From: Candidatus Bathyarchaeia archaeon
GTDB taxonomy: Archaea; Thermoproteota; Bathyarchaeia; Bathyarchaeales; Bathycorpusculaceae
NCBI GenBank assembly: GCA_050015395.1
Contig: JBEKBM010000006.1
Location: 51,235-115,234, forward strand
Length of the DNA stretch: 64,000 bases
Direction of reading: 5' to 3'
In this document: positions 1 to 64,000 of the stretch, one piece after another
How positions within the stretch are numbered: position 1 is the stretch's first letter
Layout: every line of letters starts with the position of its first letter
Notes under the pieces: model-generated
What the model was told of the DNA's origin: nothing
What the model saw: only the letters and a program-made list of their open reading frames with translations
Database searches by the model: none
Position numbers and translations under genes: made by a program

Positions 1-93
1 GGCAATCTCGGCAATCAACAGAATACTAAAAAAGCTACAAGAAACCGGGGATCTGTAACCTGACGGTAAACGAAGACGGCGAACCTTCCTATG

Positions 94-741
94 TCATGAC
101 AAAACGATTTTAGGTTGAGTTACCGTTCTTTTTAAGGCTAATGGAACAGCTAAGTTTATCGTAACAATTAACGCTAGCAGTCCATATCGTATTCCCGTTG
201 CCAGAGCGGCAGTCTCAACGAACACTTGGAAGTTTTGTGCTCCAGCCATCAAGTTCATCATGCCCATGCCAAGCGTTACCAGCGTTAATGGTATGGTAGC
301 GTAGAGGGCGATGTTTTCCTTAAATTTAAACAGCAAAATATAGGAGAAAACTAATGCCGGGGCGTAATATGCGAATGCGCCTAAAATGCCAAGCGGCCAC
401 CCAAGCGGATTCAACTCTACCGCTAAACCTGTAACGTTAATGGCGTAGAATGTTGTTGCAATATCAAACATCCAGAAGGCTAACGCAACGCCTTGAAAAG
501 AAAACAGCAAATTCCGCCATTTCTCAGAAGTGTCTGGCGCAGCTTTGGGGTTAGTATTTTTCAGTTTAAGATATGTGATGCTGGAGACTGGAATAAGCAA
601 GATGAGCGCGTATGTTAAGCCTAGCCAAGCGTCGCCAACTCTGATGAGCGCGGCGATGTTGAATATCCAGATTAGTCCTATGGCAACTAGAAAGCCTTGA
701 GCTAAGCTTTTCAGTGACCCCATAAAGGTATTCTCCCCCAT
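94..741 (-). CDS. Multi-pass membrane protein (DUF5658-like)
   Basis: About 6 hydrophobic segments; D-x-x-T-T ... E-L-N-P motif (FDIATT...VELNPLG). Confidence 0.6.
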   Translation of the reverse strand: MGENTFMGSLKSLAQGFLVAIGLIWIFNIAALIRVGDAWLGLTYALILLIPVSSITYLKLKNTNPKAAPDTSEKWRNLLFSFQGVALAFWMFDIATTFYAINVTGLAVELNPLGWPLGILGAFAYYAPALVFSYILLFKFKENIALYATIPLTLVTLGMGMMNLMAGAQNFQVFVETAALATGIRYGLLALIVTINLAVPLALKRTVTQPKIVLS

Positions 742-836
742 TATTGCCCTTCAGGGTAGTTACCTACATAACCTTTATTCCCAAAACGCAACTTCTTTAA
801 AACGCTGGGCACATAATTATCTTTGAGGAATCAAGT

Positions 837-1526
837 TTGTCAATTCAGAAAATACCGGAAAAAAACACCATACTATTCGTTTGGTTCAATCAGTATGCTG
901 GAATAGTCCTAAAAACCCCCAGTAAAACCCTTGCCATAGACCCAGTTGACATCAAACCCAAAAGCCTCCAAAATGTAGATGCAATCCTAATAACACACGA
1001 GCATTATGACCACTTGGACCCAAGGCTAATCACAGAAACCCAGAAAGCGACAAACTGTACAATAATCGCTGATTCAGCCTCAACTAAAAAATTGCAACAC
1101 GCAATACCCGCAGAAAAACTCCAGGAAATCAAACCAGGCGCTGAAATGAAAATCGGCGAAGTCTCCGTTAAAGCAGAAAAATGTAACCACATTGCTCAAG
1201 CACCCGTAACTTACATAATAACCAGTGAAGACGAAGTCAAAGTCTACCATACAGCAGACAGTTTACCCTTTCCAGAACTAGCAGCTATAGGGCAAAGAGA
1301 AAAATTCGATGTAGTCTTCTGCATAGTTGGCATAGCGCCGGGCTCCACGCCACAAACAGGCTTTGAAATAGCTCGTTTAACTAAGCCTCAAGTCGCAGTG
1401 CCCTATCATACAGCGTCAGCAGCAAGCCAAACTGAGTTCGCGCAAATAATAAAGAAGGAATTGCCTAGAACTGCATGCTTGATTCCTGAACAAAATAAAA
1501 TATATCAGGTATCAAAAAGGAAGTGA
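837..1526 (+). CDS. MBL-fold metallo-hydrolase
   Basis: THEHYDH (HxHxDH) motif, HTADS, PYH. Confidence 0.85.
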   Translation: MSIQKIPEKNTILFVWFNQYAGIVLKTPSKTLAIDPVDIKPKSLQNVDAILITHEHYDHLDPRLITETQKATNCTIIADSASTKKLQHAIPAEKLQEIKPGAEMKIGEVSVKAEKCNHIAQAPVTYIITSEDEVKVYHTADSLPFPELAAIGQREKFDVVFCIVGIAPGSTPQTGFEIARLTKPQVAVPYHTASAASQTEFAQIIKKELPRTACLIPEQNKIYQVSKRK

Positions 1527-2161
1527 AAAAATTGAAAATAGACAAAGTGGTCCAAGACAAGAAAGACAAAGTGGCAAACATACTTTTCAAAATTGACGCA
1601 ATAAAATTTGGAGTGTTCAAACTGTCTAGCGGAAAAGCAAGCCCCTACTACATTGATCTAAGAGTAATTCCCAGTTTCCCAGATGCCTTCCGAGAAATCT
1701 GCGACTTCTACGCTGAATACATAACCAACCAGATTGGAGTAAAAAACTTTGATAGAATGGCAGGAGTACCCTTAACCGGAATTATATTTGCGTCCCAAGT
1801 TGCGTATAACCTCAAAAAACCCTTCATTTATGTACGCAAAGGCGTCCGACTGCATGGAAGAGAACGAAGGGTGGAAGGACTTCTGGCATCAGGGGACAGA
1901 GTTCTATTAATTGATGATTTAGTAACCACTGGGTTAACTCTCAAAAAAGCTACGGAAGCTGTTAGAGCTGAAGGTGGCGTGGTAACAGACGCCGTCGTTT
2001 TTCTAGACAGAGAAGAAGGCGGAAACCAACAGCTTGAAAAAAACGGAATAAACCTTCATACATTGCTGAAAATAAGCGAAGTAGCTAACACCCTCTATGA
2101 ATTAGGCGCCATTGACCAAGAAAACCTAAAGACAATCCTAAAGCAAGTAAAAAAACAGTAA
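1523..2161 (+). CDS. pyrE: Orotate phosphoribosyltransferase
   Basis: FKLSSGKASPYYIDLR, YVRK, PRPP motif LLIDDLVTTG. Confidence 0.95.
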   Translation: MKKLKIDKVVQDKKDKVANILFKIDAIKFGVFKLSSGKASPYYIDLRVIPSFPDAFREICDFYAEYITNQIGVKNFDRMAGVPLTGIIFASQVAYNLKKPFIYVRKGVRLHGRERRVEGLLASGDRVLLIDDLVTTGLTLKKATEAVRAEGGVVTDAVVFLDREEGGNQQLEKNGINLHTLLKISEVANTLYELGAIDQENLKTILKQVKKQ

Positions 2162-2171
2162 AGCCCAAATT

Positions 2172-2732
2172 TTATTCATAAAATATTAGATTGGTTTCTT
2201 CAAGTAGCGTATGCAATTTTTCCACTGCGTCATAAACGTCTTGTTCTTTTTTGGCTCCGGTGCAAACGAGTTTTCCACTTGCAAAAAGCAAAATCACAAC
2301 TTTTGGCTCTTGCATCCTATAGATTAAGCCTGGAAACTGTTCAGGTTCGTACATTGCATGTCCAAGCGTGTATGCAGCTTTTTCTAAATCGATCATGCCT
2401 CCTAAACCGCCTGCAGCAACTATGTTTTGTATTTTAAGTTCTGGTTTACTGATGATTATTATGCCGCCTTTCTTAAGTTCCTTAACAACTTTCATTACAG
2501 CTCTACGAGCTTCCTTCTCCGATTTAGCCCCTGTGCAAACCATCTTTCCAGAACTAAAAATTAAAGTCGCGGTTTTGGGGCGTTTTATTCTGAAAACTAG
2601 ACCTGGAAACTGTTCAGGGCGATATTCAACACTTGGGTAACCCTTTACCACGGCGTTCAAGTCAACTTTCTGGTTCAGCGTTGCAGAAGCGACCACATTC
2701 TCGATGCTTATTGTAGCTTTAACTTTTGGCAC
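2172..2732 (-). CDS. tbp: TATA-box-binding protein
   Basis: Two TBP repeats: IENVVAS...YRPEQFPGLVFR...LIFSSGKMVCTGAK and IQNIVAA...YEPEQFPGLIYR...LFASGKLVCTGAK. Confidence 0.98.
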   Translation of the reverse strand: MPKVKATISIENVVASATLNQKVDLNAVVKGYPSVEYRPEQFPGLVFRIKRPKTATLIFSSGKMVCTGAKSEKEARRAVMKVVKELKKGGIIIISKPELKIQNIVAAGGLGGMIDLEKAAYTLGHAMYEPEQFPGLIYRMQEPKVVILLFASGKLVCTGAKKEQDVYDAVEKLHTLLEETNLIFYE

Positions 2733-2783
2733 TCAATTTCCCTCTTGCTTTAACGCCCTTTAAATATCCCTTATCAACTGACT

Positions 2784-3500
2784 TTATAAAGACATCTGTG
2801 ACTGCGGCTGCATTCGGTTCTGTTGTTCAGGTTTTTTCTCTCTTAATATGGGCATAATAAATTCGATAACTATAAGCAACATTATAAGCGCAATAACCAC
2901 TGGCAAACCCCAAGAATTATCCCTCATGAAAAGTGTTACCCAACCAAACCACGGAATACGCATAACAACTATGCCCACTACCATGTTTTGGGGAACTCCT
3001 GGTGGATTGCTGCTGTCCCATGGGTCTTGGCCTGATGTTGGAGTTTGTGGCCATGGGTTTCCGTTTCCGTCCCCTTTAGTGAGATAATATGTGGTGCCGT
3101 TGACTACTTCGGTGCCTATTATGCGGTGCACAATTAACATGCTATAATCGTAGGGGCTATGGAAGACGATTATGTCGCTGTTCGGGTAGTTAGTGTTTAG
3201 GTCTTTAGGGTTTATGCCTTGGACGATTATGATGTCGCCTATACTTAGGGTTCGGTCAAACGGGTGAGCTATGCTTAACCAGAAGTTATCTTGGCCATCG
3301 TAAGGAATATTCATGCTGCCGCTTTCCACAGTTAACGCAGGATCAGACGTGTGAAGCGCGAACTGCAAGCCAAATAAGAAACCAAGAACAATTGCAACAA
3401 TCAAGGCGATGGCAACTACCGTTTTGAAATAATCGTTTTTCCAGACCCTTTTTAGATCGCTCAAATTTTTGCCTCGGCTATTTGAAGTATTCCTTTTCAT
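2784..3500 (-). CDS. Signal peptidase I, archaeal/Sec11 type
   Basis: N-terminal TM, VESGSM, GDIIIV, IVHR, TKGDGN, C-terminal TM. Confidence 0.9.
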   Translation of the reverse strand: MKRNTSNSRGKNLSDLKRVWKNDYFKTVVAIALIVAIVLGFLFGLQFALHTSDPALTVESGSMNIPYDGQDNFWLSIAHPFDRTLSIGDIIIVQGINPKDLNTNYPNSDIIVFHSPYDYSMLIVHRIIGTEVVNGTTYYLTKGDGNGNPWPQTPTSGQDPWDSSNPPGVPQNMVVGIVVMRIPWFGWVTLFMRDNSWGLPVVIALIMLLIVIEFIMPILREKKPEQQNRMQPQSQMSL

Positions 3501-3593
3501 AAGGAGTTCCTATGTTTTAAAACTTACCGTCTCATAATAAAGAAAAATAAGAGAGGACAAATAGCGCAATCAGCAAGTTTCTGGTTGCACTGT

Positions 3594-3764
3594 TTAGATT
3601 TTCTTTTTACTTAACACTTCGCGGAATACTTTGCCGCATTTTGGGCACTCGTAGAGTCCGATTTCTAGTTGCATGCGTTTTCCAGCTTTATCTGGACGAC
3701 CAGCCATTTTCCAACTCTTTTTTATCTTTGAAACTTCTGTTCCGCATTTTGGACATTTAGCCAT
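3594..3764 (-). CDS. Small basic Zn-ribbon protein, Cren7-like chromatin protein (56 aa; not in ORF track)
   Basis: Manual translation MAKCPKCGTEVSKIKKSWKMAGRPDKAGKRMQLEIGLYECPKCGKVFREVLSKKKI; GGAGG RBS upstream; K-x-W...IGL[FY]...GK-x-FR pattern as in Cren7. Confidence 0.8.
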   Translation of the reverse strand: MAKCPKCGTEVSKIKKSWKMAGRPDKAGKRMQLEIGLYECPKCGKVFREVLSKKKI

Positions 3765-4080
3765 TCAATTTCCTCCGTATTACCGATTCCATGGTTTATC
3801 ATTATAGAATAAAAAACTTTCCATACCTTTCCAATACATATTCTGCGTTTCCACGGTATGTTTAAACAAGTTTTTGTATACACAATTGAACATCGTCAAA
3901 GGAAATGGTTGAAAGCCTTTAAAATATCTCACTTACTCGCCAAAAACAGCAACAATTAATCAAGCCATTAGCATTAAAAGTTAAAAATTGCCAAGAAAAG
4001 CCTGAAGTTCTTCTAAACCTTCCCTAACCTTTTTTATAGCAGAATCTCAGCTTATCTTACCATTCGAGGCTCAACTTATA

Positions 4081-6951
4081 TTGCAGGCAACTTCTGAAAA
4101 TGCTTTTGAAATGCTTGTGAAGCCAGTTCGAAGGCTCGTTGAACAGAAAGGATTCTCTAAACCAACTGAACCTCAAGAAAAAACAATACCAAAAATACTC
4201 GACGGCAAAAATATACTGTTAATTTCACCTACAGCCACAGGCAAAACAGAAGCCGCTTTCCTGCCTGTGCTAAGCATGCTTCTTAAGGAACCCAAAACTC
4301 CAGGCATAAAAGTGCTGTACATTACGCCGTTGCGGGCTTTAAACAGAGACTTGCTTGAGCGGCTTCAGTGGTGGTGCAACAGCCTAGACATAAAACTCGC
4401 CGTTAGGCATGGTGACACTGAAACAAAAGAGAGAACCCGTCAATCCCGAAGCCCGCCTGACATTCTTATAACGACTCCTGAAACACTGCAAGCTATACTT
4501 TCCGGCTGGATTTTACGTCAACACCTGCAAAGCTTAAGATGGGTAATAATTGATGAAGTACATGAGTTAGCTGACAGCAAACGGGGAAGCCAGCTGTCAT
4601 TGGCACTGGAACGAATCCGAAGCCTAATCGGAAAAGACTTCCAAATGATCGGTTTATCCGCCACCATTGGCAGCCCAGAAAAAGTCGCCCAATTCCTCGT
4701 TGGAAACAAGCGACCAGTTGAAATCATCCGTGTTCCCGTTGCCAAAATGGTGAAGCTGCAAGTAATATACCCTAAGCCAAGCGAGGAAGACGTTAGGTTT
4801 GCATCGAAAATTTACACTCATCCGGAGGTGGCGGCTAGACTGCGTATTATTCGCGATTACATGAGCAAACGAAAATCTGTTCTTCTGTTTACAAATACAC
4901 GTTCAATTTCGGAAGTTTTAGCTTCTAGATTTAAGGTTTGGGACATTGATTTTCCAATTTCAATTCACCATGGCTCCTTAGCTAAGGTCTCAAGGATAGC
5001 TGCCGAAACTGGGTTAAAGCGTGGTGAACTTAAGGGTTTAATCGCTACCAGCAGCCTCGAATTAGGCATCGATGTCGGAGTCATAGATCTGGTTATCCAG
5101 TACATGAGTCCAAGGCAAGTAACCAGGCTTATCCAGCGCGTGGGACGGGCAGGTCACACTTATGGGCAAGTTGCTGAGGGCGTAATAATCGGCATGGATT
5201 CAGATGATACGCTTGAAGCCTTAGTTATCGCCCGCAGAGCCCTCAACGAAGAGTTGGAGCCTGTTGAAATTCCAGATAAACCCTATGATGTTTTGGTTCA
5301 TCAGATTGCTGGGTTGATGCTGAAGAGCAGGCGATTAGAATTTAACGATGTTCTAGAAATAGCGCGTAACGCTGCACCGTTTGAGAACTTAACATTGGAA
5401 GATGTCGAAAAAGCTTTCAAGTACATGCATGAGCGTTTTCCACGTTTAGCGTGGGTGTCCTTTGAGGATCAGGTGGCTTTGAAGCCTCAGCGGTCTAAGG
5501 CTTTGTTTGAGTACTATTTTGATAATTTATCAATGATTCCTGAGGAGAAACAATTCCTTGTAATTGACGAGTCATCTGACACTTCGATTGGTGTTTTAGA
5601 CGAAGCGTTCATGGCGGAGTACGGCAAACCTGGAACAAAATTCATCATACGTGGCAGCCCATGGCAAATAATCCATGCCACAGAAGACAAAGTTTACGTG
5701 CGACCTGTTGATGACCCGACCGGTTCAATTCCCAGCTGGATAGGCGAGGAAATTCCAGTGCCGTACAAGATAGCGCAGGAAGTGGCAGAAATACGCGGAT
5801 TCGTTGAAGAAAAAATGCATAGTGGGCTTACGCCTGAGCAGGTTAGTGCTTTGCTTTCTGAGCGTTATGCGGCTGATAAGGAGACTATTTTGCATGCGTT
5901 GGCGGAGACGGTGGAGCAAGTGAACTGTGGCTTTGCGGTTCCTACCCCCAGGCGGATTGTAGTTGAGGATTGGGGTGAATTTGTTATTATTCACTCTAAT
6001 TTTGGTTCACTAATTAATCGTGCCTTAGCGCAGTTCCTTGGGGAAGTGTTGTCTGATAAGCTTGGTCATGGTATCGTGGTTCAGCATGACCCTTACCGCA
6101 TTTTTGTGCAAACCATGGGCAGTATGAGTGCTGAGAGGCTGGTTGAAGTTTTCAATGAACTCAAAGGCATGAGTACCCAAGCGGTTAAGAACACGTTAAC
6201 TAGGTCAACTATAAAGACAGGATTATTCAAGAGACGAGTAATACAGGTAGCAAGGCGTTTTGGTGCACTAAAGAAGTGGGCTGACTTTAGCAACGTTAGC
6301 ATTCAGAAGTTGATCTCAAGTTTTGAGGGTACGCTGATTTATGAGGAGGGTTTGAAGGAGGTTTTCTCTAAAGACCTTGATGCAGATGGGCTTGTCATGG
6401 TGCTTAAGCGGATTCATGACGGTGAGGTAGGTTTGCAGGTTGTTGCCACTGGCGGAGATGCGACTCCTGTTGCTCGCGTGGGCATTGAGCGGGTAAGCAT
6501 GAAAACCGATCTTATTCCGCCAGAGAAAATGCGTGCAGTGCTTATTGCAGCAGCCAAAGCGCGATTACTTAATGAAACAGGCAATTTCATTTGCACTAAC
6601 TGTTGGGATTACATGGAGACCATTCGCATCAAAGACTTGCCCGATAAACCAAAGTGCCCAAGATGCGAGTCTTTTGCCATTGGATTGTTGAAGGTGGAAG
6701 AGGAGAAGGCTTTGCCGTTAATTGAGAAGAAAGGACGCTTAGCTAAGGACGAGGAAAAGATGCAGTTGCAGGCTAAGCATACTGCTGAATTAATAGAAAA
6801 GTATGGTAAAGTGGCGGCAGTGGCATTGAGCGCTCGACGGGTTCAAACGGTGGACATTGCAGGTGTTTTGGAGAAGGAGCCTAAGCTTTCAGACCGATTT
6901 TACGAGTTGGTTATGGAGGCTGAACGTAAAGCACTGAGTAAACGTTTTTGA
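4081..6951 (+). CDS. lhr: Lhr-family SF2 ATP-dependent helicase with C-terminal Zn finger
   Basis: SPTATGKT, TPLRAL, DEVH, SAT, HHGSL, LELGID, QRVGRAGH; C-terminal CTNC...CPRC. Confidence 0.95.
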   Translation: MQATSENAFEMLVKPVRRLVEQKGFSKPTEPQEKTIPKILDGKNILLISPTATGKTEAAFLPVLSMLLKEPKTPGIKVLYITPLRALNRDLLERLQWWCNSLDIKLAVRHGDTETKERTRQSRSPPDILITTPETLQAILSGWILRQHLQSLRWVIIDEVHELADSKRGSQLSLALERIRSLIGKDFQMIGLSATIGSPEKVAQFLVGNKRPVEIIRVPVAKMVKLQVIYPKPSEEDVRFASKIYTHPEVAARLRIIRDYMSKRKSVLLFTNTRSISEVLASRFKVWDIDFPISIHHGSLAKVSRIAAETGLKRGELKGLIATSSLELGIDVGVIDLVIQYMSPRQVTRLIQRVGRAGHTYGQVAEGVIIGMDSDDTLEALVIARRALNEELEPVEIPDKPYDVLVHQIAGLMLKSRRLEFNDVLEIARNAAPFENLTLEDVEKAFKYMHERFPRLAWVSFEDQVALKPQRSKALFEYYFDNLSMIPEEKQFLVIDESSDTSIGVLDEAFMAEYGKPGTKFIIRGSPWQIIHATEDKVYVRPVDDPTGSIPSWIGEEIPVPYKIAQEVAEIRGFVEEKMHSGLTPEQVSALLSERYAADKETILHALAETVEQVNCGFAVPTPRRIVVEDWGEFVIIHSNFGSLINRALAQFLGEVLSDKLGHGIVVQHDPYRIFVQTMGSMSAERLVEVFNELKGMSTQAVKNTLTRSTIKTGLFKRRVIQVARRFGALKKWADFSNVSIQKLISSFEGTLIYEEGLKEVFSKDLDADGLVMVLKRIHDGEVGLQVVATGGDATPVARVGIERVSMKTDLIPPEKMRAVLIAAAKARLLNETGNFICTNCWDYMETIRIKDLPDKPKCPRCESFAIGLLKVEEEKALPLIEKKGRLAKDEEKMQLQAKHTAELIEKYGKVAAVALSARRVQTVDIAGVLEKEPKLSDRFYELVMEAERKALSKRF

Positions 6952-7052
6952 TAAAAATGTTGCAGTTTCCTTTTTTTTATTAAATTGTATGTTTATGCGG
7001 AATAACAGCAACTTTTTAAACCTAGAACTGCTTATCTGCTTATCTGTTTATA

Positions 7053-7403
7053 GTGCCAGTAGGAGATTTAAGAAGCGTGGAAATAAGTCGAAAGAATTTA
7101 CGCAGTGAAGTTCTTGAACGCATTAAATACGTTAAAACTTGTGTCATGGCGCGGGAGCTGTGTTTGCTTGTTCGCACCAATAGGGCTATCTTGGAACCTA
7201 AAGATGTGCAAGAAGTATGCCAGTACATTTCGAAACTATGCAAAGAAGAAGGCTGCTCTGAGCCAAGTGAACTCTGCACGAAAGCAGCTAACGCGGTTGG
7301 TTCAGCAGATGAAGAAAAATATCTTGATTTATGCGCTCAAAGCTGTGCAAAATGCGGAGAAGCCAGAAGACCGGTTCCGAAAAAAGACGCTTACGTGGCA
7401 TAA
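7053..7403 (+). CDS. Hypothetical Cys-rich protein
   Basis: 116-aa ORF with many Cys, lying between lhr and the methyltransferase; TTTAAA box upstream. Confidence 0.6.
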   Translation: MPVGDLRSVEISRKNLRSEVLERIKYVKTCVMARELCLLVRTNRAILEPKDVQEVCQYISKLCKEEGCSEPSELCTKAANAVGSADEEKYLDLCAQSCAKCGEARRPVPKKDAYVA

Positions 7404-7434
7404 AAAGCATAAATAACATTGGTGAAGTCTGAAA

Positions 7435-7911
7435 ATGTTTATTGCTCCTTTTGTTCCAAGTCCAAACAGTGTTGTAGAATATATGCTGAAGTTGGCTGAT
7501 TTGAAGGCTGGCGAAGTATTGTTTGATATGGGTTCTGGAGATGGCAGAACCGTAATCATGGCGGCCAAAACTTTCGGCGCCAGAGGCGTCGGCATCGAGT
7601 TGCGTGAGGATTTGGCGAAAAAAGCGTTGGCTACTATTCATGAGAACGGTCTTGAGGACAGAGTAACCATTATGAATAGTAACATGTTTGATGTCAACTT
7701 AAGCTCGGCTGATGTAGTTTACTTGTATTTGACGACAAGCGCAAACGAGAAAATCAGGCCTAAGCTTGAAAGCGACCTTAAAAAAGGCGCACGCGTGGTC
7801 TCGCATGACTACGAGATTATCGGTTGGCACCCGGAGAAAGTTGAGAATTTCTGCGAGAACCCCCAGTTAGGCTATCCTTCCCACACAATCTATCTTTACA
7901 GGAAGCCATAG
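7435..7911 (+). CDS. Class I SAM-dependent methyltransferase
   Basis: APFVPSP, DMGSGDGR motif I, ADVVYLYL, VVSHDY. Confidence 0.9.
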   Translation: MFIAPFVPSPNSVVEYMLKLADLKAGEVLFDMGSGDGRTVIMAAKTFGARGVGIELREDLAKKALATIHENGLEDRVTIMNSNMFDVNLSSADVVYLYLTTSANEKIRPKLESDLKKGARVVSHDYEIIGWHPEKVENFCENPQLGYPSHTIYLYRKP

Positions 7912-7963
7912 TCTTTTCGCCTTGTTTATTCAGTAGATTCGCAAGTGGGTTAGCTTTAATGTG

Positions 7964-8075
7964 TGTGCGCACAGGTACCTACCGGGAGGGTAAATGTCAA
8001 TACGTTTTGTCGATACACTTTGCAGATACATTGAAGAACATACGTAGGCAGGTTCTTGGGCGCACAGTTCCTCCC
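7964..8075 (+). ncRNA. Candidate structured RNA with H-type pseudoknot
   Basis: 7964-7980 pairs with 8050-8066 (17-bp stem, 2 mismatches); loop GGGAGG 7984-7989 complementary to CCTCCC 8070-8075; intergenic; strand uncertain. Confidence 0.35.
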
Positions 8076-8188
8076 AGAATCGTTAAGAGTTTTTTAGATA
8101 CCTTGTGGGTCTCTTGTGGATTTACTGTTATTGGGAAAAAGATTTTTAGTCTCCCCCTTCATAATTTCCAAAAGAGTGTCCTCTAAAA

Positions 8189-8704
8189 ATGAAGTTTATT
8201 CCATGGCAAAACATAGCTGACTGGCATTGCAAAGCATGCGGTTACTGCTGCAAACTCTACAGCGTGGTCTTAGGCTTCACGGAATGGATGCAATTAGCTA
8301 AAACTTTTGGCATAGAAACCACCGTGGCAGGATTAGACCGATTCTACATTAAACGTGCCAGCGACGGCTCATGCGCTTTCCTATGCAACCACACAAACAA
8401 CTACTACTGCGGACTGCAAAACATGAAACCTGAAGCATGCAAACTCTGGCCCTTCAAAGTGCTCTCCGAACCAAAATACGGAGAGCCAAACCAAGCAGCC
8501 TACGACTATAACGGAATCCGACTGTACATTTACGGGGACACCATGTGCAGCGGCTTACGTTGCGGAACGCCAACATGGGACTTCCGCAACACAACCATAA
8601 AAGAGTTCACTGAACTAGCGCTAGGCGTTAGGCAGATACAGTACAAAACAACTAGGTCGGATGCGTTTAGGCAGCAACAGTGGGGAAGACAACTATTCCC
8701 ATAA
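8189..8704 (+). CDS. YkgJ/CxxCxxCC cysteine-cluster protein
   Basis: CKACGYCC, CAFL, CGLQNMKPEACKLWPF. Confidence 0.85.
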   Translation: MKFIPWQNIADWHCKACGYCCKLYSVVLGFTEWMQLAKTFGIETTVAGLDRFYIKRASDGSCAFLCNHTNNYYCGLQNMKPEACKLWPFKVLSEPKYGEPNQAAYDYNGIRLYIYGDTMCSGLRCGTPTWDFRNTTIKEFTELALGVRQIQYKTTRSDAFRQQQWGRQLFP

Positions 8705-8854
8705 AAAAAGGCCTCTTTAAGAGTTAGTTACGTTTATTTAAAGAGGGAACCGTTTTAAGTATTGGATTCCCCGCTTGTCTCAATTAGGTTATTAAGCGGG
8801 TTTTAAACTCTTAACCAGCAAAACTAATCCGTTAACAAGTGAGGTAACTGTTGT

Positions 8855-9637
8855 ATGCCCAAAGCTAAGGTTGGCGTTTCAATGCTCTACTGCTTAGGTG
8901 AACCATTCAACAGGATGGTTAAACGTTTAGGCACTATGAATACGCGTTACATTGAGATTTTAGATGATGGCACTCATGAACTTGACAAAAAACGCGTAGC
9001 CACACTCAAAGAAGCCGCCAAATCTTACAGCTTAGAGTTCTCACTGCACGCACCCTTCGCCGACATCAATATTGCTTCACCATCTAAATCTATGCTGGAC
9101 GCTTCCATGAAACGGCTCAAGCAATCCATGGCTTATGCTAATGCGTTGGATGCAAAGCTTTGGGTTTTTCATCCTGGAGCGAAAACAGGCATTGGCCAAT
9201 TCTATCCTGGCGCTGACTGGAAACAAAATAATCAAAGCATAAAAGAACTCTGCGAGACAGCGGAAGAATTAGGGTTAAACATTGCTTTGGAAAACCTGCC
9301 GGCAAAATACTATTTTTTCATGAGTAAAGCAGAAGACTTCGTTAAGTTTTACCGTGAAACTAACTTGCCAGTCGGCATCGTCATGGATTTGGGTCACGCT
9401 AACCTCGAAGGCCAAATTGAGCCATTCTTCAACATGTTAGCTGACAAAATCATTCATATCCACGCCAGCGATAACGACGGCGTAGAAGACCAGCACTTCG
9501 GTATAGGCCAAGGCAAAATTAACTATGAATGGTTCGCAGAGACTATAAAGAAAATGGGCTACGACAAATCAGTCATCATCGAATCCATAACCAACGTTAC
9601 ACAAAGCATCCAAAAACTAACACAGCTCCTCGCTTAG
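8855..9637 (+). CDS. Sugar phosphate isomerase/epimerase (AP endonuclease 2/xylose isomerase-like TIM barrel)
   Basis: LHAPFADINIAS, FHPG, ALEN, DLGHA, HASDN, QH, IIE motifs. Confidence 0.85.
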   Translation: MPKAKVGVSMLYCLGEPFNRMVKRLGTMNTRYIEILDDGTHELDKKRVATLKEAAKSYSLEFSLHAPFADINIASPSKSMLDASMKRLKQSMAYANALDAKLWVFHPGAKTGIGQFYPGADWKQNNQSIKELCETAEELGLNIALENLPAKYYFFMSKAEDFVKFYRETNLPVGIVMDLGHANLEGQIEPFFNMLADKIIHIHASDNDGVEDQHFGIGQGKINYEWFAETIKKMGYDKSVIIESITNVTQSIQKLTQLLA

Positions 9638-10561
9638 TTAGCTTTCTTTAAGCGGCAACTCCAATTCCATAAAATCCTCAGCCACAACTGCGTTTGCAAA
9701 CACTTTTTTCGCCTGCTCCAAAAGCAAAGTGGCATCAGGATACCTAGCGCTAATATGCGTTAAAACCAGCCGCTTAGCATTAGCCGCCTTCGCTTCCTGC
9801 GCCGCTTGACTTGGAGTTGAATGCCCATCCAGTGCTGCTTTCTCGGCTAGTGAATCGTCAAAGGTGCTCTCGTGAATAACCAGATCTGCATCTGCGGCAA
9901 ACTTTGCAAACGCTTCGAAGGGTCGGGTGTCGCCAGTGTAAACTATTTTCCGTCCAGCTCGAGGTGGCCCCATCACGTCGCTTGGCTTAACCACTCTGCC
10001 GTCTGGCAGTGTGATTTCTTCTCCACTCTGAAGCTTGGACCATAATTCACCTTGGGGAACTTCGAGTGCTTGGGCTTTTTTGGGGTAAAACTTTCCAGGG
10101 CGCGGTTTTTCCACAAATGCGTAAGCGTAACTGTCCACGGCATGGTTAGACCTGGCGGCTGTTAGGGTGTAGTCTTCTTCATCTAGAATTGTGCCTTCGC
10201 TTAGAATCTCGTTGATTTCGACTGGGAACGTTAAGCCAAAATTGAGGGTTTCTTTGGTGCAAACCAGAAAATCCTTAATCCCTGGCGGCCCGTACACAGC
10301 GACTGGCTCTTTACGGTCCATCAAAGCCATCGTCTGCAAAACGCCTGGCAAACCCAACACGTGGTCCCCATGCAAATGGGTAAGAAACACTTTTAGTTTT
10401 TTGTGGAAGCTTACTTTTGCCTGCATCATTTGCCGCTGCGTGTTTTCGCCGCAGTCAAACATCCACAGCTCCCTTGGACATTGGACAACGACAGATGGCA
10501 AGCTCCGCTTTAGGGTTGGTACGCTGCCGCTTGTTCCCAAAAACACCACGCGAATACTCAC
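9638..10561 (-). CDS. rnz: Ribonuclease Z
   Basis: FLGTSGSVPT, FDCGE, THLHGDH, exosite arm, YTGDT, HESTF, GHST, THISARY. Confidence 0.97.
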   Translation of the reverse strand: MSIRVVFLGTSGSVPTLKRSLPSVVVQCPRELWMFDCGENTQRQMMQAKVSFHKKLKVFLTHLHGDHVLGLPGVLQTMALMDRKEPVAVYGPPGIKDFLVCTKETLNFGLTFPVEINEILSEGTILDEEDYTLTAARSNHAVDSYAYAFVEKPRPGKFYPKKAQALEVPQGELWSKLQSGEEITLPDGRVVKPSDVMGPPRAGRKIVYTGDTRPFEAFAKFAADADLVIHESTFDDSLAEKAALDGHSTPSQAAQEAKAANAKRLVLTHISARYPDATLLLEQAKKVFANAVVAEDFMELELPLKES

Positions 10562-11608
10562 TTAGTCATGCACCTTCTCGAACACTGCGATTTCCCTTGT
10601 TAACGTTCTATGTACGTAGGCGAAATGGGACTCCACATGCCTATATCCCAATGCTATGCCTAACGCTTTAATGTTTAATGTTTTAGGCGAAGCAATACAA
10701 ATCCGTTGCCCCGCCCCCAACAAGCCATGCGCCGAAGCCAAAACCTCCTGCACCAACTGCTTAGTCGTCGACCGAAGCGTGCTCGATGAACGGCCATACG
10801 GCGGATCCGTAACAACGCAATCAACCCTAGTGAACGGCAACTGGCGTGCGTCAGCCCAGATTAAACCTTCAGGCGAGATATTGAAGTGTCGCAGGTTTTT
10901 TTTGCAACCCAAAACCATCCTCCTTTGAGCATCAACCCCTAAAGCTCGGCAACCGATGTAGGTGGCTTCAATAAGCGAAGTGCCCGTGCCACAGAACGGG
11001 TCCAGCACCAAATCTTCAGCTTTCGCATGCGCCAAATTCACCATGCAACGGGCAAGCTTGGATGGCATCGCTGACGGGTGGAAGAACGGTTTTCTGCGTG
11101 GCCTGCGCTCAGAGAAGGTTTTGGTTTGAATTTCGGTAAGCTTTAAGCCAAAAACGAGTTTTTCGTCTGTTACTATGCCTATGAAGGTTTTATCTGGGCT
11201 TTTGAGGTTAACTTTTGTGGCTTCTGTGCGTTGCAGTATTATTTTTCCCAGTTTTCCCTCAAGCCTCATTGTGTTGATGGCTTGGTCAGCGTAGTTTTTT
11301 ATGCGGTTTATCCGCACCGAGAAACTCTCGCCGGGTTTTAGGACAGATTTGAAGTCTATGTTGCCTGCGGCTTCAGCGATGTCTATTTCGGTGGCGTCTG
11401 ATTTGAAGAGCTCCAAGGCGCAAAGTCTCGTGAACGCGGCTCTAACATGCACCGCTTGGACGCTGCCCAGCTCTGCTTCTAACCGTAGGGTTTGGTCGAG
11501 GACTTCAGCGTTCGCATATGGGTAGCCTTCGGCTTCCAGTATTGCTTTGACTTCCGCAGCAGGCAGCGACTCGCTTTCGCCTGACAAGAGGAAAAACAGT
11601 TTAGCCAA
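10562..11608 (-). CDS. trm11: tRNA (guanine(10)-N2)-methyltransferase, THUMP + MTase
   Basis: RKPFFHP, LARCMVNL, DPFCGTG, TDPPYG, VHRTLTR. Confidence 0.9.
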   Translation of the reverse strand: MAKLFFLLSGESESLPAAEVKAILEAEGYPYANAEVLDQTLRLEAELGSVQAVHVRAAFTRLCALELFKSDATEIDIAEAAGNIDFKSVLKPGESFSVRINRIKNYADQAINTMRLEGKLGKIILQRTEATKVNLKSPDKTFIGIVTDEKLVFGLKLTEIQTKTFSERRPRRKPFFHPSAMPSKLARCMVNLAHAKAEDLVLDPFCGTGTSLIEATYIGCRALGVDAQRRMVLGCKKNLRHFNISPEGLIWADARQLPFTRVDCVVTDPPYGRSSSTLRSTTKQLVQEVLASAHGLLGAGQRICIASPKTLNIKALGIALGYRHVESHFAYVHRTLTREIAVFEKVHD

Positions 11609-12490
11609 CTATTTTTGCGCCTTAAGTTCTTGGCTTATCAGCGGCGCTAACGAAACCTTGCTTACGCTGCCGGGTACGCTGTCGGTTCCCACAATTTCCT
11701 CCACGCCCGCGTCAAGTATGCGTTTTTCTGCATCGCCAATTAGCAAGCCATGCACGCAAGCGCAGAAAACATGTTTGGCGCCCTGTTCGCGGAGGATTTT
11801 TGCTGCTCCCACAATTGTGCCGCCTGTGCTAATTATGTCGTCAAAAATGATTACGGTTTGGCCTTTAACGTTTAAGCCTTCAGCGGTCTGCTTGGTTTGT
11901 CCAGTGTAGCGGTCACGCTGCTTATCCAAACTTCCAGCATCGCCGCCTAAAACCTCCTGCGCCTGCTTCGCAATATACATCGCGCCCTTGTCAGGCGACA
12001 ATGCAAACGCGCCTTTGAAGCCCTTGTCCACGAAATACTGTGCCAGAAGCGGTATGGCACTCACTGTTTTGGCTGGAAACGGAAACTGCTTAAGCGCCTC
12101 CTCCGAGTGAATATTAACGGTTAAGAGCTCGTCGATTCCAGCAGCCTTCAGCATCCGCGCCACAGTTTCAACGCTTATGCCTTCGCCCGATAGAAACATC
12201 TTGTCCTGACGTGCATAAGCCAAGTAAGGCACAACCGCCGTGACTTTGACGGCGCCGCCTCGTTTTGCCGCGTCAGCCATGAATGCTAACTGAAAAAGCC
12301 TCCCATCCTGCATTGGAGGACACGTAGTCTGCACAATAGCCGCACTTTCGCCTTGAACGCTGCCTTCCAAACGCACATACGATTCCCCGTCAGGAAAAAC
12401 CTTGGAAGCAACAGGAACATTCCCAAAGCCAGTTAACGCTGAAACCGCTTCAGCAAGCTCCTTCGACGCTGGACCAGAGATAACCTTCAA
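11609..12490 (-). CDS. prs: Ribose-phosphate pyrophosphokinase
   Basis: FPDGE, PYLAYARQD, SPDKGA, DDIISTGGT. Confidence 0.96.
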   Translation of the reverse strand: MKVISGPASKELAEAVSALTGFGNVPVASKVFPDGESYVRLEGSVQGESAAIVQTTCPPMQDGRLFQLAFMADAAKRGGAVKVTAVVPYLAYARQDKMFLSGEGISVETVARMLKAAGIDELLTVNIHSEEALKQFPFPAKTVSAIPLLAQYFVDKGFKGAFALSPDKGAMYIAKQAQEVLGGDAGSLDKQRDRYTGQTKQTAEGLNVKGQTVIIFDDIISTGGTIVGAAKILREQGAKHVFCACVHGLLIGDAEKRILDAGVEEIVGTDSVPGSVSKVSLAPLISQELKAQK

Positions 12491-12596
12491 TTATGATTCC
12501 TCTTGCCTTTAAAATGCAAGTTCAGGTTTTAAGGCTTTATCTATCAAACGCCTTTTCCGATTAAAACGCCTTATGATTCTTTACCTGTCTAACAGA

Positions 12597-12872
12597 TTAT
12601 TTTGTGTATGCCTTCTTCCTTGCTTTTATGTCAGTAACATAAATTGTGTTATCCGATTTATTGACAAAAAATATTATTCTATACTTGCCGATTCTTAGCC
12701 TAAAAGTCTTTTCAACTCCGTGGATTTTCTCAGTGTCCATTTCTCTTAGGCTTAAAGGGTAATCTTGCAGCTTTGCAATGTGGTCTTTGACGGTTTTCTT
12801 GAGTGCTTGGTCTGTTAGGTCGTTTAAGAACTTGTGTACTTTTCGATGCGCCACTATTTTGTATTTAGGCAC
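12597..12872 (-). CDS. relE: RelE/ParE-family toxin
   Basis: FRLRIGKYRIIF...RKKAY; probable GTG start at 12872 overlapping the antitoxin stop. Confidence 0.85.
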   Translation of the reverse strand: MPKYKIVAHRKVHKFLNDLTDQALKKTVKDHIAKLQDYPLSLREMDTEKIHGVEKTFRLRIGKYRIIFFVNKSDNTIYVTDIKARKKAYTK

Positions 12873-13077
12873 TCTCAAGTTCCTCAAGCGTTACGCAATT
12901 GCCTTTTTTCATCTCTTGGATTGAGCGTTTGATTTCCTCTTTTTCCTCTTTGCTTACAGTTACCTCAGGAAGCCCTCTTACGATAACTTCCTCGATTGCA
13001 TCTTCAATAAGGCTCAATCTTTTATTCACTCGTTTGACTTCATCGTAAATCATTTCAAGCGTAACCTGAGTACCCAC
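12865..13077 (-). CDS. Cognate antitoxin (acidic, 70 aa)
   Basis: Overlaps and precedes RelE; C-terminal EEIKRSIQEMKKGNCVTLEEL typical of archaeal antitoxins. Confidence 0.75.
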   Translation of the reverse strand: MGTQVTLEMIYDEVKRVNKRLSLIEDAIEEVIVRGLPEVTVSKEEKEEIKRSIQEMKKGNCVTLEELESA

Positions 13078-13202
13078 TTTCCTTCCCTCAATAAAGACTC
13101 ATCTAAGCCGCTTATATTTTTTTCATTATTATTTACTAAAAATATGGCCATAACTTTGAAAGAAAGGCTTGCATGAGTGAATAGTGTCCAGATAAAATCC
13201 TT

Positions 13203-13363
13203 AATTTTATTGCTGCTGTTAGCGTTTGTTTCACGTTTGTTTTGGCAAACAGCGCTTGTTTTCGGCTCTTCTTTAACGTCACGCATATACATTGTTACTC
13301 GTCACGCACCTCCATAGTTATACGTCAACGAGGCAATAAAGTCATGTTTGCTCAGCATCTTTT
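13203..13363 (-). repeat. Dispersed ~160-bp repeat, copy A (inverted relative to 57118-57278)
   Basis: Reverse complement aligns by eye at roughly 80% with 57118-57278, e.g. gagtaacaatg(t/a)atatgcgtgacgttaaagaaga. Confidence 0.85.
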
Positions 13364-13366
13364 GTA

Positions 13367-13496
13367 TTAGGTCCCTTGAGTTCGTCAAGTGTTACGCAAT
13401 TGCCTTTCTTCATCTCTCGGACTGAGCGTCTAATTTCTTCTTTTTCCTATTTGCTTACAGTTACCTCAGGAAACTTTTTCACAATAATTCCTCAAT
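13367..13496 (-). pseudogene. Degenerate partial copy of the antitoxin at 12865-13077
   Basis: Clear nucleotide similarity (gttacgcaattgcc..., tgcttacagttacctcagga); GAG->TAG stop at 13447-13449; no 5' end. Confidence 0.8.
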
Positions 13497-13502
13497 TAGC
13501 AG

Positions 13503-13670
13503 TTACAGTTTTGCTTTAACTTCCAGATAACCCTCAATCGCTTCCTTGATGTTGCTTAAGGCTTCTTCTCTGGTCTTGCCTTGGCTTGCAACTGGAAGCT
13601 CCAAACACTTGACTACGAAACCGCCTTCTTCGGCAGGTTCAAGTAAAACGGTGAATTTATGAGCAACCAT
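13503..13670 (-). CDS. hicB: HicB-family protein, N-terminal domain only (55 aa; not in ORF track)
   Basis: Manual translation MVAHKFTVLLEPAEEGGFVVKCLELPVASQGKTREEALSNIKEAIEGYLEVKAKL. Confidence 0.8.
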   Translation of the reverse strand: MVAHKFTVLLEPAEEGGFVVKCLELPVASQGKTREEALSNIKEAIEGYLEVKAKL

Positions 13671-13785
13671 TAAGCAATCCCAACATCTACTTTACTTTCT
13701 AGCTTGGATATGAATATGTCTAAATTAGCGCATTACCGTTTGCATAACAGTTTTAAGCTTAACTCAATTTTCCATTAGAAAAGGA

Positions 13786-14580
13786 TTGAATTGTATGGAT
13801 ACTTGGCGTTTACTGCCGCTTCAAACCAATAATGCGTTTATGAACATGGCAATCGACGAGGCAATTCTGACTGCAAGAAAAGCGGGTAAAGTTCCTAACA
13901 CTCTGCGTTTTTATCGTTGGCAACCATCCGCCGTTAGCATTGGCAAAAACCAGAACCCTGAAGCTGAGGTTTACCTTGATGCTTGCAAACGGTTGGGTGT
14001 TAATGTGGTTAGGCGTATTAGTGGCGGCGGCACCGTTTACCATGATTATGAGGGCGAAGTCACCTACAGCGTAACCGCTAAAACCGCAGACATGGGCACT
14101 GCAGACATCACTACTGTTTACGTCAAGATTTATGATGCGATAAAGGATGCGCTTAGGCTTTTGGGAATAACTGCCGACTTCAGCAGCGGCGACGCAAAAA
14201 ACTGCCCGAACCTGACCGTTAATGGCAAAAAAATCTCAGGCAGCAGCCAAACCATAACCCGCGGCGTCGTGCTCCAACATGGCACACTATTGCGAAGTGT
14301 TGATTTGCCAAAAATGTTTATGCTTCTAAAACTAAAAAACGCCAGTTGCACTCAAGCCGCTGACATTGCAAAGCGTAAAATTACCAGCATACAAAACGAG
14401 TTAGGCCACGCTGTTATACCTGAAACAGTTGCCAATGCGCTGGCTCAGGGTTTTAGGGCGATGTTGAAGATTCAGCTTGAGCCTGGCGAGTTAACGCCTT
14501 ACGAAGTGGAGCTTACAAATAAGCTCTGTAAAGAAAAGTACGCTACTAATGTATGGAATTTTGAGGGCAAAACCGTTTAA
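13786..14580 (+). CDS. lplA: Lipoate-protein ligase A family (catalytic domain)
   Basis: NMAIDEA, LRFYRW, SIGKNQ, RRISGGGTVYHD, KKISGSSQ, LQHGTL. Confidence 0.9.
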   Translation: MNCMDTWRLLPLQTNNAFMNMAIDEAILTARKAGKVPNTLRFYRWQPSAVSIGKNQNPEAEVYLDACKRLGVNVVRRISGGGTVYHDYEGEVTYSVTAKTADMGTADITTVYVKIYDAIKDALRLLGITADFSSGDAKNCPNLTVNGKKISGSSQTITRGVVLQHGTLLRSVDLPKMFMLLKLKNASCTQAADIAKRKITSIQNELGHAVIPETVANALAQGFRAMLKIQLEPGELTPYEVELTNKLCKEKYATNVWNFEGKTV

Positions 14581-15992
14581 GCTTTTTCTTTATGCCACCT
14601 TACGCCTTGTGCTGTATCCTCAAGCACGATGCCCATTGCCTTAAGCTGCGCTCTTATGGCGTCGGCTTCTTTCCAGTTCTTGGCTTTTCGGGCTTCCTCA
14701 CGCTTCTGCACTAACGCGTCAATGTCAGCGGGCAGGGCTTCTTCCACTTCCACTTTGCCAATAACACCTAAGACCTCGTCTATCCGCATCATCAAACCGC
14801 CAACCTCTGCCGCTTCCGATTTGCTTACCATGCCTGCATCAAGCAGGTTGTTGACTTCCCGCACAAAATCAAAAAGTGACGCCAATGCTATACCGATATC
14901 CAAGTCATCATCCAGTGAACTGCCAAAGCCTGCCTCAAGCTTTGCAGTTAAAACGGCGACTTTCCCTTTGCTCTCCTTGCCCTCCGCGTCATGTAAGCGC
15001 CGAACAAAATTTCTAAGCCTATCCACTGCGCCTTTCGCGGATTCTAAGCCTTCAAAAGTGAAGTTGAACTGCTGCCGATAATGCGTAGACATTAGCAAGT
15101 ACCTGATTGCAATCGGATCATACCCCTTAGCAAGCAGATCGCGGAGCGTGTAAAAGTTGCCAAAGCGCTTAGCCATTTTTTTGCCTTCAACAAGCAAATA
15201 CTCATTATGCAACCAGCAATTCACAAACTTCTTGCCCGTCGCAGCCTCGCTCTGCGCAATCTCGTTCTCATGATGCGGAAACATGTTGTCTACTCCACCA
15301 CAATGAATGTCGAAGGTTTCTCCTAGGTACTTCATGGACATTGCACTGCATTCGATGTGCCAGCCGGGTCTGCCTTTGCCAAGCTCCGTCTCCCAAAACA
15401 CGTCGCCGTCTTCCGGCGTCCAAGCTTTCCATAGGGCAAAGTCTTGTGCTTCTTCTTTGGCGTATTCGTCTTGGCTTACTCTTGCGCCCGCCTTGAGATC
15501 GGCAGGTTTGATTTTTGAGAGTTTGCCGTAATCTGGGAACTTACTGATAGCGTAGTAGATTGAGCCGTCTTCGCCTCGGTAAGCGTAGCCTTTAGCCATC
15601 AAGGTTTTGATTAAAGCAACCATCTCGGGAATATGCTCGGTGGCTCGGGGGTAAACGTCCGCGGGTTGGATGTTTAAGGCTTTGATGTCTTCAAAGAACG
15701 CTTTCACGTAAAAGTCGGTGAACTGCTTAAGCGGCACCTGCTGCTTCTGGCTTCCCTTGATGGTTTTATCATCGATGTCCGTTAGGTTCATGACATGCGT
15801 GACATTGAAGCCTCGGTGCACAAGCCAACGCTTCAGCAAATCCTCAAACAAAAAGGCCCTGAAATTTCCAATATGAGCATAATCATAAACCGTGGGGCCA
15901 CACGTGTACATTTTCACTTTGCCCGATTCCAACGGCTTAAAAACTTCTTTCTTGCGCGTTAGCGTGTTAAAAAAACAAATGCTCGATTGCGT
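14577..15992 (-). CDS. cysS: Cysteine-tRNA ligase; true N-terminus extends upstream of the ORF-track TTG
   Basis: [33 protein letters not shown] (KMSKS-like); in-frame upstream [14 protein letters not shown]; start codon uncertain. Confidence 0.95.
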
Positions 15993-16078
15993 ATTATTAT
16001 TTCTCCTTTAAAAGTTTAACTTTGAAGCCTTCCTGTTCCAAAATTTTAATTAAACGATTAGAATTTATCGGCGAAATC

Positions 16079-16303
16079 TTAGGCAAGAGCTTTCACTTTT
16101 TGTATGCCAACGACTTTTTCTTTTAGCAGATCTTTCTTCTCTTGCGCAGTTAAGGTTTCCCAGTAAAGATCTATAGCTTCTTTCGCGTTTTCCATAACTT
16201 CCGCCAATATGTCTCCCTGCGTATGGCATCCTGGCAAAGCAGGCACTATAGCGACATAGCCGCCTGTTTCGTCTTCTAGAAGTACTACATCGAAATCTCG
16301 CAT
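16079..16303 (-). CDS. hicB: HicB-family protein
   Basis: GGYVAIVPALPGCHTQGD...ENAKEAIDLY. Confidence 0.85.
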   Translation of the reverse strand: MRDFDVVLLEDETGGYVAIVPALPGCHTQGDILAEVMENAKEAIDLYWETLTAQEKKDLLKEKVVGIQKVKALA

Positions 16304-16362
16304 ACAATTCCCAACATGCTAAAGAGATGAGGGCACATATAAAAATTCTGATAACGTTAGTT

Positions 16363-17646
16363 TCAAACAAGGACGCCCTTCAGATAAGTAGCCGAAGCCT
16401 CAACAACCTCAACTGTAATCGTTTTGCCCAGCAGGTTATCTGTACTTTTTATAGCGACGGGTTTGTAAGCAAAATTGCGTCCCACCCATGAACCTTCAAC
16501 TTTGCCTTTCTCATCAACAAGCACTTCGCCAACCCAACCGACCCAACGCTGATTCCGCTCAAAAGAAACCTGCTTAGCCAACTGAGCTGCAACAGTGCTT
16601 CTGCGCTTAATTTCCTCTCGTTCAACCAAACCATCCTGGATTTGTGCTGCTGAAGTTTTGGGTCTGGCAAAAAACTTTGAAACATTAACAATATCAGGCT
16701 TAACTTCCTCTAAGAGCTTAAGCGTCTTCTCAAAAGCCTCGGCTGTTTCGCCTGGAAAACCCACAATGACATCTGTAGCAAGCGTTAAGTCGGGAAACTC
16801 TGCCCTAAACGCCTCCACAATGCCCTTGAATTGCTCAGCGGTGTAAAATCTTCGCATACGCTTCAACGTCTCGTCATCGCCGCTTTGTACTGGTAAATGC
16901 AAAAACTTGAACACTTTATCACTCCTAAAAGCCTCAACAAGGCGGTTTTTCATGTCAGTGACCATGTTCGGCGTCATCATGCCAACACGAACCTTAAAAT
17001 CACCAGCTAAACCATCAAGCGCTTCCAGCAACTCCGCAAGGTTACTGCCTAAATCTCTTCCATAGCAAGCTGTATCCTGCGAAGTTATCCAAAACTCCCT
17101 GGCGCCAGCAGCAAAATCGCTTTGCACACGCTCAGCAACTTCCTTTATGCTGTAGCTTCGCAGGTGACCACGCGCAAAAACAACACAACAGTACGCACAA
17201 GAACCCAAACAACCATAATTCACGGGGACGACGCTTACGACGGGATTAGACTTAACTCTTGGAAGATCAAGCTTTGGCTTAGCGTCCAAACCACCCAATT
17301 CCACAACTTTCTCGCCATCCAAAACACGGGAAACCACATCCACAATTCCTTTGCCGACCGCTGGACCCACAACGCCATCAAAGCGAGCTTCACGCATCAA
17401 CCGCTCAAAACTAATCATGGGCAAACAACCTGCAACAATAAGCTTCTTGCCCTTTGGTGCACGCTTCAAAGCGTCAATAATGCGGTTCTCCGTTGGACCC
17501 TTCACAGCGCAGGTATTGTAGATTAGCACGTCAGCTTCAGCTTCCGATGCCGCCAGTTGAAAGCCAGCTTGCGCTAGGCAACCTGCCAAAACCTCGCTAT
17601 CAGCCATATTCGCCGAACAGCCAAAGCTTCTAACGAAAACCTGCAA
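16363..17646 (-). CDS. mtaB: tRNA t6A37 methylthiotransferase (archaeal MtaB/MiaB-like radical SAM)
   Basis: FGCSAN, NTCAVK, AGCL, GCLGSCAYC, HLPVQSG, IVGFPGE, C-terminal TRAM domain. Confidence 0.88.
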   Translation of the reverse strand: MQVFVRSFGCSANMADSEVLAGCLAQAGFQLAASEAEADVLIYNTCAVKGPTENRIIDALKRAPKGKKLIVAGCLPMISFERLMREARFDGVVGPAVGKGIVDVVSRVLDGEKVVELGGLDAKPKLDLPRVKSNPVVSVVPVNYGCLGSCAYCCVVFARGHLRSYSIKEVAERVQSDFAAGAREFWITSQDTACYGRDLGSNLAELLEALDGLAGDFKVRVGMMTPNMVTDMKNRLVEAFRSDKVFKFLHLPVQSGDDETLKRMRRFYTAEQFKGIVEAFRAEFPDLTLATDVIVGFPGETAEAFEKTLKLLEEVKPDIVNVSKFFARPKTSAAQIQDGLVEREEIKRRSTVAAQLAKQVSFERNQRWVGWVGEVLVDEKGKVEGSWVGRNFAYKPVAIKSTDNLLGKTITVEVVEASATYLKGVLV

Positions 17647-17863
17647 GGGTCATGTATCACCAGCACGTAAGAAGCTTCAACAAGAGATAAAAACATAAAT
17701 GTTTCTTAACAAAAATTGACAGAAACCTGCAACCTAATCCATTAAAAGCTTATAAGCACAGGAACGAACATGTTATAAGCATATTTAAGGCATGATATAT
17801 AGAACTATAGCCAACGACCCATTGCTTGTTTTATTAACTCACTAATTGGGAGAGATAACTAAA

Positions 17864-18019
17864 ATGAAATTGATCACTCTGTATCTGCCTGAAACGTATA
17901 TAAAAGCTTTGGACCAGTTGGTAGACGAGAGATTCTATCCTAACCGTGCCGAAGCCATCAGGGTCGCAATTCGAGACTTAATCAGTGCTGAGGTATGGAG
18001 GCGTAAGGGCGTTGACTAA
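17864..18019 (+). CDS. Ribbon-helix-helix regulator, CdrS/CopG-like (51 aa; not in ORF track)
   Basis: Manual translation MKLITLYLPETYIKALDQLVDERFYPNRAEAIRVAIRDLISAEVWRRKGVD; [YF]PNR[AS]EAIR motif. Confidence 0.85.
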   Translation: MKLITLYLPETYIKALDQLVDERFYPNRAEAIRVAIRDLISAEVWRRKGVD

Positions 18020-18299
18020 GCATTTACATGACGAAGCACTAAAGCCACTGGGCATTGATGATGCGAAGGTTGAGGTTGCTCCAAAAATCATTGACAACTC
18101 AATGGTAATTGGCGGTCCACACATAGTCCGTAAACCAAAAAACAAAATGAACGTCAGGATGGTTAAAAATAAAGTGCCCCTTAAAAGAACAAGCAGACTG
18201 GAGAAAGCTACACAGTGCCTCTATGACTTAGAAGAAGCCCATGAACCTGAAAAACCCTTAAACATCGACCTCGGCCTCTACCAAATGGAAGATTACTAA
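18012..18299 (+). CDS. Hypothetical protein, possibly an FtsZ C-terminal remnant
   Basis: TTG start overlapping the RHH stop; C-terminal LYDLEEAHEPEKPLNIDLGLYQMEDY; T-rich tract downstream. Confidence 0.5.
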   Translation: MTKHLHDEALKPLGIDDAKVEVAPKIIDNSMVIGGPHIVRKPKNKMNVRMVKNKVPLKRTSRLEKATQCLYDLEEAHEPEKPLNIDLGLYQMEDY

Positions 18300-18388
18300 C
18301 CATCAATTCCTTCCTTGTTTTTGCCCTCAACTTTTATGTAAACAATATTTAGAAAAAGCTATTATTCATAAAAAACCGCTTTATCGGC

Positions 18389-19099
18389 ATGAACAATATC
18401 CTTGCTCAAATAAGAGAAGAACTAAAAGCTAACACAGACCCGCAAACACAAAGAAGTTTTCAGCGCTTCTTTAAAGAACAAGTAAAATTCTACGGGGTTA
18501 AAACTGAAGTTGTTGGCAAAATAGCCAAAAAATACTGGAAACAACTAAAAACTCTGGACAAGCAAACAATTTTCAAGTTATGCGAAGAGCTTTTCCGTTC
18601 AGACTACACTGAAGAAGCGTTCATAGTTTCCTTCTGGCTGCCCAACTACATTGAGCACCTTGAACCAAGCGATTTGGCAACATTCAAGATGTGGATTGAA
18701 CGGTACATTAATAATTGGGCTAAATGTGACGGCTTCTGCAACCACACCATCGGCGACTTAATCCAGAAGTACCCCGAAAGCTTAAGCGAAGTGAAAAGCT
18801 GGGCTACAAGCGGTAATCGTTGGCTTAAACGGGCTGCGGCTGTGTCGCTTATTGTTCCAGCGAAAAAAGGCGATTTCAAGCAAGAAGCCTTCGAGATATG
18901 TGACCTGCTGTTGGACGATGAAGACGATATGGTGCAGAAAGGTTATGGGTGGCTGCTTAAAGAGGAAAGCCGAAAGCACCAAAAAGAAGTTTTCGACTAC
19001 GTCTTTAAAAACAAGAAGATTATGCCTAGAACAGCTTTAAGGTATGCTATTGAATTGATGCCTAAAGAGTTCAAGGTACAGGCAATGAAGAAGGATTGA
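18389..19099 (+). CDS. alkD: DNA alkylation repair protein (AlkD-like)
   Basis: YGVKT, NNWAKCD, RWLKRAA, MVQKGYGWLLKE, PRTALRYAIE. Confidence 0.9.
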   Translation: MNNILAQIREELKANTDPQTQRSFQRFFKEQVKFYGVKTEVVGKIAKKYWKQLKTLDKQTIFKLCEELFRSDYTEEAFIVSFWLPNYIEHLEPSDLATFKMWIERYINNWAKCDGFCNHTIGDLIQKYPESLSEVKSWATSGNRWLKRAAAVSLIVPAKKGDFKQEAFEICDLLLDDEDDMVQKGYGWLLKEESRKHQKEVFDYVFKNKKIMPRTALRYAIELMPKEFKVQAMKKD

Positions 19100-20234
19100 T
19101 TTGTTGTATGTCACTTTTCGGTGCTTCAGTTCTCCAGTCGGGGGCAGCCTTTTTCCTTAAAACAAACACTTGGATTGAACCAATAATTATTAACACCATC
19201 CATATGTTGGAATAGAAAAAGTAGTAAACGAATAATTCGTGAAGTTTCATTTCCCTAAAACCAAGTTTTCTTGAGAAACCGTAGAAAACAGCGGCAGTTA
19301 ACACAAAACTGGATAGCGAAATAATTAATATCTTAAGTAAGTTTGCGGTTGCAAGGGAAACTAGGAAAACTGGCATTAAAATGTTGAATTTTACTGACAA
19401 AAACAGTGAGAATACCAGCAGTGAATTGTACATCCAGAGGTTTGGCATTAGAACGCTTATGAAGAAAATGGCGACGGAAGGGTAAAGGAAGAATAAGCTT
19501 GGCAGAAAAACTTGAGGTTTCTTAATAAATTTTTTTCCTAAATCACGATGCCAACGTTCCAACCACAACGCTTGACCTATTGCCCATCTTCGGCGCTGCT
19601 TAAACCATTTTCTCCATTCGGAGTAAACAACGTTTTTTACTTCAACGTCGGTGGTGTATGCGAAACTGCTGCCTTCGAGGAAAGCTCTTGTTGCAATGTC
19701 AATGTCTTCGGCAACAACCTTGTGGAAACCGCCAACTTTCTCGAACATTTCTCGCTTAATCGCAAACGCTGCACCGTTCACAGCAGGACACTTATGCATG
19801 TACCTTGACGATAACCAAGTGCTAATGTTAAACGTAAAATATTCATAATAAGCCATCTTGGACAAAAATGATTTCCCTTTTGAAACCTTCTTTTTTATAT
19901 CAAGCACATCAGCCAGCTGCATTTCCATAATAATTTTTCTCAAAAAATCAGGATCATCACTTATTTCAACATCGGAATCAAGGAAAAGCAGCACTTTTCC
20001 CGAAGACAACTTAGCAGTGCTATTTAGTGCGTTTGCCTTCCCAATACGCTCTTTGTTAACAATGAATTTGATGTTATCGTTCTCTAACTGTTTTATTTTT
20101 TCGGAAAAATCTTGGGTTGGCTCATCAATTGTTACAAAAATTTCTTTTGTTACGTTTTGAGAACTTAGTTTATTTAGCATGGACGCTAGCTGGTTCGATT
20201 CTTTGTAAACTGGGATGAAGATGCTGATGTCCAC
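19071..20234 (-). CDS. GT2 glycosyltransferase with C-terminal TM helices
   Basis: IPVYKE, GKANALN, DSD, AEDID, QRRRW. Confidence 0.9.
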   Translation of the reverse strand: MDISIFIPVYKESNQLASMLNKLSSQNVTKEIFVTIDEPTQDFSEKIKQLENDNIKFIVNKERIGKANALNSTAKLSSGKVLLFLDSDVEISDDPDFLRKIIMEMQLADVLDIKKKVSKGKSFLSKMAYYEYFTFNISTWLSSRYMHKCPAVNGAAFAIKREMFEKVGGFHKVVAEDIDIATRAFLEGSSFAYTTDVEVKNVVYSEWRKWFKQRRRWAIGQALWLERWHRDLGKKFIKKPQVFLPSLFFLYPSVAIFFISVLMPNLWMYNSLLVFSLFLSVKFNILMPVFLVSLATANLLKILIISLSSFVLTAAVFYGFSRKLGFREMKLHELFVYYFFYSNIWMVLIIIGSIQVFVLRKKAAPDWRTEAPKSDIQQINPSSLPVP

Positions 20235-20432
20235 AGCCAGTCCTCAATTATTAAGCATAAATCCAAATGTTTTATTTTCAAACGGGTTTTTAAATTATTC
20301 TAGAAAAAAGGGAGCATGCAAGGTATGGAAGGGTGAAAAAGTAGGATTTGCTCTAATTATACGCAACGGGATCCCATACCTTGATTGCAAGAAATAAGAA
20401 GAAAATGATTTTGCATGCTTTAACGTTGCTGG

Positions 20433-20963
20433 CTACTGCATGCTAACCAGATTTTTTACCTCAGTTTTTGAAATTGGGCCAATTCTGTACAGAATCTCAG
20501 GTTCATGACCGTCGTTTTCGAAGTCTTCTTCGTTAAACAACACATTTTCTTCGCATTTGGTGTTTAGTAATTGAGCTAATTCACAGAAATTTCTTTTAGA
20601 TGCTTCATTTGAAGGGTTTACGGTGCCTTCAAAATATTTTGCGCCTGTTATGCTGATTTGATGAAGAAGCATGCGTTTTTGCAAGCCGTTTCCCCGGTAA
20701 TCTTTGTGAACCACTACTTCCCAGTTGAAAAAGGTGTCTGGCCTGTCTGGTGGTACATATCCTGAAGAAAAAGCGATTATTTTGTTATTCTGTTCGGTAA
20801 CGACGCAGGTATCTGAGAAATCTTTAGCCAAAAGAAAATAGGTATATCGAGAATTTAACCCTACGTAAGGTCTATTCGCTACAAGCAGTTTGTACACTTC
20901 TTTTATGTCCGACAACACTATGTTTCTGATTCTAAATTTCAAGTATTCTTTAATTCTCTGCAT
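20433..20963 (-). CDS. GNAT acetyltransferase resembling EctA (diaminobutyrate acetyltransferase)
   Basis: [30 protein letters not shown]...[25 protein letters not shown]. Confidence 0.8.
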
Positions 20964-22311
20964 TCAGAATGCACGTTCCTTTGCTTTTTTCTCTTCGTTT
21001 CATTCGAAGGTTTCCTTTTGGTATGAGCGATATTTCATCGTCGTCGGTTAACAATTTTTCAACGCCTACCGCTGTTTGCTCCTCTTCCTCTAATTTTAGC
21101 TGCAAACCGCATTTGTTACAGTTCCTGTCACATGGAATTGATTTGTAGTCGTCAGGTTCTTTGTATGTGGTGATGACGCCTTCATAGTTTCTTAAGACCA
21201 CTTTATTAGTGGACCATGAGACAATGTAGTTTGGCATAAGGGGAATTTTTCCTCCACCTCCAGGAGCATCTATAACGTATTTTGGTACTGCAAGCCCGCT
21301 TGTGTGCCCTACTAGGCTTTCCATGATTTCGATGCCTTTTCCGATGGGTGTTCGAAAATGAGTTAGCCCTTCTGATAGGTCGCATTGGAACAAGTAATAT
21401 GGTCGCACTCTATTTTGTACAAGCTTTTGATTGAGCTTTTTCATAATTTGCGGGCAATCGTTTACACCTGCCAGTAGCACGGATTGGTTTCCTAATGGTA
21501 TTCCCGCATCTGCTAACTTTCTGAGAGCTTCTCGAGAAGATAGTGTAAGTTCTCTTGGATGATTGAAATGAGTGTTCAACCACAAGGGATGATGTTTTTT
21601 AAGCATTTGCACTAGCTCGTCAGTTATTCTATAGGGAAGAACAACAGGTATTCTTGAGCCAATGCGCACCACTTCGATATGTGGAATGCTGTTTAGCTCT
21701 GTTAGAATCCAATCTAGATAATCATCCGGCAACATGAGAGGGTCTCCTCCCGAAAGCAGCACATCGCGTATCTGAGGATTGTTTTCTATGTAGCGAATTC
21801 CTTGGATTATTTGGTGCTTTGAAGGGATGTGGTCAGGGTCGCCAACCTTTCTTTTCCGCGTACAGTGTCTACAGTACATTGCGCAACGGTTACTAACCAG
21901 AAAAAGTACTCTGTCAGGGTATCGATGGGTAATTCCCTTGGTTGGGCTGTCTTTGTCTTCATGTAGGGGGTCTTTCATGTCGTATTTTGAGATTTTTAGT
22001 TCAGCTGGATTAGGAAACGCTTGCTTAAATATGGGGTCATTACGGTAATTTTCTTTTTTTATTAATGATGCATAATATGGCGTTATGCTGAGTGGAAATT
22101 TGCTAATTGTATTTTCGAGTTCTTCATGTTCTTCTTCTGTGAATGTAATACCTGTAAACTTTTCAAAAGCAGCAACAGTTTTTATCGAATTATTCAGTTG
22201 CCATTTATAGTCTTTCCACTTAGTAACAGTAATATTTGCTTCAGCATTTTTAGCGGCGTATTCTTGATAGCTGATGATGTTTTCAGTTTTTTCAACAACC
22301 AATTGTTTCAT
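20950..22311 (-). CDS. ablA: Lysine 2,3-aminomutase (AblA/KamA)
   Basis: [66 protein letters not shown]; likely ATG at 22311. Confidence 0.93.
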
Positions 22312-22580
22312 CTCCGCCAAGCGCTTTCTTACCATTTTCAATAAACATTTTAAGATTTTATAGCTTTTTGACAACTGAAATTCGCCAAAAAGTCAAATCC
22401 GCTTAAGGACAACGAACAAACTGCACTTCGCAAATAAGTCAAGTTCTCTTAACAAAGCCACATACATCCCGAAAAAACCGTCAGCATTTAGCAAGATTAT
22501 TCTTGTTTAGCTTTGTCAGGTTTTTTCTTCTATTATTTATCGTTAGATTATTATTTAAGGTGAAGAATGCTATTGGCGGT

Positions 22581-23585
22581 ATGACTCGCGTTAAGGCTTT
22601 AGGTTTACTTTCAGGCGGATTAGACAGCATTCTTGCTACAGAAATGATTCTAAAGCAAGGCATCGAAGTAGTAGCCTTTAACGTCAAGACTCCCTTTTGC
22701 ATTCCTAAGAAAGACGGAACCAGTGAAGCAGCCGAAGCCGCGAACCAGTTAAAAGTTCCACTCAAAGTAGTCAGCGTCGACAAGGATTATTTGCAAATGC
22801 TTCGCAACCCCAAGTACGGTTACGGCAAAAACATGAATCCTTGCATCGACTGCAAAATCTTCATGATAAAAAAAGCCAAAAAATACGCCAAAGAAATTGG
22901 CGCAGACTTCCTCTTCACAGGCGAGGTTCTTGGTGAAAGACCAAAATCCCAGCATTATCCTGCACTGCGGGTTATTGAAGAAGAAGCGGGTTTGAAAGGT
23001 GAACTGTTGAGGCCTTTGTCGGCGAAGTTGCTGCCTGAAACGGTTGCTGAAAAGAAAGGCTTAGTTGACAGAGCTAAACTCGTTAATATTCAGGGCAGGT
23101 CAAGGAAGCCTCAGTTCGAACTTGCAAGGGAATTCGGAATCAAAAGTTACCCTTCTCCGGCTGGCGGATGCTTGCTAACATGCGAAGAATACTCAAAGAA
23201 GCTACGAGACCTGTTTGCCAACAAAAAACGCGTTTCTATGGCTGATGTGGCCTTGCTTAGGGTAGGCAGACACTTCAGGCTGGCTAAAAACAAGATAATC
23301 GTCGGAAGAAACGAGGCGGAAAACAAGCTTTTAACCGTTAGAAAAACAAAAAGCGAATACTATTTTGAACTGCCCGAAATTGTCGGTCCAATAACGATTT
23401 TGCAGGGACCGAAAACCAAAAAAGCCATTGAAACAGCCGCCAAACTAACCGCGTACTATTCAGATGCTAAAACTGGCAAAGTTAAAGTAAATTTTGGCAG
23501 AGAAGCCCTCAACAAGTCACTAACCGTCTCAGTTCCAGATGCTGCCGACGTGGAAAAACTAAGGGTTGGCAACGTAAAGAACTGA
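22581..23585 (+). CDS. PP-loop tRNA thiouridylase-like protein (ThiI-like catalytic domain, no THUMP; DUF814-like C-terminus)
   Basis: SGGLDS, NPCIDCK, TGEVLGERP, PAGGCLLT, GRHFR, VGRN. Confidence 0.8.
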   Translation: MTRVKALGLLSGGLDSILATEMILKQGIEVVAFNVKTPFCIPKKDGTSEAAEAANQLKVPLKVVSVDKDYLQMLRNPKYGYGKNMNPCIDCKIFMIKKAKKYAKEIGADFLFTGEVLGERPKSQHYPALRVIEEEAGLKGELLRPLSAKLLPETVAEKKGLVDRAKLVNIQGRSRKPQFELAREFGIKSYPSPAGGCLLTCEEYSKKLRDLFANKKRVSMADVALLRVGRHFRLAKNKIIVGRNEAENKLLTVRKTKSEYYFELPEIVGPITILQGPKTKKAIETAAKLTAYYSDAKTGKVKVNFGREALNKSLTVSVPDAADVEKLRVGNVKN

Positions 23586-23676
23586 ACGCTTCTTAAGGAA
23601 ACAAAAAATACGTTTTCCTTTAGTGGGGGCGATAGGTAAAATTATATTTAGATGTGTATCATTAAAGAGCCGAAAA

Positions 23677-23775
23677 GGGTCCGTGGCGCAGGACGGATAG
23701 CGCGTCAGCCTTCTAACGCCTATTTTGGGGTGTGAAGAGAGCTGAAAGTCATGGGTTCAAATCCCATCGGACCCG
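23677..23775 (+). tRNA. tRNA-Arg(TCT) with a 24-nt intron (23716-23739) at position 37/38
   Basis: Acceptor GGGTCCG/CGGACCC, anticodon stem TCAGC/GCTGA, anticodon TCT at 23712-23714, T-arm GGTTCAAATCC, BHB-like CTTC/GAAG helix. Confidence 0.93.
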
Positions 23776-24131
23776 CTTTTTGCGCTTTACTTGCTCGTTT
23801 CTTGCGTTTTTTCGGCAAGAATTCTTATAGTACTGCTTTATGGAGATTCTTCACCAAAGATTGACGGGCACCTACAGTCGCAGTTCATCGCGCTCAAGTC
23901 ATTATGATCGAGCAAGTAGGCGATCGAATATGGTTTCGTTTGATAAGCACTATAAAATGGGGGGACGCGGACCTGCTCGGGGCTAAGTCCGGTAGAGAAT
24001 AGCACCATTTAGGGTACGAAACCTTTTTGATTCAACGGGCGATTTTCACTCGTAAATCTATTTAACAAATGCCTTTTATCATGAAGATTCTACACATAAA
24101 TTCTCTCGTTAAAATCAAAGGAGACAAAAAC

Positions 24132-24293
24132 ATGGCAAAATGTCCAAAGTGTGGAAAAGAAGTTCAACCTAAGAAAACCTGGAAGATGGCAGGCAAACCA
24201 GACAAAGCAGGAAAAAGAACAGAATTAACAATCGGCCTTTGCGAATGCTGCGGCAAAACCTTCAGAACAACATTAGGCAAAAAGAAAATATAG
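24132..24293 (+). CDS. Second Cren7-like small basic Zn-ribbon protein (53 aa)
   Basis: MAKCPKCGKEVQPKKTWKMAGKPDKAGKRTELTIGLCECCGKTFRTTLGKKKI; AGGAG RBS; paralog of 3594-3764. Confidence 0.8.
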   Translation: MAKCPKCGKEVQPKKTWKMAGKPDKAGKRTELTIGLCECCGKTFRTTLGKKKI

Positions 24294-24529
24294 CCCTCTG
24301 AAAAAATCAACCATTCTTCTCTTTTCTTTCCTTTAGAAAATTTTGCATTAGTACGTAAAAAATTAAGTGCTTTCCCATTTCATTTTCAATTTGTGTCTTC
24401 GAATACGGTTAAAGCATCGCCCTTTTCAATTTGCACGCCTTATTTGAAAGCCATCTAATATGCTTGTCGCGCTAAAATTTTCTAAGTCGCACGCGCAGGT
24501 TGAACTTCACTTGCTTTACGCATTTGCAC

Positions 24530-26173
24530 TTACCTTGCTATTTGCAGTAGATACTTGGGTAGCTTTCTGGCTAATGTTATCATGCCATTAATCGAATGAA
24601 AGTCGAGTTTCATCCCCTCACTAAAAGCTGTTAGAGGATCTTCGTGCATTTGTGCAAAGAAATTATTTAGCGATTCAATGCCAGCGTCAAATAGTCTGTT
24701 GGCTGCTTCCCTGTAAAGGGGGTTTGTTAATTCACTAAGTAGTTGGTCGCGAACTTTTTGGGAAAACCAAAGACTTTGTTGCCAAGAAATCCAGAACAGC
24801 TCCCAGACGGCCTTTGGCATTGCCTTCAAGTTTGGATAGCCTTGCTTCTCAAGAGGCGTGTTACTTATAGGGATCGAGAGGAGCGGAAATGTCCACGCCA
24901 TAGCCTTCATGTTTCTTAACTCACTCACGAGTTCTATTGTCTTGACTATGTCATCTTCGTTCTCATCTGGGAAGCCAACTATCATCGTGTAACAAGGGTA
25001 CCAATGATTTTCGTTCATTATTCTAGTAGCTTCAAGGGCTGTCTCAGGCCACTCTTGAGGCGTCCAGGGTCTAGGCTTTCCAGACATGTACTTAGCAATT
25101 ATTCTTGGGCTCCCGCTCTCTAATCCTACATCTGGAAATGTTGGATGCCTAAAATCAAAGCCGGCTATTTCGGATATCTCTTTGACTAAACTTGGGTCTT
25201 GTCTGACAGTGGCAATAGAAACATGAGGAAAAGTCACTGGCACATTGTACTTTTCTATTACAGTTCTGAAGAGTTTAGTGACGGTCTCATGGTTTACCCA
25301 TATGCCGTTTGCACCATATAGCAGTATGTCGTCACTTCTTAAATCAATGTGTTTTAAACCGTTTTTTACGTTAACTTTAATTTCCTCCAAAATTTTTTCA
25401 AGAGGCATGCTTCTGAATTCCAGCGTAGCCGGCGAGCAGAACTGGCACCCTCTTGGGCATCCTCGGGTAATCTGGACTGCGCCTAATCTAGACGGATTGA
25501 CAATAGCTGGAATTTCATCGACTGAGGGTGTTTCGCCGTAAACGATTGAGGGCGTTTTTTCACCATTGATTATGCTGCTGGCTAGTTGCGGAAAAGTGAC
25601 TTCGGCTTCGCCAAAAAACAGGGTATCTATGCCTAACGCTTTTTGGACTGTTGACAACTGCCAGACTCCTTGGCCTCCAACTATAAGCTTGAAATTGTAT
25701 TTTTTCTTGAGCGTTTTGACTTCTTTCATTAGGGTTAGAAACTCGACTTTTGTGCAAGAGTCTCCTCCGCCCAGAAGCGAGGCGAGCGTATAGGTGACTG
25801 GTGCCTTGCCTAGGGGGTCAACGACGCTTAAACCGACAATACATGTGTCCTTGGTAATTGCTCTACGTATTTTGTTTGGTGTCGTGACAATTACTTGTTT
25901 CCTTTCGAATCCTGCATTAAGAAGGGCTGCTTCCACCTTCCTTAGCGGATATGTTGCTATCCTGGCTCTTCCTCGACCGTCTGTCTCAGGAGGAGAGCCT
26001 AAGACTTTTTTCAAGAACGGCTCTGGCACAAGGCGGTATGGAACGCAATGACCAAAATCAAAGAAGGATATGCCACTGAAATTTGTCATAAGGGCTTGGT
26101 CAGCTGTTAGCACTATGGTTCGACTGTCGCTAACTCTTCTTTCGCTTTCATACGCACTTATTATGGGCATCAC
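24530..26173 (-). CDS. B12-binding-domain-type radical SAM protein (archaeal family)
   Basis: YPLRKVEAAL, VGGQG, GEAE, TRGCPRGCQFC, GLESGS, IVGFPDE. Confidence 0.85.
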   Translation of the reverse strand: MMPIISAYESERRVSDSRTIVLTADQALMTNFSGISFFDFGHCVPYRLVPEPFLKKVLGSPPETDGRGRARIATYPLRKVEAALLNAGFERKQVIVTTPNKIRRAITKDTCIVGLSVVDPLGKAPVTYTLASLLGGGDSCTKVEFLTLMKEVKTLKKKYNFKLIVGGQGVWQLSTVQKALGIDTLFFGEAEVTFPQLASSIINGEKTPSIVYGETPSVDEIPAIVNPSRLGAVQITRGCPRGCQFCSPATLEFRSMPLEKILEEIKVNVKNGLKHIDLRSDDILLYGANGIWVNHETVTKLFRTVIEKYNVPVTFPHVSIATVRQDPSLVKEISEIAGFDFRHPTFPDVGLESGSPRIIAKYMSGKPRPWTPQEWPETALEATRIMNENHWYPCYTMIVGFPDENEDDIVKTIELVSELRNMKAMAWTFPLLSIPISNTPLEKQGYPNLKAMPKAVWELFWISWQQSLWFSQKVRDQLLSELTNPLYREAANRLFDAGIESLNNFFAQMHEDPLTAFSEGMKLDFHSINGMITLARKLPKYLLQIAR

Positions 26174-26640
26174 CTTGTAACGAAACTATAGAGGCGACCA
26201 AACGCTAGCCCCTGCATTCTCGTAAGTGCAGAAGAGCGCCACATTTTTTGATTCCTTTTTTACCCTGCAAATAAGTTAATATTTGCCCTAAATGTGTTCC
26301 TTTAACATCTCCGTCCTTTTTACCTCTGCCTAAAGCATCAGTAACATGCTTAATTTCAGACGCAATTAATCATCTCTTACTAAAACAATTATTATACATG
26401 AAGCATTATTAATTAACTTTGGAATTACTGAAAAAACTCTCCAGCCTTCTTTCAGATAACTATTAACTCTATCTTGAAAGTCTATTAATTTCTCTGGTAC
26501 AGTAACATAAGTATTAACTTCTTTAAATGATTTCAATAGCGCGATGGCATGGGAAATGTTAAACGAGCTGGACGCTCATGCCATTTTAGCGCGCGGCGCG
26601 CTTCTGCAATAAACTACCTTTAAGATGGAAGGTGATAGGA

Positions 26641-26778
26641 ATGCCTGAAGAGAAGAAAAAAGTTGAAAATGCTGCTGAAAAAACTGGAGAAGAAGTCGGC
26701 AAAGGCATCAGGAAAAGCGCCAAAGCCGTAAATGACCTTGGAAAAGGAATAAAGAAAGAACTCAAGAAAAAAGAATAA
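26641..26778 (+). CDS. Small Lys/Glu/Gly-rich hydrophilin-like peptide (45 aa; not in ORF track)
   Basis: MPEEKKKVENAAEKTGEEVGKGIRKSAKAVNDLGKGIKKELKKKE; GGTGA RBS upstream. Confidence 0.7.
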   Translation: MPEEKKKVENAAEKTGEEVGKGIRKSAKAVNDLGKGIKKELKKKE

Positions 26779-26942
26779 AGAAAGCAAAATTCCCCTTTCT
26801 CACAAACAAAAAAGAAAAGTACTTGTTATTATCTATGTGAATTCGCAGAGTTCAAACTGTTCTTGGAGGATAGGGACAGGTTTCCAACCATTCTGTTGAA
26901 GAAAAAAACATTCACCATTATGTTGAGAACTTTTGGTTAGGG

Positions 26943-27047
26943 ATGAGAATCTATCGTGGCTTTATCTCAAACTTATTTGACGTTAAGGCTCCTCTGTTTT
27001 GCGGACATAAATTGACTTACAACTGCAATCTCCAATGTAACGTGCGC
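26943..27047 (+). pseudogene. 5' remnant of a homolog of the adjacent radical SAM gene
   Basis: MRIYRGFISNLFDVKAPLFCGHKLTYNCNLQCNVR versus LRLYRGLLLNSFGVKAPLFGGHKLTYNCNLKCKMC. Confidence 0.8.
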
Positions 27048-27066
27048 GCTAATAATAAAATTTTAA

Positions 27067-28083
27067 TTGAGGTTGAAATTTTTGAAAAATAAGGCACACA
27101 ACTATCAGGAAACAGTAAGGATAGGTCTTAGACTATATCGTGGATTACTTTTAAACTCGTTCGGAGTAAAAGCTCCATTGTTTGGTGGACATAAGTTAAC
27201 TTATAACTGTAACCTTAAGTGTAAAATGTGCCCCTTCTGGAAAAGATCCAGCGAAAATTTAAGCACCCAAAAGGAAAAAGAAATTCTAAAGCAAATTTAC
27301 GATTCAGGTGTTTGCGCTATTGGGTTTGAAGGTGGAGAGCCGCTCTTGAGAAAAGACTTGACTGAAATTCTAGCCTATTCTCGTTCTCTGCCTCTACATA
27401 CAAGCCTTGTCACCAATGGCACGCTCCTCAAATCAAGGATAGATGAAATAGCACCATACATCAACGGTATCGTCTTTGTTTCATTAGATGGTCTGGAGAA
27501 AACTCATGACCTGATAAGAGGTGTTAATGGCTGTTTCAAAGAAGCGCTACAGGGCATAACTGCAGCCAAAAGGAAGGTTTCTGTAACAATCAATATGACC
27601 ATAATGGCTGATAACATCCATGAAGTAGAAGATACGGTGAAATTGGCAAAGGATTTAGGTGTAAGAATCATATTGTCGGTAGCTCATGAGTACCATAACA
27701 TTGATGCGTCTGCACCTCAAGCCGATGAAATTAAAAAGATTGCTAAACAGCTTATTGAATTAAAAAGAAAAGGCTATCCTATTATGAATTCAACTAATTA
27801 TTTTAAAGTAATAGCTAAAGAAAAGAACTGGAAATGCAAACCATGGTCGATTATCAATATTGGTACAGATGGCCGGTTGGTTCTGCCTTGTTACGTTCAT
27901 AATCAGTACGAGACGAGCGCTTCTGTTTTTGAGAATAGCATTAAAGCGGCCACTTCAAGTTTTGATTGGAAAGTAACGCATAACTGTGTAAAATGCAATC
28001 TTCATTGTTACGTGGAGCCTTCTCTTGTGCTTTCATGGGATTTGCGCAGCTGGATAGATTGGGCTTTCCCAGTTAGAACGTGA
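27067..28083 (+). CDS. Radical SAM protein with C-terminal Cys cluster (PTO1314-like)
   Basis: CNLKCKMC, FEGGEPLL, VTNG, VSLDG, CKPW...LPCY...CVKCNLHCYVEPS. Confidence 0.85.
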   Translation: MRLKFLKNKAHNYQETVRIGLRLYRGLLLNSFGVKAPLFGGHKLTYNCNLKCKMCPFWKRSSENLSTQKEKEILKQIYDSGVCAIGFEGGEPLLRKDLTEILAYSRSLPLHTSLVTNGTLLKSRIDEIAPYINGIVFVSLDGLEKTHDLIRGVNGCFKEALQGITAAKRKVSVTINMTIMADNIHEVEDTVKLAKDLGVRIILSVAHEYHNIDASAPQADEIKKIAKQLIELKRKGYPIMNSTNYFKVIAKEKNWKCKPWSIINIGTDGRLVLPCYVHNQYETSASVFENSIKAATSSFDWKVTHNCVKCNLHCYVEPSLVLSWDLRSWIDWAFPVRT

Positions 28084-28517
28084 TATTGGTAAATTTTAAT
28101 TCCAGTGAGTTAGTAGAATAGGCTGGTGTGTTGGTTGTAACCCGTTAGAACGGGTGATGTCACCCAACTTCTTCCCATTTTTTCAGTTGGACGGTCTTTC
28201 TATTTAACAAGGCCATCAAATGGTTGAGTTCACGCATAATCCAAAAGAAGAGAGCTTCAATCTTCCATAAGTTTTGTATAGTTCGAGTTAACGGCAACCT
28301 GCACCAACCTTTACTAGCGCGCGGGTAAGCCCAGTCCGGCCCACTCCTAATTGGAAGTGAGTCCTGACGGTGGTTTTATAAACCCTGAACTGCAGTTTCT
28401 TCTTATGCTGAAAAAACCGAGTTATCAAAGCAGGAAAGATGGTTGCAAGCACAATAGCACAAAAAATTAAGAAAAAAGTAACGACTAACAATTAATCCAA
28501 CCCGAGGGTTCAAACGC

Positions 28518-28543
28518 GGGTTCAAACCTATACGGACCCGCCA
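28518..28543 (+). repeat. Degenerate tRNA 3'-end fragment (att-like), resembling the tRNA-Arg 3' end
   Basis: GGGTTCAAAcctataCGGACCCGCca versus tRNA-Arg GGGTTCAAAtcccatCGGACCCGC. Confidence 0.6.
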
Positions 28544-28775
28544 TGTTCCGCACTCTTTCTAAGCATGGAACCCAACAACCTCGCATCGTTCCAAATACAG
28601 AACTGAAGAGACTTAATGTGCTCCGCTCTCTTTCTGGTTTTGCGTTTTTGATGATGAGAAAGCATATGGGAACATTAATTTGGCAAGTGTTAAATGGTCA
28701 CGTTAACATTCACAGCCCGGGAGTTAAAAGTCCATAGACAAGTTTTATAATGGTGTTTGCCTTAATCAACGAAAC

Positions 28776-29066
28776 ATGAAAATGCCTCTCGAAAGAAAAA
28801 TTCTTGTAATAAAAGTTACCGGGGAAATGCTATTCTTATTTGGTCTTCTCGCGTGGGCTAATGGAGTATTGATTCAGTTTACTCATCCCATGGTGCTGGC
28901 CATGCCCGTGTCGCATTTACTTCTCTGGATGAGAACAGACACCTTCACCATATTGTCCTTTCTAGTAAGCGCTCTCGGATTCTTCATGTGGAGACTATCC
29001 GCTGAACTAATCAAGTTTGAGAAAGACAAAGCGTCTGATAAGTCGTCTGGCGCATCGAACGTATAA
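28776..29066 (+). CDS. Small 2-TM membrane protein
   Basis: Two hydrophobic helices; TTTATAA box about 30 nt upstream. Confidence 0.65.
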   Translation: MKMPLERKILVIKVTGEMLFLFGLLAWANGVLIQFTHPMVLAMPVSHLLLWMRTDTFTILSFLVSALGFFMWRLSAELIKFEKDKASDKSSGASNV

Positions 29067-29538
29067 AGCCTTGTGCAGCACCGATAGAAAGCTAATTTTT
29101 ACTATGCTTGCATGTATTTATGAGAATTAGTTTTGGATTAAGCAGTATCTACATCGTAGTCCAAAAGCTAAATACAGCAAACCGCTGGCTATCGCTATTA
29201 TTCCAAGCACACTTGCTAGGTAAATTATATTCGACTTTCCAGCAACTTTGACAAGAAAGTCAATCAAGAACAAACTTACAGGAATCTGGCGTGAAAGACT
29301 TTTACGGAAGGAGAAAAGCGCCCATGTTTGGTTGAACTTAGTCGCGTCTGACGCCATGCTAATTCTTAGCAGTTTTCCTCGACAAATAACAAAACACTCA
29401 AACTGACTTTTCAAACATAAATCTATATGCGGGTTATTAACATATAGAAAAAAGAGAATATGAACCCTTGATTGATGCTCCAAGTATGCTCTCTTGTAAT
29501 GGACACAGACGTTTCTGGCGCACCCTTAAAAAAAGGGG

Positions 29539-29706
29539 CTATTCTTCTTCTTTCTTCCAGTCTTTGTCTTTCTTCCAGTCTTTATCCATCCATTTAGGGT
29601 TCATCCAATGCATTTTCGGCATCCATTCCTTTGAAGCTTCCATTAGAGCCTCGTTTATTTCCACTTCAAGGGTTATTTTCAATTTTCCCTTCTTTTCTTC
29701 ACTCAT
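29539..29706 (-). CDS. Small protein with Met/Trp/Lys-rich tail (55 aa; not in ORF track)
   Basis: MSEEKKGKLKITLEVEINEALMEASKEWMPKMHWMNPKWMDKDWKKDKDWKKEEE; strong GGAGGTGA RBS; T-tract after stop. Confidence 0.75.
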   Translation of the reverse strand: MSEEKKGKLKITLEVEINEALMEASKEWMPKMHWMNPKWMDKDWKKDKDWKKEEE

Positions 29707-29951
29707 CTATTTCACCTCCTTCAATTTTGTGGGGGCGCGCCTCGTTTAAAGCTCAATAGCCGTATCTGCATCGTAGTCAATGTACCTGACGCTTAGAGAT
29801 CCTGCCAAAAGTAGCAAACTCAGTTTCTTGGTGGCTGAATATAGCATATGTCAAAAGCGAAAATTAAGTCTATTCCTAACAATATAGCATGTCGTGCGCG
29901 GGCGTGGGCGTTCGCAAAGCTTTAATGTTGAGTAGTTATACATGTATAATC

Positions 29952-30158
29952 ATGAACGCAAAGGCGAAAGTCAAGTGTTGGGGAAATTCGCTAGGTATAG
30001 TGCTACCCAAAACACTGGTCGAGGAAGAAGGGCTCAAGGAAGGAGAAGAAGTCGAAGTAACAGTAAGAAAAGTGTCTGACGTGCGTAGTTTTAGAGGCAA
30101 ATATCCTTTCAAGGACCTGCAGCATGAGAAAGACGAAATGAAACGCGGCTGGGAATGA
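29952..30158 (+). CDS. vapB: AbrB/MazE-type antitoxin
   Basis: KVKCWGNSLGIVLPK...GLKEGEEV; directly upstream of a PIN gene. Confidence 0.88.
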   Translation: MNAKAKVKCWGNSLGIVLPKTLVEEEGLKEGEEVEVTVRKVSDVRSFRGKYPFKDLQHEKDEMKRGWE

Positions 30159-30159
30159 T

Positions 30160-30543
30160 TTGCAGAAAACTACAAGGTTCTTCTATGACACCTATGCTGT
30201 TCTGGCATACCTTAGCGATAACCCAAAATACGGGTTTTTCTTTGAAGAAAATGATGGTTTTTTAACGAAGCTCAATTTACTGGAAATATATTACCGAACT
30301 CTTGAGGTTCACGGAGCGAAAGCCGCTTCTCAAGTAGTTAAAGTGTTTGCCAAATATGTATTGGACTTTGGAGTAGCTGACATTGAAGGTTCAATGAAAC
30401 TTCGGTTGAAGCTAAAGAAAAATGGCCGCAGCATATCTTACGCTGATGCCCTTGGATACTATCTTGCATTAAAGTCTAACGTAAAATTTTTGACTGGAGA
30501 CAAATGGTTTAAAGGATTAGAAGGCGTTGAATTCGTCGTCTAA
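30160..30543 (+). CDS. vapC: PIN-domain toxin
   Basis: YDTYA, LLEIYY, SYADA, LTGD acidic tetrad. Confidence 0.88.
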   Translation: MQKTTRFFYDTYAVLAYLSDNPKYGFFFEENDGFLTKLNLLEIYYRTLEVHGAKAASQVVKVFAKYVLDFGVADIEGSMKLRLKLKKNGRSISYADALGYYLALKSNVKFLTGDKWFKGLEGVEFVV

Positions 30544-30683
30544 ACCAAGCTTTCTGTAGAGAAATAAAGAGAGCCGAAAATTGTGTAATTGAATCCATCG
30601 GAACCCAGAATCTAAAATGCGTCAAAGCATTAAGAAAATAACTGCTTTAAATTTGAAGTGTCCGCATTCGTATCGATGATTGC

Positions 30684-31745
30684 TTATGATTTGCACTTTG
30701 GTTGTTGTTGTGAGATGCAGTGAATTGCCCCAAACCCACATATCAAGTCAACACAATTTATGCCGACAACTTTTCTTTTCGGGAATAGTTCTTGCAGAAT
30801 AGATAATGCTATCTTGTCGTTCCCGTGTTCAAAGGTTGGAACCAAAACTGTTTTGTTGCCTATGTAAAAGTTTGTGTAGCTTGCGGGGAGTCTTTTTTTG
30901 TTGCACTCGATGTTTCCTGGCATGGGCAGCTTGACAATGTTTAGTTTCTTGCCATCTTGGTCAGTGGATTGGCAAAGTATGTCATAATTTTTTCTTAAGG
31001 CGTCTGCATTCTCATCGTTGCCTTCTTCATAAGCGCACACAACTGTCGTCGGGTTAACAAACCGTGCAAGATCGTCCACATGACCATCTGTATCATCTCC
31101 AGCGATACCACTTTTCAACCAAATTATGTGAGCCACGCCCAGATAGTCTTGTAAGAATTTCTCGATTTTTTCTTTGTTAAGGTGAGGATTTCTGTTCTTG
31201 TTTAGTAGACACTGTTCAGTTGTGAGCAGGGTTCCTTTTCCGTTGACATCTATTGATCCGCCCTCCAGAACGATGCCTGGTTCAAAACAGTTCAAGCGCA
31301 TCTCGTGATTTATTATGCGTGCGATCTGCTTGTCTTTCAAAAGTTCTTCGTATTTTTCTCCCCAAGAATTAAAAATCCAGCGCACCATTGCTAACTCTTG
31401 GTTTCTGTTCCTCACAAATATCGGACCGTAATCTCTAAACCATACATCGGCGTAATCAAATTCAAAAAAACGTATTCTCTTTAAATCAATCTCTTTTTTT
31501 ACAAACAAACCTGTTATCTTTTCCTTCATGACCTCATCTTTCACAAAAAGATTAACGTATTCATCTTCATGGAGTAGCTGCACGATTTGAACGTAAGTTT
31601 CCTCGACTTTCTCGACGCCGGACGTAAAGGTTGTAGGGTCATGTGGCCACGCTAACCAGACTGCCTCATGCTTACACCATTCTGCGGGCATGCAGTATCC
31701 TAGTTCGCGGGGCGTCTTGTTTGAAGACGTATTTCCAGTCCTCAT
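30684..31745 (-). CDS. aguA: Agmatine deiminase
   Basis: MPAEW, WFRDYGP, EGGSIDVNG, DDTDGHVD, ASYTNF, GAIHCISQQ. Confidence 0.95.
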   Translation of the reverse strand: MRTGNTSSNKTPRELGYCMPAEWCKHEAVWLAWPHDPTTFTSGVEKVEETYVQIVQLLHEDEYVNLFVKDEVMKEKITGLFVKKEIDLKRIRFFEFDYADVWFRDYGPIFVRNRNQELAMVRWIFNSWGEKYEELLKDKQIARIINHEMRLNCFEPGIVLEGGSIDVNGKGTLLTTEQCLLNKNRNPHLNKEKIEKFLQDYLGVAHIIWLKSGIAGDDTDGHVDDLARFVNPTTVVCAYEEGNDENADALRKNYDILCQSTDQDGKKLNIVKLPMPGNIECNKKRLPASYTNFYIGNKTVLVPTFEHGNDKIALSILQELFPKRKVVGINCVDLICGFGAIHCISQQQPKCKS

Positions 31746-32657
31746 TTATTGTGCCTCAGAATTATTTTCGGTTAGTTTATTGTACGTGTCTGGTCGCCGA
31801 TTTTTAAGGAACCCCCACCCTTCTTGGATCCTTTTATTTTTATTAAGATCCACCTTGACAACCAATACTTCCTCATTCGTATCGCTTGCTTCTTTAAGCA
31901 CTTTCCCAAAGGAGTCACATACGAATGAACCGCCCCAAAACTTTAGTTGCCCTTCCTCGCCTACCCTATTCACAGCAGCAACATGGACTCCATTCATTAT
32001 GGCGGTGGCACGTTGCACTGTTTTCCAAGCGTCATGCCAGTCCCCGTCTGGCGAGGTATAGCCTTTAATCCAGCCAATCGCTGTGGGATAGAATATGATT
32101 TCTGCGCCGTTTAACGCGTTGATTCTGGCGGGTTCAGGGAACCATTGGTCATAGCAGATGAGTACCCCCACAGAAGCGTAATGGGTTTTGTGCACAGAGT
32201 AACCTGAGTCGCCTGCTTCAAAATAGTTTTTTTCATAGAAAAACGGGTCATTTGGTACGTGTACTTTGCGGTAAGAGCCTAAAATTTTCCCGTCAGCATC
32301 AATTATGACCGCTGAGTTGTAGTATTTTCCGTTTGAATGTTTTTCAAAAATAGGCGCAATTATAACTATCTTGTTCTTTTTCGCCAGCTCTGAGAAAGCT
32401 CTTGTAGATTCCCCGGGAATCGTTTCAGCTAATTGACTAACGTCCTGTTTTTCTTCTTGCGGAAAATATTTGGTTCTGTACAGTTCTTGGAGGCAGACAA
32501 TTTGAGCCCCTCTTCGTGAAGCTTCTTCGATTCTTTCTATGGTCTTTTTCATATTGTCAGCTATGTTGTCTGAAACAGTCGTTTGAATAAGTCCAATATT
32601 AACGATTTTTTCTTCTGTTCCAAAATCGTTTGGGTCAACAGTATCAGTAGATTTCAT
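31746..32657 (-). CDS. aguB: N-carbamoylputrescine amidase (nitrilase superfamily)
   Basis: LQEL, YRKVHVP, EKNYF, ICYDQWFPE, YPTAIG, RRPDTY; adjacent to aguA. Confidence 0.9.
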   Translation of the reverse strand: MKSTDTVDPNDFGTEEKIVNIGLIQTTVSDNIADNMKKTIERIEEASRRGAQIVCLQELYRTKYFPQEEKQDVSQLAETIPGESTRAFSELAKKNKIVIIAPIFEKHSNGKYYNSAVIIDADGKILGSYRKVHVPNDPFFYEKNYFEAGDSGYSVHKTHYASVGVLICYDQWFPEPARINALNGAEIIFYPTAIGWIKGYTSPDGDWHDAWKTVQRATAIMNGVHVAAVNRVGEEGQLKFWGGSFVCDSFGKVLKEASDTNEEVLVVKVDLNKNKRIQEGWGFLKNRRPDTYNKLTENNSEAQ

Positions 32658-32963
32658 TATCCTTCCTTAATCGCAACTATGTGAGGCTCTGGTCGTAATA
32701 ACTTTTCTGAGCCAAGACACAGAATACCACGATAGAATGCCCAAAACTAAAGCCTTCGCGCGTCTGAAAATGATATGTCAGGAAAAGAGTGCCTATATCC
32801 TATCACGTATCACACAAAAACAAGAGCACATTATGGAGTGAGTTAGATACAATGAGAGTACTCTAAAAGAGTATCTCCTTTTTCATTCGTGTTTTAATAG
32901 AGAATTAGCCACATCTGATAATGAACTGGAGAAACTTAATATTTACACACGCGATAGCTATAT

Positions 32964-33482
32964 TTGGGTTTCTTTATGAAGCGGAAACTTCTGGTAGCTA
33001 GTTTTGCCTTAATCTTAGCGGTAATTGCTGTCTTGTCAGCCTATCAAATCATTACTCCATCTTACTCGAATACTGTATCATCCAAGTTTTTTACAAAGGG
33101 CAGGGACGCTCCTTATGCAGCAGGAAGTTCGGTATCCTGCGAAATCACCATGCCAAAAACCGCTGTCCTGACTGGAAGCTTCATTACAAACAATAGCGTA
33201 TCATTCTACATCTTGACCTCAGAAGAATACTCTGAACAATCTCCTAGTTTTTCAGGCTCAATATCATATTATTATACTACTGGAGATGTTTCTTCAGCCA
33301 TGGTAAATGTGACGTTGCCAGCTGCAACATATTACCTACTTTTCGCATTCAAGAGCAGTAGCGAGACCATACCTACAGCCGAAAATGTTACTGGAATTGG
33401 TAGTAACACTGGAATTGGTAGTGAACCCGTATGCACAATGCTTAGTATCACGCAGAGTTTCGTTGCAACATCCATATCGTGA
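32964..33482 (+). CDS. Hypothetical exported protein
   Basis: Basic + hydrophobic N-terminus, Ser/Thr-rich beta-like body. Confidence 0.6.
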   Translation: MGFFMKRKLLVASFALILAVIAVLSAYQIITPSYSNTVSSKFFTKGRDAPYAAGSSVSCEITMPKTAVLTGSFITNNSVSFYILTSEEYSEQSPSFSGSISYYYTTGDVSSAMVNVTLPAATYYLLFAFKSSSETIPTAENVTGIGSNTGIGSEPVCTMLSITQSFVATSIS

Positions 33483-33550
33483 GGTCAAAATTTAATCCAA
33501 GCGCCACGCTCTGAATCTAAGTCGGTTTAGGATGGTCGCAATAATTACTA

Positions 33551-33824
33551 GTGTGTTTTTAGCTGGTGCTTTTAGTCCAAGTAATTGTGTTATGCTTTTA
33601 GCATTCTTATTTCAATAGTAAATAGTACCCTCCCTCCCACTTCTGGAAGAGCTCGTTTTGGATTGCTTTTTTGGTTTAGGGCTTGAATTAGCGTTAGGCT
33701 GAAGTATTTTCTGTAAATTTGGTATATAAAGAGGTAAAAAGGCATTAAAGAGTGATTGCTTGTGAGCCTGCAATGTTTAAAACCAAATTGCAAACAGGTA
33801 AATCGAACTGTCCTAAATACACAT
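33551..33824. mobile_element. 274-bp MITE, copy 1
   Basis: Ends GTGTGTTTTTAG...CTAAATACACAT (imperfect 12-bp TIR); perfect 8-bp direct repeat AATTACTA at 33543-33550 and 33825-33832; near-identical to 60867-61140. Confidence 0.88.
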
Positions 33825-34043
33825 AATTACTATATTTCATGAGGGTTTTCGTGGTCTGCCATTTTTCATGTAATATACCAAACATACTGTTATGCGTTGG
33901 TCGTATCTGGTAGTCAGTTTGGAGACGACGTGAATCTGCCTAAATTAACACGGTTTAAGCATGTATTGATTGGAAATTATTCACCTATTTTCGCAGGTTG
34001 TCAAGCGATTATAGAAAAGTTTCATAAGGTCTCTTTCTCATAA

Positions 34044-34520
34044 ATGTTCAGGGGTATTGGGATGCTTTCAACAAGCTTGGATGATTTGGACAAGCGTATA
34101 CTTAAGCTGTTGCAATTTAATGGCCGGCTTTCTTTTGCAGATCTTAGCCGTGAACTAGATGCCGCTGAAGCCACAGTTAGATTTCGAGTTAACCGGCTTG
34201 TAAGCAACGGTGTCATCACTCGATTTGCAGCATTGCTTGATCCAGCTAAAGTTGGTATGAAAGTGAGCGGAGCAATCCTGCTCAAAATTGATCCAGCCTA
34301 TTTGGAAGAAGCTTGCAAGCAATTAGTTTCATTTAGCGAAACGCAGTACTTGTTTCAAAGCACCGGTGAATACGACGTGGTTTCTGTAATTGTTGCCCGA
34401 GACATGGAACACCTTAATAACTTAATTAAAAAGACCAAGATTATTCCAGGTGTAAAAGATGCACGGGTATCAGTGACAACGAGGTTTTTGAAATTTGACC
34501 CCAGCATCATCCTGTTATAA
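34044..34520 (+). CDS. Lrp/AsnC-family transcriptional regulator
   Basis: LDDLDKRIL...GRLSFADL HTH; STGEYD RAM domain. Confidence 0.9.
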   Translation: MFRGIGMLSTSLDDLDKRILKLLQFNGRLSFADLSRELDAAEATVRFRVNRLVSNGVITRFAALLDPAKVGMKVSGAILLKIDPAYLEEACKQLVSFSETQYLFQSTGEYDVVSVIVARDMEHLNNLIKKTKIIPGVKDARVSVTTRFLKFDPSIILL

Positions 34521-34693
34521 TCTAATTCAGCGAAGCTAAGGCTTCCGTTTCTTGCTGAATTAGCAAGAATTGTCGTCTAACTCTTAGTTTTCCGCAAGGT
34601 TAATACGTAAAGCAATGCCAACTATCGCAGTAAAGAGCTAAATCCTAAGGAATAAGTAATCGCTTTAAAAACCAAGCTTGACTTCAAGGTGAA

Positions 34694-35251
34694 ATGGTGA
34701 AAGAGAACACTGGTCAGATTAAAGATGAGAAATGTAAAAATTCAGAGGCAAAACTCAATTCACATGATTCTACAACATCATCGCTCATAAGTCTCGACGA
34801 AACTGACAGAATAATACTGCAGATGCTTCAAGATGACTTCCCCATTGTGCAAGAACCCTGGCTCGAAATAAGCAACAGGCTCAAAATCAGTGAAGGCGAA
34901 GTTATATCGCGTTTAAAGCGGCTTATTGAAGCTGGTGCCATCGTAAAGATAGGTCCAATCTTTGATGCTTCAAGAATCGGTTTAAAGGCAGCTACTTTAG
35001 TCGCATTGAGGGTACCAAAAAACAAAGTGAATGATGTTGCTCGTGTCATAAACGAATATGATAACGTTTCCCACAATTACGAACGTGAGGACGAATATAA
35101 CGTATGGTTTACTCTTGCTGCGTCAAGTAATAGCGAATTAGCCATGATACTGGATGAGATCAAGCAAAAAACAGACACCAAAGATCATGATATACTTGAC
35201 TTGCCTACCATCCGTCGCTTTAAGATAAACGTACATTTCCAACTAACCTAA
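34694..35251 (+). CDS. ahbA: Siroheme decarboxylase alpha subunit
   Basis: LQDDFPIVQEPW, IGPIFD, ATLVA, VSHNYER, YNVWFTL, FKINV. Confidence 0.9.
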   Translation: MVKENTGQIKDEKCKNSEAKLNSHDSTTSSLISLDETDRIILQMLQDDFPIVQEPWLEISNRLKISEGEVISRLKRLIEAGAIVKIGPIFDASRIGLKAATLVALRVPKNKVNDVARVINEYDNVSHNYEREDEYNVWFTLAASSNSELAMILDEIKQKTDTKDHDILDLPTIRRFKINVHFQLT

Positions 35252-35275
35252 ACAAACTTTTAAGGTGAAAGAAAA

Positions 35276-35809
35276 TTGGATGAAATTGACCATAAACTTT
35301 TAGCTGGCATGGAAAAAGGCATTACTTTGACAACAGAGCCTTTCAAAGAGATTGCCCTTCAGCTAGGAATCACACCGAAAGAAGTCGTCACTCGCCTATG
35401 TAAACTTAAAGAGAAAGGCGTAATCAGGCGATTTGGCGCTTCAATAAAACCTAACAACATTGGTTTCTCGGCAAATGCCCTTGTAGCTTGGAAGGTGCCT
35501 GAAAACCGCGTTCAAGAAATAGGAGTTTATTTGTCAAAATATCAAGAAATCTCACACTGCTACGAGCGCAAAACTGTCAATGGAAGATGGGACTACAATC
35601 TCTACGCAGTTATACATGGAAGAGAACGAGAAGTTGTTCAGCGTATGGTTAAGGAAATCTCAGAGGGAATCGCAATAAACGAATACAAAATATTGTACAG
35701 CACAAGAGACCTTAAAAGAACAAATGTCAGCCTTGGCAGCTCCGCCATGATTCCAGCAAAAGCTTCTGCTATTTTGCCTTACGATTTTCGGGAGATGAAC
35801 GATCCTTGA
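35276..35809 (+). CDS. ahbB: Siroheme decarboxylase beta subunit
   Basis: IRRFGA, GFSANALVAW, SHCYER, WDYNLYAVIHG, LYSTRDLKR. Confidence 0.9.
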   Translation: MDEIDHKLLAGMEKGITLTTEPFKEIALQLGITPKEVVTRLCKLKEKGVIRRFGASIKPNNIGFSANALVAWKVPENRVQEIGVYLSKYQEISHCYERKTVNGRWDYNLYAVIHGREREVVQRMVKEISEGIAINEYKILYSTRDLKRTNVSLGSSAMIPAKASAILPYDFREMNDP

Positions 35810-36954
35810 TTAACATTACAAAACTTTGGTGTGGCACTCCAGGCTCTATGGATCACTTACGATATGGCGTTGCAACTCACCAAAGACCAGTTGTTGTTTG
35901 GAACACTACCAGACGCTGTAACCTCAATTGCTTGCACTGCTATTCGAAGTCCGAGAATAAGATATACCCCAACGAATTAACGACGGATGAAGCTAAAGCT
36001 TTTGTGAAAGATATAGCAGAGTTCGGTGTTAACGTACTGTTGTTTTCCGGCGGAGAACCATTGCTTAGACACGACCTTTTTGAAGTTGCACGTTTCGCTT
36101 CCGAAGCAGGCTTAAGAGCAGTGTTATCTACAAACGGCACACTAATTACAGAGAGCGTAGCAGGGCAATTAAAAAATGCAGGTTTTTCCTATGTGGGAAT
36201 TAGTTTAGATGGGATAGGCGAAACTAACAACAAGTTTAGAGGCAAAAAAGAAGCCTTCGAGCTGGCAGTTGAAGGAATCCGGAACTGCCTTAAAGCGGAG
36301 GTTAAAACGGGCTTACGCTTTACCGTCACTAAATATAATTTCAAGGACCTTCCTGAAATTTTCGAGCTCATTGAAGCTGAAGGACTCCCTCGAGTATGCC
36401 TTTATCACTTAGCATACGTGGGGCGAGGAACCGAAATTACAAATGAGGATCTTACGCATGAACAGACAAGGGAGTTCATGGATTACGTTTTAAAGAAAGC
36501 CGAGACTTTCCACAAGAAAGCCTTAAACACCGAAATCTTAACCGTTGACAATCATGCAGATGCAGCGTATTTGTACCTTAAACTGAAAAAAAAGGACCCG
36601 AAAAAAGCTGCAGAAGCGCTTCAACTTCTAAAGGTAAATGGCGGCAACAGCTCGGGCACAGGGATAGCTTGCGTTGATTTTAATGGTTATGTGCATCCAG
36701 ATCAATTCTGGCAACATTACTCACTAGGTAATATCCGAACACGCAAATTCAGCCAAATCTGGGCAGACAACTCCGAACCGTTGCTTCAAGCTCTCAGGAA
36801 CAGAAAAATTCAACTCCACGGAAAATGTACAGAATGCCGATTTCTTGATATCTGTAACGGCAACCTCAGAGTTAGAGCGGAAGCAGTTTATGGAGACACA
36901 TGGGCACCTGACCCTGCCTGCTACTTAACACCGCAAGAAATAAAGCGCGATTAA
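35806..36954 (+). CDS. ahbC: Fe-coproporphyrin synthase (NirJ1-type radical SAM/SPASM)
   Basis: PVVVWNTTRRCNLNCLHCY, YHLAYVGRG, TVDNHAD, GGNSSG, HPDQFW, ICNGNLRVRA, DPACYL. Confidence 0.92.
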   Translation: MINITKLWCGTPGSMDHLRYGVATHQRPVVVWNTTRRCNLNCLHCYSKSENKIYPNELTTDEAKAFVKDIAEFGVNVLLFSGGEPLLRHDLFEVARFASEAGLRAVLSTNGTLITESVAGQLKNAGFSYVGISLDGIGETNNKFRGKKEAFELAVEGIRNCLKAEVKTGLRFTVTKYNFKDLPEIFELIEAEGLPRVCLYHLAYVGRGTEITNEDLTHEQTREFMDYVLKKAETFHKKALNTEILTVDNHADAAYLYLKLKKKDPKKAAEALQLLKVNGGNSSGTGIACVDFNGYVHPDQFWQHYSLGNIRTRKFSQIWADNSEPLLQALRNRKIQLHGKCTECRFLDICNGNLRVRAEAVYGDTWAPDPACYLTPQEIKRD

Positions 36955-36967
36955 GAAGGCAAACAGC

Positions 36968-38020
36968 ATGAACGCAACCGACAAATCACGCTCATCCGAA
37001 ACGCAAGAAGTTGCACCTAGAGTTATGGCTTGGGAATCCACGCGTGCCTGCAATTTTGCATGCGTTCACTGTAGAGCTGAAGCACAAAGAGAGCCTGATC
37101 CAAAACAACTCACAACCCAAGAAGCACTAAATTTGGTAGATCAAATCGCCGAGTTATGCAAGCCAGTTTTCATTATAAGTGGCGGTGACCCTCTCCAGAG
37201 AAAAGACATCTTCGAAATCGCCTCATACGCTTCCAGCTTAGGTTTACGAGTGGTTATGTCTCCAAGCGGCAGCAACCTGACAGCAGGCACCTTTGAAAAA
37301 TTGAAGACGGCTGGCGTAAAGATGATTTCACTTAGTCTTGACGGTTCGAGCCCTGAGATTCATGATAATTTCAGGCAGGTAACTGGCGCTTTCAATTTGG
37401 CTATGAAAAACATGTCGCTGGCTCGTCAAAGCGGATTTGCTTTTCGCGTTAACACAACTGTCACCCAGCATAACCTCAATGACCTCTTCAATATTCAAAA
37501 GGTAGCGGCTGAAATGGGCGCTCGTGAATGGGACGTCTTCATGCTGGTGCCGACGGGTCGCGGAAAGGTAAAGATGGAAATAACGCCAGACCAATATGAG
37601 GAGACTATTCAGTCTATTTATAAAGCAAGCCTCACATCGCCTATTCCGATTAAAATGACCTGTGCACCTCAATACATGAGAGTTATCGCTCAGCAGCAAA
37701 AAGAACCTCACCAGCCCCATACAGGCGGCAGAGGATGCATGGCTGGCAACGGTTTCTGCTTTATCTCACACGTCGGAGAAGTCTTCGGTTGCGGCTTCCT
37801 TCCAGTTCCAGCTGGCGATGTTAGGCAGCAAAAATTCAAGCAAATTTATCAGCAGTCTCCATTGTTTGTTCAACTGCGCAATCATGAATTGTTGAAAGGG
37901 AAATGTGGCAGGTGTGAGTACAGAGTGTTGTGTGGCGGTTGTCGTGCAAGGGCATTGTCAGTTAATAAGGGCTACTTAGAAGAGGAACCGTACTGCCTTT
38001 ACCAACCCAAAATGTTATGA
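36968..38020 (+). CDS. ahbD: AdoMet-dependent heme synthase (NirJ2-type radical SAM/SPASM)
   Basis: WESTRACNFACVHCRA, LVPTGRG, TCAPQY, GCMAG, CGGCRARA, EEPYC. Confidence 0.9.
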   Translation: MNATDKSRSSETQEVAPRVMAWESTRACNFACVHCRAEAQREPDPKQLTTQEALNLVDQIAELCKPVFIISGGDPLQRKDIFEIASYASSLGLRVVMSPSGSNLTAGTFEKLKTAGVKMISLSLDGSSPEIHDNFRQVTGAFNLAMKNMSLARQSGFAFRVNTTVTQHNLNDLFNIQKVAAEMGAREWDVFMLVPTGRGKVKMEITPDQYEETIQSIYKASLTSPIPIKMTCAPQYMRVIAQQQKEPHQPHTGGRGCMAGNGFCFISHVGEVFGCGFLPVPAGDVRQQKFKQIYQQSPLFVQLRNHELLKGKCGRCEYRVLCGGCRARALSVNKGYLEEEPYCLYQPKML

Positions 38021-38088
38021 GCTAGAAACCAAGCGTCTTGAGTAACCTTTGAAATAGTAAAAAAAAGGATGAAGATTATGTGTTTTAG

Positions 38089-39246
38089 TTAGATTTTGAA
38101 GTATTTAGCGTACAGCACTATGCCAATTGCTAGGATAGCTGCGCAAGACGCAGATACAACCGTCAAATCCAGGAGTACGGCTGGGCTTGTGACTGCTGCG
38201 CCTCTGAGGAAAAGAGACGTTAAAGCGTTTGTAACGTAGTAGCTGGGTACGAATTTGCCTGCAACTTGAGCGCCGGAAGACAGTGACGCACCAACAAATG
38301 TGCCGAGGAAAAGCTGTGGAAGCACGAAGAGGAAGCTTAAGCCTGTTGCTGCACCTGCGGATTTTGCGATTGTAGCTGTTATTAAGCCGAATCCCACGTT
38401 GGACAGTGAGAATATTAGCACCAGTACAAAAGCGAATGCGTAAGCGGGTATGCCGACGTTAGGTCTGAAACCTAAAGCATATATCATCATGAAAACCAGA
38501 GCTGCCTGGATTAACGCGATACCCATGTAGGATGCTACTTGGCTTGCCATGAACTCAGTCGGCGTTGTGGGTGAGATGCGGATGCGCTTCATCATGCCGT
38601 TTTCTCTATCTTGAGTGAATGATTGGGCAACCATCATTATGAGGAATATGGAAGCGAACGTGAACATGCCTGGGGCGATGAAGTCAAGTGCCGATGTGGT
38701 CTTTACTTCAACCAACGATGCGGTTTCCACGTGGAATGGGCTTTGGAGTGCTTGCTGACTTTGACCCGCTATGGCGGTGAGAACTTGTTGGATGATTGGC
38801 GGTATGGCTTGGGTGGCAACTAAAGAGCCTTTATCTAAATACAAAGAGACGGTGGCGTTTGTCCATTTTGACGGGTTATTGGGTGCAGCTTGATATGAAG
38901 CTAAGCTTTGGCTGAAATCCGTCGGAATAAGCATCACCGCTTGAACAGTGCCTTGCGACAAGTCGCTTTGAGCGGTTTGGTTGTTAGCGTATATGTGAAT
39001 ATTCAGTATCTTTGTGTTAGACAACGCTGTGACAAGTATCTGAGAAGCGTTTGAGTTTCCATTGTCCAAGTTGACTACGCCGATTTGATACGTAACTGTT
39101 TGGCTGCCGCCGACTCCGCCGAATGAAACTCCGAAAGCGAAAACGAACACTACTGGAAACAGGAAAATCATAAAAAGCACTGCGGGTTCGCGGACTGTTT
39201 TCATAATTTCTTTCTTGGTTAAAGCGGATATTCGCTGAAGCTTCAT
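38089..39246 (-). CDS. ABC-2 type transporter permease
   Basis: N-terminal TM, extracellular loop, DFIAPG, DRENGMMKR, multiple TMs. Confidence 0.9.
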   Translation of the reverse strand: MKLQRISALTKKEIMKTVREPAVLFMIFLFPVVFVFAFGVSFGGVGGSQTVTYQIGVVNLDNGNSNASQILVTALSNTKILNIHIYANNQTAQSDLSQGTVQAVMLIPTDFSQSLASYQAAPNNPSKWTNATVSLYLDKGSLVATQAIPPIIQQVLTAIAGQSQQALQSPFHVETASLVEVKTTSALDFIAPGMFTFASIFLIMMVAQSFTQDRENGMMKRIRISPTTPTEFMASQVASYMGIALIQAALVFMMIYALGFRPNVGIPAYAFAFVLVLIFSLSNVGFGLITATIAKSAGAATGLSFLFVLPQLFLGTFVGASLSSGAQVAGKFVPSYYVTNALTSLFLRGAAVTSPAVLLDLTVVSASCAAILAIGIVLYAKYFKI

Positions 39247-39992
39247 TAGACTTCCTCCCGCATGGTTCTTCCTGTTAGTTTGATGAAAACTTCCTCCAAA
39301 TTCTTCGCCTGATTTTTAGCAACTAGTTCCTTTGGGCTGCCAAGCGCAATGAGTTTTCCATGGTCAATTATGCCTACTCGGTCGCAGAGTTCTTCAGCTT
39401 CCTCCATGTAATGCGTGGTTAAGATGATGGTTTTGCCTTGTGTTTTTTGGTCTTTTATAAAGTCCCAGACAGCATGGCGAGATTGCGGATCCAAGGCTAC
39501 CGTTGGCTCATCTAAAAAAGCGACTTGAGGGTCGTGTATTAATGCGAGAGTTAGGCTCAGTCGGCGTTTCATTCCGCCGCTGTATTTTGCCGCTTTCCTT
39601 TTTGCGTCTTCTTTTAGCCCCATTTTCGCCATCAGCATGACGCTTCTTTCTTTGAGCATTTTTCCCTTCATGCCATAGAGGTTTCCGAAAAGCTCAAGGT
39701 TCTCTGCGCCAGTTAAGTACGGGTAGATGGCTGTTTCTTGAGTGCAAACACCGATTAGCTCCTTAACTTTCTGTGTTTCTTTTTGCACGTCATAGCCGTA
39801 GATTTTGGCTTTGCCGCTTGTTGGTTTTACGAGTCCACAGAGGATGTTTATTGTGGTTGTTTTTCCTGCACCGTTTGGTCCTAGTAATCCGAAGAGTTCT
39901 CCTTTGGTGACTTGCAGATTGAGGTTTTCTACTGCTGTTTTGTCTTCAAATCTTTTGGTTAGATTTTGTATTGTTATTGCTGATTCAGTCAT
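39246..39992 (-). CDS. ABC transporter ATP-binding protein
   Basis: GPNGAGKTT, YSGGM, LDEPT, TTH; ATG at 39992 with GGAG RBS. Confidence 0.95.
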   Translation of the reverse strand: MTESAITIQNLTKRFEDKTAVENLNLQVTKGELFGLLGPNGAGKTTTINILCGLVKPTSGKAKIYGYDVQKETQKVKELIGVCTQETAIYPYLTGAENLELFGNLYGMKGKMLKERSVMLMAKMGLKEDAKRKAAKYSGGMKRRLSLTLALIHDPQVAFLDEPTVALDPQSRHAVWDFIKDQKTQGKTIILTTHYMEEAEELCDRVGIIDHGKLIALGSPKELVAKNQAKNLEEVFIKLTGRTMREEV

Positions 39993-40136
39993 TTTGCTTA
40001 TCTCCTTTTTTACGGTGTAATAGTTTTTTGAGAATTTAGTTTCATGTTTACCTGTTGCTGAAGGAAAATGCATTTGAGAAGTGCTGGAAAGTCGCTTTTC
40101 AACTATGACTGGTTAAAAAACAGGACATTCCCTGAG

Positions 40137-41033
40137 CTATGGGATATCGTCTATCCATGTGTTGAAAACGTATCCTGTGTAGATGATGTTTGGGGCTACT
40201 GCTTGTACCGCTGGTTCCCGCTCCAAGCTTTCACGGGTTTCTCGGAGTCCTTTTGCGGTCGAGGTCCATGTGAAAAATATGTAAGTGTTTGGTATATTGC
40301 TAAAGCCCCAGTAAAAGATTATATTTGGATAATGTTTTTGCCAAATCATATTAGGCGTATTGGGGTCGGCATCAGGTTTAAGTTGAACATGAAATACGCT
40401 TATGATATCATTTGAAGCATCAGGATACCAATCTATAGACAGCATTACCAAGAAGTTTTTTACCATTCTGGCGAGTCTACGACGAACCGTCTTGGCGGAG
40501 ACACCTAATTCTTCAGCGACAACCGAAGTGGCTTTACGTGAATCATCTTTCAAGGAACGAATAATTTTGTAGTCAAGCTCACAAAGCTTCGTATCAGGAT
40601 TAACGCCCCTTATCATGTTCAGCGGTAAAGGCGAAACCACTAAACCAACCGTTGGTTCAGGCAACTCAGCAGCCTCTCTAACAAAACGAACCAGTGGCTC
40701 CAACTCACCTATGTTTTTTAAACAAGCACCTATGTACAAGAAGTTCCCGCCGCCGATTGCCAGCCAGTAAATTGACCCATTTTTTTCCAGTTTTGGGTTT
40801 AGGTCATGGATTGAATTAGTTTTTGATGTTCCAAAAATAAATATGAGAACCCCTTTTTTAGCAAACAGACTAAGTTTAGCAGTGAATTTACGTATTATGC
40901 CCAATTCGATTAAGGATTGAATGCGGTTATGAACCGCAGTTACTGACAGGTTCAGTTTTTCAGCCAGTTCACGGTAAGAAAGCCGAGAATTCATAAGTAA
41001 CAACTGGCATAATATCACGTCGGTCTTATCCAC
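40137..41033 (-). CDS. Tandem (double) Lrp/AsnC-type regulator
   Basis: Two HTH modules: MDKTD...NSRLSYRELA and ELDYKII...DSRKATSVVAEEL. Confidence 0.85.
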   Translation of the reverse strand: MDKTDVILCQLLLMNSRLSYRELAEKLNLSVTAVHNRIQSLIELGIIRKFTAKLSLFAKKGVLIFIFGTSKTNSIHDLNPKLEKNGSIYWLAIGGGNFLYIGACLKNIGELEPLVRFVREAAELPEPTVGLVVSPLPLNMIRGVNPDTKLCELDYKIIRSLKDDSRKATSVVAEELGVSAKTVRRRLARMVKNFLVMLSIDWYPDASNDIISVFHVQLKPDADPNTPNMIWQKHYPNIIFYWGFSNIPNTYIFFTWTSTAKGLRETRESLEREPAVQAVAPNIIYTGYVFNTWIDDIP

Positions 41034-41164
41034 TGTCTCACCATTAACTAGTATCTTATGCGGTAAACTGCTTTAAGACTTTAGCCCAAATTTTAAGCGA
41101 CAGCAAACCCGTGACTATAAATCGAATCAGCGGATGAAAACATTTGTCGATTAAGAGCAAGCGA

Positions 41165-41464
41165 TTAATTTTGGTTTACTTTTTTGGTTTGTTTGAGTGA
41201 ATAGTCAAAGAACTTTTCAGCGGTACCTTCAGAAGACCATTCTGAGCGAATTCTAGTTTTCTTTTCAGCCTTACGCAATTCAGAAAGCAGTATGCGATTT
41301 AAGTCTCTGGCGCTTTCACCTTTGATTTCAGCATTGACTTCGAACCCGTCGGCGGTTGGTTTGATGGAGCCGTTGTTGCCAATTATTCGTTCTAACACAG
41401 CTTTTATAGCTGAGGGAGTAGCGCTGCTTACTCTTGCAGATAGCTTGAATTTTTTCTCGGACAC
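41165..41464 (-). CDS. Hypothetical protein
   Basis: 99-aa ORF co-oriented with the tautomerase; protein-like composition. Confidence 0.6.
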   Translation of the reverse strand: MSEKKFKLSARVSSATPSAIKAVLERIIGNNGSIKPTADGFEVNAEIKGESARDLNRILLSELRKAEKKTRIRSEWSSEGTAEKFFDYSLKQTKKVNQN

Positions 41465-41488
41465 TAATTGTCAGTCCTTTGCTTTAGT

Positions 41489-41692
41489 TTACAGGGATTG
41501 CGTGTGCGCGAGTCTTTCTGAATGCAATTGTCCCCCCGTTGCCCAATTGCTCTTTGGCGCTTCATAAATAACGATCTCGACTGCTTCCTTGGGAACTCCT
41601 AAATCTTCAAAAACTTTCGTTATCCCTTCGACTGTTTTCTTCTTGTTCTCAAGGCTCATGCCCTCCCAAACAGAAACTTGAACTATTGGCAT
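41489..41692 (-). CDS. 4-oxalocrotonate tautomerase family protein
   Basis: Catalytic Pro1 (MPIVQV), EAVEIVI, NWATGG. Confidence 0.9.
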   Translation of the reverse strand: MPIVQVSVWEGMSLENKKKTVEGITKVFEDLGVPKEAVEIVIYEAPKSNWATGGQLHSERLAHTQSL

Positions 41693-42173
41693 TTCATTTT
41701 TACCTCAATTAACACATTCTTCGTTTCCCTAATTAATGTATTCTCAATGGCACTTGAAGCTGGAACCTGCTGCTGTGCAACCACGACAATATCATTAAAT
41801 CAGGCAAATTAAAGGTTAATTGCTTCTGTTATAAGCTCAATTAGGCTGAGGATGTGCTGATTTAATTGAAGCAGGGAAAATAGTTGGAAGAGCAGTTTTA
41901 TTTTAATTACCCTTTGCAACTCTCAAAAGTCGTATTGAAGCTCGCTATGATTTCATCAGGAATCCATTAGGTCGTTCTCACTCTTATTAGGTTTCGCACG
42001 CGCGCTTGATTTTCTTTTGAGCAACAACCGTGAATTCTAGGTAAATCAGTAGCTCGTTGGAGCTTTGCTCAAGTTTGTCCATACTCCGTCCGTTATACAT
42101 TCCATTTAACAAGTTAGCCGTCGTATGGAATTCTTTCAAAGAAAAAAGGAGATGGTTTGTTTTTTACGTTTTT

Positions 42174-44699
42174 TTATGGTCTTTTTCTTAGAATCAACAT
42201 TGTCGCTATTGCTATGGCTAGGACTATGACGATTGTTGCGATTATAACATAGGGTATTATTGTTGACTCAATTGCTGTCTCGCTCAATGGTGTTGCTGTG
42301 GGTGCAGTTGTTGCAGTCTCAGTGACTACGGTTCCTGTTTCAGCAGAAGAAGACCAGTATGAGCCCGTTCCGGCGAAACTTGCAGTAATCCTGTATGACC
42401 CAGATATTTGAGGAGTCCAGCTGTAGTAGAAGTTGCCTGCTGAATCAGTTGTCGTTGTTCCAATAATAACCGTGTTGTTGTTGGGGTCGACTGCGGTCAA
42501 TGTAACTGGAACGCCAATCTCTTGAGGAGGTGAATTTAGCAATGTAGCGTTCTGCATATGCAGGTAGTCCATCCACTCGCTCATGCTTGAGTCAGATACC
42601 GCAGGTGTTCCCGGTTGCGCTGGAGACTGATCTAAGACATTGCCTTGGATTTGTACCGTCGACTTTAAAGCAAAGTTGTTGGGTACCGAAACTGACGTCG
42701 AAGTCGCGCCTTTGCCAATGCAATATTGTTTTCCATCATAGTTTCCAAAGGCTAAGAGATAACCGTCGGCAGCCGCGTTAGGAGATACACCTCCATTCAA
42801 CGTAAACATCGTCTTTCCGGTAGTAGCGTTTATGGCAATGGTCATTGCAAATCGGGGGATGGGGTCAATCTCATAATCTTGCGAATAACCGCCGTATGCG
42901 TAGACAGTGCCGCCTGCAATTACTAAGCCACCAAACTCGAACGGCAAGTAGTTGCTCATGTACTCTGTTGAAGGTATCTTTGTGCTTTGCCACACAACTT
43001 TTCCGTCAGCCAAACTTAATGCGATTACTGATCCATCTGGACTCGCAATGTACACATTACTATTGTCATTTGCGAGGAAATAACCACTGTATTTCGTGTT
43101 CCAGGGGAAGGCTCCAACGTTTGCACTTGACCATACTAATGCTCCAGTAAGGTCGCTATAGCAGTAAAACGTTGCAGTTGACACATCGCACGTAAGAAAG
43201 TCGGTGGTATTGTACAGTTGGATTTGCCCCATTGTACTAGTGTAAGGTAATGTAAGGTTCCAAATTGAAGCGCCAGTTTTTGCATTGAAGCCTTCAACCA
43301 AGTCGTCACCTGGTCCTCCGCCATATACAATGGCGGACAGATCTTTTGACACTGCAAGGCTAGTCCGCCCCGATCCGTCTGAAGGTGCAGGATGAGACAG
43401 AAAAGTTTTCCATACGAGTCCATTGTACCAGTTTTTGCCGTTATTAACAGCGGTAGTTAGGTTCCATTCCCAAACGTAGTTTTGATAACCAGTGTATGTT
43501 GTGCCAAAAGCAATTTCGCTGCCATCTACAAGTGCGATGTTCATTGCCGTTACATTACTGATACTTAGTGCGAGCGTCCCAGTATTCGGGTCATAATAAT
43601 TCCATGTGCCATTCATCGGAGAACCAACAGTTTGAAACAGATACTCGGTCGGTGTGTTTCCGTAGGAAGCATGCAATTGTACTAAGCCAGCGGCGGATGA
43701 TTGGTAGTAGGCATTTCCAGGTAGATGGAGACCAGCGGTGATGCTGCCAGACGCGGTGTACAACACTTTTCCGGTTGTCAAGTCGATGCATTCAAACTGT
43801 GTAGGCGCTGCAGTTAAGCTATCAGGCAAAATATTTTGATAGACTTTGCCCCCCATAATAATCGGGTTGCCAGAAATCAGGTTGCCTGGCTCGATACTGT
43901 AGCTGCCGAAAGATCCGCCTACTATGCCTCCTGCAGTGTTCTGTATGTCCCAAAGGATGTGTCCTGTGCTAGGTCCTGAACCGTACTGCTGCCAAAAGCC
44001 GCCCGTGTTCAATATCATTGGATAAAAAGTTGGGGGGACGGAGGCTGTTAGCCAGTCGCCTGAGATCTGGTACCATTCTCTGTTGTTGCTGTTTATGGGG
44101 TAACTCCAGTAGCCTGTTGGAAGCTGAGAATATGGCCATCCGTTGAGTAGGCCAGCGTTCACTGGAGCAGTCTGCACTGTGAAGTAAACGGGTGCACTGG
44201 TACATGCCGTCCATTGCACGGTTCCAGACCAATCAGTGAAGTTCTGTGCAGGCATCGTCATCGTCACGCTCCAATTACCAGCCATGTTTGGTGCGTACAA
44301 GAAGTACATTGAGCCAAGTGGATCAGTCACTCCTGCAGGATAAGTGCCCGTTCCGTCTGTTGGTGTGAATGTGTCTTTATTTCCGTCTGGTTTTGTGAAC
44401 GTCACGGTAATGCCAGTAAAACCGTTGTACCATGCTGCCGTAGCATAGTCTTGCGGTGGAGGTAAAACCCACAGGTTTACGGTTGCTGATTGGCCAACCC
44501 CGATAAGGGTGGGCGCAACGCTGATGTAGCCTGCGGTTTTGCGTGGTGCACTAAAGGGAATCTGGGCTGAACCCGTCGGTGCAAAATCCAATGCAATTGA
44601 AACAGCGAAAAGCAGAATTAACGATGTTGCAAGAATTGCATTTTTGTTCTCTCGAATTTTAGTAGTATTTATTGTCAAATTTGTATTCATTTTTTTCAT
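42174..44699 (-). CDS. Exported PQQ-like beta-propeller surface protein with C-terminal membrane anchor
   Basis: Signal peptide; repeated DLTTGK/NAKTGA/DLTGALVW/LADGKVVW/NATTGK blades; Ig-like C-terminus; TM + RKRP. Confidence 0.85.
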   Translation of the reverse strand: MKKMNTNLTINTTKIRENKNAILATSLILLFAVSIALDFAPTGSAQIPFSAPRKTAGYISVAPTLIGVGQSATVNLWVLPPPQDYATAAWYNGFTGITVTFTKPDGNKDTFTPTDGTGTYPAGVTDPLGSMYFLYAPNMAGNWSVTMTMPAQNFTDWSGTVQWTACTSAPVYFTVQTAPVNAGLLNGWPYSQLPTGYWSYPINSNNREWYQISGDWLTASVPPTFYPMILNTGGFWQQYGSGPSTGHILWDIQNTAGGIVGGSFGSYSIEPGNLISGNPIIMGGKVYQNILPDSLTAAPTQFECIDLTTGKVLYTASGSITAGLHLPGNAYYQSSAAGLVQLHASYGNTPTEYLFQTVGSPMNGTWNYYDPNTGTLALSISNVTAMNIALVDGSEIAFGTTYTGYQNYVWEWNLTTAVNNGKNWYNGLVWKTFLSHPAPSDGSGRTSLAVSKDLSAIVYGGGPGDDLVEGFNAKTGASIWNLTLPYTSTMGQIQLYNTTDFLTCDVSTATFYCYSDLTGALVWSSANVGAFPWNTKYSGYFLANDNSNVYIASPDGSVIALSLADGKVVWQSTKIPSTEYMSNYLPFEFGGLVIAGGTVYAYGGYSQDYEIDPIPRFAMTIAINATTGKTMFTLNGGVSPNAAADGYLLAFGNYDGKQYCIGKGATSTSVSVPNNFALKSTVQIQGNVLDQSPAQPGTPAVSDSSMSEWMDYLHMQNATLLNSPPQEIGVPVTLTAVDPNNNTVIIGTTTTDSAGNFYYSWTPQISGSYRITASFAGTGSYWSSSAETGTVVTETATTAPTATPLSETAIESTIIPYVIIATIVIVLAIAIATMLILRKRP

Positions 44700-44817
44700 T
44701 TTCCTTTTAATATTCTTTTAGGTTTAATGATTGGTGGATAGACGGATTAGTTTTGGGACAGATAAGCTAGCTTTTTTTGCAAAAAATATATTTATGGGAA
44801 CAGTACTTGTCTATTTT

Positions 44818-45486
44818 ATGCGCAGGCTCATCTTACAATTTTCTGTAGACGAATTTCTAAAGCGCGAGAACTTAGATTTGTCACAACTCAAAAAGGTGAA
44901 AAGTTTAGAATTTTTGCAAATTCTCGAGCATGACCCAGATGGGGTTGAGGCAATCATTCGAATAGATACAGAAGAGGAATTGTCAGACATTGAAGATTAT
45001 ATTAAGCTCATGAGTGGGAATATCTTAAAAACGGAACTTCTTGAACGAGAAAAAGACGGAGCATACATATTATTCATTAAGTACAAGGTGACCTCAACGC
45101 TTTTTAGGCGGGCCTTTACCAAGACTGGAGTGTATAGTGTCTTTTGCAATATTCAAAAAGGAAGGCTCAAAGTGGCTTTGCTTGGAAGCGCGAAACAATT
45201 GAGATATGCCCTTGAAAGTTTGGAGAAATCGAAAATACATTTTAAGATGGTCTCTTTAACTGATGCGAGGTTTGCTTCTGATTCTCCGCTTAAGGCTTTG
45301 ACGGAAAAGCAAAGAAGAGTTATAACAACTGCATATGAGCTAGGGTACTATGATTTGCCAAGAAAAATCGATTCTGAGGGATTAGCGAAAAAATTAAATA
45401 TAGCTCGTTCTACACTGGTCGTACACCGCAGGAAAGCGGAAAAACATATTCTTACTGAGATAATTGATGGCGAAAGCGCAGATTAG
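44818..45486 (+). CDS. HTH-10 (bacterio-opsin activator type) regulator
   Basis: LTEKQRRVITTAYELGYYDLPRK...HRRKAE. Confidence 0.9.
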   Translation: MRRLILQFSVDEFLKRENLDLSQLKKVKSLEFLQILEHDPDGVEAIIRIDTEEELSDIEDYIKLMSGNILKTELLEREKDGAYILFIKYKVTSTLFRRAFTKTGVYSVFCNIQKGRLKVALLGSAKQLRYALESLEKSKIHFKMVSLTDARFASDSPLKALTEKQRRVITTAYELGYYDLPRKIDSEGLAKKLNIARSTLVVHRRKAEKHILTEIIDGESAD

Positions 45487-45546
45487 TTCTATGCCCTTAT
45501 CAGACTAAAAAAACGATGCAATACCTGCAGACTTGCTGAAACTTCC

Positions 45547-46233
45547 TTATGAGGTCATTAGAAAATCCATTACGTTTTTCTCTGCTCTTCTTAAGTGTTC
45601 TCCAACGGTTCCCTTCTCCATTTTCAGTAAATGGGCAAGATGCTCAGTACTTGTTTTTCTAGGTATGCTGTAATATCCCTCTGCGTATGCGAGTCTAAGG
45701 ACTCTCATCTGCTGTGCAGTAAGCCTATCAAGCGGGGCATCAACCGTCCTTTCGATACCGCAAAGCTTCGTTACACTGTAGCTTACTTTGGCATTGCCAA
45801 ACGTGATTTCAAGCAGATTCTTCAGGGATTTGGGGTCGCCAACCAAGGTAATTCTCAAGCATTCGCCACTAATTTCGGGTGAACGCAGAAAATATGTTTG
45901 ACTTTGATAAAGTGCTCTCAATTTCTGAGTGGCTTTGTGCTGAGCCTGATTATCTGAAGTTTCTTCATCACGGTCCCACCATTGTCCACTTACCCGAATC
46001 ATCGTTTCTCCTTCTTGTGAAACGTCGACGGTGCCCTCTTGCACATGCTCATAATGCTGACTCAGGAACTTGAGCAGGTTTCTCATTTCGCCTTTTGGTA
46101 CGCGGCAAGTGAAAATGAAACCGTTTGAACTCAAATGTAGAAAACGAATCGTTGACGCTTTTGACAGCAACTCTGTTGGAATGGCCCCTTTTGGCAAGTT
46201 GCCGAGAGGAATCTCTATTGTAATTTGCTGCAT
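45547..46233 (-). CDS. HTH-10 regulator
   Basis: LTAQQMRVLRLAYAEGYYSIPRK...EHLRRAE. Confidence 0.9.
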   Translation of the reverse strand: MQQITIEIPLGNLPKGAIPTELLSKASTIRFLHLSSNGFIFTCRVPKGEMRNLLKFLSQHYEHVQEGTVDVSQEGETMIRVSGQWWDRDEETSDNQAQHKATQKLRALYQSQTYFLRSPEISGECLRITLVGDPKSLKNLLEITFGNAKVSYSVTKLCGIERTVDAPLDRLTAQQMRVLRLAYAEGYYSIPRKTSTEHLAHLLKMEKGTVGEHLRRAEKNVMDFLMTS

Positions 46234-46328
46234 GACATTCTCACCCCACTTGTGGGGTATAAATCTTATGTAAAAGGCGAATACTATGGAGTGCAGAAAA
46301 ATTAGCGTCATGGCCAAGTCTAATTTAG

Positions 46329-47816
46329 GTGGAAAAAATCATGAACAATAACATCCAAGCGAAAGGTAAGAATTCAGGGTACACAACTAAACTTCTCGTA
46401 ACCGTAACGGCAGTCGCTCTCCTAATCAACTATGTGGAGACAATGGTGGTTCCAGCAGTACCTACTATCCAGAAAGACTTGGCCACAACAGCGACAATTG
46501 CTTCCTGGATTACCTCCGCATTCCTGATTGTAGGCTGCGCAGTTGCACCGATATTCGGAAAACTCGGCGACCTATATGGCAAGAAACGAATATTTCTGGT
46601 TGCCTTGGCCTTTTACATATTTGGAGTGGGGATAGCTGGTTTCTCCCCATCCATTTATTTTCTGCTTATCGCTCGAGGAATACAAGGGGTAGGGTTAGCA
46701 ATAGTTCCCCTTGGCCTTGCCGTTATTGCCGACTCCTTCCCTAAGGAAAAAATAGCCACAGCCCAGGGAATAGTAAGTGCAACGCTTGCCATAGGAGCAG
46801 GTGCTGGATTAGTCATCGGTTCTTATGTAGTACAAAGTCTGGGCTGGCAGTACGCATTCTACACATCATTCGTCCTAAGTATAGTTCTTTTTGCGGTTGT
46901 AGCCAAAGTAATGAAGAAAGATATGGTAAAAACGAAAACCACAGTGGACTATACAGGCGCTTTAAGCCTAATGACAGGATTAACATTGCTCCTAATCTAT
47001 ATAACCGAGGGACCAACGCTAGGCTGGTTATCGCTCGAAGAAGTCGCATTCTTAGCACCAGGCATTGTTCTAACAGTTTTCTTCTTTATCTTTGAAAACA
47101 GGGCTACAAACCCATTGATCCAACTGAGCCTTCTGAAAATCAGAAATGTCCTCGTAGCAAACCTCGTAGGAATTATCGCCAGCTTCGCAACCTTGTTAAT
47201 CTTTTTCGGGGTTGTTTATTACGCAGAGATGCCAACCCCATTTGGACTTGGCCTAGATATCGTTGCAACTGGCGTAATTATTGCTCCAGCGACAATTGCT
47301 ATGCTGGTCATTGGACCTCTTGTAGGAAGAGCCGTAACACGGTCTGGACCAAAACCTGTGCTGGTGGCTGGTGGATTAATTCTTGCTTTGGGGCTTTTCC
47401 TTTTTATAATAAACAGGTCTTCGAATGTTAATCTTACTATTGATACCCTTGTTTCAGCCGCTGGCATAGTGTCGACGATCGTGCCTATCGTAAATATGAT
47501 TTGCGTGTCTCTTCCAAAGGACTACACTGCTGTAGGCTTGGGAATAAACACCACATTGAGAAATCTTGGAAGCGCCATCGGGCCTGTCCTTGCAACGGCG
47601 GTTATGGCATCCTACACAGTGCAGCTAACCAGAATTGTTAACGGGCAAACTATTGTAGTTGGGCAACTTCCCTCAGCAACGGCGTTCAATGTGCTCTTTG
47701 CCATTGGAATTGCCTTATCGCTAGTGCTGGTAGCTCTGAGCTTATCAATTAAAAACTACACTTTTAAGGGATGTGAACCTGAAAAAACCGAAGCCATTTT
47801 CACAGGAGGAGAGTAA
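46329..47816 (+). CDS. MFS transporter (14-TM DHA2-like)
   Basis: GKLGDLYGKKR motif A, ARGIQG, many TMs. Confidence 0.9.
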   Translation: MEKIMNNNIQAKGKNSGYTTKLLVTVTAVALLINYVETMVVPAVPTIQKDLATTATIASWITSAFLIVGCAVAPIFGKLGDLYGKKRIFLVALAFYIFGVGIAGFSPSIYFLLIARGIQGVGLAIVPLGLAVIADSFPKEKIATAQGIVSATLAIGAGAGLVIGSYVVQSLGWQYAFYTSFVLSIVLFAVVAKVMKKDMVKTKTTVDYTGALSLMTGLTLLLIYITEGPTLGWLSLEEVAFLAPGIVLTVFFFIFENRATNPLIQLSLLKIRNVLVANLVGIIASFATLLIFFGVVYYAEMPTPFGLGLDIVATGVIIAPATIAMLVIGPLVGRAVTRSGPKPVLVAGGLILALGLFLFIINRSSNVNLTIDTLVSAAGIVSTIVPIVNMICVSLPKDYTAVGLGINTTLRNLGSAIGPVLATAVMASYTVQLTRIVNGQTIVVGQLPSATAFNVLFAIGIALSLVLVALSLSIKNYTFKGCEPEKTEAIFTGGE

Positions 47817-47822
47817 GGATGA

Positions 47823-48068
47823 TTGACGCAAGAAAACCTGACTAAACCGAAAGCCAAGGACAGAAACAAAAGAGCGTTATTTAGAGCCATCTTATTCATT
47901 ATTGGCCTTTTACTTCTGCTATCTGACGCTGGCTATGGCTTTGTGACAGCGAATACCCAAAATGAACTTGAAAATATTACTATCGTTATTGGGATTTGTC
48001 TCATGATAGCAGCTCTTTTCAGACAGTATCTATCAAAACAGAAAGAAGAAATGAACAAAACGGCTTAG
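47823..48068 (+). CDS. Small 2-TM membrane protein
   Basis: Two hydrophobic helices; 6 nt downstream of the MFS gene. Confidence 0.55.
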   Translation: MTQENLTKPKAKDRNKRALFRAILFIIGLLLLLSDAGYGFVTANTQNELENITIVIGICLMIAALFRQYLSKQKEEMNKTA

Positions 48069-48114
48069 AACCATTATCATTAACCGGCAGAGAAATTCAA
48101 GAGCTTTGGATCAG

Positions 48115-48223
48115 AGACGTTTAGGCAGAACAGGAATTTTTCGTTGAAGTTAACGGAAAATACTATCTTTCAGAACAACGGCTAAAAGAGGTTCAGGAAA
48201 GAATTTCCTCACGAAAATTTTGA
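48115..48223 (+). pseudogene. Frameshifted fragment of a small archaeal protein
   Basis: Removing one T from the run in GGAATTTTTCG gives RRLGRTGIFVEVNGKYYLSEQRLKEVQERISSRKF*; no start codon. Confidence 0.4.
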
Positions 48224-48316
48224 ATGAATCCTTTTCCTGAAAAGTTTGTCACTCTTTAAATATAGAAAGCTATTTTCATATTCCAGCGAATAACTAACAA
48301 TCTAGGCGCAACTTGG

Positions 48317-49339
48317 ATGGAAAGAAAAGATTACCTCGAAACTCCAGTCAAGCACATAAAAATAAACGGTGCACTAACCGTTGACCAGTTAATGAAGGAA
48401 TTCAAAAATTCAGGCTCCTTAGGCGCTGGGCGCTTATCTACGGCATGCGATATCTATGAGAAAATGCTCAAAGACAAAGACTGCACTATCTTCTTGGCGC
48501 TTTCAGGCGCTGTTGTACCCGCTGGAATGCGCACGTTAATCACTGACTTGATAAGAAAAAGGTTTGTGGACGTGATTGTTAGTACAGGAGCATGCATGGT
48601 TCATGACGCCATCGAAGCCGTAGGTGGGCATCATTACAAAGGAAGCTGGGCAGTGAATGACAATGAACTTTACAAGTATCATGTTTTCCGTATTTACGAT
48701 ATTTTTGTTCCTGAAGAAGACTTCGTTAAATTGGACTTCAAGCTGTCAGAAATGTACGATGACATCGCATTAGAACGCAAAGGAGAAAGCTTAGCTTCAA
48801 ACGAGTTTTCCTGGGAAATCGGCAAGCGACTAACCGACCCAAACTCTATACTGCGAGCGGCGTACGAAGAGAAGATTCCAATTTTTATCCCAGCCGTGCG
48901 TGACTCAGAATTTGGTTTCATCCATTGGCTTCACGCGTCCCAGCAAAACCCCAAGCCTGTACTTCAGGTTGACGCCTTCAAGGATGTGCCAACTATATGC
49001 GGCATCAGTGCGAAAGCGCCCAAGAACGGTATGATAGTTATCGGTGGCGGAGTACCACGCAACACCATTCAATCATCCGTATTAGCCTCTAAGAAAGGCT
49101 TAGATTATGCTGTGGTAATCACCCTGGACCGGCCTGAAACAGGAGGTTTATCTGGCTCAACGTTGGAGGAGACGGTGAGTTGGGGAAAAATGAAAGGCGA
49201 AGCAGACCATGTAATGGTTATCGGCGAAGCATTGATGGTTTTCCCGTTTCTCGTTGCTTCCGTAACCGAACGATTAGGCGAAAGCTTCAAGCGCAACCCT
49301 GTTTCACAGCTTGAAAAAACAGCAAGCAAAGGAAGCTAA
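48317..49339 (+). CDS. dys: Deoxyhypusine synthase
   Basis: LSGAVVPAG, VSTGA..HD, RIYD, GGGVPRN, GGLSGST.EE.VSWGK. Confidence 0.93.
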   Translation: MERKDYLETPVKHIKINGALTVDQLMKEFKNSGSLGAGRLSTACDIYEKMLKDKDCTIFLALSGAVVPAGMRTLITDLIRKRFVDVIVSTGACMVHDAIEAVGGHHYKGSWAVNDNELYKYHVFRIYDIFVPEEDFVKLDFKLSEMYDDIALERKGESLASNEFSWEIGKRLTDPNSILRAAYEEKIPIFIPAVRDSEFGFIHWLHASQQNPKPVLQVDAFKDVPTICGISAKAPKNGMIVIGGGVPRNTIQSSVLASKKGLDYAVVITLDRPETGGLSGSTLEETVSWGKMKGEADHVMVIGEALMVFPFLVASVTERLGESFKRNPVSQLEKTASKGS

Positions 49340-49343
49340 AACC

Positions 49344-49565
49344 ATGAGCGACAACGACGCTGGAAAATACTGCGGCAACTGCGACAGCCACAACTCATAC
49401 GATTACCCCACCAAAATTTTCTGCTCAACCCGCCACGCTCAAAACAAAAACCCAATAGTTAACACTCTGTGGCGCTGCAGTGACTGGAATAAGATTAGCC
49501 AAGAATGCTACTGCGTCCGGGAAGCATTAAAAAAGAAAAAAGCTGACAAAACGGCGCAAAGTTAA
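49344..49565 (+). CDS. Small Cys/His-rich putative metal-binding protein
   Basis: CGNCDSH...FCS...RC...CYC; ATG 4 nt after the DHS stop. Confidence 0.65.
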   Translation: MSDNDAGKYCGNCDSHNSYDYPTKIFCSTRHAQNKNPIVNTLWRCSDWNKISQECYCVREALKKKKADKTAQS

Positions 49566-49602
49566 AGTTAATAATAGTGAACCATGATTTGATGTTGGTT
49601 GA

Positions 49603-49675
49603 AGCCCGGTGGTGTAGTGGTCAAGCATAGGGGCCTCTGGAGCCTCCGACGAGAGTTCGAATCTCTCCCGGGCTA
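49603..49675 (+). tRNA. tRNA-Gln(CTG)
   Basis: Acceptor AGCCCGG/CCGGGCT, anticodon arm GGGGC-CTCTGGA-GCCTC, T-arm GAGAGTTCGAATCTCTC; 73 nt. Confidence 0.95.
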
Positions 49676-49872
49676 CTGAGAGCTCTATTGGCCTAATTAC
49701 TGAAAAAATCGTTAACGCCTTATAGTAGCTAAGAAACCTTAAACAATCAAGCCAAAAAAGGTATGCTAAGAAAATAAAATTTTTTAAACAAAAACACAGA
49801 CTTGGTCCGTATAGGTGCATGATGGATGGATTGGACTAAAACTTAAATGCAAGTCGAGACAAAAGACGACAC

Positions 49873-50211
49873 ATGCGATATCCGTATTGGAGAACGATTA
49901 GTTTATTTGGTTACGTTTTTGGCGGGCTTTTCCTTTTAGTGGGTCTTTACGCGTATTTGTACTATGAAACGGACTGGATTGGTTGGATTGGTTTGGCATT
50001 TTATCCCTATCGAAATTACGCCATTCCTCTGCTAATTACTGGAATTGCCCTGCTGATTACGGGCTACGTCACAGAACAACGAGCTAGAGAGAAAATAAAA
50101 GGTGTGGGAAAACAACAACCGATAGCAAACTTAGGTGTTTGTTCCGATTGTGGAGCAAAGCGAGACTTGGATGCCCAATACTGCAAAAAATGCGGCAAGA
50201 AATTCGAATGA
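49873..50211 (+). CDS. 2-TM membrane protein with C-terminal zinc ribbon
   Basis: Two TMs followed by CSDCG...CKKCG. Confidence 0.8.
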   Translation: MRYPYWRTISLFGYVFGGLFLLVGLYAYLYYETDWIGWIGLAFYPYRNYAIPLLITGIALLITGYVTEQRAREKIKGVGKQQPIANLGVCSDCGAKRDLDAQYCKKCGKKFE

Positions 50212-50529
50212 CTACAAGCCTTGTGTTTTTGCTTGTGTGCGCGCATGCGTGTTGAGATTGTGTGGAGAAATGTGAGTGAAAGTGTGAAAGCGGCTTTTCT
50301 TTGGATAATAGAAGGTTTGGATGATTGTAAGGCAGAATAAGGAGGATTGTCAAGATGCAACTCTCTTCTCAAACGCTTTTTTCCACAAATATGCCATTAG
50401 AAAAAGATCAAAGCCCAACTGACTATTGTCCCAAAGCCCGAAACGCAAAAAATATAAATAGCGCGACCTTTTTATAACGCGTTTTATTCAAAGCGCGAAT
50501 GGAATAGAAAAAGTACTTGCTGGGTTTAT

Positions 50530-52470
50530 ATGCATTTTAAGTACCAGAAAGCCATGATCCTACTAATTGGCATTTTGTTACTAGTTTTCATAACGCCTAC
50601 CTCTTTAGTAGCCAACTGCGAAAAGACCAGTACTTTTCAAGCTCAATATGGGCTCCTCAACCAAAAGTTGTATGTTTCAGTACCGCCTTCACTCTACGAC
50701 TATTATAGTAACATGAGCCACACAGTAAATACCGACAGTGATTACGCAAAATTTGTTACGCCTCAAGCTGTCGAACCCATCGCGGAGAGCATTCAAAACA
50801 TTACTCGCAATCTGCCTTACAGCAACGAACAGTTTGCTGATGCCGTGTTAACGCTGGTTCACCAAATCCCATATGCTATTAATGGTCCAGAATATCCTGT
50901 TGAAACTCTTGTAAACAATTCTGGAGATTGCGTTGCATTGTCACTCCTTGCGGCTTCCATCATGCAGGCTGGAGGCTTAGCTGTTGTTTTAATTCACTAT
51001 ACAGGGATAACCCCCGGTCACATGAATGTTGGAGTTTACCTACCCTACACGCCGGTCTATCATACCGCTGGGATGGCACCCACCGATTTTGTGTACGACA
51101 ATAAAACTTACTGGACAGCTGAGTGCACCCCTGCCGAAAACTGGAAAGTTGGAGACCAATGGAACGCCCTCGCTAACGCAGAACCTAATATTATTCCCCT
51201 TAATAACACTGAGCAATCATCACCAGCACAGGTTTCATCAAGTTTGAACACGCCTTTACTCCCTTCGTCCATAACTATTAATCTGTCTCAAGAACAATCA
51301 AGTGCTAATATGTCTCAAGAACAATCAAGTATTGGAGAAAATCCGCGTGCTCTTACGATTTCAGGTTCAATTTCACCAACGTACTCGGGGGAAAACGTCT
51401 CTATATACGTTAGTAACGCATCTTCCTATGATTATTTCACAACAGTTACAAATGATGCTGGCGGGTACATGTCGACTTGGAACTTTACCTCACCAGGCAC
51501 ATACTACATTAGAACAAGTTGGAGTGGTGCTTCAAATTATGCCGGTGCCGACAGCGAAACACTTACAGTTTTTGTCGGACCAGAATCATTTGCTCAGTTT
51601 GAGACCCCCAACTATAACTACATATATGGGCAAGCTATATTTGTGCAAGCAGGCCTTGGAGCTTATGAACTTAGCCCACTGCAAGGTGTTAACGATTTTC
51701 TTAGCATCCCCTTAGGAACAGGTGTTTCGTTCAGCTACGATTTCACTATACTACAAGCCGGGCATACAATATCGAACGTTCAAACAGAAACAATAACAAT
51801 ACCAGCAAGCGAACAAACAATAAGAATGGGAAGAAACGGGCAAACAAAAACAATAACGATACCTGGGGAAACAATAACAACACCAGTAAATGTACCGACA
51901 GGCTTGCAGCCTATAATGTTACCAGATGATTTTAATCAAACGATAAACAATCAGTTTTGTTTTATCCTTCAAAATAACAGCGGAAATTACAGCTTAAACG
52001 TTAGTGGACTGAACGACATTGACATGTCTAACATAATACAAGGTAATGAAAGCAACATAGCTTTCATGAACGCTTCTGAGAACATAAAAGAAAACACGTG
52101 GTACAATGTCACAGAAAGAATATCTGACAACGGAATAACTGCTAATTTATACAACACAAACGGCACTCTCATAGAAAATATGGTAACTCCATATAATGGA
52201 ACGGACAGCAATGAAACGGTAATGTTAATAACGAATAACGTAGATAGCGCCGTAATTTTGAAAGACTTGACAGTCAAAGCTCTTAATATCACAATTCAAC
52301 CGCCCAAGAGCAATGAAAAGACAACTAATGAAAGCGGATCGTTATTTCCATACGTTAGCTTGTCAATTCTCTTAGTTGCAACCTTTTCAGTAGCAGTGGT
52401 CTACGTCAAGAAAAAAAGACAAATGAGACAAAAAAACCGGAATAATGTGCAGCCAACGAACCAAATATGA
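50530..52470 (+). CDS. Exported transglutaminase/cysteine-protease-like surface protein
   Basis: Signal peptide, VHQIPY, YPVETL..NSGDC, GHMNVG, AECT; Ig-like repeats; C-terminal TM; many N-x-S/T sequons. Confidence 0.75.
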   Translation: MHFKYQKAMILLIGILLLVFITPTSLVANCEKTSTFQAQYGLLNQKLYVSVPPSLYDYYSNMSHTVNTDSDYAKFVTPQAVEPIAESIQNITRNLPYSNEQFADAVLTLVHQIPYAINGPEYPVETLVNNSGDCVALSLLAASIMQAGGLAVVLIHYTGITPGHMNVGVYLPYTPVYHTAGMAPTDFVYDNKTYWTAECTPAENWKVGDQWNALANAEPNIIPLNNTEQSSPAQVSSSLNTPLLPSSITINLSQEQSSANMSQEQSSIGENPRALTISGSISPTYSGENVSIYVSNASSYDYFTTVTNDAGGYMSTWNFTSPGTYYIRTSWSGASNYAGADSETLTVFVGPESFAQFETPNYNYIYGQAIFVQAGLGAYELSPLQGVNDFLSIPLGTGVSFSYDFTILQAGHTISNVQTETITIPASEQTIRMGRNGQTKTITIPGETITTPVNVPTGLQPIMLPDDFNQTINNQFCFILQNNSGNYSLNVSGLNDIDMSNIIQGNESNIAFMNASENIKENTWYNVTERISDNGITANLYNTNGTLIENMVTPYNGTDSNETVMLITNNVDSAVILKDLTVKALNITIQPPKSNEKTTNESGSLFPYVSLSILLVATFSVAVVYVKKKRQMRQKNRNNVQPTNQI

Positions 52471-52549
52471 CTGCGAATCAGGTTAACACTCGAGAGTCAA
52501 GGGCTTAGAACAGGCTTTATTGTGGTAAATGAGGTTGTATATTGTTGGC

Positions 52550-54037
52550 TTATAGGGTTGCGCGGAATCCTCTGAGTACTTCTTTGATGGATTGGATAAG
52601 GGGATGTTTGACTTGTACTGGTTCGGCTAGTTTTTCTAGGCGGTCTACTCGCCAGTATATGGGAGGGTGGCTGTCTAATCCGACCCATTCTTGGAGGCGG
52701 AAACTGGGTGTGCGTTCGAATAGGAGGCGTCGGAAGCCGATTTTTTCTAATGAGTTCGCCAAGATTTTGGGTTGCCCCATCATTATGGCGGACGTTAGGT
52801 CAGCGCGGGCTTCGAAGAATTTGGCTATGAAGAATATGAGCGTCATGACTGCGAAGAAGTAAACGAAGAACAGTAAAGACAAAAATATTTCTGGGAACAG
52901 TGCGAGTAGGACGTAGAATCGAAATATGAACTCGGCGCTTAATAATCCGAAAAGGATGAGAGGGTCTCTGCCCTTGAGGTGACCGAACTCGTGCCCTAAG
53001 ACGCTTACGACTTCAGGTTCATCAAGCTGGACAAGCAGGCCAGTGGTTATGAGGACTATCCCTCGACTGGGACTGGGCCCGGAAGCAGCGGCGTTAGGAA
53101 CCATGGTGTTTGAAATAACGATTTTAGGTACTTTGAAGCCAAAGCGGTCAGCCACCTTCTTCACTAGCTCGTAGACATTGATTTTTTTGGATGACAAGCT
53201 GCCCTGCCTGCAGGATACATTGTATTTGGAGAAGACGCTTTCTGCTTCGTTGCAGTCGATTTCGCCGTGCTTAGCTATAATTTCTTCGTAGACTTCCTTT
53301 TTGAGGGCTACCAGTTGCTCGGGCGGGATTTGTTTGTAGTCGTCAAGCGTGCCGAGTGAGCCGATTGGCGGCTGGTACTCCAAGAAATGTATAGTGGGGT
53401 TGTCTTTGGTGATGGTCCAGTCGCCTGATCTGGCAATGATTTTGGCAGAGTAGAAAATGAACACGGATTGTGACGCGATTAGGATTATTGGGGCGATCCA
53501 GAAATACTGGTGATAATACACGTAAACAACAATGAATAATCCCATTCCTAAAACTATGAATACGAAGGAGAGGAGAATTTGGGTTTCCAAAAAGATGCGT
53601 TGGAAGCTTTTTTCATGAAGCTTAACCTTTTCGGGAACGATTTTTTCGCCTTCCTGCCACGCGAAGTACCATGTGGCTTTGCGGGCTTTTTCCTCGAACA
53701 TCTGCGTAGCAATAACCACGTCCTGTCGGGCTTCTGCTATAGCTGCGTCGGAGACCTGCATGTCCAGAGGCGTTATGGTCACGTTCACAGAGTCAGTGCC
53801 CACTACCTCCACTTGCAGGATTTGCTTTCCCTGCGCGTCGAGGACAACGTAGGAGATGCGGTTGCTGTTTGGGGTTACCTCTTTGGAGAGGCTGGAGAAA
53901 CGCTGCTTCTGCGGAGTCAAATATTGCTTGTACATGAAGTCGAATAGTTTTTCGTAGTAGCTGGGAGGAACTTCGGTGTCAATCTTATAAGAAACAGGCA
54001 ATGTAACTATTACTCTCCAAAACCTAAAGTGCTTCAA
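52550..54037 (-). CDS. htpX: HtpX-like M48 zinc metalloprotease with N-terminal extension
   Basis: PNAAA, TTGLL, HEFGH, EARAD, SHPP. Confidence 0.85.
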
Positions 54038-54245
54038 ATTAAATATGCTTTTCTTTCGTTATTAACTCTGCGGGTAAATAAGGCTATAAAGCCAAAGCAT
54101 TTCGGTAGGTCTCCAAAGGCACAGTAAAATCAAAAATTTAGCGTGCGTGGCTGTTTCTAAATTGGTCGTGAAGTAACGCTTTTTGGTGTGAATATCCTTA
54201 AATATGACACGTGTCATATTTCAACAATCAAAAGTTGGTAACATA

Positions 54246-55118
54246 ATGAAGCAATCCAGGCTTCTATTAGTAACTGCAACAATAATCGGACTACTGCTTA
54301 TCGCCTCCTTTGGCTGGAGTTTAAAACCTACCGCTCATGCAGATACTAACAATACCGACTGGCAGCTAAGCGTGACAGGACTTGTTAACAACCCTTTGAA
54401 TCTTACATTGGCAGACCTGGAGGCTATGCCCCAAACCACTGAACATGCCGCGATGTATTGCGTGGGTGACCCTGGCGTTGCGATCTCAGAAGGCAACTGG
54501 ACCGGAGTCCAACTTTGGACGTTACTTGAGACAGCGGGAGTTTCCCCCGACGCGATCAAGGTCGCATTTTTTGCAAGCGACGGCTTTTCAACAGACTTGC
54601 CAATAGCGACAGCACAGCAAAGCAACATAGTGCTAGCCTACGCAGAAAACGGAAATCCTCTACCTGAAGTGTTACGCTTGGTAGTGCCTGGCGAGTGGGG
54701 ATACAAGTGGATAGACATGGTCACAAACATCCAACTTGTAAACTTCAACTATTTAGGCACCGAGGAAAGTCAAGGATACGACGACAACGGAGTCAGCGCC
54801 GCCTCCATCACAGCACCTATTCCACCGTCGTACAATTATTTGCCTTCCCCCACTCCTTCGCTTTCGCTTTCACCTTCTCCAACGCCTCACTTTTCCACAA
54901 CGCCTTCCCCCTCAGATTCATCAACCCCCACATTGGCAACGCCAACACAGCTCGACAAACAAACGTTCCCAATGACAAATTACACATTTATAATTGTAAT
55001 CGCGATCTTGATTGCGACCGCAGCAGCCGCAGTAATTCTCAGAAAAAGTAAACAGACCAAAAACAAAAAACAAGTCCAAACGGCATCCACCGTTAGTAAC
55101 TTGAGGCCTTTTCGTTAA
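54246..55118 (+). CDS. Exported sulfite-oxidase/MsrP-like molybdopterin-binding domain with Pro/Ser/Thr linker and C-terminal anchor
   Basis: WQLSVTGLV, MYCVG, WTGV.L, DGFST, LAY..NG.PL, LRLVVPGEWGYKW. Confidence 0.85.
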   Translation: MKQSRLLLVTATIIGLLLIASFGWSLKPTAHADTNNTDWQLSVTGLVNNPLNLTLADLEAMPQTTEHAAMYCVGDPGVAISEGNWTGVQLWTLLETAGVSPDAIKVAFFASDGFSTDLPIATAQQSNIVLAYAENGNPLPEVLRLVVPGEWGYKWIDMVTNIQLVNFNYLGTEESQGYDDNGVSAASITAPIPPSYNYLPSPTPSLSLSPSPTPHFSTTPSPSDSSTPTLATPTQLDKQTFPMTNYTFIIVIAILIATAAAAVILRKSKQTKNKKQVQTASTVSNLRPFR

Positions 55119-55419
55119 GGAGAAAATGGCTTCAACCAGTCTGGGAAGACCCAAATTCGCGTATCATGTCCCGTCCACGGCAACAAAACAGGTAACAGCT
55201 GCACTTGGAAACCCGTATAAGGCGCTTGTGACCCTACAGTTCAGTCGGCTTAGGCTCGTTGCAGGTTCGAGAAGAGCGGCTACTGCAAACAAGTAAAAAA
55301 GAATTGCGAACCTCAAAACTGCCCCCAAACGAGAAAATAAGAATTATAACCATTTTACACCAATTTCTGGGCATAAGCGTATCATTAATAAAGATGACTC
55401 GACGAACCGTTTGATGCTT

Positions 55420-56736
55420 CTACTTTTTTTCTTGAATTTCAACCATGACAACCAAGCCTTTCAAAGCTTTAACGTTGACTTGCTCGCCTTTCTCGATATC
55501 TCCAGATAAGGATTCAGCGCGCCAGGTTTCCCCAGCTACCCTGACTTCTCCTTTAGGTTTCAGGTCAGTAATTGCCACGCCTGTTTTGCCTATCATGGCT
55601 TCTGGACCCGTGAGTTTGGAGCGCCGCCTGATTGGCCCAATCACCCACCTGATGTACAAGCCAATGATTACTCCAAAAACGACAAGCAAGCTAAGCTCAA
55701 TTTCCACCAGCCCCGTTATCGGCGAAGGCGAATACTGCAATCCTAACGAAAGATAATAGATGCCGAAAGCGCCGAGGATTACTCCTGCCATAAGCGCGAA
55801 CCCGTGTCCTAGCTTCAACTCCGCGACAATCAGCGCCGCAGCCACCACCAGTATTACTATACCGAGCAGCGAAGCACCAATTATCTCCGCTCCAACCAAG
55901 CCCGCGGCAATAGCGATAACACCTAAAATGGTCAGCACGATGGTTGGGTGGAAAACATCCAGCACAACTGCGACGACTCCGACGAGGAAGAGAATGCCAT
56001 CCAGAGTAGAATTGCTCAAGGCGCTAAGTATTTGCTCGTAGAGGTCTTCACTTAGGACCACCTGATGGTTTCCAGACAAGCCCCACTGGTTAAGCGCGTC
56101 GGATAACGAGTTTGCTATGCCATCTGCAACATGAAAAGCTACTGCCTCATTGGCTGTATATGCTTGATCAGCATAAACCATGTTGAAAGCCGCGGTGGTG
56201 TTGCGCCCCCAACTCACTGCAAGGGCCTGCATTGTTTCAATCATTGCATCTTCAGTATGGTTTTGCTCCAGCGCTGTGCCGCCGACTACGATGGGGGTGC
56301 TTGGACCAATTTCTGAGCCTGGCGCCATGAGAATACTGTTTGTTGCCATGGCTATGTAGCTGCCAGCGGAAGCGCCCAAGCCATTGGGCACGATGAAAGT
56401 GTATGTTGGAATGCCTGTTTGATTCGCCGCTGTGATGGATGATATGATAGAGAGCATGTCACTGAGGGTTCCGCCAGGAGTATTCATCTCGATAACTATG
56501 GCGGCTGCTTTTTGGCTTTGCGCAGTGGAGACGACACGGGACATGAAAGCAGATGAGCCAGGATCTACAGGAACGTTAAAATTTGCTATGATCACGTTTC
56601 CGTTTCCAGATGCTTCAGGTTGCGTTGATGCGGCTGCAGAAGAAACAAAGAAATTGCTTGCCACAAGCAAAAGCAGCGCTACAAGTAAACCTAAGATTAC
56701 CAAGCCGCAAAAATATTTCTGCTTTGTTTTTGACAA
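55420..56736 (-). CDS. nfeD: NfeD-family membrane-bound serine protease (ClpP class)
   Basis: MNTPGG, ASAGSYI, MAPGSEIG, TM bundle, OB fold GEVRVAGETWRA. Confidence 0.9.
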   Translation of the reverse strand: MSKTKQKYFCGLVILGLLVALLLLVASNFFVSSAAASTQPEASGNGNVIIANFNVPVDPGSSAFMSRVVSTAQSQKAAAIVIEMNTPGGTLSDMLSIISSITAANQTGIPTYTFIVPNGLGASAGSYIAMATNSILMAPGSEIGPSTPIVVGGTALEQNHTEDAMIETMQALAVSWGRNTTAAFNMVYADQAYTANEAVAFHVADGIANSLSDALNQWGLSGNHQVVLSEDLYEQILSALSNSTLDGILFLVGVVAVVLDVFHPTIVLTILGVIAIAAGLVGAEIIGASLLGIVILVVAAALIVAELKLGHGFALMAGVILGAFGIYYLSLGLQYSPSPITGLVEIELSLLVVFGVIIGLYIRWVIGPIRRRSKLTGPEAMIGKTGVAITDLKPKGEVRVAGETWRAESLSGDIEKGEQVNVKALKGLVVMVEIQEKK

Positions 56737-56950
56737 TTTGCTTCTATTCTTGGCTATTTAGAAAGCTACCTATAAGCTTTGGCATAACTACAGTAGTTCC
56801 GAAAGTGTCTGGCGCCTGCTTGGGTATAACGTTTTTTACTTGCTAAGTAGATTTGCAAGCCAGCTTAAGGCTGCTTGAAAGCCTTCAACGACGCCTAAGA
56901 GTGTTCACCGGCATAAACCTGAGCAATCCACGCCAAGAAACCACTCAAAC

Positions 56951-56998
56951 TTTACCGCCAACTGTACCGTCAAAATGTACCGTCAAAACGTATATAAC
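56951..56998 (+). promoter_or_regulatory. Tandem direct repeats abutting a TATA-like box
   Basis: TGTACCGTCAAAA twice (56963-56988), a degenerate TTTACCGCCAAC before them, then TATATAAC at 56991. Confidence 0.45.
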
Positions 56999-57117
56999 TA
57001 CACCTACCCGTAGGCAGTAGAGCACACAAAGCTTAACCCACTTACGGATCTACTGAACTAGACAGTAATTGTGTTAGCTGAAGCTGTTTAGCGTCAAGTC
57101 TAGATAGCCTTGTCTTA

Positions 57118-57278
57118 AGAGGATGCTTAGCAAACATGGACTTTACTGCTGCATTGACCTATAACCATGAAGGTGAGTGATGAGTAACAATGAATATGCG
57201 TGACGTTAAAGAAGACCAAAAACAAGCCCTGTTTACCAAAATAAGCCTTAAACAAACGTTAACAGCACCAGAAAAATC
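57118..57278 (+). repeat. Dispersed ~160-bp repeat, copy B
   Basis: Aligns with the reverse complement of 13203-13363. Confidence 0.85.
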
Positions 57279-57945
57279 AGCTTTTCACTTGCACTTTCTT
57301 GCGCCAAACCAAAATTACTGCAACAGCTACTACGACTATCACGATTGTAGATATAAGCACATAAAATGGGGTTGAATCCACAGGGGTCTGGGGTTGCCAC
57401 ATGTTGGTGGCGTTAGCGACTGTTTTCATGGTGAAGTTGTAGTCTGTGTAATTGGAGTAGGCTTCAACCATTATACCTGTTTGTTTGTCCCATTCAAATG
57501 TCGTAGTTTCCATCTTGTTAATGGTCACTGTTCCAGTGTCGACGGTTCGTTTGGCACCTACGCAGGTTATCTGCTTGGAACCTGTGATTGTTACGTTTCC
57601 TATGTGGGCATCGTAGAAAACGTCCCCTGCAGACAGGTTTGCGGGTATGAAGAAGTCGTCGCCAAGGTGACCTGTTTGTAGGTTGAGGGTGATGTTTTCG
57701 TACAAGTATGTGCCGTTGGTGAACAGTGTGGTCATGTTAAGGTTGAGGACAGGTCCTTGTACATCAGTGACTTCTGTCATTGCCCACTGTGCGTCATGAT
57801 TTTCCATGTTGCCTGTTGTGACAACTTGGTATTCTATCCAGTCGCCTTTTTTCACTCCTACGGAGACATCTGCAAAAGCTACTGCTAATGAAGCTGTTAT
57901 GGTAAGCACAGTTAAGGCTACTGCAAGCAAGGCTAATTTATGCAT
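57277..57945 (-). CDS. Exported protein with C-terminal TM anchor
   Basis: Signal peptide, GVKKGDWIEY, WDKQTG, C-terminal TM + RKK. Confidence 0.75.
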   Translation of the reverse strand: MHKLALLAVALTVLTITASLAVAFADVSVGVKKGDWIEYQVVTTGNMENHDAQWAMTEVTDVQGPVLNLNMTTLFTNGTYLYENITLNLQTGHLGDDFFIPANLSAGDVFYDAHIGNVTITGSKQITCVGAKRTVDTGTVTINKMETTTFEWDKQTGIMVEAYSNYTDYNFTMKTVANATNMWQPQTPVDSTPFYVLISTIVIVVVAVAVILVWRKKVQVKS

Positions 57946-58261
57946 GTTTGGTTAAAATGTTTGTTGCTTTTGCCCTTTTAAAGGTTTATCAGATTTCGGC
58001 AGGCTAGAGGCCTACCAATCGTCATGCAGATTTAATGAGAGAATTTGCAAGCAAAATCATGCGCGGCTTAGAAGATATGAAAGAAAGCGAATAAATACCG
58101 ACGAGGTTAAGCAGGTTTGTATAGGCAACGCGAAGAAATGATAAAGTGGCTGTAAGAAGTAAATCGAAAATTTCGTCAGAAAGGATACGTTAGCCCAGAC
58201 AAAGAGATGACTGCACAGCCTTCTCCCGACAGGATCCAGCATTATATGTGTACTATGGGCG

Positions 58262-59206
58262 CTATGGAGAACTATTTTCTTCGCGGGAATTATTGGTGAA
58301 GAGCAGTGGTAATCCAAGCAGCGGGAGTGACAGCATCCACAGGTCAAGGTTATGCCCTAGAAACCATGCATACCAGTCGCTCCATATGTAATTGCCTCCA
58401 AAGAAAATCCATGTTAAATAGTTCCATAGAAAGTACATTCCAAGCGCTAGGATGATAGCCCCTATGGTTTTCAGCTTTAACTCCTGCAAAGATTTTGCTC
58501 CGCTGGATTTCTTCGAAAAGTACGCGGTATAAATTGTCAAGGCTAGCAATCCGAATGTGGTTAAAATGAAACTTAACATGTTTTGTGGATAGGCGGTAAG
58601 ATATCCGTTTCCTTTCTCGTAGATTAATGTTATGAACCACATGCTTGTGTTAGTTAACCAAAACACGATAATGTAGATTGTGCCTGTAATTAATCCCCAT
58701 TTTATCGCTTTCTGTGCGGGTTTGCTCGTGTTCAATTTTGACGCTAATATAAATAGAGAGATAGGAAGAACAATGGATTCTACCAGAAGAGGAATAGCAC
58801 CCAGCGCCATTGAACGTAGCAAGGACATTATCTGAGCGTTATCTAAACCCATCTGTACTAAGCTTTGAACACTTACCACTGAGGTTGTAAGAAGCCCCAA
58901 CCAATAAATCGCTTCAAAAACTAAAATCCACCTCAGTATTTTGTAGGCTGTGGGTTTCGAAAGATTCTTCTTGGCAAAGTAAAAGATGATTGTCGAAAGA
59001 GCTATGATGCTGGCTGCGAATCTGAAAATAAGTCCAATGAATCCGGAGATGTCTTCTGCGAAAATGTCGAATGAAAAGGACCCTGAACGGTTCCATTCGC
59101 CAATCCATGAGAGGGTGAACGTTGCGTGTAAAGTAAACAGGAAATAAGATAAAACGACTATAAACAACCCTATTTTTAGCGGCGAATAGAACTTTTCTTC
59201 AGTCAT
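58262..59206 (-). CDS. Multi-pass membrane protein
   Basis: About 8 hydrophobic segments. Confidence 0.7.
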   Translation of the reverse strand: MTEEKFYSPLKIGLFIVVLSYFLFTLHATFTLSWIGEWNRSGSFSFDIFAEDISGFIGLIFRFAASIIALSTIIFYFAKKNLSKPTAYKILRWILVFEAIYWLGLLTTSVVSVQSLVQMGLDNAQIMSLLRSMALGAIPLLVESIVLPISLFILASKLNTSKPAQKAIKWGLITGTIYIIVFWLTNTSMWFITLIYEKGNGYLTAYPQNMLSFILTTFGLLALTIYTAYFSKKSSGAKSLQELKLKTIGAIILALGMYFLWNYLTWIFFGGNYIWSDWYAWFLGHNLDLWMLSLPLLGLPLLFTNNSREENSSP

Positions 59207-59390
59207 GACCTTAACCGGCAGTATAACAAAACTTCGTTCTCTCCAAATATATTACATTTGCGGTTTCAGCGCAGTCCACTACTGGAGTTACAGGCTGTCT
59301 TCTTTCAAACAAGAGAAAGGTTAATGTTAAATACAAATTTACTCTTAATCAATAAACAACACGCTCAAGGAAGGCAAGGAAGAACTTTAA

Positions 59391-59630
59391 ATGACTTTAG
59401 CCAACAAAAAATTAACCACAATTTTATTCTCCCTTGAAGGAGTAGGCGCCGTTTTCGTGGGTATTTTCTTAGCAGCTTATCTAGGAGGTCTACCCACAAC
59501 CACTGTTCTGGATGACGAGCCAGCCTTTAGGATTCCACTCATTATTTTCGGTGCAGCGCTCTTAATGCTTATATTGGCAACCGTTGTTATAGCGTTTCTT
59601 CAAAGAAAGAATAATTCTGTTAACTTTTAA
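59391..59630 (+). CDS. Small 2-TM membrane protein
   Basis: Two hydrophobic helices, purine-rich leader. Confidence 0.6.
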   Translation: MTLANKKLTTILFSLEGVGAVFVGIFLAAYLGGLPTTTVLDDEPAFRIPLIIFGAALLMLILATVVIAFLQRKNNSVNF

Positions 59631-59702
59631 TTTGAAAAATAATTTTGTTCTCAGCTTTTCGCAATCACATATGCTTAAGTGTGTTAACATGCCTAGTTTA
59701 AT

Positions 59703-60089
59703 TTGTCATTGTTCTTTTTTTGGAGGTGGATACTTTTGGCTGGAGAAAACGAGGAGGCACTTACAGCAGTATCCAGCAAAGGGGATGCTGATATTATAGT
59801 AGGTAAAAATGTGGAAAAAGATAGGCGTCAAATAGTGTGCATGGAAATAGAAAGCGAAGGCCAAACTAAAGTTCAAAATGAACCGTGTGAACAAGGCGCA
59901 TTTGGAAAAGGGATGCTTGACAACGATACGTACAACTTGATGGAGCAACTGGAAATTGAGAACAGAAGCTTATGGCGCATAAAAAACAACTACAAAAAAG
60001 ATGCTTCAATGAATAATGAAAGTAAACAACTTTGGAATTTTATTGAAAAAGATAAGGAAGAAGTTGGAGGCTTCTTACAGAAAAAGTGA
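59703..60089 (+). CDS. Hypothetical helical protein; start uncertain, possible 3' frameshift
   Basis: LDNDTYNLMEQL...SLWRIKNNYKKDA...WNFIEKDKEE helical pattern. Confidence 0.5.
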   Translation: MSLFFFWRWILLAGENEEALTAVSSKGDADIIVGKNVEKDRRQIVCMEIESEGQTKVQNEPCEQGAFGKGMLDNDTYNLMEQLEIENRSLWRIKNNYKKDASMNNESKQLWNFIEKDKEEVGGFLQKK

Positions 60090-60097
60090 GAGAGCGA

Positions 60098-60727
60098 TTA
60101 TAAAATCCGCTTTTTGCCATTCTCAAACAAATACACTTCTCCAATAAATGAGCAAGCGTCATTATTGTAAACAAGCGCTGAACCCTCAGGTACAGCGTAA
60201 ATTTTCTCCTGTCTTGACAGCCTCTTCAACGTACTGTCTTTTTCAGGTTTATAGTGGACTTTAAGGGTGAGGTCTGCCAAGCCGAGGGCGTCGATAATTT
60301 TGACTTTTGAATTGCGGCGGCAAGTGATTATGCATTTTCGGCAGAGCGCCAACGCTCCTGCACTTCTCCCAACAATAACTCCGCCATAGTTATACAGCAA
60401 ACGGTCAACACCCATGTTTTTCAGGCGCTCAACTAGAACGCTTGCAAGTCCACCCGTTAAATAAACTAAGTTAGAATCAGCCATTTTTTTGGCAATTGTT
60501 TCATTTGAATCAGAGTATTCTATAAAGTTGATGATGCTGGCGCCAAGACTTATAAAATAATCAACCAGCGTCTTCCTTTTTTTATAGCCTTTGTCGAATG
60601 ATGCTCTTGCCCAAGGAAACACAAGAACAATTAGAGGTTCTCCTGCATTTTGGAAGGCTCTCTCGTTTACTTCCCTTGCACTTCTTTTAAAGACATTTTC
60701 TCCGCCTAAGAGATAAAGTTGGGGCAT
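60098..60727 (-). CDS. Peptidase S51/type 1 glutamine amidotransferase-like protein
   Basis: YLTGG, GRSAGA nucleophile elbow, KVHY. Confidence 0.85.
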   Translation of the reverse strand: MPQLYLLGGENVFKRSAREVNERAFQNAGEPLIVLVFPWARASFDKGYKKRKTLVDYFISLGASIINFIEYSDSNETIAKKMADSNLVYLTGGLASVLVERLKNMGVDRLLYNYGGVIVGRSAGALALCRKCIITCRRNSKVKIIDALGLADLTLKVHYKPEKDSTLKRLSRQEKIYAVPEGSALVYNNDACSFIGEVYLFENGKKRIL

Positions 60728-60866
60728 ACAGGCAATAAATTGAAAACGCACCTTAAAAGGGAATGCTACTTTACGCTTGCTTTACACTCAAAGGTGTCAG
60801 CCTTCGCTTTTGGCGCTTCTAACTTGTTTTTTAACTGTATCCCTAAGCGATTGAAATAGAAAACCA

Positions 60867-61140
60867 GTGCGTATTTAGCTGGTGCTTTTAGTCCAAGTAA
60901 TTGTGTTATGCTTTTAGCATTCTTATTTCAATAGTAAATAGTGCCCTCCCTCCCCTTTCTGGAAGAGCTCGTTTTAGATTGCTTTTTTGGTTTAGGGCTT
61001 GAATTAGCGTTAGGCTGCAGTATTTTTGGTAAATTTTGGCATATAAAAGGTAAAAACGCATAAAGAGTGCCTTGCTTGTGAGCCTGCAATGTTCAAAACC
61101 AAATTGCAAACAGGTAAATCGAACTGTCCTAAATACACAT
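60867..61140. mobile_element. 274-bp MITE, copy 2
   Basis: Ends GTGCGTATTTAG...CTAAATACACAT; flanks GAAAACCA/GAAAACGA (7 of 8 match); same length as copy 1. Confidence 0.88.
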
Positions 61141-61183
61141 GAAAACGAAGTTTTATTAAGTCTGAATTAAGATTAAGCCACCG

Positions 61184-61546
61184 ATGAAAATGTCAATTGA
61201 AGGATTTGTTGAGTATAAGCGAAGAGAATTCTGCAAAGACGTAAAATGCCCCGTACAGATGGAGCTAAACAAGCTAACAGAGGCTTCCCCAGTTTACGAG
61301 CAGGCGAGGCAAAAGTGCAGCAGCGGATGCTTATATACCACGTGGCAGTTTCACCACTGGCTAATAGAAAAAGGATATATTATCTCAGTTAGCTCGAAAT
61401 TAAAAAATAATGAAACAACAGTTTTAGCAAACATTGACAAGCAACTAGTCGAGTGGATTGACAGGCAAGTTCAAAAAGGGAATTTTAGAGACAGAAGTCA
61501 ATTGATTGAAAATGCTATAGCTCAATACAAAAAACAGCAAGAATAA
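61184..61546 (+). CDS. Cys/His metal-binding domain fused to a C-terminal ribbon-helix-helix
   Basis: CKDVKC...CSSGC...FHHWL, then IDKQLVEWID...FRDRSQLIENAI. Confidence 0.75.
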   Translation: MKMSIEGFVEYKRREFCKDVKCPVQMELNKLTEASPVYEQARQKCSSGCLYTTWQFHHWLIEKGYIISVSSKLKNNETTVLANIDKQLVEWIDRQVQKGNFRDRSQLIENAIAQYKKQQE

Positions 61547-61634
61547 ATGAAGCGCACTTTAAAGAGAAATATAATCTGTCACCACTCAAATCTGAACTGG
61601 ACACACACAGACAGGGGTAGGGGGTGCACACAAT

Positions 61635-61663
61635 CATGGATTCAAATCCCAGCGACGCCACCA
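61635..61663 (+). repeat. Degenerate tRNA 3'-end fragment
   Basis: CATGGATTCAAATCCCAGCGACGCCACCA: T-loop, acceptor-like strand and CCA; no 5' half. Confidence 0.45.
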
Positions 61664-61932
61664 CAAACCTCAATTTACCCCCATTTTGCGAAAAACAACT
61701 ATTATTCAAGCGTGTTCAGAAGGATAATTTGTGCTGTCAATTTACTCACAAGGAAACAATGGATAACGTTTGCCTAAAACTTTCTCCCTGCCCAGCCCTT
61801 ATGTGAAACGGCGAGTTAGATTAGCTACAAACGTTTCGATTGTCCGTTGGGGAAGAAAGTAATAGAAACGCCGAGCTGGTCGACAAAGATTATTTATAGT
61901 AGGTAGCTCCCACAACGGAATGGCGATCATTT

Positions 61933-62637
61933 ATGTTTAGACGGAGCAGGGCTGAGGAAATTGGCAATTTTTTTGCTTTAGGGCTTTCTGAGAACCAGAT
62001 TGCTGTCATATACCTTGGGGCTTCAGGAATCCTCGCAAGAACCTCGAAACAAAGCGTTCTAATAGACGCGGCAGGCTTTTTGAAGGATGACGAGACGGCG
62101 GCCCTCAAAGAAGTCAACCTTCTGCTCTTTACGCACAGTCATCTGGATCATTTCAGTGCTGGCAAGACGTTGAAGCTATTCAAGAAGACAGGAGCGCCTG
62201 TATTGGCCGAGGCAAAAGTCGCCGACAAATTGAAAGGAATCATCCCCGGCGAAAAGTTAACAAGTGCGATGTCTGGTCAATCGTACGCTTACGGAGACCT
62301 CTCCGTAAAGGCGGTTCAAGGGGTTCACCGTGGCCCAATAATGCTCTTTCAAGTAAAAATGGGGAACCTTCTTGTGTTCCACGCGGGCGACTCAGGATAC
62401 GTGCCCGTGAAAGAGTATCAGTCACAAATAGCTTTTCTGCCTACAGGCCGCTGGTCCCCAACGGCTTCTCCCGAAAACGCCTTCAAAATGGCATCTGAAT
62501 TACAACCAAATGTGGTCGTTGTCATGCACGGATCCAAAGGGCAACACAAAAAATTCGAAAATATATTAAAGGAGAAAATGCCTCAGACAAAAGTAATCAT
62601 ACTTACGCCCTACACTTCTCAAACCTTAGAACTTTAA
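61933..62637 (+). CDS. MBL-fold metallo-hydrolase
   Basis: THSHLDH, HAGDS, VMH. Confidence 0.85.
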   Translation: MFRRSRAEEIGNFFALGLSENQIAVIYLGASGILARTSKQSVLIDAAGFLKDDETAALKEVNLLLFTHSHLDHFSAGKTLKLFKKTGAPVLAEAKVADKLKGIIPGEKLTSAMSGQSYAYGDLSVKAVQGVHRGPIMLFQVKMGNLLVFHAGDSGYVPVKEYQSQIAFLPTGRWSPTASPENAFKMASELQPNVVVVMHGSKGQHKKFENILKEKMPQTKVIILTPYTSQTLEL

Positions 62638-62890
62638 GAAAGCATAAGGTCCCCGAAAAAACCGCTTAACGTTTCTGCGGAATCTATCTCGAGATCCAGC
62701 CCCCCATGAGCCCACCAACTTGCTATCGCTACAGCTCCTAAGATACTAAATACGCTGGCTGTGATTACTGTGGCTAGTCTCATGTGTTATCGAAAAATTC
62801 AAGTTGGATTCAAATCCAAACAGTTTTTCTTAGCAAGGGTAGGAAAGGTTATTTAATTCTTAAAACAAAAGGTTCCACGGAGAAATAAAT

Positions 62891-63688
62891 ATGGAGTGGG
62901 GAATGAAAAACAGGTTAAGCAGACTTATCCAAAAAGACGGGAAAGCCCTCTTCTTACCCATTGACCATGGATACTTCCAAGGACCAACACACAGTCTTGA
63001 GAAGCCCGGAGAAACAATCAAACCCATCTACCAGTACGCTGATGCAATCATGCTTACCCGCGGGGTTCTGAGAAACTGCATTGACCCAGCCATCGAGAAA
63101 CCAATCATAATGCGAGTTTCAGGCGCCGTAACCGTGGTAGGCGAAGACTTGGCCAACGAGAGCATAGTCACATCCATCCGAGAAATTCTACGATTAAACG
63201 CCATGGCGGTTTCCATGTCCGTTTTTGTCGGGACAAAATACGAGAACAAAAGCCTCAGCAACCTAGCCAAACTCGTGGACGAATGCGAAGATTATGGCGT
63301 ACCAGTCATGGCTGTCACGTCCGTGGGAAGGGAACTTGAAAAACGAGAAGCCCGTTATTTAGCGTTGGTTGCAAGAGTTTCAGCTGAAATCGGCGCACGT
63401 GTGGTTAAGACTTACTATTGTAAAGAGGGCTTTGAAAAAGTCGTTGACGGTTGCCCAGTGCCAGTGGTTATTGCAGGCGGACCAAAAACTGAAACGCAAA
63501 AGGAAGTGTTCGACTTCGTCTATGATGGCATGCAGAAAGGAGCTATAGGCGTTAACTTGGGCAGGAACATTTGGCAAACCGAGAATCCAGTAGCTGCAAT
63601 CAGGGCGATTAGAGCCGTTGTCCACGATAACTTTACTCCGCAAGAAGCACTGGACCTGTTTAATCAGGTAAAAGCCGGCAAGGCTTAA
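62891..63688 (+). CDS. lsrF: LsrF-like class I aldolase/thiolase
   Basis: MEWGMKNRL, IDHGYFQGPT, VKTYYC, VIAGGPK, GRNIWQ. Confidence 0.9.
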   Translation: MEWGMKNRLSRLIQKDGKALFLPIDHGYFQGPTHSLEKPGETIKPIYQYADAIMLTRGVLRNCIDPAIEKPIIMRVSGAVTVVGEDLANESIVTSIREILRLNAMAVSMSVFVGTKYENKSLSNLAKLVDECEDYGVPVMAVTSVGRELEKREARYLALVARVSAEIGARVVKTYYCKEGFEKVVDGCPVPVVIAGGPKTETQKEVFDFVYDGMQKGAIGVNLGRNIWQTENPVAAIRAIRAVVHDNFTPQEALDLFNQVKAGKA

Positions 63689-63720
63689 CCCAGCACTTTT
63701 CTTTTTCTTGGTGAAACCTC

Positions 63721-64000
63721 TTGCTTACCGCCGTCTACTACAACAACCATGACGTCCGCATTCAAGAAATGCCTATCCCGCAGATCAGCGATGATGAGGC
63801 GCTACTTAAGGTGATGGCAAGCGGCATATGCGGCAGCGACGTCACCGAATGGTACCGCGTACCCAAGGCTCCGCTGGTGCTGGGTCATGAAGCAACAGGC
63901 ATCATTGACAAGGTTGGCGGCAAAGTGAAAAATCTCAAAGTCGGCGACCGCGTCTTTGTTTCGCACCATGTTCCCTGCAATAAGTGCCGTTACTGCAAAA
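63721..64000 (+). CDS. Zn-dependent alcohol dehydrogenase (MDR), truncated by the window edge
   Basis: Manual translation from TTG 63721: ...ASGICGSD...LGHE...VGDRV...HHVPCNKCRYC. Confidence 0.9.
   Translation, partial: MLTAVYYNNHDVRIQEMPIPQISDDEALLKVMASGICGSDVTEWYRVPKAPLVLGHEATGIIDKVGGKVKNLKVGDRVFVSHHVPCNKCRYCK

Follow-up and report, generated by a model that had tools for sequence, protein, structure and literature searches.

An AblA-type lysine 2,3-aminomutase gene and an overlapping EctA-family acetyltransferase gene in Bathyarchaeia: probably a new route to an acetylated beta-lysine solute

Results

An overlapping gene pair in a peat-dwelling archaeon

The locus lies in the genome of a peat-dwelling archaeon of the Bathyarchaeia (2.59 Mb in 42 contigs, 98.9% complete), from which a stretch of 64,000 nucleotides, here called the window, was analysed. 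The features of the locus are as follows.

20433..20963, minus strand: EctA-family GNAT acetyltransferase (P0001; open reading frame of 176 aa, ATG start)
20950..22374, minus strand: AblA-type lysine 2,3-aminomutase (radical SAM/PLP; open reading frame of 474 aa from TTG, assigned with profiles)
20950..20963, minus strand: 14-nt overlap of the AblA stop and the GNAT start (from open reading frame coordinates)
22355..22362, minus strand: TATA-box-like element TATAAAAT, read from the sequence, ~21 nt upstream of ATG 22334
22373..22452, no strand assigned: 34-nt direct repeat in two copies (22373-22406 and 22419-22452), 79% alike with 46-nt spacing, upstream of the TATA-like box

An earlier reading of the same DNA, made from its letters only (the sequence-only reading), had noticed the 14-nt overlap, and the frame coordinates bear it out; it suggests that the two genes may be translationally coupled. 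GC content is 0.399 at 20001-22000, within a range of 0.379-0.502 across the window, and the pair is unremarkable in composition.

The longest AblA frame begins at the TTG at 22374 and has in-frame ATG codons at 22334 and at 22311, the latter being the start given in the sequence-only reading. Because the TATA-like box is downstream of the TTG, the real start is likely to be one of these two ATGs. The box TATAAAAT is a putative archaeal promoter that would give a leaderless or short-leadered mRNA, and the direct repeat is a possible operator. Of 45 related loci, 8 have a 24-nt core of the repeat twice upstream of ablA and another 3 have it once; loci with different flanking genes are among them. 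RNA-library contigs from three runs in three studies bridge the AblA/GNAT junction, a hint that the pair is expressed. The runs shared only 0.05-0.14 of words, and most pieces were only 90-95% alike, so they come from relatives rather than the source strain. No RNA contig covered the spacer between the GNAT and the following GT2 glycosyltransferase gene or the region upstream of ~22357, gaps which we do not take as transcript ends.

The upstream gene encodes an AblA-type aminomutase

The upstream protein scored 761.2 bits against the AblA profile TIGR03820 (cut-off 525.4), carries the Pfam domains Radical_SAM and LAM_C (positions 1-111 of 127) and matched the lysine 2,3-aminomutase structure 2A5H with an E-value of 1.8e-149. 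The CxxxCxxC motif, QCDLS (Asp293), DAPGGGGK (Asp330) and Lys337 are all aligned and conserved between the two. In 2A5H numbering, we take Asp293 and Asp330 to hold the lysine epsilon-amine and Lys337 to be the PLP lysine. With these equivalents kept, the enzyme looks lysine-specific, as judged by alignment. Short KamA-like genes in other Bathyarchaeia reached 487-517 bits, under the TIGR03820 cut-off.

The downstream gene encodes a GNAT of the EctA family

Scored against profiles of the two candidate families, the 176-aa protein grouped with EctA rather than with AblB or generic GNATs. It reached 138.2 bits against the EctA profile TIGR02406, passing the cut-off of 120.6 marginally, and gave no match to the AblB profile TIGR03827 at E<=0.1. 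All five EctA-style motifs quoted in the sequence-only reading are present in the translation: N37-S-R-Y40, F49-S-D-T-C-V-V, the segment from G68 to 81, T114-V-N-P-S-N-E-A-S122 and the segment from H153 to 163. Residues N37, S38, Y40, Y42, F79, W81, T114, N119, S122, H153 and E156 of the EctA motifs are retained. A sequence search of the PDB returned EctA matches only. The AF2 model of the protein (pLDDT 94.5) gave the same picture: EctA chains took every one of the top ten places among Foldseek matches in the PDB (E 1.6e-16 to 1.1e-13), the best of them (3d3s, 6sjy and 6sll) aligning at TM 0.82-0.91 and rmsd 1.6-2.1 A. The next GNAT appeared at E 3.5e-9, seven orders of magnitude weaker than the best EctA. 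Because the protein passes the EctA equivalog cut-off and keeps most of the EctA motif residues, a substrate resembling diaminobutyrate is possible.

The Bathyarchaeia proteins form a clade with a distinct signature

The Bathyarchaeia GNATs form a monophyletic clade on a long stem (SH-aLRT 98), with at most 46% identity to any relative outside it. Their TIGR02406 scores lie at 128-138 bits (128-133 bits for four members besides the one at this locus) versus ~160-208 for most canonical representatives. We compared 111 clade members with 132 canonical EctA representatives. Position 82, the Gln of the W-Q-V motif in all 132 canonical proteins, is Glu in all 111 clade members. Position 35, in L-D-x-N-S, is Gly in 100% of the clade but Asp (84%) or Glu (15%) in canonical EctA, and the clade has a one-residue insertion, Pro32, before it. 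In the clade the R-x-x-G-x-G/A loop ends in Gln95, where canonical proteins have Ala or Gly, and Asn125 stands in place of canonical Leu. The D and the Q are present in EctAs whose identity is verified by a neighbouring ectB and/or ectC. The model places residue 82 in beta4 and residues 32-38 in the loop between alpha1 and alpha2. We take positions 35 and 82 to line the acceptor-substrate site, as in the generic GNAT fold and, reportedly, in P. lautus EctA (Asp33 and Gln80). The loss of these two canonical residues would fit a changed substrate.

Whether the clade arose from within EctA was judged by tree comparison. In an outgroup-rooted quick tree the clade was nested among canonical EctAs. 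A topology that unites canonical EctAs in one clade and places the Bathyarchaeia proteins outside it was not rejected by an AU test (p 0.553), and the tree constrained to this sister arrangement scored 4.88 lnL higher; the claim of derivation from within EctA was therefore dropped. A single relative from outside the Bathyarchaeia, P0130, encoded on a 12.5-kb contig, has the clade signature; its nearest cluster is a Bathyarchaeota GNAT cluster (Atlas), and a metagenome scan found no locus for it. No AblA-GNAT fusion was found among the longer proteins searched. That search gave one 486-aa match with FtsX/MacB domains, probably a gene-call artefact.

The AblA-GNAT pair recurs across changing neighbourhoods

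A survey of 185,579 species genomes found 57 loci, 55 of them Bathyarchaeia-type. In 53 of these 55 the GNAT gene is immediately preceded by AblA in the same orientation, so the pairing is not due to chance. In most related loci the projected distance between the AblA stop and the start of the GNAT falls between -14 and +25 nt. Among 201 sampled Bathyarchaeia genomes, an EctA-like gene and an AblA gene over cut-off occur together in exactly seven, at adjacent coordinates, with no genome carrying only one of them, and AblB exceeded its cut-off in none of the 201. The pairing recurs, then, in 53 of the 55 loci and in all seven sampled genomes with either gene.

The flanking genes vary: a ThiI-like gene and the GT2 gene in ~31-33 loci, HD/SdhAB/fumarase genes in 7 and others elsewhere. 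The only constant element across these changing flanks is the AblA-GNAT pair. Frames of AblA or the GNAT are split in several related loci (L017, L042, L045, L059 and L063), which may reflect decay or assembly errors.

Two loci (L039 and L041) keep the GNAT in assemblies with no AblA anywhere. Their GNATs are near-identical, so this is probably one event, and it indicates that the GNAT can be retained, if perhaps only temporarily, where the enzyme proposed to supply its substrate is missing. This survival is what speaks for a GNAT acting on some other amine, be it that of ornithine, a polyamine, a protein or alpha-lysine (the product then being N-epsilon-acetyl-lysine); its link to AblA would in that case stem from common regulation or from use of one lysine pool. 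GNATs are, moreover, often promiscuous. We consider such a role distinctly improbable in view of the strict co-occurrence in genomes and loci, the overlapping or near-touching frames and the movement of the cassette as a unit, which together argue that the two enzymes catalyse consecutive steps.

Neither ectoine genes nor AblB accompany the pair

The absence of ectB, ectC and ablB, which the sequence-only reading had noted within the window, extends to the whole genome by profile search. AblB gave no match. EctC (PF06339) gave none either, the control being positive in four of four canonical archaeal genomes, where ectA, ectB and ectC are contiguous. The best EctB match in the source genome reached 227.7 bits against a cut-off of 552.2, with controls at 650-660 bits. 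Nor were the two ectoine genes found elsewhere: EctC was present in none of six pair-bearing genomes (the source genome and five others), in which EctB scored at most ~229 bits, below the 552 cut-off. Judged by gene content, there is no route to or from acetyl-diaminobutyrate, EctB and EctC both being absent.

These results bear on whether the protein is a true diaminobutyrate acetyltransferase, with N-gamma-acetyl-diaminobutyrate as a solute or with ectoine finished by unrecognised enzymes. Its EctA-like fold, its score above the TIGR02406 equivalog cut-off and the names given to clade members in sequence sources all point that way. We nevertheless regard it as very unlikely: both partner enzymes are missing from six of six pair-bearing genomes by searches whose controls were positive, the scores are marginal next to canonical members, the canonical Gln and Asp/Glu are replaced in 111 of 111 clade members, and the gene is never tied to ect genes, its partner in 53 of 55 loci being AblA.

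A catabolic role, in which the pair would initiate the fermentation or degradation of lysine, is scarcely likely at all. KamA does open lysine fermentation in clostridia, and fermentation of amino acids is widely attributed to Bathyarchaeia. Against this, the genome gave no match to Kce/BKACE (PF05853; control positive), no catabolic gene is a conserved neighbour, and acetylation of beta-lysine is not part of the known fermentation route. The kamD absence reported earlier holds genome-wide in that PF09043 gave no match, but this profile matched none of the control genomes either. As for the supply of substrate, LysA was found at 467 bits, and Kce/BKACE, which would be a competing sink, gave no match as stated above.

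Discussion

A proposed two-step pathway

We propose that the two genes would form a self-contained biosynthetic cassette. L-lysine would be available from the organism's own diaminopimelate pathway, AblA would convert it to beta-lysine (3,6-diaminohexanoate), and the co-translated EctA-family GNAT would acetylate beta-lysine using acetyl-CoA. By analogy with EctA acting on diaminobutyrate, the acetylated position would most likely be the terminal N-epsilon amine, and the product would be the compatible solute N-epsilon-acetyl-beta-lysine. Because the AblA product would be acetylated to this compound, the GNAT would do the job of the methanogens' AblB, to which it is unrelated in sequence. We hold with moderate confidence that the protein is an EctA-family beta-lysine N-acetyltransferase substituting for AblB; its substrate, regiochemistry and physiological role we infer from sequence, fold and gene context. 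Together the two enzymes are probably a new route to a protective solute of the acetylated beta-lysine type.

This proposal follows the sequence-only reading, which had an EctA-derived enzyme replacing AblB, and none of the three outcomes named there as refuting it was observed. Membership of the EctA family, linkage to AblA and the absence of AblB stand, whereas the clade, given the AU result, may be either derived from within EctA or an old sister lineage. The phrase "possible hybrid osmolyte pathway" overstates the case, as no link of the pair to ectoine chemistry was seen; the route resembles the two-step AblAB route with a different acetyltransferase.

The GNAT may instead use the AblA product in another way, acetylating the beta-amino group (N3) or both amines, or making an intermediate to an undescribed solute or metabolite. 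The linkage of the pair serves this outcome equally well, and the exchange of charge, with Asp/Glu35 replaced by Gly and Gln82 by Glu, shows that the site was rebuilt, not how the substrate is posed. The non-saline habitat and the co-oriented GT2 gene found after the pair in 31-33 loci can also be read in its favour. However, the GT2 gene is missing from ~22 loci and lies 198 nt from the GNAT at the source locus, no further conserved partner enzyme moves with the pair across contexts, and acetylation of the terminal amine is established chemistry for the EctA family. On balance we think it unlikely.

A more speculative version, rather unlikely in our estimate, is that the cassette makes an undescribed acetylated beta-amino acid and not the methanogen solute. 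With its acidic residue relocated to beta4 out of the alpha1-alpha2 loop, the rebuilt acceptor site would steer acetyl transfer to another position or another substrate. In non-saline peat archaea the product would serve for something besides salt stress, for example drought, freezing or acid stress or nitrogen storage; the 24-nt repeat would be the controlling operator, and P0130 would mark a wider, unrecognised enzyme subfamily.

Annotation and significance

Titles and abstract openings in the openly accessible literature searched yielded no prior description of an AblA-EctA-like pair. NCBI and IMG records label clade proteins 'diaminobutyrate acetyltransferase', a name that follows from scores barely above the EctA threshold. 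Any tally of ectA genes would in consequence attribute ectoine genes to these archaea in error. Clade proteins and canonical EctA can be told apart simply by the Glu82/Gly35 signature. If AblA and the GNAT do make acetyl-beta-lysine, the GNAT would be a second, independently recruited acetyltransferase for its synthesis, and a natural case in which an enzyme with the EctA fold has been adapted to a longer diamino acid, marked by two signature residues. It would also extend beta-amino-acid solutes into non-saline habitats and to the Bathyarchaeia, which are uncultured and abundant in peat and sediments. Since all records of the carriers are from peat, wetland and soil and not from saline habitats, a classic salt-stress role is not obvious.

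Comparison with known systems

EctA of the ectABC system (PDB 3D3S, 6SJY, 6SK1 and 6SLL) is an L-2,4-diaminobutyrate N-gamma-acetyltransferase. The Bathyarchaeia GNAT is like it in fold, in scoring over the TIGR02406 cut-off and in the motifs N-S-x-Y-x-Y, F-x-W, T-x-x-P-S-N-x-A-S and H-E-x-E-x-L-x-x-I-G-P. It differs in having no ectB or ectC partner, in its lower score (128-138 vs ~160-208 bits) and identity (<=46%), and in having Glu for the W-Q-V Gln, Gly for the L-D-x-N-S Asp/Glu, a one-residue insertion and a Gln ending the R-x-x-G-x-G/A loop.

In Bacillus subtilis, KamA and YodP are a lysine 2,3-aminomutase and a beta-lysine acetyltransferase encoded side by side, an arrangement like the one described here. 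The B. subtilis control genome scored over cut-off for both AblA and AblB; its acetyltransferase matches the AblB model, whereas the GNAT does not.

In methanogens, AblA and AblB synthesise N-epsilon-acetyl-beta-lysine (Pflueger et al. 2003, as cited and described in PMC9128505, which concerns Methanothrix AblB and ectABC). The Bathyarchaeia cassette shares with this system a two-gene unit, the same family of first enzyme, a co-oriented GNAT-superfamily acetyltransferase gene directly downstream of ablA, and lysine supply by the diaminopimelate route (LysA here). The acetyltransferases differ: the AblB model has 266 positions, whereas the protein described here has 176 aa, does not match TIGR03827 and is placed in the EctA family by both its sequence and its fold. 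The settings differ as well, salt-adapted methanogens in the one case and Bathyarchaeia of peat, wetland and soil in the other.

Overlapping genes for AblA and an EctA-like GNAT

The pair consists of two open reading frames:
20433..20963, minus strand, EctA-like GNAT, 176 aa
20950..22374, minus strand, AblA-type protein, 474 aa from a TTG start, with in-frame ATGs at 22334 and 22311

The sequence-only reading had AblA overlapping an EctA-like GNAT, and this was confirmed, as the two frames share 14 nt. In profile searches the AblA protein scored 761.2 bits on the equivalog TIGR03820 (cut-off 525.4). It aligned with the solved lysine 2,3-aminomutase 2A5H at E 1.8e-149, keeping the CxxxCxxC cluster motif, the QCDLS and DAPGGGGK segments (Asp293 and Asp330) and Lys337. 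In lysine 2,3-aminomutase the two Asp hold the epsilon-amine of lysine and Lys337 binds PLP.

All five EctA-style motifs reported for the 176-aa protein were found in its translation, and Pfam classes it as a GNAT. Against the EctA equivalog TIGR02406 (cut-off 120.6) it reached 138.2 bits, and the profile search gave no match to the AblB model. Its sequence relatives in the PDB were EctA entries only. With its AlphaFold model (pLDDT 94.5), the ten best Foldseek matches were all EctA chains (TM 0.82-0.91), the first non-EctA GNAT having an E-value seven orders of magnitude weaker.

Partner and competing genes in the genome

We searched the 2.59-Mb assembly containing the window (42 contigs, 98.9% complete), the DNA of the window being matched also by peat and wetland metagenome runs. 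The absence of ablB, ectB and ectC noted for the window held genome-wide: AblB and EctC were unmatched, and the best EctB-like match reached 227.7 bits against a cut-off of 552.2. Kce/BKACE was likewise unmatched in the whole genome, whilst LysA was present (467 bits, cut-off 298). KamD also gave no match there, a weak result since the KamD search found nothing in any control genome either. Four Nitrososphaeria-like genomes from the same phylum served to validate the searches for EctC and EctB, and both of the two checked for all three genes had ectA, ectB (650-660 bits) and ectC side by side. EctC was found in none of five further pair-bearing Bathyarchaeia genomes, and EctB over cut-off in none of the three checked for it.

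Conservation of the pair

Scanning the GNAT against one genome per species (185,579 species) gave 57 loci, 55 of them at 63-93% identity. These were named Bathyarchaeota/Bathyarchaeia (50), 'uncultured archaeon' (2), Crenarchaeota, Thermoproteota and Acidoferrum (1 each). The other two were Nitrococcus EctAs (40-44% identity), one followed by a true EctB (647.8 bits). A survey for the same pair in other ablA neighbourhoods had been proposed; by tblastn, 53 of the 55 loci have AblA directly upstream in the GNAT's orientation, with a projected distance from AblA stop to GNAT start of mostly -14 to +25 nt. Among 201 evenly sampled Bathyarchaeia genomes, EctA-like proteins and AblA each exceeded their cut-offs in seven, the identical seven and at adjacent coordinates; AblB did so in none of the 201.

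Only the pair is constant across loci. In about 31-33 loci its neighbours are a ThiI-like gene and a GT2 glycosyltransferase; in seven it is followed by genes for an HD protein, succinate dehydrogenase subunits and fumarase; other flanks are UvrB, xanthine-dehydrogenase-like genes or an EamA transporter. Because only 3 of 12 genomes of the window's own genus have the pair, it is an accessory cassette.

The two exceptions, L039 (5354-6700) and L041 (2989-4300), carry near-identical GNATs with an eIF-1A gene in AblA's place, and AblA was found neither in these loci nor elsewhere in their assemblies. The L041 record is titled as the bacterial genus Acidoferrum and has archaeal-type neighbours (eIF-1A, RIO kinase, KH protein); its contig has probably been misbinned. 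In five loci (L017, L042, L045, L059, L063) the AblA or GNAT frame is truncated or split into two to three ORFs, which may reflect gene decay or assembly indel errors. Contigs from RNA libraries, in which DNA carry-over is possible, cross the AblA/GNAT junction in three runs from three studies (X19 record 3, X20 record 9, X22 record 19). They are 90-95% identical and therefore come from relatives of the window strain.

The GNAT clade differs from canonical EctA

An exhaustive search without a profile, through 1.84 billion representatives, retrieved 1145 relatives. Among these, Bathyarchaeia clade fragments were at least 62% identical to the window GNAT and all others at most 46%. Canonical representatives mostly scored 160-208 bits on TIGR02406, and four other clade members 128-133. 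The clade was monophyletic in a 99-row tree (SH-aLRT 98), on a long stem, and a column-by-column comparison of 111 clade sequences with 132 canonical representatives separated the two.

Positions distinguishing the GNAT clade from canonical EctA
82 (F-x-W-Q-V): clade Glu 100%; canonical Gln 100%
35 (L-D-x-N-S): clade Gly 100%; canonical Asp 84%, Glu 15%
32: clade Pro, a one-residue insertion; canonical absent
34: clade Val; canonical Leu
95 (last of R-x-x-G-x-G/A loop): clade Gln; canonical Ala/Gly
125: clade Asn; canonical Leu

EctAs verified by adjacent ectB and/or ectC have the D and Q, and pair-linked proteins the G and E. The clade retains most of the remaining conserved EctA residues (N37, S38, Y40, Y42, F79, W81, T114, N119, S122, H153, E156). 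The GNAT model puts position 35 within the alpha1-alpha2 loop (residues 30-38) and position 82 in strand beta4, elements that generally line the acceptor-substrate cleft of GNAT enzymes. In P. lautus EctA the equivalents, by alignment to 6SJY, are Asp33 for position 35 and Gln80 for position 82. We take Asp33 to contact the substrate there. The GNAT thus resembles EctA in score and fold but departs from it in genomic context and invariant residues, and its sequence does not match AblB. We therefore place it in the EctA family, though probably with an activity other than diaminobutyrate acetylation.

The library protein P0130 (170 aa; 134.9 bits on TIGR02406), itself a long branch, was sister to the clade in the 99-row tree (98). 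It was the sole non-clade protein among the 150 best representatives to share Pro32, Val34, Gly35 and Glu82. Canonical EctA also occurs in fusions, with a MarR-family regulator (363 and 384 aa) or with EctB (418 aa, cut off at the end), in P0141, P0180 and P0204; no AblA fusion to a Bathyarchaeia-type GNAT was seen in the representative library.

A quick tree rooted on five distant Bathyarchaeia GNATs placed the clade among canonical EctAs, nested several nodes deep (best support along the path, 93). The AU test did not reject canonical EctAs as one clade with the Bathyarchaeia clade outside (p = 0.553), and that constrained tree was 4.88 lnL better. The enzyme may therefore derive from a diaminobutyrate acetyltransferase or be an old sister lineage.

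Upstream repeat and neighbouring genes

Features near the pair are:
22373-22452, a 34-nt direct repeat present twice at 46-nt spacing, upstream of ablA
23677-23775, plus strand, 99-nt tRNA match (Rfam, 55.5 bits)
16363-17646, minus strand, MiaB-like methylthiotransferase (radical-SAM)
24530-26173, minus strand, 547-aa protein with weak B12-binding/radical-SAM family similarity
27067-28083, plus strand, PTO1314-family radical-SAM protein with DUF3463 (331 bits)

The repeat sits just upstream of a TATA-like box. Of 45 related loci, 8 contain two copies of its 24-nt core, TTGACTTnTTnGCGAAnTnCAGTT, and three others a single copy. Because the core recurs also where the cassette has different neighbours, it apparently moves together with the pair, possibly as a binding site for a regulator. 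ARAGORN reported no tRNA at 23677-23775, which is probably an intron-containing archaeal tRNA. The three radical-SAM genes other than AblA lie within 6 kb of the pair; none is kept beside it in loci of other context.

A different aminomutase module occurs in two other Bathyarchaeia genomes (G028, G014):
L072, 594-6607
L073, 306-3505

Its short KamA-family gene (367-378 aa, truncated LAM_C) scores 487-517 bits on AblA, just below cut-off, and has D-Ala-D-Ala-ligase-like ATP-grasp genes on its flanks. One of the ATP-grasp proteins in L072 (500 aa) ends in a fused GNAT domain, and its gene lies next to one for an amino-acid permease. The module may be a beta-amino-acid ligation pathway.

Proposed route and comparison with known systems

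The suggestion that an EctA-derived enzyme may stand in place of AblB was supported by every genomic test proposed with it. The simplest account is a two-step AblA and GNAT route to acetylated beta-lysine. AblA would convert lysine to beta-lysine, which the probably translationally coupled EctA-family GNAT would acetylate in AblB's place. With the acidic side chain shifted from loop to beta4 and Gly opening space, the pocket would suit a longer substrate than diaminobutyrate. We infer that the Glu82/Gly35 change fits a substrate in which one or two more atoms than in diaminobutyrate separate the amino and carboxylate groups from the acetylated nitrogen. EctA's terminal-amine chemistry suggests acetylation at N-epsilon; alternatively, the GNAT may act on the beta-amine or another amine.

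No prior description of an AblA and EctA-like GNAT pair was found in literature outside subscription journals. The nearest comparison is ablAB of methanogens, described in PMC9128505. The two-step route would put the window cassette in the same working scheme, with a second enzyme of a different family.
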